From Candidatus Micrarchaeota archaeon (lineage in GTDB: Archaea > Micrarchaeota > Micrarchaeia > Micrarchaeales > CABMGC01): a DNA stretch of 64,000 bases. The notes beneath the pieces were generated by a model that saw only the letters and a list, made by a program, of their open reading frames with translations, searched no databases and was not told the origin of the DNA. The position numbers and the translations under genes were made by a program. The stretch covers positions 1,438-65,437 of the forward strand of contig JAJZZD010000005.1 of NCBI GenBank assembly GCA_021797745.1, written 5' to 3'. Positions 1 through 64,000 of the stretch are shown here, one piece after another; within the stretch, counting starts at the first letter, position 1; every line of letters begins with the position of its first letter.

Positions 1-216
1 GTCGGTCTCTATTATTATGCCGGCAACGTTGCTGTATATCTTCCCTGACGCCTTGTCGATTTCCTGCTTTGCCCTGTCAAGTTCTGACTTTTGCGCCTGG
101 AACTGGTCAAGCTGCATCGCAAGGGCGCGCAATTGCTCCTGCGCCATCTGATAGTCCCTTAGCAGTTTTTCCACTTCGTCCTCCTGCTGGTTTTGCATGT
201 TTTGAGATTGTGCCAT
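1..216 (-). CDS. pfdB: Prefoldin beta subunit, first 72 codons (gene continues past the left window edge)
   Basis: Manual reverse translation from the ATG at 216 gives MAQSQNMQNQQEDEVEKLLRDYQMAQEQLRALAMQLDQFQAQKSELDRAKQEIDKASGKIYSNVAGIIIETD. This is a coiled-coil followed by the (I/V)Y..VG..(I/L)(I/V) beta-hairpin motif typical of archaeal prefoldin beta. It is absent from the ORF track because no stop lies inside the window. Confidence 0.6.
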   Translation of the reverse strand, partial: MAQSQNMQNQQEDEVEKLLRDYQMAQEQLRALAMQLDQFQAQKSELDRAKQEIDKASGKIYSNVAGIIIETD

Positions 217-344
217 AAACTCATCTGGTTCGGCCGCATTGTTGCGTCCGATTGTAATTTACCATTATTGTAAGAAAAAGCTTTAAGGATGAGCGTGCAT
301 AAAGCCATGCAGTATACTCCGGGGCATTTGCCCAAGAGGCGGAC

Positions 345-1319
345 ATGAATAGTTTCAGTGACAAAGGCATAGGATTTACGCGCGCCATGGCGCTGTCGTT
401 ACTATCCTCCTTGTCCTTCGGCACATGGTTCATCATATCGATGAAAGCCATTGAGATTCAGACTCCGATGAACTACTTTGTGCTTATGCTGTTTTCTGTA
501 CTCGCCTTCTACAGCGCTTTTGAATATTTCCGGAAAAGGAAGATCGAATTACCAAGACCAAGGACTGTTGCGAATGGAATTCTATTCTCATTCTCTTTTG
601 CTCTTTTTTTATCAATAGTGAACGTATCGAACATAGTCATGCTTTCCGCGCTGACCACACTTAACGTGATAGTGTTCACAGCCATAAACTCGCTTCACCA
701 CAAGGAAGTTGTGAACGCAAAGGTAGTGGCCAAGTTATTCGTTGCTGCGATATTGATACTGGCTGCAGTAGAGGTAATCTATCTGTTCAATCAGCAGACG
801 GGATTCACTGCTTTGTCGCAAAATGATTTTGCGGTTGCGTTTGTCCTGATTTTTTCTTTCGGCGCATCAAATTATCTGCTATCGCACAACAGCAAAAGGA
901 CAACAAACGAAGAAAATTTCATGCTGTGGATCTTTGTGGTGTCGGCAACAGTCGCCATGATTGCCTTCATAGCATCAGGTGCAGGACTTCAGCTCAGCAG
1001 AGCGATAATAGCATATGCAGTTACGGGAGGTCTTGTCATGTTCATCAGCGTAGTCACTACCGTGTACAGCTACAGGTACATGAAAAACTACAAAGGAATA
1101 AGTAGATTTATAGGTACGAATGTGCTGTTTCTGGTGAGCGAGACCGATGTCATATTCATTTCAGGAATATATGCGGTTTTTGTCGGCGCCATAAACCCAG
1201 ATGTCATACTTTCGATATTGCTGATAGTGTGCGCGATGTTCATCGTTTCTACCATAGAGAATGAAAGAAACAGGAATATATTCGGTCGCAGAATAAGGAA
1301 ATTGAGAAAGTCATTATGA
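345..1319 (+). CDS. Polytopic membrane protein, EamA/DMT-like permease (about 10 TM)
   Basis: 324-aa ORF made almost entirely of hydrophobic helices arranged as two similar halves, with a basic C-terminal tail. The family assignment is by eye only. Confidence 0.5.
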   Translation: MNSFSDKGIGFTRAMALSLLSSLSFGTWFIISMKAIEIQTPMNYFVLMLFSVLAFYSAFEYFRKRKIELPRPRTVANGILFSFSFALFLSIVNVSNIVMLSALTTLNVIVFTAINSLHHKEVVNAKVVAKLFVAAILILAAVEVIYLFNQQTGFTALSQNDFAVAFVLIFSFGASNYLLSHNSKRTTNEENFMLWIFVVSATVAMIAFIASGAGLQLSRAIIAYAVTGGLVMFISVVTTVYSYRYMKNYKGISRFIGTNVLFLVSETDVIFISGIYAVFVGAINPDVILSILLIVCAMFIVSTIENERNRNIFGRRIRKLRKSL

Positions 1320-1423
1320 TAAGTTGCGCGTGGCAGCAGGCATTTAATAAATCTTTTTACAACAAATGTCAGATATCAATGATAAACGGCAATAGACAAC
1401 AAATAAGCGAATCAGGTAGTTGA

Positions 1424-1894
1424 ATGGCATTGAACGAATCGGAACTGATAGAAAAGGAAATCACGCTCAGAAACTTGAGGCTGCCAAAAGACGTTTTGGA
1501 AACAAAAAGGTCGATAGTCAGGTGGCTTGCGCTCTCGCTGGGCGTCTTGAATCCAGGCGAATCGCGCTTGAGCTCTCTTGCTGTATTTGACTCGCTACTT
1601 TATTTCCAGTTCACAAAAAAATCAGAGCCTTCGGTAACTGAACTTGTGGAATACATTAATAAGAACTGGGAAGAGATAAACGAAAAGACACTTAGATACC
1701 ATCTTCTTAGAATGAAGAAATCAGGGCTCGTGGAAAATTCACAAGGTAAATTTTACCTGAAACCGCCTGCGATTGGAGATAAATTTGACCCAGAAACCTG
1801 GGCAAAGAGCGTGTTCGAATCAGACTACAATGAGATTTCCAGCAAGGTTGGGGAAGCAATAAAAGAGTTGAGGAATAAAACTATAGAGGCATGA
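1424..1894 (+). CDS. Winged-helix DNA-binding protein (putative transcriptional regulator)
   Basis: ATG start. The segment TLRYHLLRMKKSGLVENSQGKFYLK looks like a recognition helix plus wing of an ArsR/MarR-type wHTH. Confidence 0.45.
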   Translation: MALNESELIEKEITLRNLRLPKDVLETKRSIVRWLALSLGVLNPGESRLSSLAVFDSLLYFQFTKKSEPSVTELVEYINKNWEEINEKTLRYHLLRMKKSGLVENSQGKFYLKPPAIGDKFDPETWAKSVFESDYNEISSKVGEAIKELRNKTIEA

Positions 1895-1903
1895 GGTGAA
1901 TTC

Positions 1904-3541
1904 GTGAAGCGCGAAATTTATGTTTGGATAGCAGTATTTGCCATCATTTTCGTGGCGGCCCTTTACTGGAAGTATCTTTACGCGCCTCAGCTCAGCATTT
2001 CGCTCGAGGCCCAAAACCTGAGCAACTCGACTTTTTATCCTTATCAGAGAGTATCTCTACCAGTCACAGTGTCTGACACTGGCCAAAGCCCGATAGAGAA
2101 CATGAGTATAGGTCTTTACAAGAATGATAACCTCACGCTGCTTTACAAAGTCACCTTGCCGGCTGGCAAGCAGACAACAGTCTACTACAACTTCAGCCCG
2201 ACTGCGCCAGGCGCTTATTCTTTTTCTTTCATAGCAGACCCAGGAAAGCTTTATAACATAGCAAACAGAGCGCAGGCCGAAACAAAGTATAACATAACTG
2301 TTCTTTCTCCGCAGAACGCAAGCGAATACGAGAATGTCAGTCCTGAGAACACAATATATTACGGAACTTACAGTTTTGGTCCCGCGGGGCTGCCTTATGC
2401 GCTGTATCTGGATGAGCAGTATGCGATAGCCCCGACTGCACTCAGCCAGATGACTGATTTCAATTCTTTCCTTTACCCGCTTCTTAATCTGACTTCTACT
2501 TACATTGAAAACACATCTGCGACATATGCAGTATACCCACATAGCTCAGAGGCTGCCATATGGTTGCTCGGCTATCTTTCACCAGGCACAATAGGCGTAG
2601 CTGCACAGGGAGCAGGATACAATGTTTCATACGTTGAAAACGGGTCTAAAAATTTCACTTTGGTCAGGCTGTCAAACACAACCACGGTATGCAGCACCTA
2701 CTCGCGCGGATGGCTAAAGCTTTTTGCATATCATGGCAATGAGACGTGCGTTTCCGCGCTGTCGCAGCAGCGGGGAGAACCGGCATACGCGCAGAACCTG
2801 AGCGACCTGAACAGCACCATTACGGCAAGAAACAAAACAATAGGAAGAGTTGCATATACAGTAGGCACGAAGACCAGCATAGGAACGCTTTCTGTGCTCA
2901 ATAACTCAATCCTGTTAAGCAGCATAACCAAAGGCGAGGTGTCGCCTAACAGCACATGCCTCGGCATAATAAGCGCAGTAGGCAACGTCAGCTTCTGCAG
3001 CAGATACATTCTGAACGTTTCCCAGCTCACTTCCAACTCGCCGAAACTGACAAATGAATTTGCATTAATACGCACCACTGCATACATAGGAAATGAGAAC
3101 GCAAGCGTGTTTTCACTGGTTAACGGGTCACAAATCCTCAACCAAGTACAAAACAACATAAACACAATAAAAAAGTTTAATCTAACTGGAAAATCTATGC
3201 AGTTCACATTGCTGACCAACAGCTGCCAGTTCAACAGCGCATTCTCATGCGCTAATGCGACATATCTGAATGGCACACTTTCCGTAACATTGACAAATCT
3301 GCTGAACAGTAGCGTGAAAATCGACAGCTTCGGCTGCTATAGGTACCCTCCGCTTGTGAACCTGCCAGTAGGCCACACTGTCGCAAAGAACGCGAAGATA
3401 AACGTGCAGACATACTGCTACAGCCTGGACAAGCCCTTGAACGGAATAGCATACAACCTGCACCTAAATCTGGCCATGAATTACACAGTAGGAAATGTTG
3501 TCAACAGCACTGAAGGCAGCGCATACATACAACTAGGGTGA
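1904..3541 (+). CDS. Secreted/surface-anchored protein extremely rich in N-glycosylation sequons
   Basis: GTG start 4 nt after a Shine-Dalgarno-like AGGTGA (1894-1899). N-terminal signal anchor MKREIYVWIAVFAIIFVAALYW. About 30 N-x-S/T sequons by manual count, and many Cys. No enzymatic motif recognised. Confidence 0.7.
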   Translation: MKREIYVWIAVFAIIFVAALYWKYLYAPQLSISLEAQNLSNSTFYPYQRVSLPVTVSDTGQSPIENMSIGLYKNDNLTLLYKVTLPAGKQTTVYYNFSPTAPGAYSFSFIADPGKLYNIANRAQAETKYNITVLSPQNASEYENVSPENTIYYGTYSFGPAGLPYALYLDEQYAIAPTALSQMTDFNSFLYPLLNLTSTYIENTSATYAVYPHSSEAAIWLLGYLSPGTIGVAAQGAGYNVSYVENGSKNFTLVRLSNTTTVCSTYSRGWLKLFAYHGNETCVSALSQQRGEPAYAQNLSDLNSTITARNKTIGRVAYTVGTKTSIGTLSVLNNSILLSSITKGEVSPNSTCLGIISAVGNVSFCSRYILNVSQLTSNSPKLTNEFALIRTTAYIGNENASVFSLVNGSQILNQVQNNINTIKKFNLTGKSMQFTLLTNSCQFNSAFSCANATYLNGTLSVTLTNLLNSSVKIDSFGCYRYPPLVNLPVGHTVAKNAKINVQTYCYSLDKPLNGIAYNLHLNLAMNYTVGNVVNSTEGSAYIQLG

Positions 3542-3542
3542 A

Positions 3543-6314
3543 ATGCTGATATTTGCCTACGACTCGTTCCTGAAAAAATACGGCAGCTTCACCGCCATAC
3601 AAAACATAGCGATACCAATAGTGGAGAGCGGGAAAAACTGCCTCATAATAGCGCATACAGGTAGCGGAAAAACAGAGGCTGCATTCCTTCCTACGCTGAA
3701 AAGACTCGCTGATTCGAAAAACAGAGACAAAGGAATACTCGCGCTTTACATAACGCCGCTGAGGGCGCTAAACAGAGACATAATCAAAAGAATGCAGTCG
3801 ATATCCGAGGAGTCTGGATTCAGCATATCTGTAAGGCATGGCGACACGCCGCAGAGCGAGAGACAGAAACAGGTCAGGAACCCGCCGCATATCATCATAA
3901 CAACCCCTGAGAGCCTGCAGAGCATGTTCCTGTCTCCTAGACTGAGAAGCGCATTCAGGAATCTGAAAGCTGTGATAATCGACGAGCTGCACGAACTTTA
4001 TTCAAACAAGAGAGGGGCGCAGCTTGCAGTTGCACTTGAAAGGCTTGAGGAGTTGGCTGAAAATTACCAAAGGATAGGAATAAGCGCAACAATAGGGAAT
4101 ATCGATAGCGCAAGGGAATTGCTTTGCCCGAATCGTGAATGCGTTGTTGCAAACCTGGCAAAGGGCAAGGAAATAGCAGTAAGCGTGGAGATGCCTGACA
4201 AGCCAAAGTCAGAGCACAGGGAATTCGAGAAAAAATTTGAGCTTGACCTGCAGTCTGCGGCAAGAATAGAAAGGATTGCCGAGCTGATAAAAGGCTCGGA
4301 ATCGGCGCTCGTGTTCGCGAATACCAGGCAGGAGGTGGAATCATTGGGAAGTAAGCTCATTTACTACAACAAACAGGAGCCTTTCGGCGGCATAGCGGTT
4401 CATCACGGCTCGCTCGACAAGCTGGAAAGAATAAAAGTGGAAAACGCGTTCAAGAGCAAGGAAATACGCAGCATAATAGCGACTAGCTCGCTGGAACTGG
4501 GGATAGACATAGGAAGCGTGAATATGGTAGTTCAGTACGGCTCCCCTAGGCAGGCAATAAGGCTCGCACAAAGGATAGGAAGAGGCGGCCACAGTGAAAA
4601 AGAAGTGTCTGCAGGAAAGATAATTGTCGGAAACCCGATTGATGCGCTTGAATCTCTGAGCATAGCCGAGCAGGTAAGGAAGGGCGAAATTGAGAAGCAG
4701 GATATAGAAAGTCATGCCATGGATGTGCTCGCAAACCAGCTGTGTGCGCTAGCGCTCGAATACAAGGAAATAAGCAAAGACAAGGCATTCCAAATAATTA
4801 AGCGCGCAGCGCCTTATAGAAATTTGACAGCCGAAGAATTTAAACGGCTGCTTGAGTTCGTCGCTGGATTGCAGATAATCAGGATTGGAAACGACAGGAT
4901 AGCAGTCGGGTCCAGGGGAAGAAGCTATTTCTACAGCAACATAAGCGTGATACCGGAAACCTACAGCTACTATGTAAAGGATGCAATAAGCAACAAGACA
5001 GTCGCCACGCTGGATGAGCGCTTCGTGTCGAGCTATCTCGACGAGGGTGCGTCGTTCATAGCAAAAGGCACGCCGTGGAAGGTGACGAGCATAGAAGAGG
5101 AAACGGTATATGCAGAACCAAGCACAGACCTCGAGGCTGCAATACCTGACTGGAAAGGCGAGGAAATACCTGTAACGTACGAAACAGCACAGCATGTGTT
5201 TGACTTCTTCGGAAAAGGGATAAGCAAGGAAGACGCCAAGCTTATGGATGCAAACGCAAATCAAAAGGCAGGCTCTTTGATCAAGAGGCAAAATGCGTTT
5301 TTCGAAAAGTCCAGGGGCAGAGTTCTCATTGAAGAAACCGAAAAATATGCCTTGATTTATTTGCCTCTCGGCAACAAAGCAAATGAATTCATAGCCAGGA
5401 TGATTTCATACATCTTATCTGCAACAGGAAATCAGGGCATAACTGCGCGAGCTACGCCATATCTCATAACTTTGGATTATTCAGAGTCCAGGAAAAGTCC
5501 GAACCTGGAACGGATAATGGATTCGCTCAAAACGATAGACATCGCAGTGCAGAAAAGGAATTTCGTGATAAATTCTGAGCTTTTCAGGTACAAGTTCCTT
5601 CAGGTAGCGAAACTTTTCGGAATAGTTGAAAAGAAGGCGAAGATGACAAGGAGCAATTCCCTCAAGCTCGTTGACTTCTACAAGGATTCCGTTGTGGCAG
5701 AAGAAACGCTGAGGGATTTGGAGAAAAATTATTTTGACATAAAGGTGGTTGAAAAATTCTTAAGCAATATGCGAAACGCTGGCATAGAAGTCGCTGTCAT
5801 ACGCGGCTTTGTGTCGCCGCTTGGCGAAGAGATACTCCGCGCAAACTACAACTACCGTGAATTCCTCTTATCCACAGCCCCTGCTGAAGAAGAACTGAAG
5901 GAATTCGAGAGGCATGCAATAGGAGAAACTGCGGAATTGCTTTGCACATACTGCGGTTTTGAGTTCAGCAAAAAGATAGAAAACTACGATGAGGGTAAAA
6001 TATCGTGTCATTCATGCAAAAGCCCCATGGTGTGCATGTTCACAGAGGACAGGAAGGAAATAATAGAAAAGCGGCTCGCAGGAAAAAAGCTCAGCGAAAA
6101 AGAGCAGGAAGCATATGAAAACATGGTAAAGGAAACTGGATTAGTAGAAGCATACGGCAATCGCGCACTGATTGCGCTGTCGACATACGGCATAGGGCTT
6201 GTTTCTGCGGCTCGCGCGCTGAGGATGCTGAGAAGAAACAAGCTGCAGTTCTACACTGATTTGATAGAAGCACAGAAGAATTTCATAAGAACGAAGAAAT
6301 TCTGGAAAAAATAG
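3543..6314 (+). CDS. lhr: Lhr-type superfamily-2 DEAD/DEAH-box helicase with C-terminal zinc ribbon
   Basis: Motif I AHTGSGKTEAAFLP, motif II DELH, motif VI QRIGRGGH. Its length (923 aa) and the C-terminal CTYC...CHSC ribbon fit archaeal Lhr-like helicases. The ATG lies 1 nt after the upstream TGA. Confidence 0.85.
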   Translation: MLIFAYDSFLKKYGSFTAIQNIAIPIVESGKNCLIIAHTGSGKTEAAFLPTLKRLADSKNRDKGILALYITPLRALNRDIIKRMQSISEESGFSISVRHGDTPQSERQKQVRNPPHIIITTPESLQSMFLSPRLRSAFRNLKAVIIDELHELYSNKRGAQLAVALERLEELAENYQRIGISATIGNIDSARELLCPNRECVVANLAKGKEIAVSVEMPDKPKSEHREFEKKFELDLQSAARIERIAELIKGSESALVFANTRQEVESLGSKLIYYNKQEPFGGIAVHHGSLDKLERIKVENAFKSKEIRSIIATSSLELGIDIGSVNMVVQYGSPRQAIRLAQRIGRGGHSEKEVSAGKIIVGNPIDALESLSIAEQVRKGEIEKQDIESHAMDVLANQLCALALEYKEISKDKAFQIIKRAAPYRNLTAEEFKRLLEFVAGLQIIRIGNDRIAVGSRGRSYFYSNISVIPETYSYYVKDAISNKTVATLDERFVSSYLDEGASFIAKGTPWKVTSIEEETVYAEPSTDLEAAIPDWKGEEIPVTYETAQHVFDFFGKGISKEDAKLMDANANQKAGSLIKRQNAFFEKSRGRVLIEETEKYALIYLPLGNKANEFIARMISYILSATGNQGITARATPYLITLDYSESRKSPNLERIMDSLKTIDIAVQKRNFVINSELFRYKFLQVAKLFGIVEKKAKMTRSNSLKLVDFYKDSVVAEETLRDLEKNYFDIKVVEKFLSNMRNAGIEVAVIRGFVSPLGEEILRANYNYREFLLSTAPAEEELKEFERHAIGETAELLCTYCGFEFSKKIENYDEGKISCHSCKSPMVCMFTEDRKEIIEKRLAGKKLSEKEQEAYENMVKETGLVEAYGNRALIALSTYGIGLVSAARALRMLRRNKLQFYTDLIEAQKNFIRTKKFWKK

Positions 6315-6385
6315 GGCTTGTATTTGGAATAAAAAGTTGAATGCTGATACGTTTAACTGCAGCACTTGCGCTTCAAGTTGAATTC

Positions 6386-7708
6386 ATGAAATTACAGGTG
6401 CCACGCAAATTAAACAAGATAGTGGTAGTTGAGCTTGCCCTTCTGGCACTTCTGATTGTTTACGACCTTGAAATAATAAGCATGTACGGCAGCACATGGG
6501 ACAATAGTGCCAGCTACTTCAACACGCTAACCATGCTCGGTCGATCTTCGTACTACGAAATGCTAAGGGAGCCGCTAGTGCAGTTCTTCATGCTGCCATT
6601 TGCATTTCTCACGCAGAATTTCTACGTGACAGTGGAAGCTGTTTCGGTGCTGCTGACTGTTCTTTTCTTTTTTGCGGTAAAAAAGCTTGCACACGCCCTG
6701 AAAGTCAAGGGAGCAAGTTTGTATTTAGTGGCAGTTACAGGCATAGTCATAGGATTCATGACGCTGCTGAATCTGGCTGATATTCTCGGCGCCACGCTCG
6801 TCATACTTGCCCTTGCATACTACTACGAAGGCAAAAACATTGAAAGTAGCATAATGTTCGGGCTGTCTTTCCTTGCAAAATTCACCAACCTGATATTCAT
6901 TTTCTATCTTCCGTTCATATTCAGGAAAAAGGAGCTTGCCAGGTCTTTGGCAATAGTGTTTTTGGTGAATCTGCCGTGGTTCGCAGTGAATTATGCGCTG
7001 TTCGGCAACCCGTTTTATGGATATATGCAGGCGAACCAGATTTTCTCTTCACTGCATACTGTTAACTTGACTCAGTTAGGTGCTGCGCTGTTGTCGCTGT
7101 TCGTGCTTAACTATCAGTTCATAATTGTGTTCTGCGTAATTGCAGTAGCATTGCACAGCATATCGCAAGTGTTGAAAAAATATGCCGCTAGGCTAGATGT
7201 GCGGGATTATTCGTTAATGGCAGTTGCATTCGTGGAATTTTTATACGTTGGGAGTGCACAAAATTTCGTAGCATGGCTCGGCTATCCTGTTTTCATAGCG
7301 TTTCTTGTACCTACTGCAAAATTGCTCAGCGCGTATCAGAATGACAGGAAAACAGCAGGATATGTCAATGCAGCTGCTGCATTTGCGGCGTTCTCGCTGG
7401 TCATAGCTTCGATGATGTTTGCTGGCCTGCCGTACGGCCCAGGCATGGTTAAACCTGCCGGCTTCTCTAAAATGCCAGCATACCCGCAGTCTATTTTAGC
7501 TGCGCACACGTTGAACTGCACCAATATATACTCGAACGCGTGGCCGTATCTAATGATTTACAATCAATCAGTTAAGTCTGTGTTCGGCGGCCAGATACCT
7601 GACGGCGCATGCGTAATAATGTTCAACGAAAGCATAGGAACAGTATTCAATACAGGAAACATGTCGCTCTTGCATGCGAACGGAAATTTTTCAATATTCA
7701 TGAAATGA
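6386..7708 (+). CDS. Polytopic membrane protein, GT-C-fold glycosyltransferase-like (ArnT/PMT-like)
   Basis: Basic N-terminus MKLQVPRKLNK followed by more than 10 hydrophobic helices, with an acidic first loop (YDLEIISMYGSTWD) and a sequon-bearing C-terminal soluble part. An alternative ATG at 6341 is possible. The function is a guess from architecture. Confidence 0.4.
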   Translation: MKLQVPRKLNKIVVVELALLALLIVYDLEIISMYGSTWDNSASYFNTLTMLGRSSYYEMLREPLVQFFMLPFAFLTQNFYVTVEAVSVLLTVLFFFAVKKLAHALKVKGASLYLVAVTGIVIGFMTLLNLADILGATLVILALAYYYEGKNIESSIMFGLSFLAKFTNLIFIFYLPFIFRKKELARSLAIVFLVNLPWFAVNYALFGNPFYGYMQANQIFSSLHTVNLTQLGAALLSLFVLNYQFIIVFCVIAVALHSISQVLKKYAARLDVRDYSLMAVAFVEFLYVGSAQNFVAWLGYPVFIAFLVPTAKLLSAYQNDRKTAGYVNAAAAFAAFSLVIASMMFAGLPYGPGMVKPAGFSKMPAYPQSILAAHTLNCTNIYSNAWPYLMIYNQSVKSVFGGQIPDGACVIMFNESIGTVFNTGNMSLLHANGNFSIFMK

Positions 7709-7719
7709 TGTCGAAATTA

Positions 7720-10113
7720 TTAGGCAAGCAGTCTCGCATCTATTATCTTCGCCCCCGGTTCTACTTTCATCAGCCTGACCCCGCTTGCCGCCCTGCCCGT
7801 TATCCTTATCGAAGCAATTGGTATTTCTATACTTATTCCTTTTGAATTGAGCAGGAGCAGCTTCTGCTCATTCTTTATGAACAGCGCCTTTGCCACTGGT
7901 CCTGTTTTCTCGTTTACCTTCAGATTAATCACACCAGACCCTCCTCTGCCCTGAACCCTGTATTCTTTTATGTCTGTTATTTTTCCGTAGCCTTTTTCTG
8001 ATACAGTGAGTATGCTTCCGGTATCTGCAGACGCTATGATGTTCTTCGCTTCATCTCCGCTCTTCAGCCGTATGCCGCGCACCCCTGCTGATGTTCTTCC
8101 GGTGAACCTTACGTTTGCCTCGCTGAACTGAACTGATTTGCCGTTCTTTGATACGGCTGCAAGATACGGTTCGGTAGTGTAAACTATTGTATCGGCTATG
8201 CTGTCGCCTTCGTTCAGCGTTATTGCGCGCACGCCGCCGGCCCTTGGGTGCGAGAACAGCACCGCATCCAGCTTTTTGACAAGCCCTTTTGCAGTTAGGA
8301 ATCCTATTTTCGTTTTTTCAAACTGCTTTATGTTGAACATGCCTACTATGTTTTCGTTTTCCAGTCTGAGCAGATTGGCTATCGCCCTGCCATCAGAATA
8401 TCGTGAGCCCTCCGGCACGTTATATGCCTTGAGCCAGTAGATGCGGCCCTGATTGGAAACACAGATTATGAAATCCTTGTTCCTTGCAGTTACTACCTGC
8501 TTTACGAAATCGCCTTCCTTGAGGTTTATTGCTATGATTCCCTTTCCGCCGCGGTCCTGTTCCTTGTAGCTGCCTGTGCTCATCCTTTTCACGTAGCCTG
8601 AATTTGTCAGGAGTATTGTCACGGGCTCATCGCTTATCAGGTCTTCGTCCTGTATTTCCGCTTCCTCGTCGCTGAAAACAAGCTCCGTTTTTCTTTCCCT
8701 GCCGTATTTTTTCTTTATTTCATTAGTTTCGTCTTTTATTATCTGGTCTATTTTGCTCTGATCCGCAAGAACACCTGTATAATAAGCGATTTCCTTCTCG
8801 AGATCTGACTTTTCCTTGCTGAGCGTATCGTTCTCGAGGCGCGTGAGCTTGCTGAGCTTCATGTCAAGTATTGAATTGGCCTGTTTCTCGCTTAGTGAGA
8901 AATTTGCCATGAGCTTGTTCCTTGCCTCACCCACTTCCTTGCTTTCCCTTATGTTTTTTATTATGTCGTCTATCTTGGTTATCGCGATTAGCAGACCATG
9001 TACTATGTGAAGCCTGTCCTTCGCGATATTCAGTTGATACGTACTTCTCTTTGTCACTATTTCGCGCCGGTAGGTTATGAATGTATTAAGCATCTGCAAA
9101 ATGTTGAAGCTTCTTAGGCTTTTGCCGATTACTGCGAGGTTTATTATAGGGAAAGTCAACTCTGCCTGGGTGTGCTTGTAAATCAGATTCAGAATCTGCT
9201 GCTGCTCAGCATCTTCCTTTAGGTCTATTACCACCTTTATCCCTGCCTTACCGCTCTCGTCCCGTATGTCCCTTATTCCTATTATTTTCTTCTCCCTTAC
9301 CGAATCAGCTATCTTTCTTATCATCGCCGACTTGTTGACGTTGTAAGGCAGCTCTGTGAAAATTATCTTTTTGCCATTGCTCAAATCTGCTTTTGCGCGA
9401 ATTGTCAGCTGGCCACGGCCAAGCCGGTAACCGTTAAGCGCTGCTCCAGACATTATGGCGGTTCCTCCGGTGGGGAAGTCAGGCCCTTTGATGATTTGCA
9501 GTATGTCGTCAACAGTTGCATCTTTGTTGTCAAGGACATGCACTATTGCAGAACAAACCTCTGATAAATTGTGTGGAGGTATGCTTGTTGCAACACCTAC
9601 TGCAATTCCGGATGATCCGTTGACAAGCAGGTTAGGTATTTTTGAAGGCAAAATTACTGGTTCTTTTTCGGTGTTGTCGAAGTTAGGAACAAAGTCCACT
9701 GTCTCTTTATCCAAATCGGCAAGCATCTCCTCTGCCATTTTTGTCAGGCGCACTTCAGTGTATCTCATCGCTGCAGGTGGATCTCCGTCTCGCGAACCAA
9801 AATTTCCCTGACCTTCTACAAGTGTGTGATTCATGGAAAAATCCTGAGCCATCCTGACAAGCGCGTCATAAACGGCGATGTCTCCGTGAGGGTGGAATTT
9901 GCCAATAGTATTTCCCACCACTCGCGCGCTTTTTTTAGTGGGCTGATCGTGCGTGTTGTTTAAGTCATACATAGAGTAAAGGATACGTCTTTGTGCCGGC
10001 TTAAGCCCGTCGCGTGCGTCAGGAATCGCCCTCCCTATGATTACGCTCATTGCATAATCAAGATAGCTGTTCTGCAATTCATCTTCAAGCAGTGCGGGCG
10101 TTATGTTTTGCAT
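7720..10113 (-). CDS. gyrA: DNA gyrase subunit A
   Basis: 797 aa. N-terminus LEDELQNSYLDYAMSVIIGRAIPDARDGLKPAQRRILY with the active-site region AAMRYTE, plus C-terminal beta-pinwheel repeats. Confidence 0.97.
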   Translation of the reverse strand: MQNITPALLEDELQNSYLDYAMSVIIGRAIPDARDGLKPAQRRILYSMYDLNNTHDQPTKKSARVVGNTIGKFHPHGDIAVYDALVRMAQDFSMNHTLVEGQGNFGSRDGDPPAAMRYTEVRLTKMAEEMLADLDKETVDFVPNFDNTEKEPVILPSKIPNLLVNGSSGIAVGVATSIPPHNLSEVCSAIVHVLDNKDATVDDILQIIKGPDFPTGGTAIMSGAALNGYRLGRGQLTIRAKADLSNGKKIIFTELPYNVNKSAMIRKIADSVREKKIIGIRDIRDESGKAGIKVVIDLKEDAEQQQILNLIYKHTQAELTFPIINLAVIGKSLRSFNILQMLNTFITYRREIVTKRSTYQLNIAKDRLHIVHGLLIAITKIDDIIKNIRESKEVGEARNKLMANFSLSEKQANSILDMKLSKLTRLENDTLSKEKSDLEKEIAYYTGVLADQSKIDQIIKDETNEIKKKYGRERKTELVFSDEEAEIQDEDLISDEPVTILLTNSGYVKRMSTGSYKEQDRGGKGIIAINLKEGDFVKQVVTARNKDFIICVSNQGRIYWLKAYNVPEGSRYSDGRAIANLLRLENENIVGMFNIKQFEKTKIGFLTAKGLVKKLDAVLFSHPRAGGVRAITLNEGDSIADTIVYTTEPYLAAVSKNGKSVQFSEANVRFTGRTSAGVRGIRLKSGDEAKNIIASADTGSILTVSEKGYGKITDIKEYRVQGRGGSGVINLKVNEKTGPVAKALFIKNEQKLLLLNSKGISIEIPIASIRITGRAASGVRLMKVEPGAKIIDARLLA

Positions 10114-10132
10114 GAAATATCATCGCTATTTT

Positions 10133-12093
<1,961 letters not shown>

Positions 12094-12116
12094 GTTTTTA
12101 AAGGTTTGCCGGCTGT

Positions 12117-12140
12117 TTTGTCGTCGAACATTTGTCGTCG
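12117..12140 (+). promoter_or_regulatory. Direct repeat TTTGTCGTCG x2 separated by AACA
   Basis: Exact 10-nt copies at 12117-12126 and 12131-12140, about 80 nt upstream of the ATG at 12222. Candidate transcription-factor site. Confidence 0.3.
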
Positions 12141-12221
12141 TACAATCAGAGAAAGCGACAATATGCAAAAGTTAGGCAGTACAGCGTAAAAACATATGCC
12201 GCACATTATTATTGTGAGTTT

Positions 12222-13541
12222 ATGGCACCAAAAAAAATAATCATAATAGGAGCTGCTGGCCGCGACTTTCACTGTTTTAATACGTTATTCAGGGGCAACA
12301 AAGAGTGTGAAGTTGTTGCGTTCACCGCTGCCCAGATTCCTTACATTTCCGGAAGGAAATATCCGAAGGAGCTGAGCGGAAGGCTTTATCCGAAAGGCAT
12401 ACAGATATACGACGAAAGTGAGCTGCCAGGGCTTATAAAAAATTTACATGCGGACGCCTGCATCCTCGCTTACAGCGACTTGCCCTATGCTGCGGTTATG
12501 CACAAGGCCAGCCTCGTAAATGCATGCGGAGCTGATTTCTGGCTTATGACTCCCGAATCAAGCATGCTAAAATCAACAAAACCAGTCATAGCGGTGTGCG
12601 CAGTAAGAACCGGCGCTGGCAAAAGCCCCACTACAAGGTATATTGCAAAGAAGCTCAGGGACATGGGAAAAAAGGTGGTGATAATAAGGCACCCGATGCC
12701 TTACGGAATATTGAAAGAGCAAGTAGTAGAGCGCTTCGCAAGCATAAAGGACCTTGATAAGTACAAAACAACTATCGAAGAAAGGGAGGATTACGAGCCC
12801 CACATAATGAACAGGTTCATCGTATACGCGGGCGTCGACTACGAAAAAATTCTCAGGAAGGCTGAAAAAGAGGCAGATGTAATAATTTGGGATGGCGGCA
12901 ATAACGACGCGCCGTTCATAAAGCCGGATTTATTCATAGCGATTGCCGACCCGCTTAGGCCGGGGAATGAGATTGCATATTATCCAGGAGAAACCGTAGC
13001 CAGGATGGCTGATTTTTTGATAATAAACAAGGCAAATTCGGCAAAGAAAAAAGACATTGAAGAAGTACGCAGCAATTTGAAAGAGATAAACAAAAAAGCA
13101 CACATAATGCTTGCGGATTCCATCGTAAGCGCAGACAATCCAAACGAGATACGTGGTAAAAGTGTGCTTTTGGTTGAGGATGGGCCAACAATAACGCATG
13201 GAAACATGACATTCGGAGCCGCAACAGTAGCAGCCAAACAATATCATGCCAAAAAAATAATAAATGCAAAGGAGTATGCAGTTGGCAGCATAAAACAGAC
13301 TTATGAAAAGTACAAAACACTTGGAAGAGAATTGCCTGCAATGGGATATAGTGCAAAGCAAATAAAAGACCTTGAAACAACGATTAACAGGGCCGATTGC
13401 GACACAGTGGTTTCCGCTACGCCTACCAACATAAGGCATCTGATAAACGTGAACAAGCCGATTGTGCAGGTTAGCTATGAAATCAGGCCCAGAAGCACAG
13501 AATTAGACGAAGCAATAAATAAGTTGGCAAAATCAATATAA
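12222..13541 (+). CDS. COG2403-like P-loop protein (predicted GTPase / cyclic-2,3-diphosphoglycerate-synthetase-related family)
   Basis: Starts MAPKKIIIIGAAGRDFHCFN. Central Walker A-like VRTGAGKSPT. About 440 aa. The track's TTG start at 12132 was replaced by the first ATG at 12222. Family assignment is from memory of the COG2403 architecture. Confidence 0.55.
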   Translation: MAPKKIIIIGAAGRDFHCFNTLFRGNKECEVVAFTAAQIPYISGRKYPKELSGRLYPKGIQIYDESELPGLIKNLHADACILAYSDLPYAAVMHKASLVNACGADFWLMTPESSMLKSTKPVIAVCAVRTGAGKSPTTRYIAKKLRDMGKKVVIIRHPMPYGILKEQVVERFASIKDLDKYKTTIEEREDYEPHIMNRFIVYAGVDYEKILRKAEKEADVIIWDGGNNDAPFIKPDLFIAIADPLRPGNEIAYYPGETVARMADFLIINKANSAKKKDIEEVRSNLKEINKKAHIMLADSIVSADNPNEIRGKSVLLVEDGPTITHGNMTFGAATVAAKQYHAKKIINAKEYAVGSIKQTYEKYKTLGRELPAMGYSAKQIKDLETTINRADCDTVVSATPTNIRHLINVNKPIVQVSYEIRPRSTELDEAINKLAKSI

Positions 13542-13556
13542 GCGCTTAACTGCTTT

Positions 13557-13630
13557 GGGTCCGTAACTCAGATTGGTAGAGTGGCTGGCTCTTAACCAGC
13601 AAGCCGTGGGTCCAAATCCCACCGGGCCCG
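13557..13630 (+). tRNA. tRNA-Lys (anticodon CUU)
   Basis: Manual cloverleaf. Acceptor GGGTCCG/CGGGCCC (one G.U), D-arm ACTC..GAGT, anticodon arm GCTGG-CTCTTAA-CCAGC, T-arm GTGGG-TCCAAAT-CCCAC, discriminator G. No encoded CCA. The T-loop has C at position 55. Confidence 0.8.
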
Positions 13631-13771
13631 CAGTTTAAGGGTTTTGATTCTGACAATAAGGCTAATATATCAGTTCGTACATAATATGATTGCAAACCCA
13701 GCAAGGCGACAAAACAGTGCTGCGTTACAGAATAACAAAATTGCGTAAATAAATTGCATTTTTAACGCACC

Positions 13772-13779
13772 TTTATATA
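13772..13779 (+). promoter_or_regulatory. TATA box TTTATATA upstream of tfe
   Basis: Matches the archaeal TATA consensus TTTAWATA. About 26 nt downstream lies the TTG at 13801, so a leaderless longer TFE isoform is possible. The first ATG is at 13882. Confidence 0.4.
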
Positions 13780-13881
13780 TGAGGAGAGGCAAATATCATA
13801 TTGAAGGCAAAGCAGACGGATATTAAGCAACATTTCTGTTACGCCTGCTTTGTATCTTCCAACCAAAATTCCCGTGATAAA

Positions 13882-14655
13882 ATGCCCACAGCGCACAAAC
13901 ATAATAACGCAAAGAACAAAACAGCCGCTAATAAAAGGAAAGTCGAGCGTAGCACTGCAAAGAAGGCCAGATCCGTTCCGAAAAAGCACACTAAAAAGGT
14001 TAGTGTAAACGTCAAGACAAAGAAACTGTTGAAAACTGCCAAAAAAGCCAAGATATCAGCTAAGATAAAAAGCAATACAAGGCAAAAAGAAAATATAAAG
14101 CATAAGTCAAAGAGAGCACTCCTGCTTGAACAAGCGGCAATAGAAGAGCATAGCAAGACTGTAGAGGTAGTTAAAAACATAGCCAACAACGATGCGTTCA
14201 ACAGGTTCCTTTCCCAAAATATAGGCAAAAGGGCTTCAGATGTTATTCAACTGCTCGAAACGCCAAAGACGGATGATTCCCTTGCAGAGTCGCTTTCTAT
14301 AAAGATAAATGAGGTTAGGCGCATGCTGAACGTACTCAGCAGCTACGGGCTTGTAAGATATGATTCGCACAAAGACAATCAGGGTTGGCTGACCTTCAGC
14401 TGGCACATCAATACTGAAAAAATGAAGGAGTTCGGCGACAGCCTCAAAACAACATCAAGCTCTGAAGAAAACTATAACCTGCCTGAAAACTGCAATGACT
14501 TTTTCTATTGCAGCAAATGTTATTCAGTTCAAAAACTCATACTGCCGTTCGATTCCGCGTTTGAATCCGATTTTAAATGCGATTGCGGAAGAAAGTTGAA
14601 CCAGCTGAACAGAGAGCAAGTAATTCAAATGTTCAAACAAGGGCCAGAGCAATAA
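13882..14655 (+). CDS. tfe: Transcription factor E (TFE-alpha / TFIIE-alpha homolog) with a lysine-rich N-terminal extension
   Basis: The winged-helix core (DVIQLLETPKTDDSLAESLSIKINEVRRMLNVLSSYGLVRY...GWLTFSW) and a zinc ribbon (CSKC...CDCG) match TFE. They are preceded by about 85 aa of K/A/T-rich low-complexity sequence. Confidence 0.8.
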   Translation: MPTAHKHNNAKNKTAANKRKVERSTAKKARSVPKKHTKKVSVNVKTKKLLKTAKKAKISAKIKSNTRQKENIKHKSKRALLLEQAAIEEHSKTVEVVKNIANNDAFNRFLSQNIGKRASDVIQLLETPKTDDSLAESLSIKINEVRRMLNVLSSYGLVRYDSHKDNQGWLTFSWHINTEKMKEFGDSLKTTSSSEENYNLPENCNDFFYCSKCYSVQKLILPFDSAFESDFKCDCGRKLNQLNREQVIQMFKQGPEQ

Positions 14656-14659
14656 ACGC

Positions 14660-14685
14660 TTTTATTTGCAGACCTTTTCCTTTTT
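14660..14685 (+). terminator. Oligo-T tracts downstream of tfe
   Basis: TTTTATTT, TTTT and TTTTT occur within 30 nt after the TAA at 14653-14655. Archaeal RNA polymerase terminates at oligo-T. Confidence 0.4.
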
Positions 14686-14763
14686 GCATTATTGTCGACA
14701 TAAGCGTATGTACAACAAGGAATAAAAACGTAATTATCCTTATTAATTACACAGGGCGATGCT

Positions 14764-15132
14764 TTGGCCGAAAACAAAAATATTACAAAACAAATCAGCA
14801 GAAGGCGCGTATTCCTGTTCATATTCGCCTTCTTATTCATAGGAATGCTTCTTGACGTGATGGCTGAATTAGATGTGCTTGCCTACGCACTGGATGACAT
14901 AGCGATTGTATCGCTTTCCGCAATAGGCATATTGTTGATGGCATACATGCGCAAAGACACATCTTCAAAGAAGCTTGAACTGCAGAACAACATAATGCTC
15001 GTGCTAGTAGTAGCCATGATACTTTTTCAGATAGTAGGCATATTTGTGGAGCTGAAAAGTCCGGAAGATTTTGGAGACGACATACCCGTATTAATAGGGC
15101 TTGTGCTTGCATTAGTCAACAGATTTTGGTGA
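14764..15132 (+). CDS. Small membrane protein (3-4 TM), unknown function
   Basis: 122-aa ORF with a TTG start. The first helix (VFLFIFAFLFIGMLL) would be cut by any downstream ATG. No recognisable family. Confidence 0.4.
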   Translation: MAENKNITKQISRRRVFLFIFAFLFIGMLLDVMAELDVLAYALDDIAIVSLSAIGILLMAYMRKDTSSKKLELQNNIMLVLVVAMILFQIVGIFVELKSPEDFGDDIPVLIGLVLALVNRFW

Positions 15133-15191
15133 AACGCGTGCGCTTTTGTTTTGCAAACTCTTTTATTATGCAACAGTTAATGTTTTAGCGA

Positions 15192-15266
15192 AGCGAGGTA
15201 GGGTAGCCTGGAGTGCCCGCCGGGCTCATAACCCGGAGATCGGTGGTCCAAATCCACCCCTCGCTA
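15192..15266 (+). tRNA. Initiator tRNA-Met (anticodon CAU)
   Basis: A1:U72 acceptor pair (AGCGAGG/CCTCGCT) and three consecutive G:C pairs at the bottom of the anticodon stem (CCGGG-CTCATAA-CCCGG) are archaeal initiator hallmarks. The T-arm GGTGG-TCCAAAT-CCACC has C55. Discriminator A, no encoded CCA. Confidence 0.8.
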
Positions 15267-15400
15267 TGTAACACCCCGCAGTTCCACTAATCGCTAATCT
15301 TTTATTATATTATATTATTATCAAGACAACTACAACATAATAAACAAAAAGAATAAATAGAACAGAATAGTGGAATTAAGGGGTTGTAAGAGGCAATAGC

Positions 15401-15874
15401 ATGACAAGTGACATAACGCCTTCGCTGATTTTCAACGTGCTTTCTAAAGAAACAAGTACCGGCGAACTCCAACCTCTTCAAGAAGATTTTTTTGATAAAG
15501 CTGAAGAATACTTAGAAAAAAACAGCAAGTCAGGAGACATGGACATGCAGCAAAACAACAACTTTAAAAAGATGCTCGCCAAATTAAAAGAACGCCGCAA
15601 GCAGAAGCTGTTGGTGTATCTTGCATACGACAAGCCACTGCCCAAACCTGTTCCCAAAAACGAAGAAAAAATGTACGAAAAGGTGCAAAAAATAATAAAT
15701 GGGACGCCTTCTGAGCAAAGCATCGCAAAAATAAAAATATCTGAAGAAATACCTGAAATAATTACGCCGCAGGGTAAGCACATCGGCCCTTTTAAAAAAG
15801 GCGAACTGGTCGACATAGACGATTCAGCCGAAGAAGCATTTATAATAAACAGCAAGATAGGAGAAAAAATGTGA
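15401..15874 (+). CDS. gins51: GINS subunit, Gins51 (Gins15)-type
   Basis: The N-terminal helical A-domain has the typical L..E..s.EL..L.EDFF pattern (LSKETSTGELQPLQEDFFDKAEEYLEK). The C-terminal B-domain reads IKISEEIPEIITPQGKHIGPFKKGELVDIDDSAEEAFIINSKIG. Domain order is A then B. Confidence 0.55.
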   Translation: MTSDITPSLIFNVLSKETSTGELQPLQEDFFDKAEEYLEKNSKSGDMDMQQNNNFKKMLAKLKERRKQKLLVYLAYDKPLPKPVPKNEEKMYEKVQKIINGTPSEQSIAKIKISEEIPEIITPQGKHIGPFKKGELVDIDDSAEEAFIINSKIGEKM

Positions 15875-15879
15875 TCGAT

Positions 15880-16161
15880 ATGAAAATAGAAAAGGAAATG
15901 AACGTGTATTGCCCTTACTGCAACAAACACACCTTGCATGCAGTCAAAATGCCCAAGAAGAACACGCAGAGAGGGTTCAGCATAGGCACAAGGAGGCACA
16001 TGAGAGCGATAAAAGGGTATGTGGGCAGCGTAGAAGTGAAGCTAAGAAACAAGAAAATCGGGAAAAAGCAGAAGGTAATGCTCGAATGCAAAATCTGCAA
16101 AAAATCAGTCGAACGTGTTGTTTCCGGCAAGGCAAAGAAAAAAATAGAAATAAAGAAGTGA
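15880..16161 (+). CDS. rpl44e: Ribosomal protein eL42 (L44e)
   Basis: MKIEKEMNVYCPYCNKHTLHAV...ECKICKKS is the two-CxxC zinc ribbon characteristic of L44e. The ATG at 15880 is preferred over the track's GTG at 15871. Confidence 0.9.
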   Translation: MKIEKEMNVYCPYCNKHTLHAVKMPKKNTQRGFSIGTRRHMRAIKGYVGSVEVKLRNKKIGKKQKVMLECKICKKSVERVVSGKAKKKIEIKK

Positions 16162-16165
16162 TTTA

Positions 16166-16921
16166 TTGATAGTTGCAAAGGAACTGCCTGCTTCGGGCGA
16201 GGTAGTTCTGGTAAAGATAAACAAAATCATGCCTCACGGCGCGTACTGTTCTTTGATAGAGTATAACGTCGATGCTTATTTGCCGATATCTGAGGTCGCG
16301 AGCGGCTGGATAAAGAACATACACGAGTTCATAAAAGAAGGTCAGCGCGAAGTAGCAAAAGTCGTTTTCATAGACCCGTCAAAAAGAGCATTGGACGTTT
16401 CACTTAAAAAAATAACGAGCAAGCAGAAAAAAGACAAAATCGGTGAATATAATTCAGAGAAAAGGGCAGAGCAGCTGTTCAGCAAGGCGCTGTCAAAACT
16501 CAGCGGCGCAGAGCTTGCAGATATCAAAAGCAGGCTTTCTCAGAAGTTCCAGACCTATGCTGATGTAATCAACGCAGCATACGAGAACCATGACTTGCTT
16601 AAGGGAACGATGAGCACAGAAGCGGCAAACCTTCTTGTGGAGATTGCGAAGAAGAACATCAAACCCAAGAGTTACACTGTAGCTTACAGGTTTGAGGTTA
16701 AGGCGCTTAATGGAAAGGGCAACATCAACACGCTCAAGGAGGCATTCGGGCTAGTGCAGAAGGCCGGGGTTTCTGTGCTTTACGAAGGCGCTCCCCATTA
16801 CAAATTCACGGCCACTAACAAGAGCTATCCCGAGGCCGAAGACATGATCAAGAAATCAAATTCTATACTTTCACAGTTCTCTGGCAAGCTTAGCGTGGCT
16901 GAGAAAGGCAAAGTGCAGTAA
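16166..16921 (+). CDS. eif2a: Translation initiation factor 2 alpha subunit (aIF2-alpha)
   Basis: N-terminal S1 domain (LPASGEVVLVKINKIMPHGAYCSLIEYNVDAYLPISEVASGWIKNIHEF), then a helical and an alpha-beta domain. TTG start fixed by N-terminal homology. Confidence 0.9.
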   Translation: MIVAKELPASGEVVLVKINKIMPHGAYCSLIEYNVDAYLPISEVASGWIKNIHEFIKEGQREVAKVVFIDPSKRALDVSLKKITSKQKKDKIGEYNSEKRAEQLFSKALSKLSGAELADIKSRLSQKFQTYADVINAAYENHDLLKGTMSTEAANLLVEIAKKNIKPKSYTVAYRFEVKALNGKGNINTLKEAFGLVQKAGVSVLYEGAPHYKFTATNKSYPEAEDMIKKSNSILSQFSGKLSVAEKGKVQ

Positions 16922-16950
16922 AGCAAGAATCTGCATGAGGGACGTGTTGA

Positions 16951-17757
16951 ATGATCAAGACAACCATATATTACAAAAAAGTAAAGCTTAACGACCCTAT
17001 TTTGATAGTAGGACTGCCTGGCGTCGGTTATGTCGGGGGACTGGTGGCTGAGCAGCTGAGAAGCAAGCTGGGAGCGAAAAAGCTCGCTACCCTGTACTCT
17101 CCGTATTTTCCCTATCAGATCATAACGCTAAAGAACGGCGGCTTCAGGCTGGTGAGCAACAGGTTCTACTACTACAAGAACAAAAACAAGAAAGGACGAG
17201 ATCTTGTAATTTTAATGGGCGACTGCCAGCCTCTTTCTCCTGAAGGGCAATACGACGTGAACGAACGCATAGTGAAATTCTTCAAAAACCTTGGGGGCAA
17301 CACCATATACACAATAGGCGGGTACAACACCGGCAACAGGAACGCAGAAAAACCACGCATATTCGGTGTTTCTTCAGACGAACAGGTCAGGACAGCGCTT
17401 TCAAAATTTGGGATAAGGTTCGGTGAGGCCGCAGGAATATCTATTCTCGGGTCTGCCGGGATGATACTCGCTTTTTCTAAGAAGCACAATGTGCAGGCGG
17501 CGTGCATAATGGGAGAAACAAATATGCTGGAAGTGGATGCAACTGCGGCAAAAAGCGTCCTTAGGGCAATGGGAGAAATACTCGACGTGCCTGTCGACTT
17601 CAAGAACCTGGACAGGATACAGAAGGACACTGAAAAAGCCATAAGAGAAATAGAAGACATATCAGGGTCCGCACTCGAGGCGCAGCAAGGCCCTGCAGGA
17701 CAGCAGGTTCAGTTTGAGAGTCAGAAAAAGAAAGAGGATTTGACCTACATAAGGTAA
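16951..17757 (+). CDS. PAC2-family proteasome assembly chaperone (PbaA/PbaB-like)
   Basis: PILIVGLPGVGYVGGLVAEQL is the signature N-terminus of the archaeal PAC2/COG1938 family. About 268 aa. Confidence 0.75.
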   Translation: MIKTTIYYKKVKLNDPILIVGLPGVGYVGGLVAEQLRSKLGAKKLATLYSPYFPYQIITLKNGGFRLVSNRFYYYKNKNKKGRDLVILMGDCQPLSPEGQYDVNERIVKFFKNLGGNTIYTIGGYNTGNRNAEKPRIFGVSSDEQVRTALSKFGIRFGEAAGISILGSAGMILAFSKKHNVQAACIMGETNMLEVDATAAKSVLRAMGEILDVPVDFKNLDRIQKDTEKAIREIEDISGSALEAQQGPAGQQVQFESQKKKEDLTYIR

Positions 17758-17839
17758 TTTATAAATGCACCTTTTCCTTATCTTCAATACCGCGGAATAA
17801 ATACTGCAATCGTCGCAGCATTTACGCTGCACATATTAC

Positions 17840-17912
17840 GCGCCAGTAGTCTAGCCTGGTAGGATTCGAGCTTCCCAAGCTCGCGACTCGGGTTCAAATC
17901 CCGGCTGGCGCA
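17840..17912 (+). tRNA. tRNA-Gly (anticodon CCC)
   Basis: Acceptor GCGCCAG/CTGGCGC, anticodon arm CGAGC-TTCCCAA-GCTCG, T-arm TCGGG-TTCAAAT-CCCGG, discriminator A. Its 3' end is 1 nt from the stop of the convergent GT2 gene. Confidence 0.9.
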
Positions 17913-17913
17913 T

Positions 17914-18762
17914 TCATGGATAATCTCCATTATGCTTTTTGTATATGAGCTCCATCAGCAGGTCAATCCCTTGTTTTCTGCCCGCGTACTTTCTATTCAA
18001 CTTTTTTATTGTTTCTGGCCTATCAAGCATTAGGTACTTTATCAAACCGTCTTTATGTATCTCTTTTGCGATGTCTTCCGTCTCTTTGGTTCTCTTCAAA
18101 TAACTCTTGCTTTTAATAAATGCAGAGAACCTGCGTAACCCCAAAATCGAGTGTTTGTTAAGATTCAGTGTTAAGAATATTTCTTTAAGAAGAAACACGT
18201 ACGGATGCTTGTAGAAAATAGCCATCCTATTGTAGTCTCTTTTGTGTTCGTAGATGTCGTGCCTGTGCACCATGTATATTTCTTTGTTTTTTATCTTGAT
18301 AGACGTTCCGTATATTATGCTTGGGTTGTGAATGAAACCAAGGTGTTCTATCTTTCCCTTCCTGAACAGCCGCGGCTGCCACGTATAAAAACTCCTCTTA
18401 GAGTTCTCATATCTTTTTATCTTGATCACGTCTACTTTTTTATCGTCTGTGATACAGCCAATTCTTTGCTTCAGCGCCGCAGAAAGCTCTTCATCAGTGT
18501 CGAGTAGAAACAGCCATTCATTTTTGCACAGGCTTATCCCGTAGTGATACGCCGGTTCGGCATAGCCTAAAGCTATAAAATCGAACACCCTGACTTTGTT
18601 CATCTGCCTTCTTTTTATCGCTCTGCGCAACGCGCTTCTATTGCTTTTTTTGCTGCTGTCGACTATCACGACTTCGTCAGCTACGTCATATATCTTTTCG
18701 ATTGCCTGAAGTGTTTCCCTGTATGGATCTATTGTGAATATCAGAAACGAAATTTTTGCCAT
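17914..18762 (-). CDS. Family-2 glycosyltransferase
   Basis: N-terminus ISFLIFTIDPYRETLQAIEKIYDVADEVVIVDSS and the DxD-type motif LLDTDEE are typical of the GT2 (GT-A fold). Confidence 0.75.
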   Translation of the reverse strand: MAKISFLIFTIDPYRETLQAIEKIYDVADEVVIVDSSKKSNRSALRRAIKRRQMNKVRVFDFIALGYAEPAYHYGISLCKNEWLFLLDTDEELSAALKQRIGCITDDKKVDVIKIKRYENSKRSFYTWQPRLFRKGKIEHLGFIHNPSIIYGTSIKIKNKEIYMVHRHDIYEHKRDYNRMAIFYKHPYVFLLKEIFLTLNLNKHSILGLRRFSAFIKSKSYLKRTKETEDIAKEIHKDGLIKYLMLDRPETIKKLNRKYAGRKQGIDLLMELIYKKHNGDYP

Positions 18763-19208
18763 TACGTCGCCTTTTATTAAGTTTTAGGAGGTTGACTAGT
18801 TTATAGCCTTTAGATCATTCTTGATGGCATTCTCAAGTACTTAATTTAATGTTTTTTGCTTTTGAATTTGATGTATGCTCTTTTATTTTTATTATTGATT
18901 TTTAACGCATTTCTCAAATTTTCTTATGACAACAAAACCTTTTGACATTCTTGTGAGCAAAAACATAGTAATCTCGTGAATTTTTACTTCTATTTTTATC
19001 TATTTTTTAATATCTTTATTACTTGTTTTCTGCTTCCAAATCTAACAAGTAGCACTATGCACTATTTTTACAAGTTTTCTTATTAGTAAAAATCACTACT
19101 GCTCTCGACTTTAACTGCATTATAATTCGATCCAAGATAGTTATATCTTTTGGGTTTACATTAGGTTTTATTTTAACTGTAATTTCTGTTATTTATTTGT
19201 CTCTGAAC

Positions 19209-19283
19209 TGCTCCCATCGGGATTTGAACCCGAGTTACGGGGTTGAAAGCCCCATGTCCTTGGCCGGACTAGACGATGGGAGC
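19209..19283 (-). tRNA. tRNA-Glu (anticodon UUC)
   Basis: The reverse complement folds as GCTCCCA / D-arm GTCT..GGAC / TGGGG-CTTTCAA-CCCCG / TCGGG-TTCAAAT-CCCGA / TGGGAGC, with discriminator A. Confidence 0.9.
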
Positions 19284-19291
19284 GTCTGCGC

Positions 19292-19876
19292 TCATTTCAT
19301 ATGAGCCTCTACTATTCTAATTATCTCCTTATTTATTTCTTCCTTGCTCTTTGAGCCATCAATTATAAAGCAATTTTTTGCTTTCTTGGCTAGTCGCATG
19401 TATTCTCTGGTCACTTTTTTAAGGAATTCTATTTTTTCAAACGCGTCAAGGTGTATTCTCGCTGTATTTAACCTACTCATGGCAGTTTCAGGTTTTATGT
19501 TTATCAGAAAAATAATATTCGGTGCTGGCATCTGTGAGTTCATCATTTTCAGCCCTTTTTCGCTTACCCCCGCGGCGATCCCATACGCTAATGTGGACAT
19601 AATATACCTGTCCTCAATGACGATTTTTCCTTCGTTCACTGCCGGTATTATTTCTTTTTCTACATGCTGCGCCCTGTCTGCTGTGAAAAGCAACTGAATC
19701 GTAGCAGGGTCCACATTTTGCGATTTGTTCAGTATGTCCTTAACAAGCCTTCCTATTTTGCTGTTTGTAGGCTCTTTTGTTTTTATGCACCTGTATTTTT
19801 CCGACAGGTATTCGTAAAGCATGTCTGCCTGTGTCGTTTTTCCAGACCCATCTATTCCCTCAAAAACTATGAACAC
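19292..19876 (-). CDS. tmk: Thymidylate kinase
   Basis: P-loop FIVFEGIDGSGKTTQ, with DRY-type and lid regions. GTG start. Confidence 0.9.
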   Translation of the reverse strand: MFIVFEGIDGSGKTTQADMLYEYLSEKYRCIKTKEPTNSKIGRLVKDILNKSQNVDPATIQLLFTADRAQHVEKEIIPAVNEGKIVIEDRYIMSTLAYGIAAGVSEKGLKMMNSQMPAPNIIFLINIKPETAMSRLNTARIHLDAFEKIEFLKKVTREYMRLAKKAKNCFIIDGSKSKEEINKEIIRIVEAHMK

Positions 19877-19935
19877 GATAACACTCGAAGTATCTATTGC
19901 AATGCATTAAAATAAAAGTCCCTAACTTCTGGGAA

Positions 19936-20211
19936 TTATTTTGAAAGATCGTTTGTTTCTTCCTTTGATGCTTCTGGAGCGTTAGCAGGTGCTGAAACAA
20001 GCACAACATCCCCCACATTCTTGACTGTCTTGTATAATATACTCTTCTGCCTCAAAGTTGTCCTGACATCCCCCTTTACCCCCTTCCAGGGCACCATCAT
20101 GAGCCTGCTAAGCTCGCCCTTTTCGAGGTCTATCACAACGTCCTGAACCTCACCTAGATACTGTCCCGAGTCACTGTATATGTCCATTCTGTAGATTTCA
20201 GATAGCAACAT
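19936..20211 (-). CDS. PRC-barrel domain protein
   Basis: 91 aa. IYSDSGQYLGEVQDVVIDLEKGELSRLMM matches the PRC-barrel pattern. Confidence 0.65.
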   Translation of the reverse strand: MLLSEIYRMDIYSDSGQYLGEVQDVVIDLEKGELSRLMMVPWKGVKGDVRTTLRQKSILYKTVKNVGDVVLVSAPANAPEASKEETNDLSK

Positions 20212-21037
20212 GTTATCACGATCGCCTATTATCTCTTATCTGCAACATTATTTAAAAGTTTCTAAATCGAGATATTTCTGACTCTCGATAAATTATAAAC
20301 TTTTAACACTATTTTAATTGATTGTAATGGCGATTATATAAGTTTCGTAGATGACCTTAGAGTTATAATTAACATCACAAATCACGCCTGAACAGCAGCT
20401 GGCATACATGAGTGAACTCAGATATTCGACCTCTTGCTTTTTGTGAAGCAAGCGTATTGTTGGCTTGCGTCGCATATAGAGCCAAACACCACGCTTACTG
20501 ATTCAGGTTCAAACACAGGAGACACGGCCAGATATATTTCCGTGTTTCTTAATATTAAAAAGTATTCAGTTACTCGTATATACTTGCACATTCGCTGATG
20601 TAAAGTGCAATATTGCGGCAAGCTCCTATTGGAATGAGATAGAACTTCACAATCTATCAGCATCGAATTCACAAATTTCAGTATACATAAGCAATAAATA
20701 TCATGCCACGGCTTGCACATTGTGTTCGGTGAGATCTGGCTAGCATTCAGACACAATAGCAAATAGCGTAGCCTGGCTTGAAATACCGAATGGGAAGAAG
20801 AACATTATAATAAAATGCTATGAAAACAGTGTGAATGATGCCCGTTCTGCAATGTCGTCCTAAAAACGTGTATCTGTTATAAATGGAATGCCCTGACTGC
20901 AGGAATAGTGTCATCAATGATATGTCGTAACTGACATAACGACATAAACCCAGAATTTAAGACAAAAGTTGGAAGTTCAGAATAACTAAGCCTCATTTTC
21001 TGCGCAAAACGATCTAGATATTACTAATTTTCAGAAC

Positions 21038-22225
21038 TCACGGCTGAAACCAATCTATTTCATAATATTCATTATTACTTTTTCCCAGCATTATTTGCTT
21101 GACTCTGTAATACGTTACTGAAGTTTCTCTGTCTACTATTGCAAGCAGCAGTTCTAATTTCTTTCTTTTTGCTTCGGCTATGGCCGCAGCGAAATCGCTT
21201 CCTCCTATGTATTCCTCTTCTCCCAGCGACAGCATGGCAAATTTAGGCTCTGCATTTTTCGGATTGTCTGCTTCGCCTCCGTTTCTGTGATAAAGAACGA
21301 AATCTATTTTTGCGCTTTTCCTGCCTGTTTTTCCTGGCACTGCCATAATAAATGTTTTCCTTACTGAATGCGCAACCCTGACTGCTCTGGCCCACTCAGA
21401 TATGAGAAGTTTGGAATCTTTCGGGAATACTTGTATTACATGTTTTGAGTGTATCTTTTCATCTCCGTTTGCTGCACCTGGTTTTGCGCCGGGGAAATAA
21501 ACTCGAAAATGCGTTCCAAATTTAAAGCCAGTTTTTATCACATAACCTTTGTCCCTCCAGTCGCTATAAACCTCATAAAGGCTCTCGAAGTCCTTTCTTC
21601 TCTTTTTTGCGTAGCCGAAAAGTTCGTCTCGCTGTATGTTTTCTACATCTAGCACTTTCTTATTCAAAAGATACAACGTTTCGTAAATGTCGAGCTTATT
21701 GAACTTGCCTCTGTCTGCAGCCTTGTATGACCCGTACTGGCCCAGCCAGTATCTCTCGTATAGCTCCTTTCCCTCCTTTTCCTCATTCAGAATGGTCATA
21801 AGATCTGATTTGAAAAAGATACCGCTGACCTTCAGCGATCCAGATATGATGAGCGAACCCGACGGGTACCTTTTTACTGGAGTTTCAAAGGATTTTTCCT
21901 TAATACTATTAGGTTCCTCTGCTACAAGACCCCTATCACGCCAGTCCCTGTACGTAAAGTATCTTGCGATGAACTTATTCGATCTCCAAAATTTTTCTGA
22001 TAAGCGTGAAAAATTGATTTCCTCCCCTGATGATGTGCACCGTGCGTTCCTTTCGTCAAGCAGATAGAGTGCCTCCACTATCCCCAGCTTGAGCTTTTTG
22101 TCAATCTTGTTCCCGTAAAATCCTTTTCCTAACATGTCCTTTGTTGAACTATCCTCCGCAAAGATTCCCTTTCTACCCTTTAACTCTAACTCCAACATTT
22201 CAATCAAACCGTACGGCGTTCCCAC
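21038..22225 (-). CDS. endA: tRNA-splicing endonuclease, three-unit (epsilon-type) EndA
   Basis: Catalytic-domain signature KTGFKFGTHFRVY...HSKH...VRK in the middle unit. An N-terminal-subdomain motif is repeated (EALYLLDE..YRDWRDRGLV and ETLYLLNK..YSDWRDKGYV). A third C-terminal EndA-like unit is present (KIDFVLYH...KKLELLLAIVDRETSVTYYRV). Its 395 aa is far longer than alpha4 or alpha'2 enzymes. Confidence 0.85.
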   Translation of the reverse strand: MGTPYGLIEMLELELKGRKGIFAEDSSTKDMLGKGFYGNKIDKKLKLGIVEALYLLDERNARCTSSGEEINFSRLSEKFWRSNKFIARYFTYRDWRDRGLVAEEPNSIKEKSFETPVKRYPSGSLIISGSLKVSGIFFKSDLMTILNEEKEGKELYERYWLGQYGSYKAADRGKFNKLDIYETLYLLNKKVLDVENIQRDELFGYAKKRRKDFESLYEVYSDWRDKGYVIKTGFKFGTHFRVYFPGAKPGAANGDEKIHSKHVIQVFPKDSKLLISEWARAVRVAHSVRKTFIMAVPGKTGRKSAKIDFVLYHRNGGEADNPKNAEPKFAMLSLGEEEYIGGSDFAAAIAEAKRKKLELLLAIVDRETSVTYYRVKQIMLGKSNNEYYEIDWFQP

Positions 22226-22334
22226 GCTTATTTTTTAGTTTCTGCTAATCTGCTTATATTACTGATCTTGCAAAGGTCTTTTAATCGTAGTCTATAAAAG
22301 AAAAGAAGGTAAAACAAACCTGAGTGATGCCGGC

Positions 22335-23345
22335 ATGGCCAATGGTTCGCTATACAAAAAAGAAAAATCTGAACAGATCAAGCGCTCCAATAAAGCCAAG
22401 CGCATGGTGCTGTTGATACTGCTTGCCAGTTTTGCAGTGTTTTTAGTCATAGGCGCGCTGAGCGTGGCCAAAGAGGGAGTCGGCGCGTTTTTACATACTC
22501 TTCTTTCAATCAACCCCTTCTATTATGGAATTTCACTTCTTCTGCTTTTCCTCGGCAATCTAGTGGGATTCCCCAAATGGCAGCGCTTCATAGAGAATCT
22601 GAAGATAAAAATTCCCAAAAAGAAAAATCTGATGATATACCTGTCGATGTTCTCTATGGACATAACTCCTGGCAGGTGGGGGCGCGCAGTTGCAGGTTAT
22701 ACCTTGAATAGAGTAACACATACTCCATTTGCAAAGACATTCCCTGCGATTGCTGCCGACATATTCACTGATTTTCTCGGTTTTATAGTGGTTGTATTTG
22801 TCACGTCATTTCTTGTTGGCAAGTTTACTGCCATTACTGTGTTCATAGGACTATTGTTGATGGTTCCCTTCCTCTTTATATTTTATAAGAAACCTTTCAA
22901 ATACATAAAAGGCAAATGGAAAAGGTTCACATTTCTCAAGCGTTTTTTCAGGGAAGGAGAAAGCTACTTTGCAAGCAGCAAAAGAATAAGTTTGGGCTCT
23001 TATCTTTATGCAATGCTTTTCACCATACCCTCTATGGTCATAAGCGGGCTTTCATTGTTCTTCGTGATTCTCGCCTTTGGAATTCATTTGCCAATCTCCT
23101 ATTTGCCTACAATTCTTTTCATCTATAGTTCGGCCCTTCTTTTTGGCATAGTGAGCGGCATACCTGCAGCTCTCGGCGTAACTGATGCTATTCTAATAGG
23201 ATATCTTTCTGCATTCTTGCCAGGCATGGGATTGAACTTCGGAGTGGCATCGGCAATAACCATATTTTTCCGGCTCGGCAGCATATGGTTCGTTGCAGCA
23301 ACAGGATTCGCATTCCTTTTCTACACTACTAGATACTGGAAATAA
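22335..23345 (+). CDS. Flippase-like / UPF0104 (LPG-synthase-TM-type) membrane protein
   Basis: 336 aa with about 8 TM, a basic N-terminus, and a conserved-looking GRWGRAV loop. The family call is by eye. Confidence 0.4.
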   Translation: MANGSLYKKEKSEQIKRSNKAKRMVLLILLASFAVFLVIGALSVAKEGVGAFLHTLLSINPFYYGISLLLLFLGNLVGFPKWQRFIENLKIKIPKKKNLMIYLSMFSMDITPGRWGRAVAGYTLNRVTHTPFAKTFPAIAADIFTDFLGFIVVVFVTSFLVGKFTAITVFIGLLLMVPFLFIFYKKPFKYIKGKWKRFTFLKRFFREGESYFASSKRISLGSYLYAMLFTIPSMVISGLSLFFVILAFGIHLPISYLPTILFIYSSALLFGIVSGIPAALGVTDAILIGYLSAFLPGMGLNFGVASAITIFFRLGSIWFVAATGFAFLFYTTRYWK

Positions 23346-23364
23346 AAAAGAAATATCCGCGGCG

Positions 23365-24132
23365 TTATTCAAATCTTTTGAGGCTTTCCTGCTCAACAAA
23401 ACTTAATTTTGCAGGAAGCACAAGAGACAGAATTTTGTCTTTTAGCTCAGCGTAAGGAATTTTTTCTAGTTCCGACATTTTTCCGTACCTTACCACCTGG
23501 CTTTCTTTGCCCCCATTTGCTATCATCACGAAGCTTGTATTATCTGCTATTACCGTCTTCGCGCCTTGAGCGTCTGCCTTTTTCAGTACGTCAAACGCCT
23601 CGTGCAAATTCATGAATCTGCTGTTTTTCTGGTCTATGTCAAGAAGCAGCAGCGAATGTTCGTTGTTTTCAAGGTTTTTCCTTATTGAATCAATGAATGA
23701 CACTGGCTTGTAGCCGTCTTGCCAGAAAGGTATGGTTATCACTGGGCCGAACCTATACGCGTCAAGCCCGCTTTCGCCTATTGCGACAGTAAGTATCGAA
23801 ACAGAATGCAGGGTTTTCGTTTTTATGCCTGATTTTCTTGCATAATCAAAGATTATCTTATGCGTTGTTGCAATCAGCGGGTCTCCTGGGAAAAGAATTG
23901 CTATGTTTTTGACTTTCGCGGCAGAGATTGTTTTATCCAAGTGATCTTCGAGGTCCTGTCTGTGCAATTCAACTAACTTTTTCCCAGTTTCTTGCTCGAG
24001 ATATCTGACATATTTATCCTCCACCTGAGCAGTATATCTTTCTAAATAAATAGCATCCGCTCTCTTCAGTTCTTCGAGCGCTCTGACCGATATGTCCTTT
24101 GCCTCCAGTCCAAGTCCTATTAAAACGAGCAT
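23365..24132 (-). CDS. dph5: Diphthine synthase
   Basis: MLVLIGLGLEAKDISVRALEELKRADAIYLERYT is the tetrapyrrole-methylase-fold N-terminus of Dph5/DphB. 255 aa. Confidence 0.9.
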   Translation of the reverse strand: MLVLIGLGLEAKDISVRALEELKRADAIYLERYTAQVEDKYVRYLEQETGKKLVELHRQDLEDHLDKTISAAKVKNIAILFPGDPLIATTHKIIFDYARKSGIKTKTLHSVSILTVAIGESGLDAYRFGPVITIPFWQDGYKPVSFIDSIRKNLENNEHSLLLLDIDQKNSRFMNLHEAFDVLKKADAQGAKTVIADNTSFVMIANGGKESQVVRYGKMSELEKIPYAELKDKILSLVLPAKLSFVEQESLKRFE

Positions 24133-24170
24133 CGAATCAGCGTCTGAAATGAGAATTCCTATTTCTGCTT

Positions 24171-25121
24171 TCAGTCTTTTATCCCTTCTGGAGTTATCTT
24201 TATCACCGCTTCCCCTTCAGGCATGTTTGGCGAGTCAACAAGCCTCACTATCCTCTTGTCTTCCTTGCTTTTTCTCATATAAAGTCGCGTAGTTGCCGCA
24301 TGCGCTATTATGTTACCGCCCACGGGTGTAGTCGGGTCTCCGAAAAGAATGCCTGGGTTGTCTATGACCTGGTTGGTAATGTAAACTGCTACTGCATGCG
24401 TATCTGCAAGCCTCTGCAATTTATGTATGTGCCCATTGAGCTTCTGCTGTCTTTCTGCCAATCCCCCTCTTCCTAGAAATTCTGCCCTGAAAAGCGAGCT
24501 TATTGAGTCGACAATTATCAGCTTGATGTTTTTCTCCTTTATTAGTTTGTCTGCCCTTTCTATCGCTATAACCTGCTGGTCCGTTGTGGTGGCCCTCACA
24601 ACAAAAATATTTTCAAGCACCTTCTTAGGGTCAAGCCCAGCGCTCTTTGCTATTGCCTCTATCCTCTCGGGCCTGAACGTTCCTTCTGTGTCTATAAAGA
24701 GCGTGCCCCCGTCCAAGCCTCCTTTCCCATGATCGAGCTGCACGTTGACCGCCAGCTGGAATCCGACTTGCGTCTTTCCGCTTGCAAACCTTCCATATGC
24801 CTCTGTTATAGCGTTTGTCTCCACGCCACCGCCAAGAAGCTCGTCAAATCCCTTTGAGCCAGTGCTTATCTTTCCTATCGCTTCCCGTTTCTCGAGCACT
24901 GATTCTCCTGTCTCAAACTCGAGCGTGGTCGCCTGCTTTGCCGCTTCTATTGCCTTCTTCGCACTATCCGCGCTTATTCCAATTGCTTCCGAAAGTTCGT
25001 AAGGAGACGCGACAGCAACTTTGTCAAGGTCAGTGTAGCCTGCCGCCTTGAGTTTTTCGGCAGTGGCAGGGCCTATTCCTGGCAGGTCCTCTATTTCCTT
25101 GATTGATTTTTCCTTTGCCAT
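24171..25121 (-). CDS. radA: DNA repair and recombination protein RadA
   Basis: N-terminal HhH (IEDLPGIGPATAEKLKAAGY), Walker A GRFASGKTQ, Walker B LIIVDS, and the L1/L2 regions. Confidence 0.95.
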   Translation of the reverse strand: MAKEKSIKEIEDLPGIGPATAEKLKAAGYTDLDKVAVASPYELSEAIGISADSAKKAIEAAKQATTLEFETGESVLEKREAIGKISTGSKGFDELLGGGVETNAITEAYGRFASGKTQVGFQLAVNVQLDHGKGGLDGGTLFIDTEGTFRPERIEAIAKSAGLDPKKVLENIFVVRATTTDQQVIAIERADKLIKEKNIKLIIVDSISSLFRAEFLGRGGLAERQQKLNGHIHKLQRLADTHAVAVYITNQVIDNPGILFGDPTTPVGGNIIAHAATTRLYMRKSKEDKRIVRLVDSPNMPEGEAVIKITPEGIKD

Positions 25122-25454
25122 TTAAATACCGTTAGCAATAATGATAAAAACAGGCAGATATATAATGCCGCATAAAAAGTTAAACCTTTTGTATTGCTTG
25201 CTCTTTTTCCAAGAAAAATTTTAATGCCGCGAGCGAGAAATTCCATCTACTTTTGCGGAGATATTAAAGCAAGCTGCACGATAATAAGGCAGAGACATAG
25301 TACATAAATAAATGTATTGCACAAAAACAATTGACGCCAGGCAGACCGGAAATAACGCTTTGAAAGATAAGCATGAATGTGACCGTGCGGGAACGAAGAA
25401 GCTTTAACCTCCACGGTGTTAGCGTTTCACTACTAATGAAATGAAGTTTTGGAT

Positions 25455-26150
25455 ATGAAACTAGCCACTGAGCCACCAACAAAACAGCAGTCTCTGCGCG
25501 AAGAACATGCGCAGCTCTTGTCAAGGATGAGCAGAGATGAGTTAAAGGCAGAGATACGCAGCGCATATTTGCGTAAGAACGGCAAGTGTCCAAATCCAGG
25601 TCTGCTGGAGAATCTGACATCCGATCTTACAAGCCTGGTAACGCACATGCGAACTTATGCGACAATTAATGCGTACGGATCCAATGTCGCTGGCGCTGCC
25701 AAAAAATTAGAGAGACCGGTGTCTACTGTGAAGAATTGGCGCATGGCCGGCGTTCTCACCGACATACTGCCTTCGGAGCGCGGAAGACGTCAGGCAAGGA
25801 CGCTGCAGATATCGCTTTCAAAGGCGCGTAGATTAAGCCGCGCAACCCACATGCAAACCGACAAGATACTGAAAAGCTTCAACGGCAAAACAGAGCGCCA
25901 AATACGTGACATGCTGGAAAGCGACCTTGCTCCATCTACAAGAGAGCGGTATGCAAAACTCGCATTCATTAGTTTAGCTAACGGGAATGCCATTTCTCTG
26001 CTGAGATCTTGCAAAGAGAACACAGAGAAATCAGCAAAATCTCTCGGCATCTCCGCACGCTACTTCCAGTACTCGTCAATCGCGCTTAGGCGCTGCTTTA
26101 ACAAAGCAAAGCCGCAGCTGAAACTTACAGCTGAATTGACCGAAAATTAA
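25455..26150 (+). CDS. Basic protein with two helix-turn-helix-like segments, unknown function
   Basis: The first ATG is 6 nt inside the track's TTG ORF. The segments VAGAAKKLERPVSTVKNWRMAG and TEKSAKSLGISARYFQYSS resemble HTH motifs of transposase or resolvase N-termini. No catalytic domain follows. Confidence 0.45.
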   Translation: MKLATEPPTKQQSLREEHAQLLSRMSRDELKAEIRSAYLRKNGKCPNPGLLENLTSDLTSLVTHMRTYATINAYGSNVAGAAKKLERPVSTVKNWRMAGVLTDILPSERGRRQARTLQISLSKARRLSRATHMQTDKILKSFNGKTERQIRDMLESDLAPSTRERYAKLAFISLANGNAISLLRSCKENTEKSAKSLGISARYFQYSSIALRRCFNKAKPQLKLTAELTEN

Positions 26151-26160
26151 AAAGAAAAAG

Positions 26161-26188
26161 GCCAGCGCGTGTTTTCACACGTGCTGGC
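26161..26188 (+). terminator. Strong hairpin immediately after the 25455-26150 CDS
   Basis: GCCAGCGCGTG-TTTTCA-CACGTGCTGGC is an 11-bp stem with one G.U, starting 11 nt after the TAA. No T-tract follows it. Confidence 0.35.
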
Positions 26189-26309
26189 AAGGCGACCAGT
26201 TTCATACTTCCCCAGTAAGAGGATTCGTACGATAACTCGTAATGTTTTATATAAATTTAGATTTAAAAGAGTTTCTATCAAGCAGCGCGTTTCATAGAGA
26301 TGGAATTTA

Positions 26310-26975
26310 ATGAAAACCATTTTTACCCTCGACAATCCAGGCACGGTATCTGCAATTCTCCTCGGAACTGCGGTGTTTTTCCTAGGCATAAACTATGGCG
26401 TTTTCTTCCTCGCAGACCTGATATTTTTCCTTGTAATATCCACAATAGTCACATCTGCGGGAAAGCACAGAAAGATGTGGATGGGGACCTACGAAAAGTC
26501 AAGGACTTGGAAAAATGTTGCGGCAAACGGCGCAATACCGCTTCTTTGGACAGTTGTCTATGCAGCAGCATATGTACTGAACCGCCATTTTACTACGCTA
26601 ATCCTGATAGCCTACATAGCGAGCATCTCAGCTGTCATGGCAGACAAGTTCGCTAGCGAGCTCGGGGTGCTTGACGGAGAGCCATACACTCTTCTCACCC
26701 TTAAGAAGGCAAAGAAAGGAACATCAGGCGCAGTAACGCCATTCGGGCTGTTTGCAAGCCTGTTCGGCAGCGCAGTAATAGCTATGAGCGTGTTCGTGCT
26801 TTACTCGAACGTGTACTATTTCGTTATAATAGCTGTTTCTGGACTGTTCGGCTCGCTTACTGATTCGATATTCGGCTACTTCGAGGAAAAGGGCGTTGGC
26901 AACAAGTACACCTCAAACATTGCCTGCGCTGTAGCTGGGTCTTTGCTTAGCGTGCTTCTGCTAGCGCTTCTGTGA
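26310..26975 (+). CDS. DUF92/TMEM19-family membrane protein (VTE6-like polyprenol-phosphate kinase family)
   Basis: Conserved-looking blocks KSRTWKNVAANG, ADKFASELG, GTSGAVTPFG and GSLTDSIFG in a 6-7 TM protein. Confidence 0.55.
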   Translation: MKTIFTLDNPGTVSAILLGTAVFFLGINYGVFFLADLIFFLVISTIVTSAGKHRKMWMGTYEKSRTWKNVAANGAIPLLWTVVYAAAYVLNRHFTTLILIAYIASISAVMADKFASELGVLDGEPYTLLTLKKAKKGTSGAVTPFGLFASLFGSAVIAMSVFVLYSNVYYFVIIAVSGLFGSLTDSIFGYFEEKGVGNKYTSNIACAVAGSLLSVLLLALL

Positions 26976-26990
26976 ACTTGAAATGGCAAG

Positions 26991-27263
26991 TCAGTTTTCG
27001 GCAGAAAGCGGCCTTAGTTTTTCATGAGTTTCGAAAAAATGAACCATGTAGCTGCATTTCGGCACTATCTTCACTTTATTCTTTTTTGCATACTCTATTG
27101 CTGCCAACGCAAGCCCTTCTGCTATGCCTTTGCCTCTTTCTTCGGGCGGAACGAAAGTGTGGTAAACTTCAATATTTCCCGAGTTGGATTTTGTGTAAAG
27201 CAGCTCTGCATCCCCGTGATTGGTTTTTGCGGAAAACCTGCCTTCTTTGTGCTCTATCTTCAT
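26991..27263 (-). CDS. Small GNAT-like acetyltransferase (YjdJ-type)
   Basis: MKIEHKEGRFSAK...IEVYHTFVPPEERGKGIAEGLALAAIEYAKKNKVKIVPKCSY. About 90 aa. The ATG at 27263 is preferred over the TTG at 27341. Confidence 0.6.
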   Translation of the reverse strand: MKIEHKEGRFSAKTNHGDAELLYTKSNSGNIEVYHTFVPPEERGKGIAEGLALAAIEYAKKNKVKIVPKCSYMVHFFETHEKLRPLSAEN

Positions 27264-27465
27264 GTGCTTACTTTTGGTATCTTTAAATGAAAGGCATAAA
27301 ACATTAAAATAACCTATCTGCCGAAACAGCCGCAAGAACAATGAAGAACGATGAATATAGCCGGAATTGTGTCAAACTGTGCTAGTTGGTACGTACGTTT
27401 AGGATGCAAAGGAACTATTTGCTACAGTTTAAAAATCCTGATTGTGTATTTATTTTGGTAATGAT

Positions 27466-27945
27466 ATGCCAGGAGAAAGAGTAATTGGTGTGATCAACGG
27501 CGCCACAATGCAGAGCGCATTTGGCGGAACAAAGGTGTTTTCATTATTTTTCACTGCGACAAGAGTAATAGCAGCTAAGATGATAGGCAGAGGCACGAAC
27601 GCCCTTCTTGGAAATTTATCAATAGGCGGAGTGCCGCTTGGCAGTGTTTTAATATCGCAGAAGCTCAACGAATCAAAAGAAAAGGCAGACACACTTAAGA
27701 GCGCAGATCCTGAAGAGATTCTGAAGCAGGACAAGGAAAACTTTAGCATATCTTATCCTGAAATAAAGCAAGTATGGATTGGCAAGCCATTGATAGGAGC
27801 GGCATATCTGATTATCACCGCAAATAAAAAATACCGCTTCTTTTTGCAGGCCAGTGGAACGCTGACGCGCGGCGTGGACAAGGAAACATATGATTCATAC
27901 GTCACCATGCTTAAAAAAATCATACCGGATAAATTAAAAGTATGA
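27466..27945 (+). CDS. Hypothetical protein
   Basis: 159 aa from the first ATG. No recognisable motif. Convergent with the HAD pseudogene. Confidence 0.5.
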   Translation: MPGERVIGVINGATMQSAFGGTKVFSLFFTATRVIAAKMIGRGTNALLGNLSIGGVPLGSVLISQKLNESKEKADTLKSADPEEILKQDKENFSISYPEIKQVWIGKPLIGAAYLIITANKKYRFFLQASGTLTRGVDKETYDSYVTMLKKIIPDKLKV

Positions 27946-27965
27946 CATGCTGTGCCGCCTGTCAG

Positions 27966-28744
27966 TCACTTTTTGGCATCTATTATATGTCTCAACAGCA
28001 CTTTCGTTTCGGCAGGATTCTTCACAGCGAATCACTTCACGCCCGTGGCTCTTACAGGGTAATCCTTTCCTCTTTTTTCTAGTTTGTCTCATGTGAAAAT
28101 AAGGTCTTTCTTACCACATTTCAGTTCCTGCATTATCTTTTTCATTCCATATGCATTGTCTATTCCTTTCTTCCCTATGTCAATTGTAGTTGTACCTGCC
28201 ACTGGGACATCGAATTTAGGCAACAATTTGTCCAACTGCCTTTTTATCTTTAACCGTTTTTTTCATATGAGGGTCCCAGCGCTTTTTTACTTTTATTGGC
28301 GCATCCACGCTCAATGCAGTGAAAGCCACTTGTATGCTCCTTATTTCTGTTTGGCTTCCCTATATTTTCCTTGGCTGGACAAAGTTCGCGTTATCCAGTG
28401 CATCGTTAATTGCAACTAAAACCTTTTTTTATCTCACTGCTCCTTAAATTTTCCGATTACATACATTTCCATTTCCCGTCTGCAAATTTGTAAAATAAGG
28501 TCCCACTTGCAGGAAAAATAAAAAGGTTCTATAAATTGGCACCTTTTGGCAAAGTGTTCGTTAACTGATTCTGAAATAATCCATAGAGTCCGCCTCCAAT
28601 CACTGCAAACTTTTTAATTTTAAGCAGCTCGAAAATAAGTTGCCGCATTTCTTTACCAATAGACATTTTACTTTCTGTCAGCGTACCGTCAAGGTCAGCT
28701 ACTATTTTTACTTTTGAAACCAGAGACCTGGCTATTTTTTCCAT
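27966..28744 (-). pseudogene. Decayed HAD-superfamily subfamily IIB phosphatase / phosphomannomutase-like gene
   Basis: An intact N-terminal 71 codons carry motif I (VADLDGTLTESK) and then hit an in-frame TAG. Downstream fragments in three frames still read NLFIFPASGTLFYKF, QVAFTALSVDAPIKVKKRWDPHMKKT, KFDVPVAGTTTIDIGKKGIDNAYGMKKIMQEL, DKLEKRGKDYPVRATGVK and FAVKNPAETKVLL. By manual translation there are at least 2 frameshifts and 4 in-frame stops. Confidence 0.8.
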
Positions 28745-28794
28745 GCTTTTATTTATTGCACGAACCTAATAAATTTTACCTGCTGAATACTATT

Positions 28795-29670
28795 ATGAAA
28801 AGGCAACGGCTGATTGAGCAGACAGCGCGTGGGCTCGAGGAAGATTCATACATTTCAGTGACTGCCGATTCTGTGCATGCATGTTTCGACATACTGGCAA
28901 GCAAGCCTGGACGAAAGTTCGCGATAAAGATAGTGCACAACATAGATTCGGTAAGCAAAACAGAAGCGACCAGGTTAAATAAGCTGGCCTCTTTCCTTGA
29001 TTCCTGCCCTCTGATACTCGGAGTGCGTTCGAACAACGAATGCCTGAAGAAGAAGGTCACTTATAGCAGGTTCGAGATAAACTGCGTATCCGTTTCATCT
29101 TTCGACACAGCATTCGATGACATGCACACTTACATCGCATCTAAATCAGTGGGCGTTAAAGTCCGGATTTCCTGCTCAAAATTAAGAAGCACGCGTAAAA
29201 TGAATGGGTTTACCTTGAATTCGCTTGCAGCCAAAGCGGGGATAGCCGCAAGCACGCTGTACAAACACGAGCATTCAGACCTATATGCGTCGTTGGGCAC
29301 AGTGCGGGCCCTGGAACGCATACTGGGAAAAGACATAAGGTCGGAAGATAGGCAGGTCATCGGGAAAAAAAGCATTTATTCAGGGTATCTGGGAAAAACC
29401 GACCTGAGCGTGGTGGAATTGGGAGGATCACCATTCAACAAGCTGGCGAAGAGCAAAAACTACTATGAACTTTGCAATGAAACAGATTCGAGGACGGCGA
29501 AGAAAAAGGCAGTCCTGCTGGAGCGCGTTAGAGACGCTTTTCCTAACAACTACCCGTTTTTCCTGGGCAGTAGCAAACTAGGCAAAATAGGCACAATACC
29601 TGTGTTAACGGCAAGGGAACTTAGTTCGGCAAAGACAGAAGATGAATTGCTGGAGCTAGTTTACTCATGA
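28795..29670 (+). CDS. Archaeal COG1395-type putative transcriptional regulator with central XRE-family HTH
   Basis: Central NGFTLNSLAAKAGIAASTLYKHEH (HTH_3-like) flanked by the N- and C-domains typical of this roughly 300-aa archaeal family. The ATG at 28795 is preferred over the track start. Confidence 0.55.
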   Translation: MKRQRLIEQTARGLEEDSYISVTADSVHACFDILASKPGRKFAIKIVHNIDSVSKTEATRLNKLASFLDSCPLILGVRSNNECLKKKVTYSRFEINCVSVSSFDTAFDDMHTYIASKSVGVKVRISCSKLRSTRKMNGFTLNSLAAKAGIAASTLYKHEHSDLYASLGTVRALERILGKDIRSEDRQVIGKKSIYSGYLGKTDLSVVELGGSPFNKLAKSKNYYELCNETDSRTAKKKAVLLERVRDAFPNNYPFFLGSSKLGKIGTIPVLTARELSSAKTEDELLELVYS

Positions 29671-29675
29671 AATTT

Positions 29676-30536
29676 TTAAACAATCAAAAGCATAAGATTC
29701 CCGAGCAGCAGCGAAATCACAGTGCCGATGAGAATGAAAAGCGCGAACGGAGCAGCATTCCTGTAAACCTGCAGCTTCCTGTCTGAATTTCTTAAGTCAT
29801 TTAAAAATTCATTTGTCACCAAACGCCCGAAATGTTTCGAGCGCCTTTTGAAGTAAGAAATGTCCTTTTCATCCATCAAATTCAACGCGAGCATATCACC
29901 CTCTTCTAATTCTTTAGCGCTTACAGGCTTTGCCATGCTTTGCGTGATTCTGCTCTCATACATCGGCATCACAACCGAAGGTATGGCGAAAGCAGCCAGT
30001 ATCACAGCGCCCGTGGCGCTGAGCCTGAAAAATGAGCTTATGACAAAGAAAAGCAGCAGATACATCGCAAGCATTACTATGCTTAATATTTTTTTTTCTG
30101 TAGCTATGCCTTTCGACTTTACTTTCACTGCGTTCCTGCCTGCCGACAGGTAATAAAGCGGTACAATCCACACTGCCGACACTCCTGCGGCTATAAACAC
30201 AGAAAGAAGGAAAGGCATTCCGTACTGGTTCACGCTCAGCAGCAGAGGCGTCTGCTGTATAGGCAGAATTAGGCTTATGGTTACAAGTTCAAAGAAATCG
30301 CCGGCGCCCCAGTAGCCGATTCTGTAAATTGCATAGCCTGCTGCGCCCACCACCAGTGCAATCGCAAGACTTATCTCTGCCGTGTAAACGCCATTGAGCA
30401 GCGTTACGGCAACGCCCAAAGCCAGCGCTGCATAAACAAAAATGTTAGGCACGTTCCTTTTGTTGAACACATCAAATGCTGCGTATGCAATTGCGATTGC
30501 CAGCAGCAGCGCAATGTTTACGATTATGGCGAGCAT
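29676..30536 (-). CDS. A24-family GxGD aspartyl peptidase (prepilin/preflagellin peptidase, PibD/FlaK-like)
   Basis: First catalytic Asp in TM1 (AYAAFDVFNKRNVPN) and a second in the GxGD motif (GYWGAGDFFEL). Polytopic, with an extra C-terminal region. Confidence 0.65.
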   Translation of the reverse strand: MLAIIVNIALLLAIAIAYAAFDVFNKRNVPNIFVYAALALGVAVTLLNGVYTAEISLAIALVVGAAGYAIYRIGYWGAGDFFELVTISLILPIQQTPLLLSVNQYGMPFLLSVFIAAGVSAVWIVPLYYLSAGRNAVKVKSKGIATEKKILSIVMLAMYLLLFFVISSFFRLSATGAVILAAFAIPSVVMPMYESRITQSMAKPVSAKELEEGDMLALNLMDEKDISYFKRRSKHFGRLVTNEFLNDLRNSDRKLQVYRNAAPFALFILIGTVISLLLGNLMLLIV

Positions 30537-30602
30537 GCAATTCCATGTTTATTGTCTGCACAGTTTTTTATATTGCTGTGCGTAAATAACATGGTTGTTG
30601 CA

Positions 30603-31511
30603 ATGGCCAATCCCCAGTACGTATGGTTTGACGGGAAGTTCGTGGATTTCGCTAAAGCCACAGTTCACGTGCTGACGCACTCGCTCCAGTACGGGAGCGG
30701 CGTCTTCGAAGGCATACGCGCATACGAAACAGCGAAAGGCAAGGCGATTTTCAGGCTGCAGGAGCATATTGCGAGATTCATGCGCGGCATAAAGGTAATG
30801 TCGCTGCCTGTCAGGTTTTCAGGTAGGCAGCTGTCAGATGCGGTTGTGAAAACAGTGATAAAGAACAGGCAGAAAGAATGCTACATACGTCCGTTCGCAT
30901 TCTATAACGACAAAAACATAGGACTTGGAACTGCAAATAAAAAAGCCAGTGTAATCATAGCGACAATTCCTCTCGCCGCATATTTCTCGAAAAAGAATAC
31001 TGGCATAGGCTGCATGGTGTCTTCATGGTCACGGATAAATTCCACAATCATACCTCCCGAGGTCAAGGCTAGCGGCAACTACCTTAATTCAATACTTGCC
31101 TCTTCGGAGGCAAAGCGCCTGGGGATGGACGAGGCCATAATGCTGTCAATCGATGGCTATGTTGCAGAAGGGCCTGGTGAAAATATTTTCATAGTGGAAG
31201 ACGAGAAACTGATTACGCCTCCGAGGGAAGCTGACATCCTGCCAGGGATAACGCGGGACAGCGTGATACAGCTGGCAAAGGCCAATGGGATAAGCGTAGA
31301 AGAGAGAAACATCCACAGAGAAGAACTGTTCACATGCGATGAAGCCTTTTTCTGCGGCACTGCGGCAGAGATAACTCCTATTTTGAAAATAGATGCCTAC
31401 AAGCTCGGAAACGGGAAAATAGGTAACACAACAAGGCAAATAACCGACTATTACACGCGCGCAGTGCACGGAGCATACGAGGAATTCGAAAGCTGGCTCA
31501 CATACGTTTGA
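30603..31511 (+). CDS. ilvE: Branched-chain amino acid aminotransferase
   Basis: MANPQYVWFDGKFVDFAKATVHVLTHSLQYGSGVFEGIRAY...EVKASGNYLNS...PGITR are fold-type IV PLP enzyme motifs. An alternative ATG lies at 30591. Confidence 0.9.
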   Translation: MANPQYVWFDGKFVDFAKATVHVLTHSLQYGSGVFEGIRAYETAKGKAIFRLQEHIARFMRGIKVMSLPVRFSGRQLSDAVVKTVIKNRQKECYIRPFAFYNDKNIGLGTANKKASVIIATIPLAAYFSKKNTGIGCMVSSWSRINSTIIPPEVKASGNYLNSILASSEAKRLGMDEAIMLSIDGYVAEGPGENIFIVEDEKLITPPREADILPGITRDSVIQLAKANGISVEERNIHREELFTCDEAFFCGTAAEITPILKIDAYKLGNGKIGNTTRQITDYYTRAVHGAYEEFESWLTYV

Positions 31512-31544
31512 CTAGCAATCCTGCATTTAACTGCTATGCCCGCG

Positions 31545-32168
31545 TCACTTCTTTATATTGCTCGGGTCTAAGCCTATCATCAGCAAAATCGCGCCTATTA
31601 TGTTTACTACAAGATACAATATCGCCCCGACTTGTATCATGTCGCTGTTGTTCGACGCCCCTATCCTCCAAAAGCCCACGATGGCCAATATACTTCCTAT
31701 GAATATTATTGCACCGCCAATAAAAATGGCCACGAGCAGTATTATCGCTGACATCGTGCCAGTGCCTGTCAATGCTACATAGCCTGCACTAGCCCCGTTA
31801 GGCTGCTGCAGTGAATGCACTGCGGCACCTATTGTAAGTAAGTTTATGACAGCGATCAAAACAATTCCGGCAAGAAATATCGCAGAACCTATTAACTGAA
31901 GCAGCGCGCCGACAGAGCCTATGCTGTAAGATTCGTTGGCGCTGCTGATTATCGCAAACCCTTTGCGCTCTAGGAAAAAAGACAGCAGAAAAATCGCAAA
32001 ACCAATTATCAACACCGGCCAGTAAATTATGCCGGGCACATGGCTGACTCCGCCAACTATTGCCAGTATGCCGCCTATAACTATTACCGCCAACCCTACT
32101 AGGTACAGTATCATCGCCGTTCTTAATTTCTCTACCCCTGCGCCAAAATTTTCGTTGTTTTTTACCAT
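31545..32168 (-). CDS. Membrane protein, unknown function (5-6 TM)
   Basis: Hydrophobic-helix-rich ORF. The ATG at 32168 (MVKNNENF) is preferred over the TTG at 32183. Confidence 0.55.
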   Translation of the reverse strand: MVKNNENFGAGVEKLRTAMILYLVGLAVIVIGGILAIVGGVSHVPGIIYWPVLIIGFAIFLLSFFLERKGFAIISSANESYSIGSVGALLQLIGSAIFLAGIVLIAVINLLTIGAAVHSLQQPNGASAGYVALTGTGTMSAIILLVAIFIGGAIIFIGSILAIVGFWRIGASNNSDMIQVGAILYLVVNIIGAILLMIGLDPSNIKK

Positions 32169-32179
32169 AACATTATCTC

Positions 32180-32536
32180 TCAAAGCAGTTTAAATGTGGA
32201 GGTAAACCTATCTATTTCTTCGCCATTCCACGGACCTATTCCCAGTGCCGTGACAGTTCCTGGCTGAAGTTGCGTAAGCCCCGCGTCGCTGACAAGCGAG
32301 CATGGAATCTTCTTGAACCTGAAAGCCTCGAAAAGCTTTTTCAGCGCGTCCTCTGAATCGGCTTTCAGCACAATTTTTTTCTCGCCCTCGTCTATCCACT
32401 GCTTTGCAATCTCTTTGTCTTTTTTTTCTGCTTCGAGATAACTCATGAGAGAAGCGTGCGCGGCCTGTGCAGCAAGCTTGCCTTTGCCCATGCTTATGTC
32501 GCTTCTTATTATTATGACTTGTTTGATCTCTGCCAT
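32180..32536 (-). CDS. pth2: Peptidyl-tRNA hydrolase, archaeal type (Pth2)
   Basis: QVIIIRSDISMGKGKLAAQAAHAS...VSDAGLTQLQPGTVTALGIGP is the Pth2 signature. 118 aa. Confidence 0.9.
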   Translation of the reverse strand: MAEIKQVIIIRSDISMGKGKLAAQAAHASLMSYLEAEKKDKEIAKQWIDEGEKKIVLKADSEDALKKLFEAFRFKKIPCSLVSDAGLTQLQPGTVTALGIGPWNGEEIDRFTSTFKLL

Positions 32537-32706
32537 GCGAACATTTACTATTTCCTCAATAAATTTTAAATAGCCCCACTTACGTAATTCTGTGTAGTCT
32601 TATGCGTAATATTGGAAATGCCAGGTGGAAAACTCAGGAGGCTCATGGAAACGACGCAGCCTGTGCTGCCTCCCGAACAGACTCCAAAGCAGGCAAGGCA
32701 TGCGAA

Positions 32707-33282
32707 ATGGAGCCGTTCATATCCAACGCTTCAGTTAAACTGAAGATTAAACAGCGGGAAGTCAAGTTGGCAATAGACTATCTGGTGCACGCCGGCTACA
32801 TCAATGTAGAAAACAACACTCTTAGCACAAACTATGCAAAGAAATCAACCCCCGCGTTCGCAGTCAAAGAACTAATAAATTCCTCACACGGCAAGCCAGA
32901 AGTACTGCACAAACGATTTGAATGGCTGAGAGACCTTGCCGGTGGCGTACCTGGCGTGTACAGAAAGCGCAGTGCATCAAGCAGCAACATATATGAAAGC
33001 ATTTATGTACCCGGTCTGTCTTCTTACATAACTTATTACTGCCAAGACAACGGCATTTCCGAGAGCACCTATTGGCTGAATTTAAACGTGTTAAGAAGTC
33101 GCGGGTTATTCGATTTCGGGATAGGAAAACAAGCAAGGGTTACGACATTGGGAAAGCGTGCCGTATTCGCAGAAGAAAAGAACAAGTGCGTTGAAAACCG
33201 CGACGCCGAAATCGCCCTTTTGATAATGAACGAACTTTTCGAGGCAGGAAAAAGTAAAATCAAGCAGTTGAGAAGGGATTAA
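32707..33282 (+). CDS. Hypothetical protein (possible winged-helix segments)
   Basis: 191 aa from the first ATG. No family recognised. Confidence 0.45.
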   Translation: MEPFISNASVKLKIKQREVKLAIDYLVHAGYINVENNTLSTNYAKKSTPAFAVKELINSSHGKPEVLHKRFEWLRDLAGGVPGVYRKRSASSSNIYESIYVPGLSSYITYYCQDNGISESTYWLNLNVLRSRGLFDFGIGKQARVTTLGKRAVFAEEKNKCVENRDAEIALLIMNELFEAGKSKIKQLRRD

Positions 33283-33418
33283 AAAATATTCAAAGAGCAA
33301 TTTTCATATGCGAAAGCCGCTGCATACTGCCGTATTTCCATATATTCGGTGTTTTTTTCACTAACTCTTATATAATTGAAATCAACATTAAACCAGCGAT
33401 GTTACACGTTTGATTATC

Positions 33419-34573
33419 ATGTCAGAATTGGCAGAGAAAGCAATAACCGAGCTAATAAGGAATTACTACAAAAAAGCCGAGTCTCTGGCTCCGGACAGGA
33501 TAGAGCAGCGCGAATTCGGCTTTGGCGAGTTCTCGCGCAAAATAGCGTTCAGGCACATTTCTTTCAAGAATGAAGCGGAATTCAGGAAATATCTTGTAGA
33601 AAAGGCTCCTCCTTATGCTGACTATTCTGCAGCATATTACAAATTTCCCAGCGCAAGACCGATGGAAAACAAGGTCTGGCTTGGCTCAGAATTGAGGTTC
33701 GACCTAGACGCCAGCGACAAAAAATTCGAGTGCAAAAAGCACGAGCAGGGCTGGCTTTGCGAGGAAAGGCTTGATGCCGTGAAGGCAGATACAATTGCCC
33801 TGGCGCAAGATTTCCTCATAGATTCGTTCGGTTTCGAGGAAAGCGACCTAGGAATAAACTTCAGTGGCAACAGAGGCTATCATGTGCACATAACAAAAGA
33901 AAGCGTGATGAAGCTGAGCAACCACGAAAGGGAGGAAATCGCCAATTTCATCAAGGCAATAGGGCTTAAAACATCAGAGTTTTTTCCTGCGCTCGGAAAA
34001 CGTGGGGAGAGTTTCACAGGACCCAAGCCCGATGATTATGGATGGGGCGGCATTATGGCCAGAAACACCATTGCGGCACTTGGCCAGGGCAGCGAGGCTG
34101 TTGCGAACATGGGTGTTGAGTACAGAACAGCCAAGAAACTATGCCGCGAAAAGGCGCTGATAGAAATGGGCATAAAGAACGGAAACTGGGACATGGTAAG
34201 AATAGACAAAAAGGCAGAGGTGTGGTCTGCTATCGCAGAACACATTGTGAAAAAGAAATCAGTCTGCATAGATGAAAACGTCACAATAGAGAAATACCAT
34301 CTTATGCGTCTTCAGAACACCATACACGGCAGCAGCGGACTTCTGGCTAAAAAAATTAAATCAATAAGCGCTTTGGATAAATTCGCACCACTTACCGACC
34401 CGATAGTCTTTAGAGAAGGCGAAATGAAAATAAAAGCAACCACGCCTTATGCGCTTGAAATGAATGGCCAAAGTTACGGGCCTTTTTCCAACAACGAAGT
34501 AATACTTCCCACTTATGTGGCAGTATACTTATATTTAAAAGGATATGCGGACATAATTAGTGTGCAATCTTGA
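33419..34573 (+). CDS. priS: DNA primase small (catalytic) subunit PriS
   Basis: REFGFGEF...FRHISF, catalytic LRFDLDASD and GNRGYHVHI motifs, and a zinc-knuckle region CKKH..WLC. Confidence 0.9.
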   Translation: MSELAEKAITELIRNYYKKAESLAPDRIEQREFGFGEFSRKIAFRHISFKNEAEFRKYLVEKAPPYADYSAAYYKFPSARPMENKVWLGSELRFDLDASDKKFECKKHEQGWLCEERLDAVKADTIALAQDFLIDSFGFEESDLGINFSGNRGYHVHITKESVMKLSNHEREEIANFIKAIGLKTSEFFPALGKRGESFTGPKPDDYGWGGIMARNTIAALGQGSEAVANMGVEYRTAKKLCREKALIEMGIKNGNWDMVRIDKKAEVWSAIAEHIVKKKSVCIDENVTIEKYHLMRLQNTIHGSSGLLAKKIKSISALDKFAPLTDPIVFREGEMKIKATTPYALEMNGQSYGPFSNNEVILPTYVAVYLYLKGYADIISVQS

Positions 34574-34620
34574 GCAGACGCGCCTACTGCATATTCACCG
34601 CCGTATAGGCGCATGTGTGG

Positions 34621-34698
34621 AAAGAGCAGCAAGGAATAAGAACCAGGAGCAGACAGACACAGACAAACACAAATAAACACAAAGAAAAACAAACAGCA
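34621..34698 (+). repeat. T-depleted A/C/G low-complexity tract (AGAC/ACAA-type microrepeats) upstream of rpl15e
   Basis: The 78 nt contain only two T by direct count, e.g. AGACAGACACAGACAAACACAAATAAACACAAAGAAAAACAAACAG. Confidence 0.7.
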
Positions 34699-34762
34699 TA
34701 TTTCGCAGAAACTTGCAGCTAAACTAATGCATGCAATACATGCAAAACACAATACAAAGAGC

Positions 34763-34769
34763 ATATAAA
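34763..34769 (+). promoter_or_regulatory. TATA box (ATATAAA) positioned for a leaderless rpl15e mRNA
   Basis: The centre of the element is about 26 nt upstream of the A of the ATG at 34792, which is the canonical archaeal TATA-to-TSS distance. Confidence 0.45.
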
Positions 34770-34791
34770 CAATACAAAAATAAGTGGTCGA

Positions 34792-35370
34792 ATGGGATCC
34801 TACGGACACATCGAAAAAACATTCCAAAACGAATACAAAGCACGCTCTGTTGAACTAAGAAACAGGCTGAATGCATGGAATTCAGGCGAAGTTATAGTTC
34901 GCATAGACAGGCCGACAAACATATCCAGAGCCAGGTCGCTCGGATACAAGGCCAAGCAGGGTGTGATTCTTGTCAGGGTTAGGGTCGGCAAAGGGCTCAG
35001 CAAGAGGCAGAAGCCGGCGCACGGGAGAAAGCCGTCAAAAATGGGAAGATTTTATGCCTACAGGAAGTCGCTTCAGAGCGTAGCCGAAGAAAGGGCAGCG
35101 AGGAGATTCAGCAACTGCGAAATACTCAATTCATATTACGTAGGTGAAGACGGCGGCAGCAAGTACTTCGAGATAATGCTATTGGACAGGAGTCATCCTG
35201 CAATAGCTTCAGATCCTGATTTTTCCAGGATTCTTGGTCAGAAAAACAGGGTTTACCGCGGCCTTACCAGCTCAGGCAGAGCGCACAGAGGGCTATTCGT
35301 AAAAGGCAAAGGCGCAGAGAAAGTCAGACCTAGCATAAGGTCAAAGCAGAGGCATTTCTTCAGGGGCTGA
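34792..35370 (+). CDS. rpl15e: Ribosomal protein eL15 (L15e)
   Basis: MGSYGHIEKTFQNEYK...RIDRPTNISRARSLGYKAKQGVILVRVRVGKG is the eL15 signature. Confidence 0.93.
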   Translation: MGSYGHIEKTFQNEYKARSVELRNRLNAWNSGEVIVRIDRPTNISRARSLGYKAKQGVILVRVRVGKGLSKRQKPAHGRKPSKMGRFYAYRKSLQSVAEERAARRFSNCEILNSYYVGEDGGSKYFEIMLLDRSHPAIASDPDFSRILGQKNRVYRGLTSSGRAHRGLFVKGKGAEKVRPSIRSKQRHFFRG

Positions 35371-35405
35371 TGATAGTCACTACACATTGAACACAGGGCA
35401 TTAGT

Positions 35406-35678
35406 ATGGAGGTTGAAGCGCAGGCGGACATCGAGATAAAATTCAAGGGAAATCCCAAAGATTATGTGTCTATACTCGGCAAAGCGCCAGAATACGACAG
35501 GAGCAGCGTTGAAATAAATGCAGGAAAGGACAGCCTGAAAATCCATGTGAGTGCTGTCGACGCGGCAGCATTATTCGCGTCGATGAACAGCGCACTAAAG
35601 CAGATACGCGTAATCAGCAGGGTCGATGACGCCTTGGAAAGGATAGGAGCTAAAGGGAGCGGTCGAAACGCACCCTAG
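35406..35678 (+). CDS. pcc1: KEOPS complex subunit Pcc1-like
   Basis: The pattern A.IEI.F....A..I..A..PE........I.....L.I.V.A.D..AL.AS.NS.L..I.V matches Pcc1 (DIEIKFKGNPKDYVSILGKAPEY...LKIHVSAVDAAALFASMNSALKQIRV). Confidence 0.65.
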   Translation: MEVEAQADIEIKFKGNPKDYVSILGKAPEYDRSSVEINAGKDSLKIHVSAVDAAALFASMNSALKQIRVISRVDDALERIGAKGSGRNAP

Positions 35679-35870
35679 CCTGATTGCCTAGTCTTGCGCA
35701 AGAAATATAAATATGCAAAAGGCAATAAAAAGGCAATAATTACGGCTGTTAAATAACGTGCATGAATTCCAGTCTGTTGAAATTATACTTATCTGGTATT
35801 TAGTTGACAATCAGCGAACGGGCAAGCAAATCGCAAGCAAAACAAAAAGTGAATTGAAAAGTGGATTGAT

Positions 35871-36827
35871 ATGAGGCGAGGCTCTCTAGAATACTGGCCG
35901 CACAGGCGTGCAAAAAAACAGATGCCCAGGCTCAGAAGCTGGGTCGAACTAGCCGAGCCCTCTTTTGCGAATTTTGTCGCTTTCAAGACAGGCATGACGC
36001 ACATAGGCTTCACAGACGATTCTAATTCTCCTGCCAAAGGCACCGAGATAATAAGCGCAGCCACAGTGCTCGAGATACCGAGAGTTTTCATTTACGGTAT
36101 CAGGCTTTACCACAAAACTGTTTACAAAGAGCCTGTTGACGAAGTTTACGACAAGCAGCTTGCAGCTAAAATCGGAATCAAAAAAACCGAAAAGACGAAT
36201 CTCGATTCTGTCAAAAAGGACACATCAAAATACGTGGACGCTGCAGCGCTGGCATTTCTCGACCCATCAAGCCTGGGCTTCGGCATGAAAAAGCTTATGC
36301 GATTCGAAATGCACGTGGGTGGCAAGAGCATAGACGAGAAAATAGCATTCATAGCCGGTTTTCTCGGCAAGGAAGTTAAGATAACAAATTTCCTTAAGGC
36401 AGGCGATTACATAGACATTACTGGGATAACCAAGGGCAAGGGTTGGCAGGGGCCTGTGAAGAGATTCGGTGTGGCGAGGCTTTACCACAAGGCAACAGGC
36501 AAGACCAGGCACGTAGGCACACTGGGTCCATTCCACCCGCCTAAGGTGCTCTATTCCGTCCCAATGGCAGGGCACATGGGCTACAACTACCGGACAGAAC
36601 TAAACAAGCGTGTAATGAAAGTAGGAAGCGCGGCAAGCGCTTCAGAAATAAATCCAAGCGGTGCATTTCCGCATTATGGAGTTGTGAGGAACGATTATCT
36701 AATAGTGAAAGGTTCGGTTTCCGGGACTCCGAAGAGAATGGTAAGAATACGAAAGGCATTAAGAAGCACGTACTCTGAGGCTCAGCCGCAGGTAAAGTAC
36801 GTGTCGCTTACGGCAAAACAGGGTTAA
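35871..36827 (+). CDS. rpl3: Ribosomal protein uL3
   Basis: MRRGSLEYWPHRRAKK...KGKGWQGPVKRFGV...HVGTLGPFHP. Confidence 0.95.
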   Translation: MRRGSLEYWPHRRAKKQMPRLRSWVELAEPSFANFVAFKTGMTHIGFTDDSNSPAKGTEIISAATVLEIPRVFIYGIRLYHKTVYKEPVDEVYDKQLAAKIGIKKTEKTNLDSVKKDTSKYVDAAALAFLDPSSLGFGMKKLMRFEMHVGGKSIDEKIAFIAGFLGKEVKITNFLKAGDYIDITGITKGKGWQGPVKRFGVARLYHKATGKTRHVGTLGPFHPPKVLYSVPMAGHMGYNYRTELNKRVMKVGSAASASEINPSGAFPHYGVVRNDYLIVKGSVSGTPKRMVRIRKALRSTYSEAQPQVKYVSLTAKQG

Positions 36828-36836
36828 TGAGGTGCT

Positions 36837-37643
36837 ATGATGCAAGCTAACGTTTACAAACTGGATTCTACAGTGAAGAAAAGCATAGACCTGCCTGTTG
36901 TTTTCGATACGCAATTCAGGAAAGACATAGTCATGCGCGCTCTGCTGAGTGAGCAAAGCAAAAAATACCAGCCGCAGGGCAGATATCCCCTTGCAGGATT
37001 GCAGACTACAGCAACTTATATGGGCGCGTACGGAACATACAGAACCCTGAGGCACGTGGGAAGGGCAATAAGGCCCAGGCAAAAACTGGCGGCCGGGGCG
37101 ATGGGAGACGTAAGGAGAATACCATCGGCAACAAAAGGGCGAAGGGCGCACCCGCAGAAGACAAACAAAATCACTGCAGAACAGATCAACAGGAAGGAGT
37201 ACGAAAAGGCAATATCTATGGTGATAGCCGCAACATCAAACAAGAAGCTTGTGCAGGAAAATTACAAGTATGAAAAAATCCAGCTGCCTGTTGTTGTGGA
37301 TTCAGAAATAGAAAAAATAAACAAGTCCAGGGAATTGGTAAAGGTGCTGAACGCACTCGGTTTCAGCGAGGTGCTCGATGATTCGCACAAGCCAGCCAAG
37401 AGAAAAGGGTTAAGGAGGCTTTCGCGCCAGAGGCATTTCAAGAGCGGCGCAGTGATAATTGCAAAAGACATTTCAAAGCTGCATTATGCGGGAAGGAACA
37501 TTCCTGGGATAGACGTGATAGGTGTTGAGAGCATGACTGTGGAGAAGCTAGCGCCTGGCGCCAATCCAAGGATAGCCATATGGAGCGAGTCTGCAATAAG
37601 CGACATAGAAAAAGGCATATCAAGCTCGGGGATGAACAGGTAA
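36837..37643 (+). CDS. rpl4: Ribosomal protein uL4
   Basis: Gene order after uL3. ...RYPLAGLQTTATYMGAYGTYRTLRHVGRA..R.R. GAGGTG Shine-Dalgarno-like motif upstream. Confidence 0.93.
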   Translation: MMQANVYKLDSTVKKSIDLPVVFDTQFRKDIVMRALLSEQSKKYQPQGRYPLAGLQTTATYMGAYGTYRTLRHVGRAIRPRQKLAAGAMGDVRRIPSATKGRRAHPQKTNKITAEQINRKEYEKAISMVIAATSNKKLVQENYKYEKIQLPVVVDSEIEKINKSRELVKVLNALGFSEVLDDSHKPAKRKGLRRLSRQRHFKSGAVIIAKDISKLHYAGRNIPGIDVIGVESMTVEKLAPGANPRIAIWSESAISDIEKGISSSGMNR

Positions 37644-37651
37644 AATTGCGG

Positions 37652-37720
37652 CAAAAAAAAACAAAACACAAAATACAAATACAAACACAAACACCCACAC
37701 CCACAAAAATAAAATAAAAT
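37652..37720 (+). repeat. 69-nt G-free A/C-rich low-complexity tract inside the uL4-uL23 spacer
   Basis: Direct count found no G between 37652 and 37720. Composed of (A)n-C, ACAAA, CACCCA x2 and AAATA x3 micro-repeats. Confidence 0.85.
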
Positions 37721-37739
37721 GTAAAATAAAAGTGATAAA

Positions 37740-37991
37740 ATGAATGTGCTTCTTTACCCGCTTGCGACAGAAAAAGCAATAAATATGGTAGAGCGGAACA
37801 ACCTTATCACGTACATAGTGGATACCCGGGCGAACAAGAGCGAGATAAAAGAGGAGTTCGAGAAGACATTCAATGTGAAGGTGGCTAAAGTGAATGTTGC
37901 GAATAGCATTAAAAACTACAAGAAAGCATACATAACGCTTGAAAAGCAGTTCAGCGCCAGCGACATAGCGCTGAAGCTTAAATTGGTTTAA
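37740..37991 (+). CDS. rpl23: Ribosomal protein uL23
   Basis: LLYPLATEKAINMVERNNLITYIVDTRANKSEIKEEFEKTFNVKVAKVN. Confidence 0.93.
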   Translation: MNVLLYPLATEKAINMVERNNLITYIVDTRANKSEIKEEFEKTFNVKVAKVNVANSIKNYKKAYITLEKQFSASDIALKLKLV

Positions 37992-38004
37992 CGAAGTGGC
38001 ATAA

Positions 38005-38724
38005 ATGGGAAAACGACTTAAACAGCAAAGACGCGGCAAAGGCAGCAATGCATACACTAAGCCGCCGCTAGCAGGCAAGGCGGACGTAATGTTCCCGAAC
38101 AGGGTTCAGCAGGGCGCTTTGCAGGGCGAAGTCATAGATTTTGTCGATAGCCCGATGCACTCATCGCTTCTGATGAAGGTAAGGTTCGAGGACATGAGCG
38201 AGCATGTTCTTATCGCTCCAGAAGGCATACAGATAGGCGGCAAAATACACGAAGGCAATTCCGCGCCAGTGGCAATAGGAAACATACTCCCGCTTTCGAA
38301 CATACCTGATGGCATGCTTATTTACAACGTCGAGCTCAATCCTGAGGACGGCGGAAAATTCGCACGCGCGGCAGGAAGCTACGCTACAGTTGTATCGCAT
38401 CTAGACACAGGAGTTTCAGTGCTTTTGCCGTCGAAAACTACAGTAGAGCTGAGCAACGACTGCAAGGCGCAGATCGGAGTCGCCGCAGGCGGCGGAGCGG
38501 GTGTCGCGCCGATACTTAGGGCTGGCAAAAGCCACTACATGCACCACGCAGTTAATGCGCTCTGGCCCAGGTACAGGGGCGTAAAAGGAAATCCGGTAGA
38601 CCATCCATTCGGAGGAAAGCAGCACCACAAGGGAGCGAGCTCCATGACGTCATGGAATGCGCCGCCAGGGGCAAAGGTAGGCCACATAGGCGCAAGCCGC
38701 GTGGGAAGGAAGAAAAGAGGTTAA
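38005..38724 (+). CDS. rpl2: Ribosomal protein uL2
   Basis: GKRLKQQRRGKGS...NPVDHPFGGK..H.G. Confidence 0.95.
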   Translation: MGKRLKQQRRGKGSNAYTKPPLAGKADVMFPNRVQQGALQGEVIDFVDSPMHSSLLMKVRFEDMSEHVLIAPEGIQIGGKIHEGNSAPVAIGNILPLSNIPDGMLIYNVELNPEDGGKFARAAGSYATVVSHLDTGVSVLLPSKTTVELSNDCKAQIGVAAGGGAGVAPILRAGKSHYMHHAVNALWPRYRGVKGNPVDHPFGGKQHHKGASSMTSWNAPPGAKVGHIGASRVGRKKRG

Positions 38725-38737
38725 AGGTTGATGATTT

Positions 38738-39130
38738 ATGCCAAGAATATACACTTACCGGGGCAAGACTGCTGAAGAGCTGGCAGCCCTCAGCACGCAG
38801 GAATTTTCAAAGATAGTAAATTCGCGGCAGAGGCGTGCCATCAAGAGGATTGGACTGCTTTACAAGAAGCTTGCTGCCGAGGTCGAAAAGTCGAAGAAGT
38901 CAAATCCTAAAAAGGTAATCAAGACGCACGTAAGAGAGGCTGTGATACTGCCTTCGTGGCTGAACCTGAAATTTGGAGTGTATGATGGGAAAACCTTCCA
39001 GGAGATAGTCATAACTCCTGAAATGCTCGGCCATAGGCTCGGAGAGTTCGTTTATACTACACACAGAGTCATGCATTCAGCGCCTGGCATAAGGGCAACG
39101 CGCGGAAGCAAGTTCCTTGCGGTGAAATAA
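38738..39130 (+). CDS. rps19: Ribosomal protein uS19
   Basis: FGVYDGKTFQEIVITPEMLGHRLGEF..T. Its stop overlaps the rpl22 ATG by 1 nt. Confidence 0.93.
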   Translation: MPRIYTYRGKTAEELAALSTQEFSKIVNSRQRRAIKRIGLLYKKLAAEVEKSKKSNPKKVIKTHVREAVILPSWLNLKFGVYDGKTFQEIVITPEMLGHRLGEFVYTTHRVMHSAPGIRATRGSKFLAVK

Positions 39131-39930
39131 TGAGTCATAGATATTCTTTCGACACAAAAAGTGAAGGCATAGCGTTCGCGCAGGCTTACGACGTCAATGC
39201 TAGCTACAAAGACATGTGCGCAGTGTGCGATTCGATACGCTACCTAAAGATCGACAGGGCGCTAGGCGTTCTCGACGGAATAATAAGCAAGAAAAGGCCG
39301 ATTCTGTTCAAAAAATTCAATAAGCACATGGGCGCAAGGCATGAACTCGGAGGAAGGAAAGGCGCATATCCGATCAGGGCAGCCCAGGAAGTAAGAAAAG
39401 TGCTGATAAATGCACGGTCGAACGCCGAAAACAAGGGCTTCGACGCAGATAACATATTCATAGCGTACGCAAGCGCAAACAAAACGCACATAGAAAGGAG
39501 GGGCCCATCAAAAGGAGGCGCATCATGGGGAAGAGGAATGTATGGATTCAGCGCAGCCGTGCACAGCGACATAGAGTACGCCAAGGTGGAGATAGGCGTT
39601 TCTGAATTCGAAAATGAATCGCTTCCGAGAAATGCAAGATATTTGATGAAGGCGAAGAATCCTTCCGAAACAGCAGGCTCAAAAACAAAAGTAAAAACAT
39701 CCAGACCCAAGCCTAGCGCCAAGCCGCAGCCTAAGGCCGAAAACAAGCAGCAAGGTGCTTTGCAGGAAAGCAAAGAAGGTAAGGGCGGCAAGGAGAACAA
39801 AACCGTCAAAACTGATGTCAGCAAGAAAACAGTGCCAGAGGAAAAGAAGGAGTTCAAAGCAGAGCAGGATGCAAGGAACAAGGTCGAGAAGGAAAAAGGA
39901 CAAATAGCTATGCCTGCAGATAAAAAGTGA
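39130..39930 (+). CDS. rpl22: Ribosomal protein uL22 with a roughly 100-aa K/E/P-rich C-terminal extension
   Basis: The core (AQAYDVNASYKDMCAVCDSIRYLKIDRALGVLDGII..., about 160 aa) is followed by NPSETAGSKTKVKTSRPKPSAKPQPKAENKQQ...KKEFKAEQDARNKVEKEKG. Confidence 0.9.
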   Translation: MSHRYSFDTKSEGIAFAQAYDVNASYKDMCAVCDSIRYLKIDRALGVLDGIISKKRPILFKKFNKHMGARHELGGRKGAYPIRAAQEVRKVLINARSNAENKGFDADNIFIAYASANKTHIERRGPSKGGASWGRGMYGFSAAVHSDIEYAKVEIGVSEFENESLPRNARYLMKAKNPSETAGSKTKVKTSRPKPSAKPQPKAENKQQGALQESKEGKGGKENKTVKTDVSKKTVPEEKKEFKAEQDARNKVEKEKGQIAMPADKK

Positions 39931-39934
39931 TTTA

Positions 39935-40564
39935 TTGGTAGTAGAAAGGAAATTCATATCTGATTCGATTGTAAAAGATGAGATAACAAAATATCTCGCC
40001 CAAAAGCTCAGCCGTGCAGGTTTTTCCAGAATAGACATACAGAAGACTCCGATGCTTACTAGGATAACAGTTCACGTGACAAACCCGGGAAAGGTAATAG
40101 GAAGAGGCGGCGAAACGATAAAGCAGCTCACAACTTCGCTGAAGGAGAAATTCGACGTGGAAGAGCCGCAAATCAATGTTGCAGAGGTGCAAAATCCGAT
40201 GCTCGAGCCCAGGCTTGTGGCCAAGTACATCGCCAACGCTCTGGAAAGGGGCGCTAGGGCGAGGAGCCTTTTGCACGGTGTTCTAAAAGAGATCGTAGAC
40301 AACGGTGCCATGGGGGTCGAGATAATTGCAACTGGCAAGCTCGCGGCAAAGAGCGCACAGGCAAGGAGCATGAAGCTCATGTACGGCTACATACCGAAGG
40401 CCGGATATGTGGTCAAGCTCGCAAACGAGGCCCACGTGGCGTCGTATCCTAAGTACGGAGCAATCGGAATAACTGTCAGGATAGTACAGCCAGGCACGAT
40501 ATTCCCAGGAAGGGAGATAAAGAAAGCGGTTGCGCTGCCGAAGAGCATAGAAGGCGCGTCGTGA
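39935..40564 (+). CDS. rps3: Ribosomal protein uS3
   Basis: VVERKFISDSIVKDEITKYLAQKLSRAGFSRIDIQKTPMLTRITVHVTNPGKVIGRGG (KH domain). TTG start fixed by N-terminal homology. Confidence 0.93.
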   Translation: MVVERKFISDSIVKDEITKYLAQKLSRAGFSRIDIQKTPMLTRITVHVTNPGKVIGRGGETIKQLTTSLKEKFDVEEPQINVAEVQNPMLEPRLVAKYIANALERGARARSLLHGVLKEIVDNGAMGVEIIATGKLAAKSAQARSMKLMYGYIPKAGYVVKLANEAHVASYPKYGAIGITVRIVQPGTIFPGREIKKAVALPKSIEGAS

Positions 40565-40687
40565 AACTCAAATGCCTGCTACGCCTGAATCGGTTAATGG
40601 CATATTGCAACATATCTGTATATCAAAATATACAAGTTAACAGCCATCTGATAATATTAAATATCTGAACAAACAAAGTGACATCGA

Positions 40688-40885
40688 ATGCACATGCGTG
40701 ATTTGAAATCGCTAGACGCTAACGCGCTCAATGCAAAGCTTGGACAGCTAAGGCTTGAGCTGGCGATAGAAAAAAGGAAAATAAGCTCTACTGGGGTTCA
40801 GAGCAAGAAGGGCAAAGTCCGCGAAATGCGCAGAACTATAGCGCAAATACTTACTATTCTTAAAGAGAGAGGAGTGACCGTCTAA
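40688..40885 (+). CDS. rpl29: Ribosomal protein uL29
   Basis: MRDLKSLDANALNAKLGQLRLELAIEKRKISSTGVQSKKGKVREMRRTIAQILT. Confidence 0.9.
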   Translation: MHMRDLKSLDANALNAKLGQLRLELAIEKRKISSTGVQSKKGKVREMRRTIAQILTILKERGVTV

Positions 40886-41190
40886 TGGCTGAAATGTGCC
40901 CAAAATGCGGCCTACCAAAAGAGATCTGCGTATGCGACATACTGGACAGGGAAGTTGCGCGCAGAATCAAAGTTTATTCTGCCAAGGCAAAATTCAGAAA
41001 GTATGTGACCATAGTAGAAGGACTCGCAGGCGATGAGCTCGAGAAGACGGCAAAAGAGCTGAAGAACAAGCTTGCCTGCGGCGGCACGTTCAAGAACGGC
41101 GTGATTGAATTGCAGGGAGATCACAAGCAGGAAGTTAAGAAGCTGCTTTCGCAGCTAGGCTATCCGGAAAGCAGTGTCGACGTCCTGTAG
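40885..41190 (+). CDS. sui1: Translation initiation factor aSUI1 (eIF1 homolog)
   Basis: N-terminal zinc knuckle CPKCGLPKEICVCD followed by the SUI1 fold (IKVYSAKAKFRKYVTIVEGL...LKNKLACGGT). The ATG overlaps the rpl29 stop. Confidence 0.9.
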   Translation: MAEMCPKCGLPKEICVCDILDREVARRIKVYSAKAKFRKYVTIVEGLAGDELEKTAKELKNKLACGGTFKNGVIELQGDHKQEVKKLLSQLGYPESSVDVL

Positions 41191-41204
41191 CGTTTCATAA
41201 TACA

Positions 41205-41229
41205 CTGCCGCACGCGCCATACGCGGCAG
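41205..41229 (+). terminator. Hairpin CTGCCGC-(11 nt)-GCGGCAG after sui1
   Basis: Perfect 7-bp GC-rich stem, 15 nt after the TAG at 41188-41190. Confidence 0.35.
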
Positions 41230-41296
41230 CCAATATGCTTATGTCAAACCTATGCATATATGCGTAAATAATTTCCCAGCCTTTTTTTTACTGTAA

Positions 41297-41545
41297 ATGC
41301 AAATGATGAATGCTATGGATTGGATGATAGATGTAGCAGAGACAGTACTGCACGATTTCAAGAAAGCATGGGGCAAAAGGAAAACAGAAGTGGGCAAGAT
41401 GCCTGACGATGTCTCTGAGCGCGTAATGGCCATGGATAAACAGATTGAAACTGTAGAAAAAGAAATGGAGAAACTGAAAAAGCAGGACATAGCCTTGGAC
41501 AGATGGTACGACGATTTCATGCGCACCAACCACAAAGGAAAATAG
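41297..41545 (+). CDS. Small coiled-coil protein, unknown function
   Basis: 82 aa, charged and helical (MDKQIETVEKEMEKLKKQDIALDRW). A hairpin plus T-tract follows. Confidence 0.4.
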   Translation: MQMMNAMDWMIDVAETVLHDFKKAWGKRKTEVGKMPDDVSERVMAMDKQIETVEKEMEKLKKQDIALDRWYDDFMRTNHKGK

Positions 41546-41570
41546 TCACGCCCGCACACCCGGCCGAAGG

Positions 41571-41591
41571 CGGCAGCCACTGCCGTTTATT
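41571..41591 (+). terminator. Hairpin CGGCAG-CCA-CTGCCG followed by TTTATT
   Basis: 6-bp stem and 3-nt loop read directly, with a T-rich tail. About 25 nt after the stop at 41543-41545. Confidence 0.4.
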
Positions 41592-41656
41592 CCACTGCAT
41601 GAATGCGCAGTCGTCAGCTCCGAAATGCAAATAAATTGCAATGCTGAAATGGTTTT

Positions 41657-43063
41657 ATGTTTGACCAATTTATTCTGCCTGTACTGGCGCTGTTGCCTTT
41701 CCTTTTCGTTGTTCCAGTCCTGCTGCTTAATGACAAGCACTCTTTCAAGATATCAGTGCTGGCTTCAGCAATTTCGCTAATTCTATCTATTTGCGCCGTA
41801 TATGTGGGAAATGCAGCCGGAATGTCACAGCTCCAATTTTCCTACAGCTACATAAACGCGCTGGGCACAGGCCTGAGCTTCCAGATGAATGACCTCACGC
41901 AGATGCTTGTGCTTATGACTTCTGTAGTGTTTCTTGCCGCGGCCATATCATCAAGCAGCTTCATAAAGGAAAGCAAAAAACTGTACAACTCCCTGTTCCT
42001 TCTCGCGCTAGGCTCATCGCTCGGTCTTTTCCTTTCGGGCAGCATGCTTTTCTTCTACGTGTTCTGGGAAATCGGGGAAGTGGCAATGTTCTTCATAATA
42101 TACGTTTTTGGCGGATACGACAGAAAATATGCTGCGGTAAAATTCCTTGTTTATTCCATAGCAGCAAGCCTCATGCTACTTATTGGAATAATCTTGCTTT
42201 ACACAAGCGTGCCTGTGCCTACGTTCGCGCTCAGCCAGATAGCTGCCTCAGCCGCATCGATTCCGCACAGCACGCAGCTGCTTGTTTTCGTGTTGCTGGC
42301 TCTCGCGTTCATGATAAAAATACCAGTGTTTCCTTTCCATGGCTGGCTTCCTGACGCTCATACTGAGGCCCCGACTCCTGGAAGCATGATACTTGCAGGA
42401 ACACTGCTCAAATATGGAGGCTACGGCCTGTTTCTCCTGTTTCTCATAGACCCTGTCGCGCAGCATTACGCCATGTACCTTGCGGTACTGTTCGGCTTCT
42501 CTGCAGTTTACGCCGCATTTGTGGCGATAATGCAGAATCACCTTAAGCGCGCAATAGCATACATAAGCATAATCGACATGGGAATAGTTGCAATAGGACT
42601 TGCCGCGTTGAACGTATACGGAAACACCGGCGCGTTTTACGGCATGTTGAGCCATGGATTCATCATCTCGCTTCTGTTCCTTCTTGCCGGAGCAATAGAT
42701 GAGTCGTTCGGGACGCTGCTGATAAACAGGATAAGAGGCGTTGCTAAAAGCGTAGGATATGTCGCATACATATTTCTTTTCGCTGTTTTTGCGCTTATAG
42801 GATTGCCGCTCACAACTGCTTTCGTAGCTGATATTTTTATCTTTTCAGGTGCGTTTACGGCATTCGGCATAGCCGGGCTTGCACCGCTAGGCGCAATACT
42901 CATATTAGCCGCATACTTGTTTTGGATCCTCGAGAGGATGTTCTTCAACACAGAAAAGCACACCGAACCTTATGCAAGCCCTGGAGCAGGGATAAAATAT
43001 TCTGCCGCGCTGCTCGTCCTGTTTATTTTATCGCTCGGCATTTTCCCATTTGTGCTGATCTGA
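41657..43063 (+). CDS. nuoM: Complex-I-like NADH:quinone oxidoreductase antiporter-type subunit M (ND4)
   Basis: FHGWLPDAHTEAPTPGSMILAGTLLKYGGYG is the NuoM/ND4 signature. 468 aa, about 14 TM. It is separated from the rest of the nuo genes. Confidence 0.85.
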   Translation: MFDQFILPVLALLPFLFVVPVLLLNDKHSFKISVLASAISLILSICAVYVGNAAGMSQLQFSYSYINALGTGLSFQMNDLTQMLVLMTSVVFLAAAISSSSFIKESKKLYNSLFLLALGSSLGLFLSGSMLFFYVFWEIGEVAMFFIIYVFGGYDRKYAAVKFLVYSIAASLMLLIGIILLYTSVPVPTFALSQIAASAASIPHSTQLLVFVLLALAFMIKIPVFPFHGWLPDAHTEAPTPGSMILAGTLLKYGGYGLFLLFLIDPVAQHYAMYLAVLFGFSAVYAAFVAIMQNHLKRAIAYISIIDMGIVAIGLAALNVYGNTGAFYGMLSHGFIISLLFLLAGAIDESFGTLLINRIRGVAKSVGYVAYIFLFAVFALIGLPLTTAFVADIFIFSGAFTAFGIAGLAPLGAILILAAYLFWILERMFFNTEKHTEPYASPGAGIKYSAALLVLFILSLGIFPFVLI

Positions 43064-43109
43064 GCTGTCATAATGACATGAGCACATCTAAATAAGCATA
43101 TCTGAATAT

Positions 43110-43625
43110 TTATTTTATAATTTCCTGCTCCTCTTCCGCATAGCCTGTGTCTATGATCTCCTTGAAAAGTCCTATGAGATAACTCGCATTTTTAATTATG
43201 TCCGTTTGCGTAAGAATTCCAGTAAGCTTCCCGTCGCCGTTTACAACTACTAGCCTGTTTATTTTGTTGTTTATCATTTTCTTAACCGAGTCCTCGAGCG
43301 ATTCGCGTTCGTTGGCTGTTATTACCGGGCTGCTCATCACATGCTTTGCCTTTGTGAAAAGCAAGCTCTTTCTTCTTGAAAGCAGCCTCCTGACTATGTC
43401 TCCTTCAGTCACTATGCCTACTGGCCTGCCTTCCCTGTCATTTATCAGCACCGTGTCTATGTCGTACTTTTTCATCAGCTGCGCTACCTTTCTCACATCT
43501 GAATTTTCATCAGTTGCCACCACCGGATAGCTCATTGCCTCCCTTACGAATATGTCTGTTTTATCTGCATAACCAGAGATTCTCCTGTTTCCCTCCACGA
43601 AATCACCGATTAAATAATCATTCAA
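43110..43625 (-). CDS. CBS-domain pair protein
   Basis: Two CBS repeats (VREAMSYPVVATDENSDVRKVAQLM...GIVTEGDIV and AKHVMSSPVITANERESLEDSVKKM...GILTQTDII). TTG start. Confidence 0.8.
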   Translation of the reverse strand: MNDYLIGDFVEGNRRISGYADKTDIFVREAMSYPVVATDENSDVRKVAQLMKKYDIDTVLINDREGRPVGIVTEGDIVRRLLSRRKSLLFTKAKHVMSSPVITANERESLEDSVKKMINNKINRLVVVNGDGKLTGILTQTDIIKNASYLIGLFKEIIDTGYAEEEQEIIK

Positions 43626-43688
43626 AAGTATTTAAATGAGGCTTTGAACTTCTTTTACATTCCTCTATTTGCCGCGAAAGCAGCAGCC

Positions 43689-44438
43689 TCATTCCAGCTC
43701 AAGCACTATCGGCGCATGGTCTGACCCCGTTACATTTTCCAATATCTTTGAATCGGTTACGTTCTTCGCGAGCCTTTCGGAAATTACCGCATAATCTATG
43801 CGCCAGCCTATGTTTCTTTGTCTTGCAAGGCTCCTATAAGTCCACCACGTATAATTTCCGCCGCCTTTTTTGAACATTCTGAATGTATCAACATATCCTC
43901 CTTTCAGGAATTCGGTCATCCACTTTCTTTCCTTCTCTGTGAACCCCGCATTTCCTTCGTTTTCCTTGGGCCTTGCTATGTCTATTTCTTCGTGCGCAAC
44001 GTTGAAGTCGCCACAGATTACGACAGGCTTTACTTTCTCCAATTCATGTATGAATTCTGCGAATGCACTGTTGTACTGAAGCTTGAAATCCAGCCGCGAC
44101 AATTCCCTGCGCGAATTGGGAAAATAGGTATTTATTACAAAAAAATCTTCGAGCTCCAACGTCATTGTCCTAGCTTCTGAATCAAATTCTTCTTTGCCGA
44201 TTCCGTAGCTTATAGAAAGCGGCCTTATCTTAGTTAAAGCCAGAAGTCCGCTGTAGCCTCTTTTTGCAGCAGGATACAGGAAGCTAAGGTAACCATTGCC
44301 GGCCAGTTCTTTAGGAAGTACGTCCGCTTTTACCTCCTGAAATAATAGCACATCATATTTCTGTGAATTGACAAGCCCGGCCAAGCCCTTTTTTACCGCG
44401 CTTCGTATGCCGTTAACATTCCAAGAAAGAATTTTCAA
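43689..44438 (-). CDS. xthA: Exodeoxyribonuclease III / AP endonuclease
   Basis: MKILSWNVNGIRS...LLFQEVK...GDFNVAH...SDHAPIVLEL. The TTG start overlaps the upstream stop (TTGA). Confidence 0.92.
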   Translation of the reverse strand: MKILSWNVNGIRSAVKKGLAGLVNSQKYDVLLFQEVKADVLPKELAGNGYLSFLYPAAKRGYSGLLALTKIRPLSISYGIGKEEFDSEARTMTLELEDFFVINTYFPNSRRELSRLDFKLQYNSAFAEFIHELEKVKPVVICGDFNVAHEEIDIARPKENEGNAGFTEKERKWMTEFLKGGYVDTFRMFKKGGGNYTWWTYRSLARQRNIGWRIDYAVISERLAKNVTDSKILENVTGSDHAPIVLELE

Positions 44439-44740
44439 CCACGCACCTGCTGTTTTCTTGCTATCGTTACCCTTCCTCTCCTTAACTCCTCGCCGAGCCG
44501 TTTAAGAGTGGCCATATCGGACAGGCCGCCCAGGGAAAAGAAACTAGTTCTCTGCCTGCCGAAAACCCTTAATGCGTGCCTAATGTCTTTTTTTAAGTCA
44601 CCAGTAACTTTGTCTATTGTAATTCTCAGCTCACCGTCTTCCTTGCCCGCAGTATATTCCCATCCGCTTCCAGTGTCTACGACTACTATTTTTTCAGCAG
44701 CGTCAGTTTTTCCTGATCTCACAACATTAGTTATTCTCAA
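44435..44740 (-). CDS. Hypothetical small protein, translationally coupled to xth
   Basis: 101 aa with a TTG start. No family recognised. Confidence 0.45.
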   Translation of the reverse strand: MRITNVVRSGKTDAAEKIVVVDTGSGWEYTAGKEDGELRITIDKVTGDLKKDIRHALRVFGRQRTSFFSLGGLSDMATLKRLGEELRRGRVTIARKQQVRG

Positions 44741-44842
44741 AACATCACAAATTAATCGCGCAGTTCTTGCTTATTAGATTTTCCAAGAAAACAGAGCCGA
44801 ACATTTCCTAAGCTATTGCGCAATCTGAACGAATGCCTGCAT

Positions 44843-44876
44843 AAAAAGAAAACTGCCGCAGCGTTGTGCTGCGGCA
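44843..44876 (-). terminator. Intrinsic-terminator-like hairpin plus T-tract at the end of the minus-strand ppdK gene string
   Basis: On the minus strand the sequence is TGCCGCAGC-ACAAC-GCTGCGGCA, a perfect 9-bp stem, followed directly by TTTTCTTTTT. It lies 18 nt downstream of the stop at 44894. Confidence 0.55.
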
Positions 44877-44893
44877 AACGCACCTTTCTTCTA

Positions 44894-45067
44894 TTACTTG
44901 GACCCTCTTTCTTCCAGTGCCATCCAAACCAGGTCAGCAATAAGTATTATTGCACCTAGATATATCGGCAGGGGAAAGAATGCATACCCCGGGTATACAA
45001 GATAGATCCAGTACAGGTCAGCCAACAGGATTATTACTCCCATTAGCATTCCGAATCCAAATTTCAT
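44894..45067 (-). CDS. Small two-TM membrane protein
   Basis: 57 aa from the ATG at 45067 (MKFGFGMLMGVIILLADLYWIYLVY...LGAIILIADLVWMAL). The track's longer 90-aa version has an implausible N-terminus. Confidence 0.4.
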   Translation of the reverse strand: MKFGFGMLMGVIILLADLYWIYLVYPGYAFFPLPIYLGAIILIADLVWMALEERGSK

Positions 45068-45176
45068 TTCATTACCTGAAATACATACACGACAAACTTT
45101 AAATACTCTAATGCCACGCCTATCGTCAATAGGCATGCTCGCATGCCAATAACGACAGTGGCGCAATCCCAGATAT

Positions 45177-45773
45177 TTATTTCTGCAGCTCTGCCAGCAT
45201 GTTCTTTATAGCTTGCATTATTCGATTTATGGCTTCATCAGCAATTTTTCTATTATCCTGAGTCTCAGCCGGATTTTTTGCGTGAAGTGCGTCTTCTCCG
45301 ATCCATCTTTTTCCTCCCCCTGCAGCAACCATCTTTTCCAGTTTGCTGCTGCTTATCCTCATGGTGCTGCCCTCAAAATCAAAGAAATAATCGTCGTCGG
45401 TATCTACGCCATAAAGTTTCAGTATCTGTTCTGACTCGGACATGACCAGATAGCCCAATGATCCATACTGTGTTTTGAGTAATTCGCCGAAATCAGCAAG
45501 CAGTTTATTGAGAATTTCTTCCTTTTTGGCAACAGCCTGTTCCGGGCTCAATGTTTGTAGGTCCTTCATTTCTGGATTCTCAATTTCCTCAATATCTAAT
45601 TCAACTGACTGCACTCCGGTGAGTATTTCCAACTTTTCCTCCAGCGCTTTTATGTGGTTGATTAGCGGCTCGTTTTCTATGTTCTTGTATATTCGTTCGA
45701 TTTTTCCTGAGGCAGAATTGACTACTGTGGCTGCAGGCTTGCCTGTAAACTGTATTTCTTCGTTTGGATACAT
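45177..45773 (-). CDS. Acidic hypothetical protein
   Basis: 198 aa, downstream of ppdK on the same strand. The C-terminal half (GSLGYLVMSESEQILKLYGVD) faintly resembles a roadblock/LC7 fold, which is not sufficient for a call. Confidence 0.5.
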   Translation of the reverse strand: MYPNEEIQFTGKPAATVVNSASGKIERIYKNIENEPLINHIKALEEKLEILTGVQSVELDIEEIENPEMKDLQTLSPEQAVAKKEEILNKLLADFGELLKTQYGSLGYLVMSESEQILKLYGVDTDDDYFFDFEGSTMRISSSKLEKMVAAGGGKRWIGEDALHAKNPAETQDNRKIADEAINRIMQAIKNMLAELQK

Positions 45774-45855
45774 AAAATCAGCAAAATCGCATTTTGCACA
45801 ATCTGATTAATTTAGTCGATAGATATTTTATGTCGTGTGACAATAAGCTGCTACC

Positions 45856-48522
45856 TTAAACAGTGGACGCAGCAGCGAACTTTTTCTTAAGCTCCGCCTG
45901 CGCAGCAGCAAGCCTTGCAACCGGAACGCGGTACGGTGAACAACTCACGTAGTCAAGCCCCGTTTCGTTGAAGAACTCTATTGACTTAGGGTCTCCGCCA
46001 GTTTCCCCGCACACTCCGACAACTAACTTTTTGTTTTTGTCTTTTCCTTCTGAAGTGGCAATTGACACAAGTCTTCCCACGCCGTCGTAGTCCAAGGTTC
46101 CGAATGGATTTTCCGCAATTAATTTGTTTTCGATGTAAAACGGCATGAGTTTTGATTCCACATCGTCTCTGCTAAAGGCAAATGTCGCTTGTGTGAGGTC
46201 GTTTGTCCCGAATGAGAAAAAGTCGGCATACTCTGCAATTGTTTTTGCAGTCAATGCGGCCCTGGGCGTTTCTATCATTGTGCCAACTTTATAACTGATT
46301 GAAACTCCGTAGTCATTCAAAATCCTATCTGCAGTTTTCTCCACTATCTCGCGTGCCTTTCTAAATTCACCCACCGTAGCCACCTGCGAAATCATGATTT
46401 CGGGTTCGACGTCCACCCCATCTTTCTTAAGCTCCGCCGCAGCCTCCATTATCGCCTCAACCTGCATCACATATATCTCAGGATACATGAGCGAGAGCCT
46501 GACACCTCGCTGCCCCATCATTGGATTGTACTCCCTCAATTCATTGACGCGTCTGAGTACCTTTTCACTTTCTTTCAGCTCCTCACTCCCTTTTCTTTTC
46601 ATTCTGAGTTCAGTGACTTTTACTAGTATGTCGTCCAATTTCGGCAGGAATTCATGCAGCGGCACGTCAAGGAGCCTTATCGTGACGGGAAGGCCGTGCA
46701 TGGCTTTGAGTATGTTTTTGAAATCGCCCTTCTGCATAGGTTTTATTTCATCCAAGTACTTTCTCCTTTCCTCAGCAGTGCCCGCAAGTATCATTTTCCT
46801 GACGATGTCAAGCCTCTCCTGCACATTGAACATGCGCTCCGTCCTGTCAAGGCCTATTCCCTGCGCGCCGTTTTGCCTTGCCTTCTCTGCCATTTCAGGA
46901 GTATCTGCATTTGCCATTACCTGGAGCCTCCTGAACTTATCGGCCCATTCGAGCAGCGCGGCGACGTCGCCTGAAATTTTCGGTTCAACGAGCGGCATTT
47001 CGCCAGCGAACACAAGCCCGCTTCCCCCGTCTATTGTTATCATATCTCCTTTTTTGAGCGTCTTGCCTTTTACATTTAGAGAATCGCGCCGCACGTCTAT
47101 TTTCATTTCCTCCGCGCCAACTATGCATGGTTTGCCCATACCTCTTGTCACAACCGCCGCATGGCTTGTCATGCCTCCGCGGCTCGTGAGCACGCCATCT
47201 GCTGCCGCTATTCCTGCTATGTCCTCGGGCGTGGTTTCCGGCCTTACTAATATTATTTTCTCATTCTTTTTTCTTGCCGACTGTGCATCTTCTACTGTGA
47301 ACACTATCTTTCCTATCGCAGCGCCAGGAGCTGCAGGAAGCCCCTTAGCCAGCGGTTCTGCCTTCGCATTTTTGTCGATTTGTTTGTAAAGCAGCCTCTC
47401 CAACTGGCCTGTTTCCACCCTTAAAACCGCTTCCTCTTTCGATATTAATTTTTCTTTTGCCATGTCCAATGCTATTTTTACCGCCGCATTCGCCGTTCTT
47501 TTACCGTTTCTTGTCTGCAGCATGTACAGTTTGCCACTCTCAACAGTGAACTCTATGTCCTGCATGTCCTTGAAATGCCCCTCTAGTGTTTTGAAAATGC
47601 TCATTAATTCATCATAAGCTTTCGGGACCTGTTCTCTGAGCCTGCTGACAGGCTCCGGAGTTCTTATCCCTGCGACAACGTCCTCGCCCTGCGCCTTCAT
47701 CAGGAACTCCCCGTAAACCTTCTTTTCGCCAGTCGATGGGTCCCTGGTAAAAGCTACGCCCGTTCCTGATTTATCGTCGAAATTTCCATATACCATCATG
47801 ACCACGTTAACAGCAGTTCCAAGGCTGTCGGATATGTTGTATATCTTCCTGTACTCTATCGCGCGCTGGTTCCACCAGGAATTAAACACTGCGCCTATTG
47901 CCATCATAAGCTGCTCCCTCGGTTCTTGCGGCAGCTCCTTTCCAGTATCCTTCTTTATCAACTCCTTGTATCTTTTCACAACCTCTTGCCAGCCTTCCGC
48001 GCTGACGCTTACATCATTTTTCGCTCCTGACTCTTCCTTGTACCTTTCCAGTATCGTGTCGAACTTTTCTCCAGGAACATTCATTACTATCTTTCCAAAC
48101 AGCTGAATGAATCTGCGGTACGTGTCATATGCAAAACGCGCGTCGCCAGTCTTGCTAGAAAGCGCTTCTGCTATCCTGTCGTTTATGCCGAGGTTTAACA
48201 CGGTGTCCATCATTCCGGGCATCGACATCGGCGCTCCGGACCTGACAGAAACAAGGAGCGGTTTTCCGGCATCGTCAAACTTTTTGCCAGTATTCCTCTC
48301 AAGTTTCAAAACATTATTAAGAATTGATTTCTCAAGTTCAGGCCACATTCTCTTGCCTTTTTTGAAAAATTCGTTGCACATGTTAGTGGTTATTACGAAC
48401 CCTGCAGGCACAGGCAATCCGAGCTTTGTCATCTCGACCAGACCGAAACCCTTTCCGCCAAGGACTTTCTTGCTAATATCTTTTTTTGGTACCTCGTCGA
48501 ACAAGAACACTTCTGCTTTCAT
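45856..48522 (-). CDS. ppdK: Pyruvate, phosphate dikinase
   Basis: 888 aa. N-terminal ATP-grasp (GGKGFGLVEMTKLGLPVPAGFVITT), phosphohistidine domain (GGMTSHAAVVTRGMGKPC), and C-terminal PEP-utilising TIM barrel (FFSFGTNDLTQ, CGE). Confidence 0.96.
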   Translation of the reverse strand: MKAEVFLFDEVPKKDISKKVLGGKGFGLVEMTKLGLPVPAGFVITTNMCNEFFKKGKRMWPELEKSILNNVLKLERNTGKKFDDAGKPLLVSVRSGAPMSMPGMMDTVLNLGINDRIAEALSSKTGDARFAYDTYRRFIQLFGKIVMNVPGEKFDTILERYKEESGAKNDVSVSAEGWQEVVKRYKELIKKDTGKELPQEPREQLMMAIGAVFNSWWNQRAIEYRKIYNISDSLGTAVNVVMMVYGNFDDKSGTGVAFTRDPSTGEKKVYGEFLMKAQGEDVVAGIRTPEPVSRLREQVPKAYDELMSIFKTLEGHFKDMQDIEFTVESGKLYMLQTRNGKRTANAAVKIALDMAKEKLISKEEAVLRVETGQLERLLYKQIDKNAKAEPLAKGLPAAPGAAIGKIVFTVEDAQSARKKNEKIILVRPETTPEDIAGIAAADGVLTSRGGMTSHAAVVTRGMGKPCIVGAEEMKIDVRRDSLNVKGKTLKKGDMITIDGGSGLVFAGEMPLVEPKISGDVAALLEWADKFRRLQVMANADTPEMAEKARQNGAQGIGLDRTERMFNVQERLDIVRKMILAGTAEERRKYLDEIKPMQKGDFKNILKAMHGLPVTIRLLDVPLHEFLPKLDDILVKVTELRMKRKGSEELKESEKVLRRVNELREYNPMMGQRGVRLSLMYPEIYVMQVEAIMEAAAELKKDGVDVEPEIMISQVATVGEFRKAREIVEKTADRILNDYGVSISYKVGTMIETPRAALTAKTIAEYADFFSFGTNDLTQATFAFSRDDVESKLMPFYIENKLIAENPFGTLDYDGVGRLVSIATSEGKDKNKKLVVGVCGETGGDPKSIEFFNETGLDYVSCSPYRVPVARLAAAQAELKKKFAAASTV

Positions 48523-48561
48523 TTATTCACCATCAATCGAAACACAACCGATATATTTGTA

Positions 48562-48702
48562 TTATCTTTTCCCTTCCGCGCATACGGTACACATTCCCTT
48601 GTTGCTTATGTAGTGGAGTTCGCAGACATGTTTGCCGCATAGCGTGCATACATGCAGGCTTGGCATGCCGCATATGTAGCATAAAGTATGTACGTCAGGC
48701 AT
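48562..48702 (-). CDS. Small Cys/His-rich zinc-finger protein (46 aa), not in ORF track
   Basis: Manual translation gives MPDVHTLCYICGMPSLHVCTLCGKHVCELHYISNKGMCTVCAEGKR. The pattern CxxC-x8-CxxC-x3-C-x2-H-x9-CxxC looks like a HIT-like or treble-clef finger. It lies 40 nt upstream of ppdK on the same strand. Confidence 0.45.
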   Translation of the reverse strand: MPDVHTLCYICGMPSLHVCTLCGKHVCELHYISNKGMCTVCAEGKR

Positions 48703-48801
48703 GATATCACGGGCGTTGCCAGAATACCTGCTCATAAATAAGCAGTGAATTACTTACTTGGCTAACTAATTGTTTGCGAATAACCTTTTACATGTTTGCT
48801 G

Positions 48802-49422
48802 TCATTTCGTTATTCCACGTTTCTCGAGACTCTTTACCTCTCTCTCCAACTCAAAGATGCTCTTTTCCAGCACATAGCGCAGGAACACAACGATAATGAC
48901 TCCCAGCACAATCACTAATATGCCGCCATAGCTTATGTGAAATAATACAAAGGCAAACGCTATGGCCGCAGCAGGAGGATGGTCGCTTCTTGTGATAACG
49001 CTTAGCACTATCACTCCGAACAAAACAAATGCGGAAATGATATATATGGGAAACACTGCTAGACCAAGGCTTCCAAGAAATCCTATTACTCCCGCTATTA
49101 AATAACTTTTAACGAACTTTCCTATTTTTGCCATTTTTGAATTTGGCATTATGAACATTATGAAAATACTGCTTGCAAAAGAAGAAAATATAACTGCGGA
49201 TGTGCCAACGCCAGATATCGCATCTATCTTAAAATAAACAAGCAGGAAGACAAGCATTGAAAGTGCAACCGATGCCAGAATCGCAGGAACTATCCGTATT
49301 TTCATTCTGCCTAAAGCTTCCCTGACGTTTTCAGGCTCGTGCTCTATGTATCCTTTTACTGTTTTGTAACTATTTGTGTTTATTCCGTCTATTCTGTGCC
49401 TGCGACTTTTTATTTTTGCCAT
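48802..49422 (-). CDS. HPP-family membrane protein
   Basis: 4-5 TM with the eponymous motif in TRSDHPPAAAIAFAFV. Confidence 0.7.
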   Translation of the reverse strand: MAKIKSRRHRIDGINTNSYKTVKGYIEHEPENVREALGRMKIRIVPAILASVALSMLVFLLVYFKIDAISGVGTSAVIFSSFASSIFIMFIMPNSKMAKIGKFVKSYLIAGVIGFLGSLGLAVFPIYIISAFVLFGVIVLSVITRSDHPPAAAIAFAFVLFHISYGGILVIVLGVIIVVFLRYVLEKSIFELEREVKSLEKRGITK

Positions 49423-49479
49423 ACTTTCTATTTGAATATCTTTATTTATTAAAGCAGATGCGAATCCATTGCTTAATTG

Positions 49480-49690
49480 TCAGAACCGGCGCAATCGCAA
49501 GAATATAACAATTATGGCTCCGGATACAATGACTATTATTCCAGAGTAGTCTCTGCGGAATAGAACGAATGCAAATGCCAGAGCCGCGGCAGGCTGGCGG
49601 CCGCTCCCATCACCGTGCTCAACACTATGATTCCGCGCAATACTGGCGTCGAAACAATGAATAATAGAAATATTGCCAGAACCTCATTGA
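49480..49690 (-). pseudogene. Truncated, frameshifted paralog of the adjacent HPP gene (C-terminal about 70 codons only)
   Basis: Minus-strand frames read LAIFLLFIVSTPVLRGIIVLSTVMG, then after a frameshift RQPAAALAFAFVLFRRDYSGIIVIVSGAIIVIFLRL*. The intact neighbour reads LAVFPIYIISAFVLFGVIVLSVITRSDHPPAAAIAFAFVLFHISYGGILVIVLGVIIVVFLRY. The HPP motif is lost. Confidence 0.65.
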
Positions 49691-49706
49691 TTTGTTTTAA
49701 TTCTGC

Positions 49707-49913
49707 TCAATCTATGCGCAAAACCAATACCATTACTTCTTTGCCTTTATATTGGTCTAGTTCTTTGCCCGCCACTCTTATTTCGGCGTACGTATACTTT
49801 TTTTGCCCGCGTTTTATGTTTTTGACGTCAATTCTTTCATTTACTTTTGTTCTAAAACTTAGAAATGGGCAACCTTTTTTGTCTGTTTCTATTTTGTTTT
49901 TTGTGTTGGTCAT
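49707..49913 (-). CDS. Small basic hypothetical protein
   Basis: 68 aa with an ATG start (MTNTKNKIETDKKGCPFLSFRTKVNERIDVKNIKRGQKKYTYAEIRVAGKELDQYKGKEVMVLVLRID). An AT-rich TATA-like sequence lies upstream. No family recognised. Confidence 0.35.
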   Translation of the reverse strand: MTNTKNKIETDKKGCPFLSFRTKVNERIDVKNIKRGQKKYTYAEIRVAGKELDQYKGKEVMVLVLRID

Positions 49914-50576
49914 TAAATCACCGCAAAATATTCTACCAGAAAATTCATATATTATATATCTATCCGTGCTTCTTTATTCTGTAAGAAAGGCTTAAATATC
50001 CAAGTGTGTCAGTGTGTCAATAGTGGGTTGGTGGATGAAAGAAACTAGTAATGGTCGGACAGACGCCATGACATCAGAAGACGATAAAGGCTATAAAGAT
50101 CAAATAGAGGAGTGGCCGCGCAGAATCGTTTCATTGGAGAACGCGCGCGAAATATGGTGCTACCTTCTCCACGCGCGCCTGAATGGCGTTCCCCAAAAAC
50201 GGATAAGGTAACCATGAGCAGGCCTGTCGCACAGTACTTGCCCGTATCACCCAAGAGCACCGTCAGCAAGGCAGGTAATGCAAACTCTCTCCCGACCTTC
50301 AAAAGCGCACTAGAAGCGCACTTAGCAGCACCACGGGTAGAACGGCGTTATTACAGGGCCGCACGCCACAAGGCGAATTCGGCGTTTTGAAGCGTCTCTT
50401 GTAGACCCTGTGAAGGACCGCCTTGAGCTCTTCGAGCTTCGATTTGGGCAGGCTGTTGGCCAGCTCCTCCAACCGGCTTGAAAACTCGCTGAAGACGAAC
50501 ACCGAACCTGCGTTCCCTCGCGTTTTAACCATGCCGAGCCCGCCGTGAACGGACCCTCCGCTCCGAAGACAAAAAC

Positions 50577-50673
50577 TGGCGCCTTGGCCGGGATTCGAAC
50601 CCGGGTCTCAAGCGAGCTGCCGCCTAAAAAGGCGTTGACAGGCTCGAATGCTGGACCACTACACTACCAAGGC
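50577..50673 (-). tRNA. tRNA-Asp (anticodon GUC) with a 21-nt canonical-position intron and genomically encoded CCA
   Basis: Acceptor GCCTTGG/CCAAGGC, discriminator G, then CCA. The mature anticodon arm is CGAGC-CTGTCAC-GCTTG. T-arm CCGGG-TTCGAAT-CCCGG. The intron forms a textbook helix-bulge-helix-bulge-helix motif. Confidence 0.85.
50615..50635 (-). other. tRNA-Asp intron (ACGCCTTTTTAGGCGGCAGCT), position 37/38
   Basis: Central 4-bp helix CTGT/GCAG, 3-nt bulges CA|A and CT|C carrying the splice sites, and inner helix CGCC/GGCG with loop TTTTTA. Confidence 0.8.
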
Positions 50674-50941
50674 TTGGTTCAACCGTATTAAGCTTCAATG
50701 AAAGCAGCGTTAAAGATACTATCATGAAAGCTATGTTTGCTATTAGTATTGGAAAGGAATTTAATTCAATCCCATACACTATCCAAAGAGCAAACGCCGC
50801 AGACAGGAATATCAGCCACGAAACTGAAAGGTCTTTTGTGGACTTAGTCCTTGCTGCTTTTATTACCTGGGGGATATATGCTATTATGTTGAGCGCCCCT
50901 GCGGCAAAACCTATGAGTGAAATATAAAATACGCTTATCAT
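50624..50941 (-). CDS. PQ-loop / SemiSWEET-like 3-TM transporter
   Basis: IGFAAGALNIIAYIPQVIKAARTKSTKDLS carries the PQ motif, and there are three TM helices. The ATG at 50941 is preferred over the GTG at 50959. The last 50 nt, including the stop codon, overlap tRNA-Asp on the same strand. Confidence 0.55.
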   Translation of the reverse strand: MISVFYISLIGFAAGALNIIAYIPQVIKAARTKSTKDLSVSWLIFLSAAFALWIVYGIELNSFPILIANIAFMIVSLTLLSLKLNTVEPSLGSVVVQHSSLSTPF

Positions 50942-50973
50942 GAAATCACTGTTGCGCACGAATACGCTTGCAT

Positions 50974-51059
50974 TCCCGCTGGCCGGGGTCGAACCAGCAA
51001 CCTATCGGTATCTACTTTACAAGCTACAGCCGATCGCTCTGCCATTGAGCTACAGCGGG
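50974..51059 (-). tRNA. tRNA-Tyr (anticodon GUA) with a 14-nt intron at 37/38
   Basis: The C1:G72 acceptor pair (CCCGCTG/CAGCGGG) is the archaeal/eukaryal Tyr identity element. Anticodon arm ATCGG-CTGTAG|intron|A-CCGAT. T-arm GCTGG-TTCGACC-CCGGC. Discriminator A. Confidence 0.85.
51010..51023 (-). other. tRNA-Tyr intron (CTTGTAAAGTAGAT)
   Basis: Bulges AG|C and AT|A flank a weak central helix CTGT/GTAG (two G.U pairs). The inner part is only TT-GTA-AA, so the motif is a relaxed BHB/BHL. Confidence 0.7.
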
Positions 51060-51115
51060 TTTGGTATTTAATAACTGCAAGCAGTATATAAATATGTTCG
51101 TCGGTGTAAACTTTC

Positions 51116-53902
51116 ATGGCGATAAAAAGGCAGCAAAAAGGAAGAAAAGAAGCTAATGTTTTGTTCAGCGAGGCGCAAAAATATACGGCAAAGCAGCAGG
51201 CCGAAACTGGCAAAAGGAAGGCGTATCTCACCCCCCTTACCTACTACCGATTCAAGGACATGGCACGGGCAGTAGTCAACAACAAAAATTTTGCCGACGC
51301 ACTTGCAACAACTTTCGCTTTCGCAAGCATATCTATCGCGTTTCCCTTCCTGCCTTTGCCTATTCTGATACCTTTTCTCGCTCTGATTTTCATAATAACT
51401 ATGCTGCACTCATTCATGGGCCTGATTACGCTGCTTTTCCTCTCGTTCTTCCCCATCATGTACCAAGCGCCTCTGCTTGCATGGATTTACGCGCTTTTCG
51501 TTTCTGCAGCATTGTTTGTCGGATATTACTTCTACCGCGCTATAACGTTCCTGTTCCTGCTGGTAGCACTGCCGCTGTCTTTCCTGGGTTATCTTCTTGA
51601 GCTGCCAATGTTTTTGCTAGCGATAATTATACTAGGTTTCAAGCGCGCAGTGGGCGTTACTATAGCCGCTCTTGTCATCCTTGTGGCAGTTTCAGGAATG
51701 TCAGGAATTCCAATAGCAGGTCCTTTCATTTACAATACTGCTGGGGCGCACGCCATGATAATGCAAGATGCGTCGTATGCCAGTTACGTGGTCCCAGTCA
51801 AACCTGTGCCTGTGCTGTCAAACATTACCGGCGCATTCTTCAGTTCACTCGGCTCGTTTTTCAGTCTTGGTGTCGCAGGTGGAATTTCGGATGCAATATA
51901 CTACGGACTAACTGCGCTTGGCTATGCATTCCCACTTTTCCTTCTTCAGCTCCTGATTTGGCTGGTTGTGATATTCGTAGTGCACAACTATGCAATCAAA
52001 AGCCGTTCCGCATATAAAGGTGCTGAATCGAGCCTTTTTGGATTCCTGATACCCGTAGCTTACTACGTGCTCGCATCAGTGACTTCGCTGCAGTACAACT
52101 ATTTGGTACTGGTGAGCTTCCTGATAACGCCGGCATTGTTTTTCTCTGCTGAGTTGTTTGGTGTAGATATAGTGAAGGCATTGGAGGTTATGAAACAGGA
52201 TGTGCTAGGCAAATTCGGCACTGCGTTCGAAGACCTGTCACACGGATCAAAGGAAACGCTCGACGATGTTGCCGATTACACTGAGACTAAGCGTGAAATA
52301 CGGATGGCGCTTTTGGCTCCTATAGAGCACAGGGAAATATCAGGTGCATACGGCGTAAAGCCGGCCAAGGGAATACTGCTTTTCGGGCCTCCTGGAACAG
52401 GAAAGACGCTTCTCATGCGTGCAATAGCAAACGAGGTAAGGGCGAGCTTCTTCTACGTGAAAACGTCTAATGTAATATCTCCGTATCCCGGAGAGAGTGC
52501 GCAAATGCTTTCGAAGATATTCACCACTGCCAAAAAGAACGCTCCGAGCGTTCTTTTCTTCGACGAGATCGACGCAATAGCGGGAAAAAGGGAGCAGGAG
52601 TCGAGCGAATCGTCAAGGGAGCTGATGACTGCTTTGCTGACAGAGATGGATGGGTTCAATGCAGTTTCGGGTGTGGCGATAGTGGGAGCAACAAACATAC
52701 CAAATGCGCTGGACAGCGCGATTCTAAGACCTGGTAGATTCGACAAAATTCTTTACATGCCACTTCCTGACCAGAAAGGAAGAGCCGAAATACTCCAGTA
52801 TTATTTTTCCAGACTGCCGGCAAGCAAGGACCTTGATTTCGACCAGCTTGCCTCGCTCACAAGCAGGTATTCAGGTGCCGACCTTAAGAACATTGCCGAT
52901 GAAACTGCGAGGCAGGTGTCTGAAGCTGCGATAGCGCAGAGAAAAGTGCTGATCATAACTATGAAAGATATAATCAAAACCATAAAATCAACAAAGCCAT
53001 CGACAACGATGTCGCAGCTTGAAGATTACACTAAATTCAAAGTTGACTACGAGAGGCGCGCCCATCCCGAAAAGTCAGTCGAAAACGAGGTTAGGCTGAA
53101 GATCGATGATGTTGTTGGTTTGGAAGAAGCGAAGAGAGCGCTTTATGAAGCTGTGGAAGTGCCAATTTTGCATCCTGACATGGTCAAAAAATACGATATC
53201 ACTAACATAAAAGGAGTTCTGCTTTTCGGACCTCCCGGAACCGGAAAAACTATGCTTCTGAATGCGATTGCAGGCGAACTTGAAGATGTGCATATATTCA
53301 AGCTTTCCGGCTACGACATAAGCAGGTACGGAATTGAAAAGGCGCTTGTTGTCATAAAAGAAGCTTTCGACAGGGCAAAGGAGAACACACCAGCCATAAT
53401 ATTTATAGATGAAATAGACGCGCTTGTGCCTTCAAGGGAAGATTCAAGTGAACTGGGAATACAGATAACGGGTGAATTTCTCGAAGAGTTCGACGCCATA
53501 AAGCCATCGAGCGGCATAGTAGTAGTTGGAATCACAAACAGGCCATATTCCCTGGATACTGCGCTTCTTAGGCCCGGCAGATTCGACAAACTCATACTCG
53601 CGCCGCCTCCCAACGCAAAGGAACGCGAGGAGATTTTCAGACGCAATCTCGACAAGGTGCCTCTTGAGAACGATGTCGATTTCGCCAAGCTCGCGCAGAT
53701 GACAGAGCAGTACACTGGAGCAGATATACAGAACATCTGCAGGCAGGCGAAGATGAATGCGCTTGAATCCAGCATGGAAAATGGCGCGTTCAAAATATCA
53801 TTGGACGAACTGCTTAAACTGCTGCAGAAAATCAAGCCGTCTGTTACTACGTACTCGATGCAAAAATATACTGCTTTCATGGACCAGTACGGACAGCGCT
53901 GA
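51116..53902 (+). CDS. Membrane-anchored tandem AAA+ ATPase (polytopic N-terminal domain plus Cdc48-like D1 and D2)
   Basis: Residues about 60-345 form roughly 9-10 hydrophobic helices. Two classical AAA modules follow: Walker A GPPGTGKT at about 52384-52407 and 53226-53249, Walker B FFDEID and FIDEID, and the second region of homology ATNIPNALDSAILRPGRFD and ITNRPYSLDTALLRPGRFD. There is no protease domain. Confidence 0.85.
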   Translation: MAIKRQQKGRKEANVLFSEAQKYTAKQQAETGKRKAYLTPLTYYRFKDMARAVVNNKNFADALATTFAFASISIAFPFLPLPILIPFLALIFIITMLHSFMGLITLLFLSFFPIMYQAPLLAWIYALFVSAALFVGYYFYRAITFLFLLVALPLSFLGYLLELPMFLLAIIILGFKRAVGVTIAALVILVAVSGMSGIPIAGPFIYNTAGAHAMIMQDASYASYVVPVKPVPVLSNITGAFFSSLGSFFSLGVAGGISDAIYYGLTALGYAFPLFLLQLLIWLVVIFVVHNYAIKSRSAYKGAESSLFGFLIPVAYYVLASVTSLQYNYLVLVSFLITPALFFSAELFGVDIVKALEVMKQDVLGKFGTAFEDLSHGSKETLDDVADYTETKREIRMALLAPIEHREISGAYGVKPAKGILLFGPPGTGKTLLMRAIANEVRASFFYVKTSNVISPYPGESAQMLSKIFTTAKKNAPSVLFFDEIDAIAGKREQESSESSRELMTALLTEMDGFNAVSGVAIVGATNIPNALDSAILRPGRFDKILYMPLPDQKGRAEILQYYFSRLPASKDLDFDQLASLTSRYSGADLKNIADETARQVSEAAIAQRKVLIITMKDIIKTIKSTKPSTTMSQLEDYTKFKVDYERRAHPEKSVENEVRLKIDDVVGLEEAKRALYEAVEVPILHPDMVKKYDITNIKGVLLFGPPGTGKTMLLNAIAGELEDVHIFKLSGYDISRYGIEKALVVIKEAFDRAKENTPAIIFIDEIDALVPSREDSSELGIQITGEFLEEFDAIKPSSGIVVVGITNRPYSLDTALLRPGRFDKLILAPPPNAKEREEIFRRNLDKVPLENDVDFAKLAQMTEQYTGADIQNICRQAKMNALESSMENGAFKISLDELLKLLQKIKPSVTTYSMQKYTAFMDQYGQR

Positions 53903-53985
53903 CGCATTGCTCCAAATGCAAGATGCGCCACCGTCATTATTTTAAATGATGACGTCTGATTATACTTAGTTGCAAATGTGATTAT

Positions 53986-54654
53986 ATGACGGCAAATACT
54001 GATTTACTCAATCCAGCGTTCAAATTCCTTTCTGATAATTTTGTCAGTTTCCTGCTGCTTACTGTAGTGTTTCTCATAGCGTACTTTGCGATATACGGCA
54101 TATTCAGCGCCATTGCCGGTGCAGTTTCGTTCACTTCTGCATATTACGGGCCGTTCTACTATTCTGCCTTTGGCTTTAACCAGTTGACCTATGCTATTGT
54201 TCAATCCATAGGGACGCTGCTCATGTCTGCAGCTGTGCTCATATTCATAGCGTCTTTGTTTGAAACAATAGCGCTTATAAAATCAAAAAAATTCGATTTC
54301 GCTCTGGCAATAGGCAACGGAATCAAGCGGGCGCTGTCAAATAAGAACTTGCTCGCGATTGTTCTGCTGCTGGGTTTTGTTGGAGGATTCTTATCGAGCT
54401 ATGCCGGAGCGGGTCCTGATTATTTGTTCTACGTAAACTGGCTCGGATTTTTCGTATTCGGATTGTTCACTGCTGCGTACGTGGGGATTGCGCTCGGTGC
54501 GCAGTCAAGCAGCCACAATGCCAATTTCCTGCAGGTATTCAGTAAAATATCAGGCAACGCCGGAGCCGTGCTTTACGTGACGCTGCTTGCCTCGATAGTT
54601 CCTGTGTTCGGGATTATCCTTCTGCCTCTGGCTGTAATAATCTTGGAGTCGTAG
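53986..54654 (+). CDS. Membrane protein, unknown function (about 6 TM)
   Basis: 222-aa hydrophobic ORF with an ATG start. No family recognised. Confidence 0.55.
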   Translation: MTANTDLLNPAFKFLSDNFVSFLLLTVVFLIAYFAIYGIFSAIAGAVSFTSAYYGPFYYSAFGFNQLTYAIVQSIGTLLMSAAVLIFIASLFETIALIKSKKFDFALAIGNGIKRALSNKNLLAIVLLLGFVGGFLSSYAGAGPDYLFYVNWLGFFVFGLFTAAYVGIALGAQSSSHNANFLQVFSKISGNAGAVLYVTLLASIVPVFGIILLPLAVIILES

Positions 54655-54666
54655 ACTGCGCAGTGC

Positions 54667-55539
54667 TTACTTTTTGCAGAAAGCGTATCCAAGTATTAGA
54701 TACGTCATTTTCGCGACCAGAAAATCAGGGGCCACAATTCCCGGAATTGGATTCAATTCGCACACATCCATGCCTATAAGCTCCTTATCCTCCAAAACCG
54801 TTTTTATTATGTGCGTAAGCTCGTGAAAACTAAGCCCATCCGGTTCAGGGGTGCCTGTGCTTGGCATTATCCCGGGGTCTAGCACATCAACGTCTATTGT
54901 AATGTACACCCTTCCTTTCGATTTCTTCGCTATGTCCTTCCCTATTTCTTCAGGGCTTTTGCCCCTCATGTTTTTTCTGTAAATGGTATCCTTTTCATGT
55001 TTTGAATAAGCTTCACTGAAAGTGCTCCTCACGCCTATGCTTATGCAGCTCTTAGAAATTTCCCTTGCCCTTGCCATCACGTTTGCATGCCCGTACTTGC
55101 TGCCCATATACTCATCGCGGGCATCGCTGTGCGCGTCGAAATGCAATACTGTGAACTCCTTGTATTTCCTGCTTGCCGCCGTTATCCCGCCAAGCGCTAT
55201 CGAATGGTCGCCGCCAAGCAGCAACGGCACCTTGCCGTCCTCCAAGGCGAGCAAAACCTCCTTTTCTATCCTGCGTATGTTATTCTCCGGGGAGCTTACG
55301 TCAGGCTCAAGGTCCTCGACCGTGAATACGCCTATTTTGCTTACGTCTGTTTCCAGCTCCTCGCTGAACAGCTCAAGATTCCTGCTAGCTTCTATTATTG
55401 CATGCGGCCCTTCTCGCGCCCCTGACCTGTACGACACAGTAGAGTCGTATGGAACAGGGAAAACGATCACCTTCGAATTTTCATATTCTGATTCTACACC
55501 GAAAAGGTTGTGCGGCGGCAGCGCATCGAGTATCCTCAT
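54667..55539 (-). CDS. speB: Agmatinase (arginase/ureohydrolase family)
   Basis: Mn-binding motifs GGDHSIALG, HFDAHSD and DVDVLDP. 290 aa. Confidence 0.88.
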   Translation of the reverse strand: MRILDALPPHNLFGVESEYENSKVIVFPVPYDSTVSYRSGAREGPHAIIEASRNLELFSEELETDVSKIGVFTVEDLEPDVSSPENNIRRIEKEVLLALEDGKVPLLLGGDHSIALGGITAASRKYKEFTVLHFDAHSDARDEYMGSKYGHANVMARAREISKSCISIGVRSTFSEAYSKHEKDTIYRKNMRGKSPEEIGKDIAKKSKGRVYITIDVDVLDPGIMPSTGTPEPDGLSFHELTHIIKTVLEDKELIGMDVCELNPIPGIVAPDFLVAKMTYLILGYAFCKK

Positions 55540-55620
55540 GAAATCATCCCTTTTGGCATTTTCCTGAATACTAATACTTAATCGCGATAGGGTTAAATAC
55601 GCGTTTGCAGCCTGCGCGTT

Positions 55621-56988
55621 TCAGTGGAATAACGCCGCGGCTGCGTTGCTCGCAAGTTGCATCACCGGATTTGGGAATATCCCAAAAGCAAGTGTAATCA
55701 GTACGCACGCGGCAACAACGGATATTGTAACGGCGCCAGCCTGTACGTGCCTTGCTCCCACCTTGTCAGTGAACATTGCAAATATCACGCGCGAGTAATA
55801 AAATACTGAAATGACACTGTTCAATATTCCTATCAGCGCAAGGAACAAAAGCCCCGCGTTCACTGCGCTCACGAATATCAGCAGTTTGCCGATGAATCCT
55901 GTTGTGAGCGGCACGCCTATCAACGAGAGCATGAGCACGCTCGCACAAACTGCCATAAACTTATTTTCCTTGAATAAGCCTATCATATCAACTATTTCGT
56001 TCCTGCTGTTTTTCTCAAGCCATGCGACTATGCACATCAGGCCTATGAACATGAACATGTGCGCGAATATCTGGAACATGCTTGCGTATATTCCGAGTTG
56101 ACTCGCAGTTGCTATTCCTATCAATATGTATCCTGCCTGCGATATAGAGGAATATGCTAGCATCCTCTTGAAATTCCTCTGGACGAGCGCAACCAAATTG
56201 CCGTAGAACATGGTAAGTATCGCGAGCGCGACCAGAACATCGAACGCGAACCTGAACGTTATGAATAAGAGTATGACTATCTGAATCAGCGCGGCAAATC
56301 CCACTTTTTTGTTTATGCCGCCTAGCATGGCAGTCACATATGCAGAAGAGCCTTGGTATATGTCAGGAATCAGCACGTTGAATGGGAACAGCGAAGCTTC
56401 GAATCCGAGAGCCGCAATGAATATCGCACTTGCAAATACTGTGATTACTGCAAAGTTCTGTTCAGCAAGCGCAGTCGAGCCCGAAGCGCCGTATATCAGC
56501 ACCACTGCAAACGATACGAGTGCCGTGGCCAGAGACGCCATTATGAGAAATTTAGTGGCCGCCTCGAGGCTTCTTTTCCTTGATAGGAGGGACATGAACA
56601 CGCTCGGAATCGACATCAGTTCTAAACCGAGGAATATCATTATCAACGAACTTGCAGATGCAACCAGGTACATGCCTATGAGCGCGAATGCACTAAGTAC
56701 TGCGAAATCGCCGTAATTATCGGCATATTCATATGCTATTGAGCTTACAGCAAGCATGCCTGCTGTGAACAGGAGCATGAAAAACGTCGAGAACTGGCTA
56801 ATTTTCACTGTCCCAAGATATGTCGCACTGCCAGGCAAGGAACTGAGCAGTAATAGCGTACCGAAAAGGGAAAACAGCACCGCTTCATTGTACGCAAATA
56901 TTACTTTTTTGTTCCTGAGGTTCCAGAGTACCGCATCTCCGAAAACCAGAGCAAGGCACAGTGCAGCGAAAACATCTATGTATATCAT
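55621..56988 (-). CDS. nuoN: Complex-I-like subunit N (ND2)
   Basis: 455-aa antiporter-like subunit (about 14 TM, ...LAYSSISQAGYIL...). Last gene of the minus-strand nuo string. Confidence 0.8.
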   Translation of the reverse strand: MIYIDVFAALCLALVFGDAVLWNLRNKKVIFAYNEAVLFSLFGTLLLLSSLPGSATYLGTVKISQFSTFFMLLFTAGMLAVSSIAYEYADNYGDFAVLSAFALIGMYLVASASSLIMIFLGLELMSIPSVFMSLLSRKRSLEAATKFLIMASLATALVSFAVVLIYGASGSTALAEQNFAVITVFASAIFIAALGFEASLFPFNVLIPDIYQGSSAYVTAMLGGINKKVGFAALIQIVILLFITFRFAFDVLVALAILTMFYGNLVALVQRNFKRMLAYSSISQAGYILIGIATASQLGIYASMFQIFAHMFMFIGLMCIVAWLEKNSRNEIVDMIGLFKENKFMAVCASVLMLSLIGVPLTTGFIGKLLIFVSAVNAGLLFLALIGILNSVISVFYYSRVIFAMFTDKVGARHVQAGAVTISVVAACVLITLAFGIFPNPVMQLASNAAAALFH

Positions 56989-57020
56989 CAGGTATCACAT
57001 CAAACTAATATTCAACTCGC

Positions 57021-57040
57021 ATTCCACTTAATTCCACTTA
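57021..57040. repeat. Tandem repeat ATTCCACTTA x2 in the nuoL-nuoN spacer
   Basis: Exact 10-nt copies read directly. The surrounding 113-nt spacer is G-poor on the plus strand. Confidence 0.8.
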
Positions 57041-57101
57041 CATTAAACTTGTACTCAACCAACACAAAACCAATACGTTACAGCACAATCAATATATTGC
57101 A

Positions 57102-58934
57102 TCAGAGAATCACCGACAAAGCCACCACCAGAATTACAAACAAGCCCGCAGCGAAAAGCGCCACATAATAATTCAACTTGCCAGTCGCTGCGAAGCTAGA
57201 GTAATAGCCGAACCTGTTGATTGCATGCCCAAGCCTGTCGAACAGTTCGTTAATCTGCAAATCAAGGAAATAAAAGCCATCTGCTATTTCGATGAACATT
57301 AGGCAGAAATACTTGTATACTGCATTGAATATGAAAGTTGTCTGCGGAAGCTGGTGGCCCTTCATTCCGATTCGTTTAGCTGTTTTTGCCAGCGCAGAAC
57401 TTGCACGTGCATACACTAAATATGCCAAAATCAGTCCTGCAACAGCAATAAGCGTTTCAATAACCGATTCAGCAACGTTTATTGAAAGCAGGTTGTAGTT
57501 TGCGTAGCCAGGCACACCATGATACGCAAGGCCATTCGGAATATATGTCTGTGCGTACACGAACCATGCTCCAGCAATCAGTGTAAACGCGGCCATCGCT
57601 AGCATGCTGTACTTCATGCTCCTGGGCTGCATGTCATATGCGATTTCCACACTTTTGTCTGCTTTCTTGGAAATCGTGAAGAACCATCTGAACATGTAGA
57701 AGCTTGTGGCAAGTCCCATTGCAAGCATGACTAAATATATTATGAAATTCATTTCAAATGCAGACTGCGCGGCGAGCGCACCGAATGCAGAACCGAGACC
57801 TACATTCGAAAAGAAGCCGTCAAAAGGTATGAATCCCGCAATTGCGAGCACACCAAAAAGCGTAGTTACGAAAATCATCCTGTTGCTTCTGACCCCGCCG
57901 ATTTCATCAAGCCTCTCCTTTCCTGTGGCTTCCATTGCGCTGCCCGCGCTGAAAAACAGGAGCACCTTATAAAAACCCTGGGCCAAGAAGAAGTAAATGC
58001 CTGCGGCAAGGGCTCCTCCGCATACGGCAACAAGCATAAGTGCGAGTTCCTGTACTGTGGAATATGCTATTACTTTCTTTATTTGCATTTCCTTCATCGC
58101 ATTAAGCGCTGCAAGCACCGCAGTTATTACTCCCACTATTATTATAGGTTGCAAATAACCGTACGCCGCAAATATTGGCAGCAAAATTATTACTGCAAAC
58201 ACGCCCGCTTTTACCATCGTAGCAGAATGAAGAAGCGCGGAAACAGTTGTCGGTCCTTCCATCGCATCGGAAAGCCATTCATGAAAAGGGAATTGCGCAG
58301 ATTTCGTAAAAACCGCAGCCGTGAGGAGAAAAACCGCCACGCCAGGCAAGATTCCGGAATGTGCCTCAATGCCCGACAATATGGGCCCGAAGTTGAGAGT
58401 GCCGAACGATACTAGAAATAGGACTATTGCCGCAAAAAGCAGTATATCTCCTATCATGACTATTGTAATCGCTTTTCTGGCGGCTGCGGCAGCCCTGTCC
58501 CTGCTGTTGTAAAATCCTATTAGCAGATAACTTGCAACGCTCAGGAATTCCCAGGCGATGAAAAAAACAATGAAGCCTCCGGCCATTGCGAAAATTACCA
58601 TTGCGGTTTCGAATCCGAGCATCTCTATGTAATACCTTTTCTGCTCGCTCGGCAGCTTTATGTAGCCGAAAGAGTACAGGAAAATGAACGGGCTTATCGC
58701 AAGCACCATGAACAGCAGGAGCAGATTTACAGCGCCAACTGAAAACGTGATGCTTAACTGATAATTCCCAACGCCAATCCAGCCGTACGTGTATGTGCCT
58801 GTGCCTATGAACGGGAGCAGCGCCAGGCTTATTACGCTCGCAGCCAACGCAGCGTATTTCGCCTGCTTTCTGTCGAGTATCGCGGCGAGAAGTATGGCAG
58901 CTAAAAGAGGCAAAATCAAGATTATAGGTACCAA
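57102..58934 (-). CDS. nuoL: Complex-I-like subunit L (ND5)
   Basis: 610 aa, ...FHEWLSDAMEGPTTVSALLHSATMVKAGVF... (ND5 signature). TTG start 4 nt after the nuoK stop. Confidence 0.88.
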   Translation of the reverse strand: MVPIILILPLLAAILLAAILDRKQAKYAALAASVISLALLPFIGTGTYTYGWIGVGNYQLSITFSVGAVNLLLLFMVLAISPFIFLYSFGYIKLPSEQKRYYIEMLGFETAMVIFAMAGGFIVFFIAWEFLSVASYLLIGFYNSRDRAAAAARKAITIVMIGDILLFAAIVLFLVSFGTLNFGPILSGIEAHSGILPGVAVFLLTAAVFTKSAQFPFHEWLSDAMEGPTTVSALLHSATMVKAGVFAVIILLPIFAAYGYLQPIIIVGVITAVLAALNAMKEMQIKKVIAYSTVQELALMLVAVCGGALAAGIYFFLAQGFYKVLLFFSAGSAMEATGKERLDEIGGVRSNRMIFVTTLFGVLAIAGFIPFDGFFSNVGLGSAFGALAAQSAFEMNFIIYLVMLAMGLATSFYMFRWFFTISKKADKSVEIAYDMQPRSMKYSMLAMAAFTLIAGAWFVYAQTYIPNGLAYHGVPGYANYNLLSINVAESVIETLIAVAGLILAYLVYARASSALAKTAKRIGMKGHQLPQTTFIFNAVYKYFCLMFIEIADGFYFLDLQINELFDRLGHAINRFGYYSSFAATGKLNYYVALFAAGLFVILVVALSVIL

Positions 58935-58938
58935 ATAT

Positions 58939-59244
58939 TCACCTCTTCAAATCTGACAGTTTGCTCACGTCGAAATCGAATCCCTGCGATTTCATGAACA
59001 CGTAGAAAGTTATGAGCGCTATGACCTCCACAGCGGCGACTGCCCACAGGCTTATCAGAAGAATGATGCCGTCGCCTCCAGGGTTCTGGGAATAGGACAT
59101 GAAAGTAACCAGTGCGATTACGCTCGACAGCAATATGAGCTCTATGCACACCATCATCACGACAAAATGCCTTTCCGCAATCAGGCCGGCTAGCGCTGCA
59201 GACAGCAGGCCAATGCTTGCAAGGAACGAATAAATGAACAGCAT
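58939..59244 (-). CDS. nuoK: Complex-I-like subunit K (ND4L)
   Basis: 101 aa and 3 TM from the ATG at 59244, which shares 1 nt with the nuoJ TGA stop. The track's 184-aa version overlaps nuoJ and was trimmed. Confidence 0.8.
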   Translation of the reverse strand: MLFIYSFLASIGLLSAALAGLIAERHFVVMMVCIELILLSSVIALVTFMSYSQNPGGDGIILLISLWAVAAVEVIALITFYVFMKSQGFDFDVSKLSDLKR

Positions 59245-59705
59245 CAAATCACTATTTTTGCGAATTTCTTCAGCACCAGCACGCTTCCCGTCACTGCAGC
59301 AAACATAAGCAGCATCGCTGCGTACAATAACATATAACTGCCTGAGAATGCCGATTCTGCTCCGGACTGTACGTTGCTGGGATAAACTGCATTGTATGCT
59401 GGACCCAGCGACACGGCGAAATACGCTAAAATCGCAAATATCACAGAGAATAATACGAGAAATTTTGCATGCATAGCACCCTGGCTTTTCCAATTCTTTT
59501 CCTCTGTAGCTACTGCGATTATCAGAAAAGTAGCCAAACCGCCGGTGAACACAAGGAGCTGCAAAAGAGCAATCAATTCCTGGCCGAGCAGCGCAAAAAT
59601 TATTGCGCTTCCCACGCTTGCGAGCGCGAAGAAAATAATGGCATAGATGAGCTTTCTGCTCATAACTACGAAAATGCCGCTGCTTACCGTGAGTGCAGCA
59701 AACAC
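59244..59705 (-). CDS. nuoJ: Complex-I-like subunit J (ND6)
   Basis: 153 aa, 5 TM, in the expected position between nuoI and nuoK. GTG start. Confidence 0.75.
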   Translation of the reverse strand: MFAALTVSSGIFVVMSRKLIYAIIFFALASVGSAIIFALLGQELIALLQLLVFTGGLATFLIIAVATEEKNWKSQGAMHAKFLVLFSVIFAILAYFAVSLGPAYNAVYPSNVQSGAESAFSGSYMLLYAAMLLMFAAVTGSVLVLKKFAKIVI

Positions 59706-59736
59706 AAGCAGGCTTATCTCATTTTCAAGTATAAAA

Positions 59737-60102
59737 TCATCCCTGAAGCTCTTCAGGCCTTTTTACGTAATCCCTTTTGTCATATGCTTCGAGCTCATAG
59801 CCCTTCGTGAGCGTAAGGCACTTAGTGGGGCACACCTCCTCGCACAGGCCGCAGAACAGGCATCTTTCAATCCCTATCTGCGGAAATTTCTTCTCGCCTT
59901 TGTCAGTCAGTGCATCTACCATGTCTATTGTTTTGTTAGGGCATATCCTCTCGCACGCAGCGCAGTTTATGCACGTAGGCATGTCGAGCCTGAACATGTA
60001 CTTTTCCCTGTCGCTCATAGAATCCCTTTCCTCAGGGAATTCGAGCGTGAAGCGCTTTTCGGCAATGCTTTTTGCGGTTTTGGCCAACGGTTCTAATATC
60101 AT
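59737..60102 (-). CDS. nuoI: Complex-I-like subunit I (2x[4Fe-4S] ferredoxin-type)
   Basis: Two cluster motifs, CINCAACERICP and CLFCGLCEEVCP. Confidence 0.88.
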   Translation of the reverse strand: MILEPLAKTAKSIAEKRFTLEFPEERDSMSDREKYMFRLDMPTCINCAACERICPNKTIDMVDALTDKGEKKFPQIGIERCLFCGLCEEVCPTKCLTLTKGYELEAYDKRDYVKRPEELQG

Positions 60103-60123
60103 ATCAGCAACCTGTATTTTTTC

Positions 60124-60159
60124 AATTTGTGTCTTAATTTGTGTCTTAATTTATATCTT
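60124..60159. repeat. 12-nt tandem repeat x3 (AATTTGTGTCTT, AATTTGTGTCTT, AATTTATATCTT) in the nuoH-nuoI spacer
   Basis: Read directly. The third copy has two G>A changes. On the coding (minus) strand the unit is AAGACACAAATT. Confidence 0.85.
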
Positions 60160-60171
60160 GATTTTAAATTT

Positions 60172-61206
60172 TTATTTCACGAATATTATGAATGTAAGTA
60201 TTAAATTAACGAGAGCAAGAGGCAGAAGCGCCATCCAACCGATGCGCAGCAGCCTGTCAAGCCTCATCCTCACCATCGTAGCGCGTATAACTATTATCAC
60301 CAGCGCAATCGCCACGCTTTTTGCCAGAAGCCAGAAAATCGGCGGCAGCAATCCCGGCCCGCTCCAACCGCCAAGGAAGAGCATCGTTATCACCAGGCTT
60401 CCCAGGAACATGCGGGTGTAATCTATGAACAGCGCAAGCGAGAAATACGGCGCGCTCACGTCAGTCAGCCATCCTGCTATCAGTTCCGAATCAGCTTCGC
60501 GTATGTCGAACGGCGGCCTCTCGAATTCCGCAAGCATCGCAATGAAAAAAGTTGCAAAACCTATTGGCATCAGCAATACATACCAGTGCGTGGCAGCCTG
60601 CGCCGCTATTATCTCCACAAGGTTGTAACTGCCCGACAGCATCGCTACTGACGCAATTATTATAAGCAGCGGTATCTCGTAGCTTACGAGCATCACAACA
60701 GAGCGCTCTGCGCTTATAGCTGCGAATTTATTGCCGCTAGCGAATCCGTTTATGAATATTATTATCGGCATGAAAGCCAGAGCCACAAAAATTACCAGAA
60801 GCCCGAATCCCAGGTTGGCAACTGTCAAAGACTGCGAGAAAGGGAGCAGAAGTATTATGAATATCGAAATGGCAAGCATCAGAACGATTGTGAATGAAAA
60901 AATGAATTTCTTTGCATTCCTCGGCGCGTAGTTGGATTTGGCGATGAGCTTTATGAGGTCTGCAAGATTCTGCAGTATCCCATATTTTCCCACCTTCGTG
61001 GGGCCGTGGCGCGACTGCGCCTTTGCCATAATTTTCCTCTCTGCCCACCCGAACATATAGTCAAATACGGTGATCAGCACCACTACCAATACTGCATAAA
61101 CTATCACTGCAAGCAGAGAAACCCACATATTGCCTGAGTTTAGCCACGAGCCTAAGCTATACACAATCCCGAAAAACATGCCCGGCAACAAGCTACCTGT
61201 CAACAT
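60172..61206 (-). CDS. nuoH: Complex-I-like subunit H (ND1)
   Basis: 344 aa, ...AERKIMAKAQSRHGPTKVGKYGILQNLADLIKL...FERPPFDIREADSELIAGW (ND1 signatures). Confidence 0.9.
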   Translation of the reverse strand: MLTGSLLPGMFFGIVYSLGSWLNSGNMWVSLLAVIVYAVLVVVLITVFDYMFGWAERKIMAKAQSRHGPTKVGKYGILQNLADLIKLIAKSNYAPRNAKKFIFSFTIVLMLAISIFIILLLPFSQSLTVANLGFGLLVIFVALAFMPIIIFINGFASGNKFAAISAERSVVMLVSYEIPLLIIIASVAMLSGSYNLVEIIAAQAATHWYVLLMPIGFATFFIAMLAEFERPPFDIREADSELIAGWLTDVSAPYFSLALFIDYTRMFLGSLVITMLFLGGWSGPGLLPPIFWLLAKSVAIALVIIVIRATMVRMRLDRLLRIGWMALLPLALVNLILTFIIFVK

Positions 61207-62284
61207 CTGCCATCACAACGTCCAAACTTCCCAGTATCGCGAACATGTCTGCAAATCTTTCGCCTTTGCAAAGCTCGCTTAGTGCGAATAGATTTATGAA
61301 TGCTGGCGCGCGTATCGCTAGCCTGTACGGCCTCTGCGGGTCAGCTACAAGGTACATAAGCGCCTCGCCCCTAGGCGTTTCCCTGCTTACCTTTGAGATC
61401 CTGTTCTTTGCGGCCGGCATTATTAATTTTATCGGCAAGCCAATTGCGTCGCCGCCAGGCAAAAGTTTCACCGCATACCTGACCATCCTGAGGCTTTCTT
61501 TTATTTCAAGCATTCTTACCTTGTACCGTGCAAAGCAGTCGCCCTCGTCCCTTATCTGCGGAGAAAAATGTAATTTATCGTAAACATAATATGGCTTGTC
61601 TTTTCGCGTATCCCAACCTATCCCAGAACCCCTGAGCACAGGTCCAGTAACTCCGAGCTCTATTGCGGCGTCCCTTTTCAGCACCCCCACCTTTTTCATT
61701 CTCTCCAGGAATACTGGGTTTTTTTCTAGGAATTTTTCATATTCAGGGATGCGTTTTTCAAGGTACGAAACCACTTCCAGGGTTTTTTCCTCGAATCCGG
61801 CCGGAATGTCAGATTTCAGTCCTCCGATTCTCATGTTTACGTAGAACATTCTTGAGCCCGACACATCCTCCAGCAGCCTTAGTACGAGGTCTCTGTCGCG
61901 GAAGCACCACATGAACAGCGTGAAGAAATTGCCTATGTCGTTCGCCAGGGTTCCGAGCCAAAGCAAATGGCTGGCAACTCTCTGCAACTCCAGAAGTATC
62001 ACGCGTATGTACTGGGCGCGCTCTTTCACCTCAGCGCCCTGTGCTGCTTCGACTGCCGCGACATAAGCTTCGTCGTAGGCAAGAGGCGCTATGTAGTCCA
62101 GTTTCTCCATGTATGTAGGGGACTGCATGTACATCCTGTTCTCCACCAGTTTCTCCACGCCTCTGTGCAAAAACCCTACGTGGGGCTCGACGCTCTGTAT
62201 GGTGTCGCCATCAACGTCCACTACAAGCCTCAGAACGCCGTGTGTGCTTGGGTGTATCGGTCCTACGTTTATCCTTGTTACCAT
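61193..62284 (-). CDS. nuoD: Complex-I-like subunit D (49-kDa / NiFe-hydrogenase large-subunit-like)
   Basis: MVTRINVGPIHPSTHGVLRLVVDVDGDTIQSVEPHVGFLHRGVEKL. It overlaps the nuoH start by 14 nt. Confidence 0.92.
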   Translation of the reverse strand: MVTRINVGPIHPSTHGVLRLVVDVDGDTIQSVEPHVGFLHRGVEKLVENRMYMQSPTYMEKLDYIAPLAYDEAYVAAVEAAQGAEVKERAQYIRVILLELQRVASHLLWLGTLANDIGNFFTLFMWCFRDRDLVLRLLEDVSGSRMFYVNMRIGGLKSDIPAGFEEKTLEVVSYLEKRIPEYEKFLEKNPVFLERMKKVGVLKRDAAIELGVTGPVLRGSGIGWDTRKDKPYYVYDKLHFSPQIRDEGDCFARYKVRMLEIKESLRMVRYAVKLLPGGDAIGLPIKLIMPAAKNRISKVSRETPRGEALMYLVADPQRPYRLAIRAPAFINLFALSELCKGERFADMFAILGSLDVVMADVDR

Positions 62285-62312
62285 TTTTTTTCACATTTTC
62301 AGTTTGCCAGAT

Positions 62313-62684
62313 TCATGTTTCGTAATCGGCACCCCACTCGAAATTCTTTTTGAGTGGAGCCGCCTTCCCGTTCCACTTCTCCAAAAGAAGCCTGCCCGCC
62401 CGCCTGCCTTTTACCTCTATGCCGAACATCTCCTGCATTTCGCGTTCGTACCAGTCTGCGGCCCTGTAAATGTCCATTACTGTTGAAATTGACGAATCCG
62501 AAGCATCTATGTCTACTTCAAGCTCCTGTTCTGCGTTTTTCTTGAGGTCTCTGATGATGTAAATTACAGTGAGATATTTCACGTAGTCTACTGCCGTTAT
62601 CTTGACGAGATAGCTGTAACCATCTTTCTTCAGCTCTTTCAGCTTCGCATGCAAATCGTTCTTTTCAATCTTCAATTTTACCAT
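62313..62684 (-). CDS. nuoC: Complex-I-like subunit C (30-kDa), short form
   Basis: 123 aa, ...AADWYEREMQEMFGIEV.G is the NuoC signature. Confidence 0.8.
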   Translation of the reverse strand: MVKLKIEKNDLHAKLKELKKDGYSYLVKITAVDYVKYLTVIYIIRDLKKNAEQELEVDIDASDSSISTVMDIYRAADWYEREMQEMFGIEVKGRRAGRLLLEKWNGKAAPLKKNFEWGADYET

Positions 62685-63225
62685 CTATCTTATTCTGCAG
62701 TTTCAAAAACGCCGTGAAAAGATTCTCGGGCTTCGGCGGACAGCCGGCAACATACACATCTACTGGCATCACCTGGTCTATTCCCTTGATTATGTTATAG
62801 CTTTCCCACCACGGTCCGCCGCACGTCGCGCATTCACCATAGGAAATCACGTACTTCGGGCTTAGCATCTGCTCATACATCCTTTTTATTTCCGGTATCA
62901 TCGATTTGGTTATCCAGCCGGCTACTATCATCACGTCGCTCTGCCTGGGTGTGCCGCGGAACAATAGATAGCCACCCCGCTCTGCGTCTATTCTCGGCGA
63001 GCCGAAATCGAAAAGCTCCATTGCGCAGCAGGCGAGTCCGAACTGCATTGGCCAAAGCGAGCTTCGGCGCGACCACTGGACAACGCCCTTAGATATTGCT
63101 GCGGTTATGTCAGACAGCTTCCCGAATAGGACATTTGGCTTGATGCCATATTTCTGCATTGACTGAGACGTAAGCCTGCTCATCTCCTGTTCTGCATTCA
63201 GGAACTCCTCTTCAGTGTAATCCAT
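62665..63225 (-). CDS. nuoB: Complex-I-like subunit B (PSST, N2 cluster)
   Basis: SLWPMQFGLACCAMEL...GECATCGGPW...VAGCPP. The ATG at 63225 lies 5 nt after the nuoA stop; an alternative ATG is at 63243. Confidence 0.9.
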   Translation of the reverse strand: MDYTEEEFLNAEQEMSRLTSQSMQKYGIKPNVLFGKLSDITAAISKGVVQWSRRSSLWPMQFGLACCAMELFDFGSPRIDAERGGYLLFRGTPRQSDVMIVAGWITKSMIPEIKRMYEQMLSPKYVISYGECATCGGPWWESYNIIKGIDQVMPVDVYVAGCPPKPENLFTAFLKLQNKIDGKIED

Positions 63226-63229
63226 GTTT

Positions 63230-63601
63230 TCACCATGCAGCATGCTGCGCGCTTTTAGCCCTTGCGATTGCGAGCACAGCAAACGCAAACGCCAGGCCCA
63301 CAACAGGTATCATCAATATCAAAATGCTGTCAACTTCAGCCATCGCCCCTGCGAACGTCGACCATATCAGCAGAATTGCTGTTATTATTTCAAATGTCAG
63401 AAACAGCGGGAAAAAAACAAGGTACTCGTTCATGATTCCTGTTTTTATGCCGACGCTCTCCTCCCCGCTCTCGTAGTTTTCTTCCTGAACTGCGTTAGGT
63501 GCGGTCTTTTGCCTTATTAATTTGGAGAAAGCGAGTATGCTTATCGGTACCAGCAGTGCGATTGCGGCGAAAACCAAAACAACGACATATTCTGAGAGCA
63601 T
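63230..63601 (-). CDS. nuoA: Complex-I-like subunit A (ND3)
   Basis: 123 aa, 3 TM, ...ENYESGEESVG... loop. First gene of the string. Confidence 0.8.
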   Translation of the reverse strand: MLSEYVVVLVFAAIALLVPISILAFSKLIRQKTAPNAVQEENYESGEESVGIKTGIMNEYLVFFPLFLTFEIITAILLIWSTFAGAMAEVDSILILMIPVVGLAFAFAVLAIARAKSAQHAAW

Positions 63602-63685
63602 GCCAATAGTTGGCAGTAAATGTTAATATACTATAACGCCAGAGTTTATCGTGAATCTGAGAATGCGCATTCACGTTGATTTTTT

Positions 63686-63952
63686 ATGGAAAACATACCT
63701 GAAAAAGCAAGGCAGGTTCTGAAAGATGGGTTCATAAAGGAAAGGGTAAATCGGGGGGGCATGTTCCAGCAGGTAACGTTCAGGATAATAAACAAAGTCA
63801 ACGGCAACCTGACTTATGCGATACTGCATACCGATAAAACAATAGATGTGAGCGAGCTGAACAGGATGGCTGAGCAGATAGGGCTGCCAGTTGAGGCGCA
63901 GAACGCAACCGCTTTTCCAAAAGGGAAATCTGCCACTGATTTCCGCGTATAA
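63686..63952 (+). CDS. Small hypothetical protein
   Basis: 88-aa ORF with an ATG start, divergent from nuoA. No family recognised. Confidence 0.4.
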   Translation: MENIPEKARQVLKDGFIKERVNRGGMFQQVTFRIINKVNGNLTYAILHTDKTIDVSELNRMAEQIGLPVEAQNATAFPKGKSATDFRV

Positions 63953-64000
63953 ATGCGTTATTTCATATGCTGCTTTTTGTGTACTTGAAGTAGCTTGAAA

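Follow-up and report, generated by a model that had tools for sequence, protein, structure and literature searches.

In the 64-kb stretch of DNA analysed here (the window), a short gene of the SemiSWEET (PQ-loop/MtN3) family, resembling sugar transporters and located between tRNA-Tyr and tRNA-Asp genes of the same strand, reads through the 5' half of the tRNA-Asp gene and terminates inside the tRNA-Asp intron. The overlap is real, yet it is an ordinary mutational by-product confined to a single lineage. Taken as a whole, the account which we propose, i.e., a conserved array, a 1-nt deletion, read-through to a TAG in the intron, a neutral protein tail and, presumably, a shared transcript, appears quite probable.

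All three genes are encoded by the minus strand, in the order tRNA-Tyr(GUA) 51059-50974, SemiSWEET CDS 50941-50624 and tRNA-Asp(GUC) 50673-50577. The source genome belongs to the Micrarchaeota (DPANN). The features of the array are as follows.

51085..51095, minus strand: TATA-box-like ATATTTATATA at -36..-26 of tRNA-Tyr, putative array promoter
50974..51059, minus strand: tRNA-Tyr(GUA), found by ARAGORN with introns allowed; Rfam RF00005, 56.3 bits
50942..50973, minus strand: 32-nt spacer from the tRNA-Tyr 3' end to the ATG
50624..50941, minus strand: SemiSWEET (PQ-loop/MtN3) CDS, 105 aa as encoded
50688..50689, minus strand: inferred site of a net 1-nt deletion, AA, codon 86; ancestral Lys codon AAA/AAG
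50679..50681, minus strand: ancestral stop TGA, no longer in frame; ACCAA (50678-50674) is the 5-nt spacer behind it
50577..50673, minus strand: tRNA-Asp(GUC); 5' exon 50673-50636, 3' exon 50614-50580, encoded CCA 50579-50577
50615..50635, minus strand: tRNA-Asp intron, 21 nt, canonical 37/38 position, strict hBHBh'
50571..50575, minus strand: T5 run two bases past the tRNA-Asp CCA end, putative oligo-T terminator of the array

Re-analysis confirmed every coordinate given in the original prediction for the two tRNAs, the CDS and the intron, as well as its central claim that the CDS reads through the tRNA-Asp 5' exon and ends in the intron: the stop codon TAG (50626-50624) corresponds to nt 10-12 of the intron, and the encoded protein ends in ...LSTPF. 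The last 50 nt of the CDS had been assigned to the tRNA-Asp 5' exon plus intron, and the overlap, when re-measured, is indeed 50 nt long. Codon 90 (50674-50672) spans nt 1 of tRNA-Asp, whose DNA specifies residues 90-105.

Both tRNA genes exceed the gathering score (29) of the Rfam tRNA model RF00005, tRNA-Tyr with 56.3 and tRNA-Asp with 53 bits. According to ARAGORN, tRNA-Tyr contains a 14-nt intron (51023-51010); it has no encoded CCA, and a 3-4-3 BHB (bulge-helix-bulge) can be drawn for it but is weak (+0.8 vs MFE -7.6 kcal/mol, folded in isolation). As for the tRNA-Asp locus, ARAGORN calls it tRNA-SeC while the intron is present, and tRNA-Asp(gtc) once 50635-50615 is removed. Its BHB is composed of the 5-bp anticodon stem, the bulge CUC (3 nt), a 4-bp helix, the bulge CAA (3 nt) and a 4-bp inner helix, all 13 pairs being drawable as standard pairs (-14.2 kcal/mol), and thus has the strict hBHBh' form, defined by a 4-bp helix between two 3-nt bulges holding the splice sites (PMC4090602, PMC3239211). 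An alternative 17-nt intron (50635-50619), with which the variable loop would have 8 nt and the BHB would be relaxed, was ruled out by the alignment of orthologues and by the strict 21-nt BHB. The mature tRNA-Asp differs from that of the relative L091 by 3 nt, two of which make up a compensatory 27-43 pair. Seven of the seven relatives having this tRNA carry it without an intron. Micrarchaeum/ARMAN-2 possess intron-rich tRNA sets and the epsilon2 splicing endonuclease EndA (PMC3239211, PMC4090602), and lineage-specific gain or loss of tRNA introns, as in the window tRNA-Asp, is typical of this group. Like canonical archaeal tRNA introns, both introns of the window reside at 37/38, that of tRNA-Asp with the strict 3-4-3 hBHBh'. 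The tRNA-Asp intron itself is therefore ordinary, its sole oddity being the protein ORF that ends in it.

Judging by its sequence, the ORF is a real gene rather than a chance ORF, since residues 4-85 align to solved SemiSWEETs (9KAX, 4RNG, 4QNC, 5UHS, 4X5M; E from 7.5e-14 to 1e-9) and, with few exceptions among the best 150 HMMER matches, homology to the family stops at residue 84-86. The best structural match is 9kax_A (E=7.5e-14), residues 4-84 of the query covering residues 3-83 of the 86-residue chain. In Pfam, the protein matches PQ-loop PF04193 (E=6.3e-9, 35.9 bits at a cut-off of 22) and MtN3_slv PF03083 (E=3.7e-5, 24.1 bits at a cut-off of 23.7), and it keeps the PQ motif and 9/9 invariant alignment columns. 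Its hydropathy profile contains three hydrophobic stretches, the last one ending near residue 84. Residues 1-85 constitute the conserved 3-TM unit and residues 86-105 a frameshifted tail; the structure alignment and the HMMER domain end at 84-86 bear out the earlier statement that the three TM helices are finished ahead of the overlap. The window protein shares with the solved SemiSWEETs (86-100 aa) the single 3-TM PQ-loop unit and differs from them in the additional 20-residue non-homologous C-terminal tail, which brings its encoded length of 105 aa outside the SemiSWEET range of ~80-100 aa. The ORF starts with ATG at 50941, GTG at 50959 being an alternative start, and a Shine-Dalgarno-like GTGAT is located at 50949-50945, in the spacer between tRNA-Tyr and the ATG.

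The tRNA-Tyr / SemiSWEET / tRNA-Asp array, together with an adjacent divergent AAA ATPase gene, is kept in six other Micrarchaeota (L004, L091-L095), whose AAA ATPases are 54-58% identical to that of the window. Comparison of these orthologous loci placed the stop upstream of tRNA-Asp in all six: their SemiSWEETs consist of 85-90 aa and end at a stop of their own 16-47 nt ahead of the tRNA. Five of the six conform to the C-terminal consensus K[LI][KR][YF][GK] followed by the stop, from which L004 deviates. In the relatives, the starts as called give gaps of 1-16 nt between tRNA-Tyr and the CDS, and the most plausible starts give gaps of about 13-17 nt. No genus-level relative was found in the collections searched (word-indexed proteins, metagenome scan, AAA-anchored search), so the deletion discussed below is deduced from family-level relatives and not seen as a recent polymorphism. 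The word-indexed protein search with the window SemiSWEET returned an identical protein and three matches of ~50% identity (the best 52% over 61% of the query), while identities reached at most 43% for SemiSWEETs in the metagenome scan and at most 58% in the AAA-anchored search. Flanking tRNAs were absent at seven metagenome SemiSWEET loci (L080-L086, 36-43% identity, the weaker L087-L090 being left out); therefore the tRNA sandwich looks Micrarchaeota-specific rather than characteristic of SemiSWEETs in general.

The read-through is explained by a net 1-nt deletion three codons ahead of the ancestral stop. Insertion of one base at AA 50689-50688 changes the window C-terminus ...LKLNTVEPSLGSVVVQHSSLSTPF into ...LKLKYG with the stop TGA 50681-50679; the restored end is identical to the C-terminus of L092 and fits the consensus of 5/6 relatives. 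The C-terminal peptide is ...LNTVEPSLGSVVVQHSSLSTPF as encoded vs ...LKYG in the restored frame, in which the protein would have 87 aa, within the SemiSWEET length range, and its stop would lie 5 nt upstream of tRNA-Asp. The chance of finding Y, G and a stop at the aligned positions in an alternative frame was estimated from codon counts as ~1e-4 to 5e-4. The tail had been regarded in the original prediction as a probable by-product of losing a stop, and this loss can now be pinned to the net 1-nt deletion at AA 50689-50688, by which TGA 50681-50679 is bypassed.

The compact array conserved in these Micrarchaeota comprises a TATA box, an intron-bearing tRNA-Tyr, a short spacer, a SemiSWEET gene for 85-90 aa, a further spacer and tRNA-Asp. 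In the lineage of the window, the Lys codon AAA, three codons ahead of the stop, would have been reduced to AA (50689-50688), moving the frame past the TGA. Two of the three reading frames of a tRNA are normally closed by the universal UAGs at nt 8-10 and 13-15. This also holds for the window tRNA-Asp, whose 5' half is free of stops in the shifted frame alone. It is solely the C at nt 21 of the window tRNA-Asp that lets the ORF extend into the intron; T at this position gives an in-frame TAG in most relatives. The shifted ORF would thus continue through the tRNA-Asp 5' half to the TAG in the lineage-specific 21-nt BHB intron, and its product should be a protein of 105 aa with the intact three-helix unit (1-85) and a 20-residue tail dictated by the tRNA sequence. 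Most likely, this tail is a neutral by-product and was not selected.

It is unlikely that the missing base is a sequencing or assembly indel, in which case the true sequence would be AAA at 50689-50688, the CDS would end in ...KLKYG at TGA 50681-50679 and there would be no overlap. The original prediction had allowed for a sequencing error hiding an earlier stop; no in-frame stop is present before 50673, and the part of this objection that stands is the indel at AA 50689-50688, still a rival to a genuine deletion. It would account for the frame-corrected C-terminus being exactly as in the relatives, for the position of the site in a short A homopolymer and for the extended 105-aa protein forming a singleton cluster alone. 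However, the identical sequence is found in the NCBI MAG GCA_027335715.1 and in the k-mer-based Logan assembly of SRR13235777, which may share reads, and the assembly does not seem to be indel-prone, since the neighbouring long genes of AAA (928 aa) and PPDK (888 aa) are intact. In addition, a homopolymer of 2-3 nt is, to our knowledge, no typical site of short-read errors, which we count against an assembly indel.

If the deletion is genuine, the gene might be on the way to becoming a pseudogene, with the frameshift as its first lesion and no functional protein expressed. The frameshift relative to the family consensus, the fluidity of the slot behind tRNA-Tyr, where SemiSWEET is replaced by HIT in L003, L006 and L096, and the altered spacer/promoter region upstream of tRNA-Asp agree with such decay; nevertheless, the replacement affects just 3 residues at the very end, the 3-TM domain is whole, passes the Pfam cut-offs, retains the PQ motif and every one of the 9 invariant columns and can be aligned with solved SemiSWEETs from end to end, and neither the start codon nor the SD-like GTGAT has been lost, which makes decay quite improbable. 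The non-functionality of the ORF, raised earlier as something that would undermine the prediction, was checked on its sequence side: the domain is intact, and the SemiSWEET array is conserved in six relatives.

A selected overlap, in which translation of the CDS or removal of its stop by RNase P would couple the transporter to tRNA-Asp maturation, or in which the tail would be functional, is very improbable. The CDS and the tRNA are apart and the intron is absent in 6/6 relatives, the tail is fully set by the tRNA sequence, and one base brings back the ancestral end. It is true that the intron provides the stop, without which the ORF would run to 131 aa, but chance alone should place an in-frame stop in ~1 of 4 introns of 21 nt (7 codons at 3/64 each, our own estimate); the apparent loss of the A/T box of tRNA-Asp, which would make this tRNA dependent on read-through, could also be seen as a sign of selection. 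As for programmed ribosomal frameshifting at codon 85-86, which would restore ...KYG and the stop so that the tail would rarely be made, it is extremely improbable and was rejected on the sequence, as the slippery site is absent: a -1 shift would be needed, neither an X XXY YYZ heptamer nor a downstream structure save the tRNA itself occurs around 50695-50680, and the ancestral Y-G-stop, intact in the alternative register, is equally expected after a recent deletion.

Returning to the array with a genuine deletion, its transcription can be considered. An A/T-only box (TATATTAATAT-like) is present at -41..-23 of tRNA-Tyr in 10/10 Micrarchaeota loci and is likely to be the promoter of the array. 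The 32-nt spacer between tRNA-Tyr and the ATG is too short for an archaeal promoter; lacking the space for a separate promoter, the CDS is most likely co-transcribed from the tRNA-Tyr promoter and would be released by tRNA 3' processing. As to tRNA-Asp, an A/T-only box at -32..-23, found in 6/6 SemiSWEET relatives, is missing in the window, where a weak box TCTTTAACG occupies -43..-35. This box could give tRNA-Asp its own promoter, because it sits where three other tRNAs of the window carry A/T boxes (-44..-35). No T5 run lies in the array upstream of the tRNA-Asp intron, the only ones being in this intron (50630-50626) and directly past tRNA-Asp. Given that there is no intervening T5 run and that the A/T box is missing, tRNA-Asp is probably made, partly or wholly, on the same read-through transcript. 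Archaeal transcription is terminated at oligo-T stretches, which is the basis for reading the T5 run 50571-50575 as a putative terminator. Such runs also occur inside tRNA introns of the relatives, which shows that termination at T5 is not strict here.

On a shared transcript, the RNase P cut between 50674 and 50673 would leave an mRNA of 89 codons without a stop; no in-frame stop exists upstream of 50626, the 89 codons before the RNase P site included. Folding of the pre-tRNA would, in turn, have to compete with ribosomes translating the tRNA 5' half. The CDS begins 13-32 nt past tRNA-Tyr at all loci compared, the HIT loci included, and at ten Micrarchaeota loci tRNA-Tyr is directly followed by a protein gene, a conserved placement which suggests mRNA expression driven by the tRNA promoter. 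A more far-reaching proposal, which we consider rather doubtful, is that tRNA-Tyr of Micrarchaeota is a conserved promoter and processing module: any CDS located 13-32 nt behind it, be it SemiSWEET, HIT or a small ORF, would be made solely as part of a tRNA-mRNA precursor, from which tRNase Z would free it. The window tRNA-Asp would then be promoterless and the transcript mitochondrion-like, and RNase P would routinely make a stop-less mRNA needing either aPelota/ABCE1 rescue or translation that outruns processing.

Mitochondrial 'tRNA punctuation' is genome-wide and conserved, with UAA completed by polyadenylation. It was reportedly described by Ojala et al. in 1981. As in mitochondria, same-strand tRNAs flank the mRNA of the window almost without a spacer, excision by RNase P/RNase Z would set the mRNA ends, and tRNA 5' cleavage would leave the mRNA without a complete stop; unlike in mitochondria, the overlap is limited to one locus of a single lineage and originates from a frameshift. 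We know of no stop-completing mechanism, established or suggested, for this locus. Mitochondrial CDS-tRNA overlaps with incomplete stop codons are also treated in PMC5474008. In Thermococcus kodakarensis, tRNA-Lys is located in the 5'-UTR of TK0306, and their co-transcript was shown by dRNA-seq (PMC4247193). In both archaea the tRNA is immediately 5' of a same-strand CDS and release of the mRNA requires tRNA processing, whereas the shared promoter, demonstrated by dRNA-seq in T. kodakarensis, is in the window deduced from spacing and promoter motifs, and the T. kodakarensis locus has no downstream tRNA overlapping the CDS. A strong tRNA promoter also drives a downstream protein gene in thrU-tyrU-glyT-thrT-tufB and tyrT-tpr of E. 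coli. In contrast to the window, these tRNA-mRNA operons are bacterial and intronless, and their CDS do not overlap the tRNA.

Past tRNA-Asp there is a block of ~6.9 kb absent from the relatives. That a mobile element has integrated at tRNA-Asp was not supported, although short att sites might have escaped this comparison: neither tRNA half recurs in the 64-kb window at <=3 mismatches, and the ORFs adjoining tRNA-Asp gave no PHROG or Pfam matches. A structured ncRNA in the GC-rich region 50150-50600 was rejected as well (fold z-scores -0.18 and +0.50; no Rfam match at E<=1 in this region).

Nothing in the present view of tRNA or mRNA processing is changed by this locus, which is a clean example of how, in a compact DPANN genome, a single indel makes a CDS overlap a tRNA; its mild novelty consists in the conserved gene slot led by tRNA-Tyr. 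As to annotation, it is worth flagging that the 105-aa protein deposited in databases carries tRNA sequence read as protein, and that tools of the ARAGORN type take tRNA-Asp for tRNA-SeC.

The array consists of three adjacent minus-strand genes within window positions 50571-51095, and the original prediction, according to which a SemiSWEET (PQ-loop) coding sequence placed between tRNA-Tyr and tRNA-Asp terminates inside the tRNA-Asp intron, was confirmed in full after its coordinates had been rechecked. The overlap is real, confined to one lineage and explained by one indel. The features, including a mechanical ORF downstream of tRNA-Asp, are as follows:

51059-50974, minus strand, tRNA-Tyr(GUA) (ARAGORN with introns allowed; Rfam RF00005, 56.3 bits)
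51023-51010, minus strand, tRNA-Tyr intron, 14 nt (ARAGORN with introns allowed)
ATG 50941 (alternative GTG 50959) to TAG 50626-50624, minus strand, SemiSWEET/PQ-loop ORF (ORF call and Pfam)
50673-50577, minus strand, tRNA-Asp(GUC), encoded CCA included (Rfam, 53 bits)
50635-50615, minus strand, tRNA-Asp intron, 21 nt (orthologue alignment and strict hBHBh')
50299-50532, minus strand, mechanical ORF, 77 aa (no Pfam/PHROG hit)

Unless introns are allowed, ARAGORN returns tRNA-Tyr only as an undetermined tRNA; it calls tRNA-Asp tRNA-SeC(tca) both in the default mode and with the intron option (SeC/undetermined unless the intron is removed). Automated annotation of the source genome probably contains errors at both genes. 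Aligned with seven orthologous tRNA-Asp genes, the window gene opens a 21-column gap, which speaks against an intron of 17 nt. Removal of 50635-50615 leaves a 73-nt tRNA plus CCA, differing from that of the relative L091 at three positions only, two of which are the compensatory 27-43 pair (T-A in the window, A-T in the relatives; tRNA-Asp alignment A2). The pre-tRNA with the 21-nt intron forms a strict hBHBh' motif (5-bp anticodon stem, 3-nt bulge CUC, 4-bp helix, 3-nt bulge CAA, 4-bp inner helix), matching the published definition (PMC4090602, PMC3239211). The alignment and this motif bear out the cut sites proposed for RNase P (50673) and EndA (50635/50615). The tRNA-Asp intron is an ordinary canonical bulge-helix-bulge intron and that of tRNA-Tyr is probably another, and the lineage is known for intron-rich tRNAs (PMC3239211). 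Compared with its relatives, this tRNA-Asp has four lineage-specific traits (sites at 50577-50579, the CCA, and 50653): the encoded CCA, the gained 21-nt intron, C for T at nt 21 and the swapped 27-43 pair. By these traits the locus has been unusually active in evolution.

Orthologous loci were located via the AAA ATPase gene, divergently oriented to tRNA-Tyr, whose nearest relatives are found in Micrarchaeota/Micrarchaeia MAGs at an identity of only 50-58%; no genus-level relative was found in genome, metagenome or protein collections. This neighbour (51116-53902, 928 aa), which combines a long polytopic membrane N-terminal half with two AAA (CDC48-like) ATPase domains, is conserved at this level throughout Micrarchaeota and is a useful synteny anchor. 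Six Micrarchaeota loci (L004, L091-L095) share the array, with a tRNA-Tyr intron of 25-30 nt. In all six the SemiSWEET has 85-90 aa and its own stop, and tRNA-Asp lacks both an intron and an encoded CCA. The comparison of relatives, proposed as a check in the original prediction, thus placed the stop upstream of tRNA-Asp in 6/6 cases, at a distance of 16-47 nt.

The orthologues indicate how the stop was lost. Five of the six end in K-[LI]-[KR]-[YF]-[GK]-stop (LKLKYG*, LKLKYK*, MKLRYG*, FKIRYG*, MKLKFG*), while the window reads AAG CTT AAT ACG GTT GAA CCA A/GC..., i.e., K L N T V E P S... One base added to AA at 50689-50688 turns this into AAG CTT AAA TAC GGT TGA (K L K Y G stop), so that the read-through is best explained by a net 1-nt deletion three codons ahead of the ancestral stop TGA (50681-50679), which lies 5 nt (ACCAA) ahead of tRNA-Asp. 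The restored protein has 87 aa, its final six residues being identical to those of L092, and the chance of Y, G and a stop falling at the exact aligned positions of an alternative frame is roughly 1e-4 to 5e-4 by our codon-count estimate. The earlier guess that the tail is a by-product of stop loss therefore holds. An assembly indel at the deletion site, instead of a genuine mutation, is improbable: two assemblies, MAG GCA_027335715.1 (contig DAHWHL010000006.1) and a Logan contig from SRR13235777, agree in encoding the identical protein and in the DNA of the whole array, though possibly from the same reads, and the long neighbouring genes are intact.

The ORF exceeds the curated Pfam cut-offs for PQ-loop (E=6.3e-9) and for MtN3_slv (E=3.7e-5), and five solved SemiSWEET structures (9KAX, 4RNG, 4QNC, 5UHS, 4X5M; 86-100 aa) align with its residues 4-85. 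That the gene is a pseudogene in this lineage is unlikely, since the frameshift swaps only K-Y-G for a 20-residue tail, neither the PQ motif nor any of the nine columns invariant among the orthologues is lost from residues 1-85, and an SD-like GTGAT precedes the ATG. With few exceptions among the best 150 HMMER hits, family homology extends no further than residue 84-86, and by SemiSWEET topology a tail beyond TM3 is likely tolerated. The predicted protein is an ordinary SemiSWEET carrying an accidental tail. A selected coupling device, or a functional tail, is very unlikely, as the overlap is absent from 6/6 relatives and one base reverses it; a programmed frameshift, with no slippery site present, is hardly credible.

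The shifted frame crosses into tRNA-Asp at codon 90, which straddles nt 1, and the overlap amounts to 50 nt, the stop TAG being nt 10-12 of the intron. UAGs conserved at tRNA nt 8-10 and 13-15 shut the two other frames, and a third TAG at nt 21-23 shuts the read-through frame in L004, L091-L093 and L095. Nt 21 is C in the window, L094 and L003, so that in the window the frame is open up to the intron TAG. Without the intron the ORF would extend to 131 aa; the chance of some stop in seven intron codons is about one in four by our estimate, so that nothing special has to be invoked for its place there. The reach of the shifted frame is an accident of the tRNA sequence.

As to transcription, tRNA-Tyr is preceded at -36..-26 by a TATA-like box of A and T only (51095-51085), with an equivalent TATATTAATAT-like box at about -36..-24 in 10/10 Micrarchaeota loci. 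The downstream CDS starts 13-32 nt past the tRNA-Tyr 3' end in all ten (in the window ATG 50941 is 32 nt past it; spacer 50942-50973), a gap too short for an archaeal promoter, so that this gene is most simply transcribed with tRNA-Tyr: it would be co-transcribed from the tRNA-Tyr box, and the mRNA freed by tRNA 3' processing. A tRNA-mRNA co-transcript is documented in T. kodakarensis (PMC4247193). An A/T-only box precedes tRNA-Asp at -32..-23 in 6/6 relatives with a SemiSWEET (that of L092 consists of Leu-Lys-Tyr codons). No comparable box was found at -32..-23 in the window, where, with a spacer of just 5 nt, the homologous TTAATA comes to lie at -18..-13. The weak TCTTTAACG at -43..-35 is a possible promoter box, since three other window tRNAs have boxes at -44..-35. 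Sense-strand T5 runs occur only in the tRNA-Asp intron (50630-50626) and two bases past the CCA (50575-50571). The TATA-like box, the short gaps, the missing tRNA-Asp box and the T5 placement together favour a single tRNA-Tyr/mRNA/tRNA-Asp precursor. If it exists, RNase P cleavage between 50674 and 50673 would leave 89 codons and no stop, as the original prediction argued, and the protein might then be translated before processing or from stop-less messages dependent on ribosome rescue; that the whole array in this genome is one processed transcript yielding such an mRNA is a tentative proposal, on balance doubtful. The array would then work like a miniature unit of mitochondrial tRNA punctuation, and likewise like known tRNA-mRNA operons. 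Several of these genomes have T5 runs within tRNA introns, as in the tRNA-Tyr introns of L091 (~2909) and L093 (~2905); either Micrarchaeota RNA polymerase terminates weakly at T5, or the cells tolerate some premature termination within pre-tRNAs.

The 3' flank of tRNA-Asp in the window is a synteny breakpoint, since in the relatives (L091-L095) the CBS-domain gene directly follows tRNA-Asp. Between the two lies a ~6.9-kb block (~43630-50576) with a 68-aa ORF, an HPP-family gene, pyruvate phosphate dikinase, three small ORFs and an Exo_endo_phos gene. A second tRNA-Asp fragment, sought in the window as an integration scar, was not found. Directly downstream of tRNA-Asp, 50150-50600 has 55-58% GC against a background of 38-48% and no called gene; nothing in it matched Rfam at E<=1, both strands had fold z-scores near 0, and its mechanical ORFs are devoid of Pfam or PHROG hits.

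More interesting than the overlap itself is the gene slot behind tRNA-Tyr, conserved throughout Micrarchaeota, which suggests a tRNA-led transcription unit. Of the ten loci, seven hold SemiSWEET there and two (L006, L096) a HIT-family gene; in L003 a small ORF precedes HIT. In seven metagenome loci scanned for comparison (L080-L086), the SemiSWEETs had no flanking tRNAs. The HIT gene of the L096 slot is closely followed by a LAGLIDADG_3 homing-endonuclease-like gene (1605-2345).
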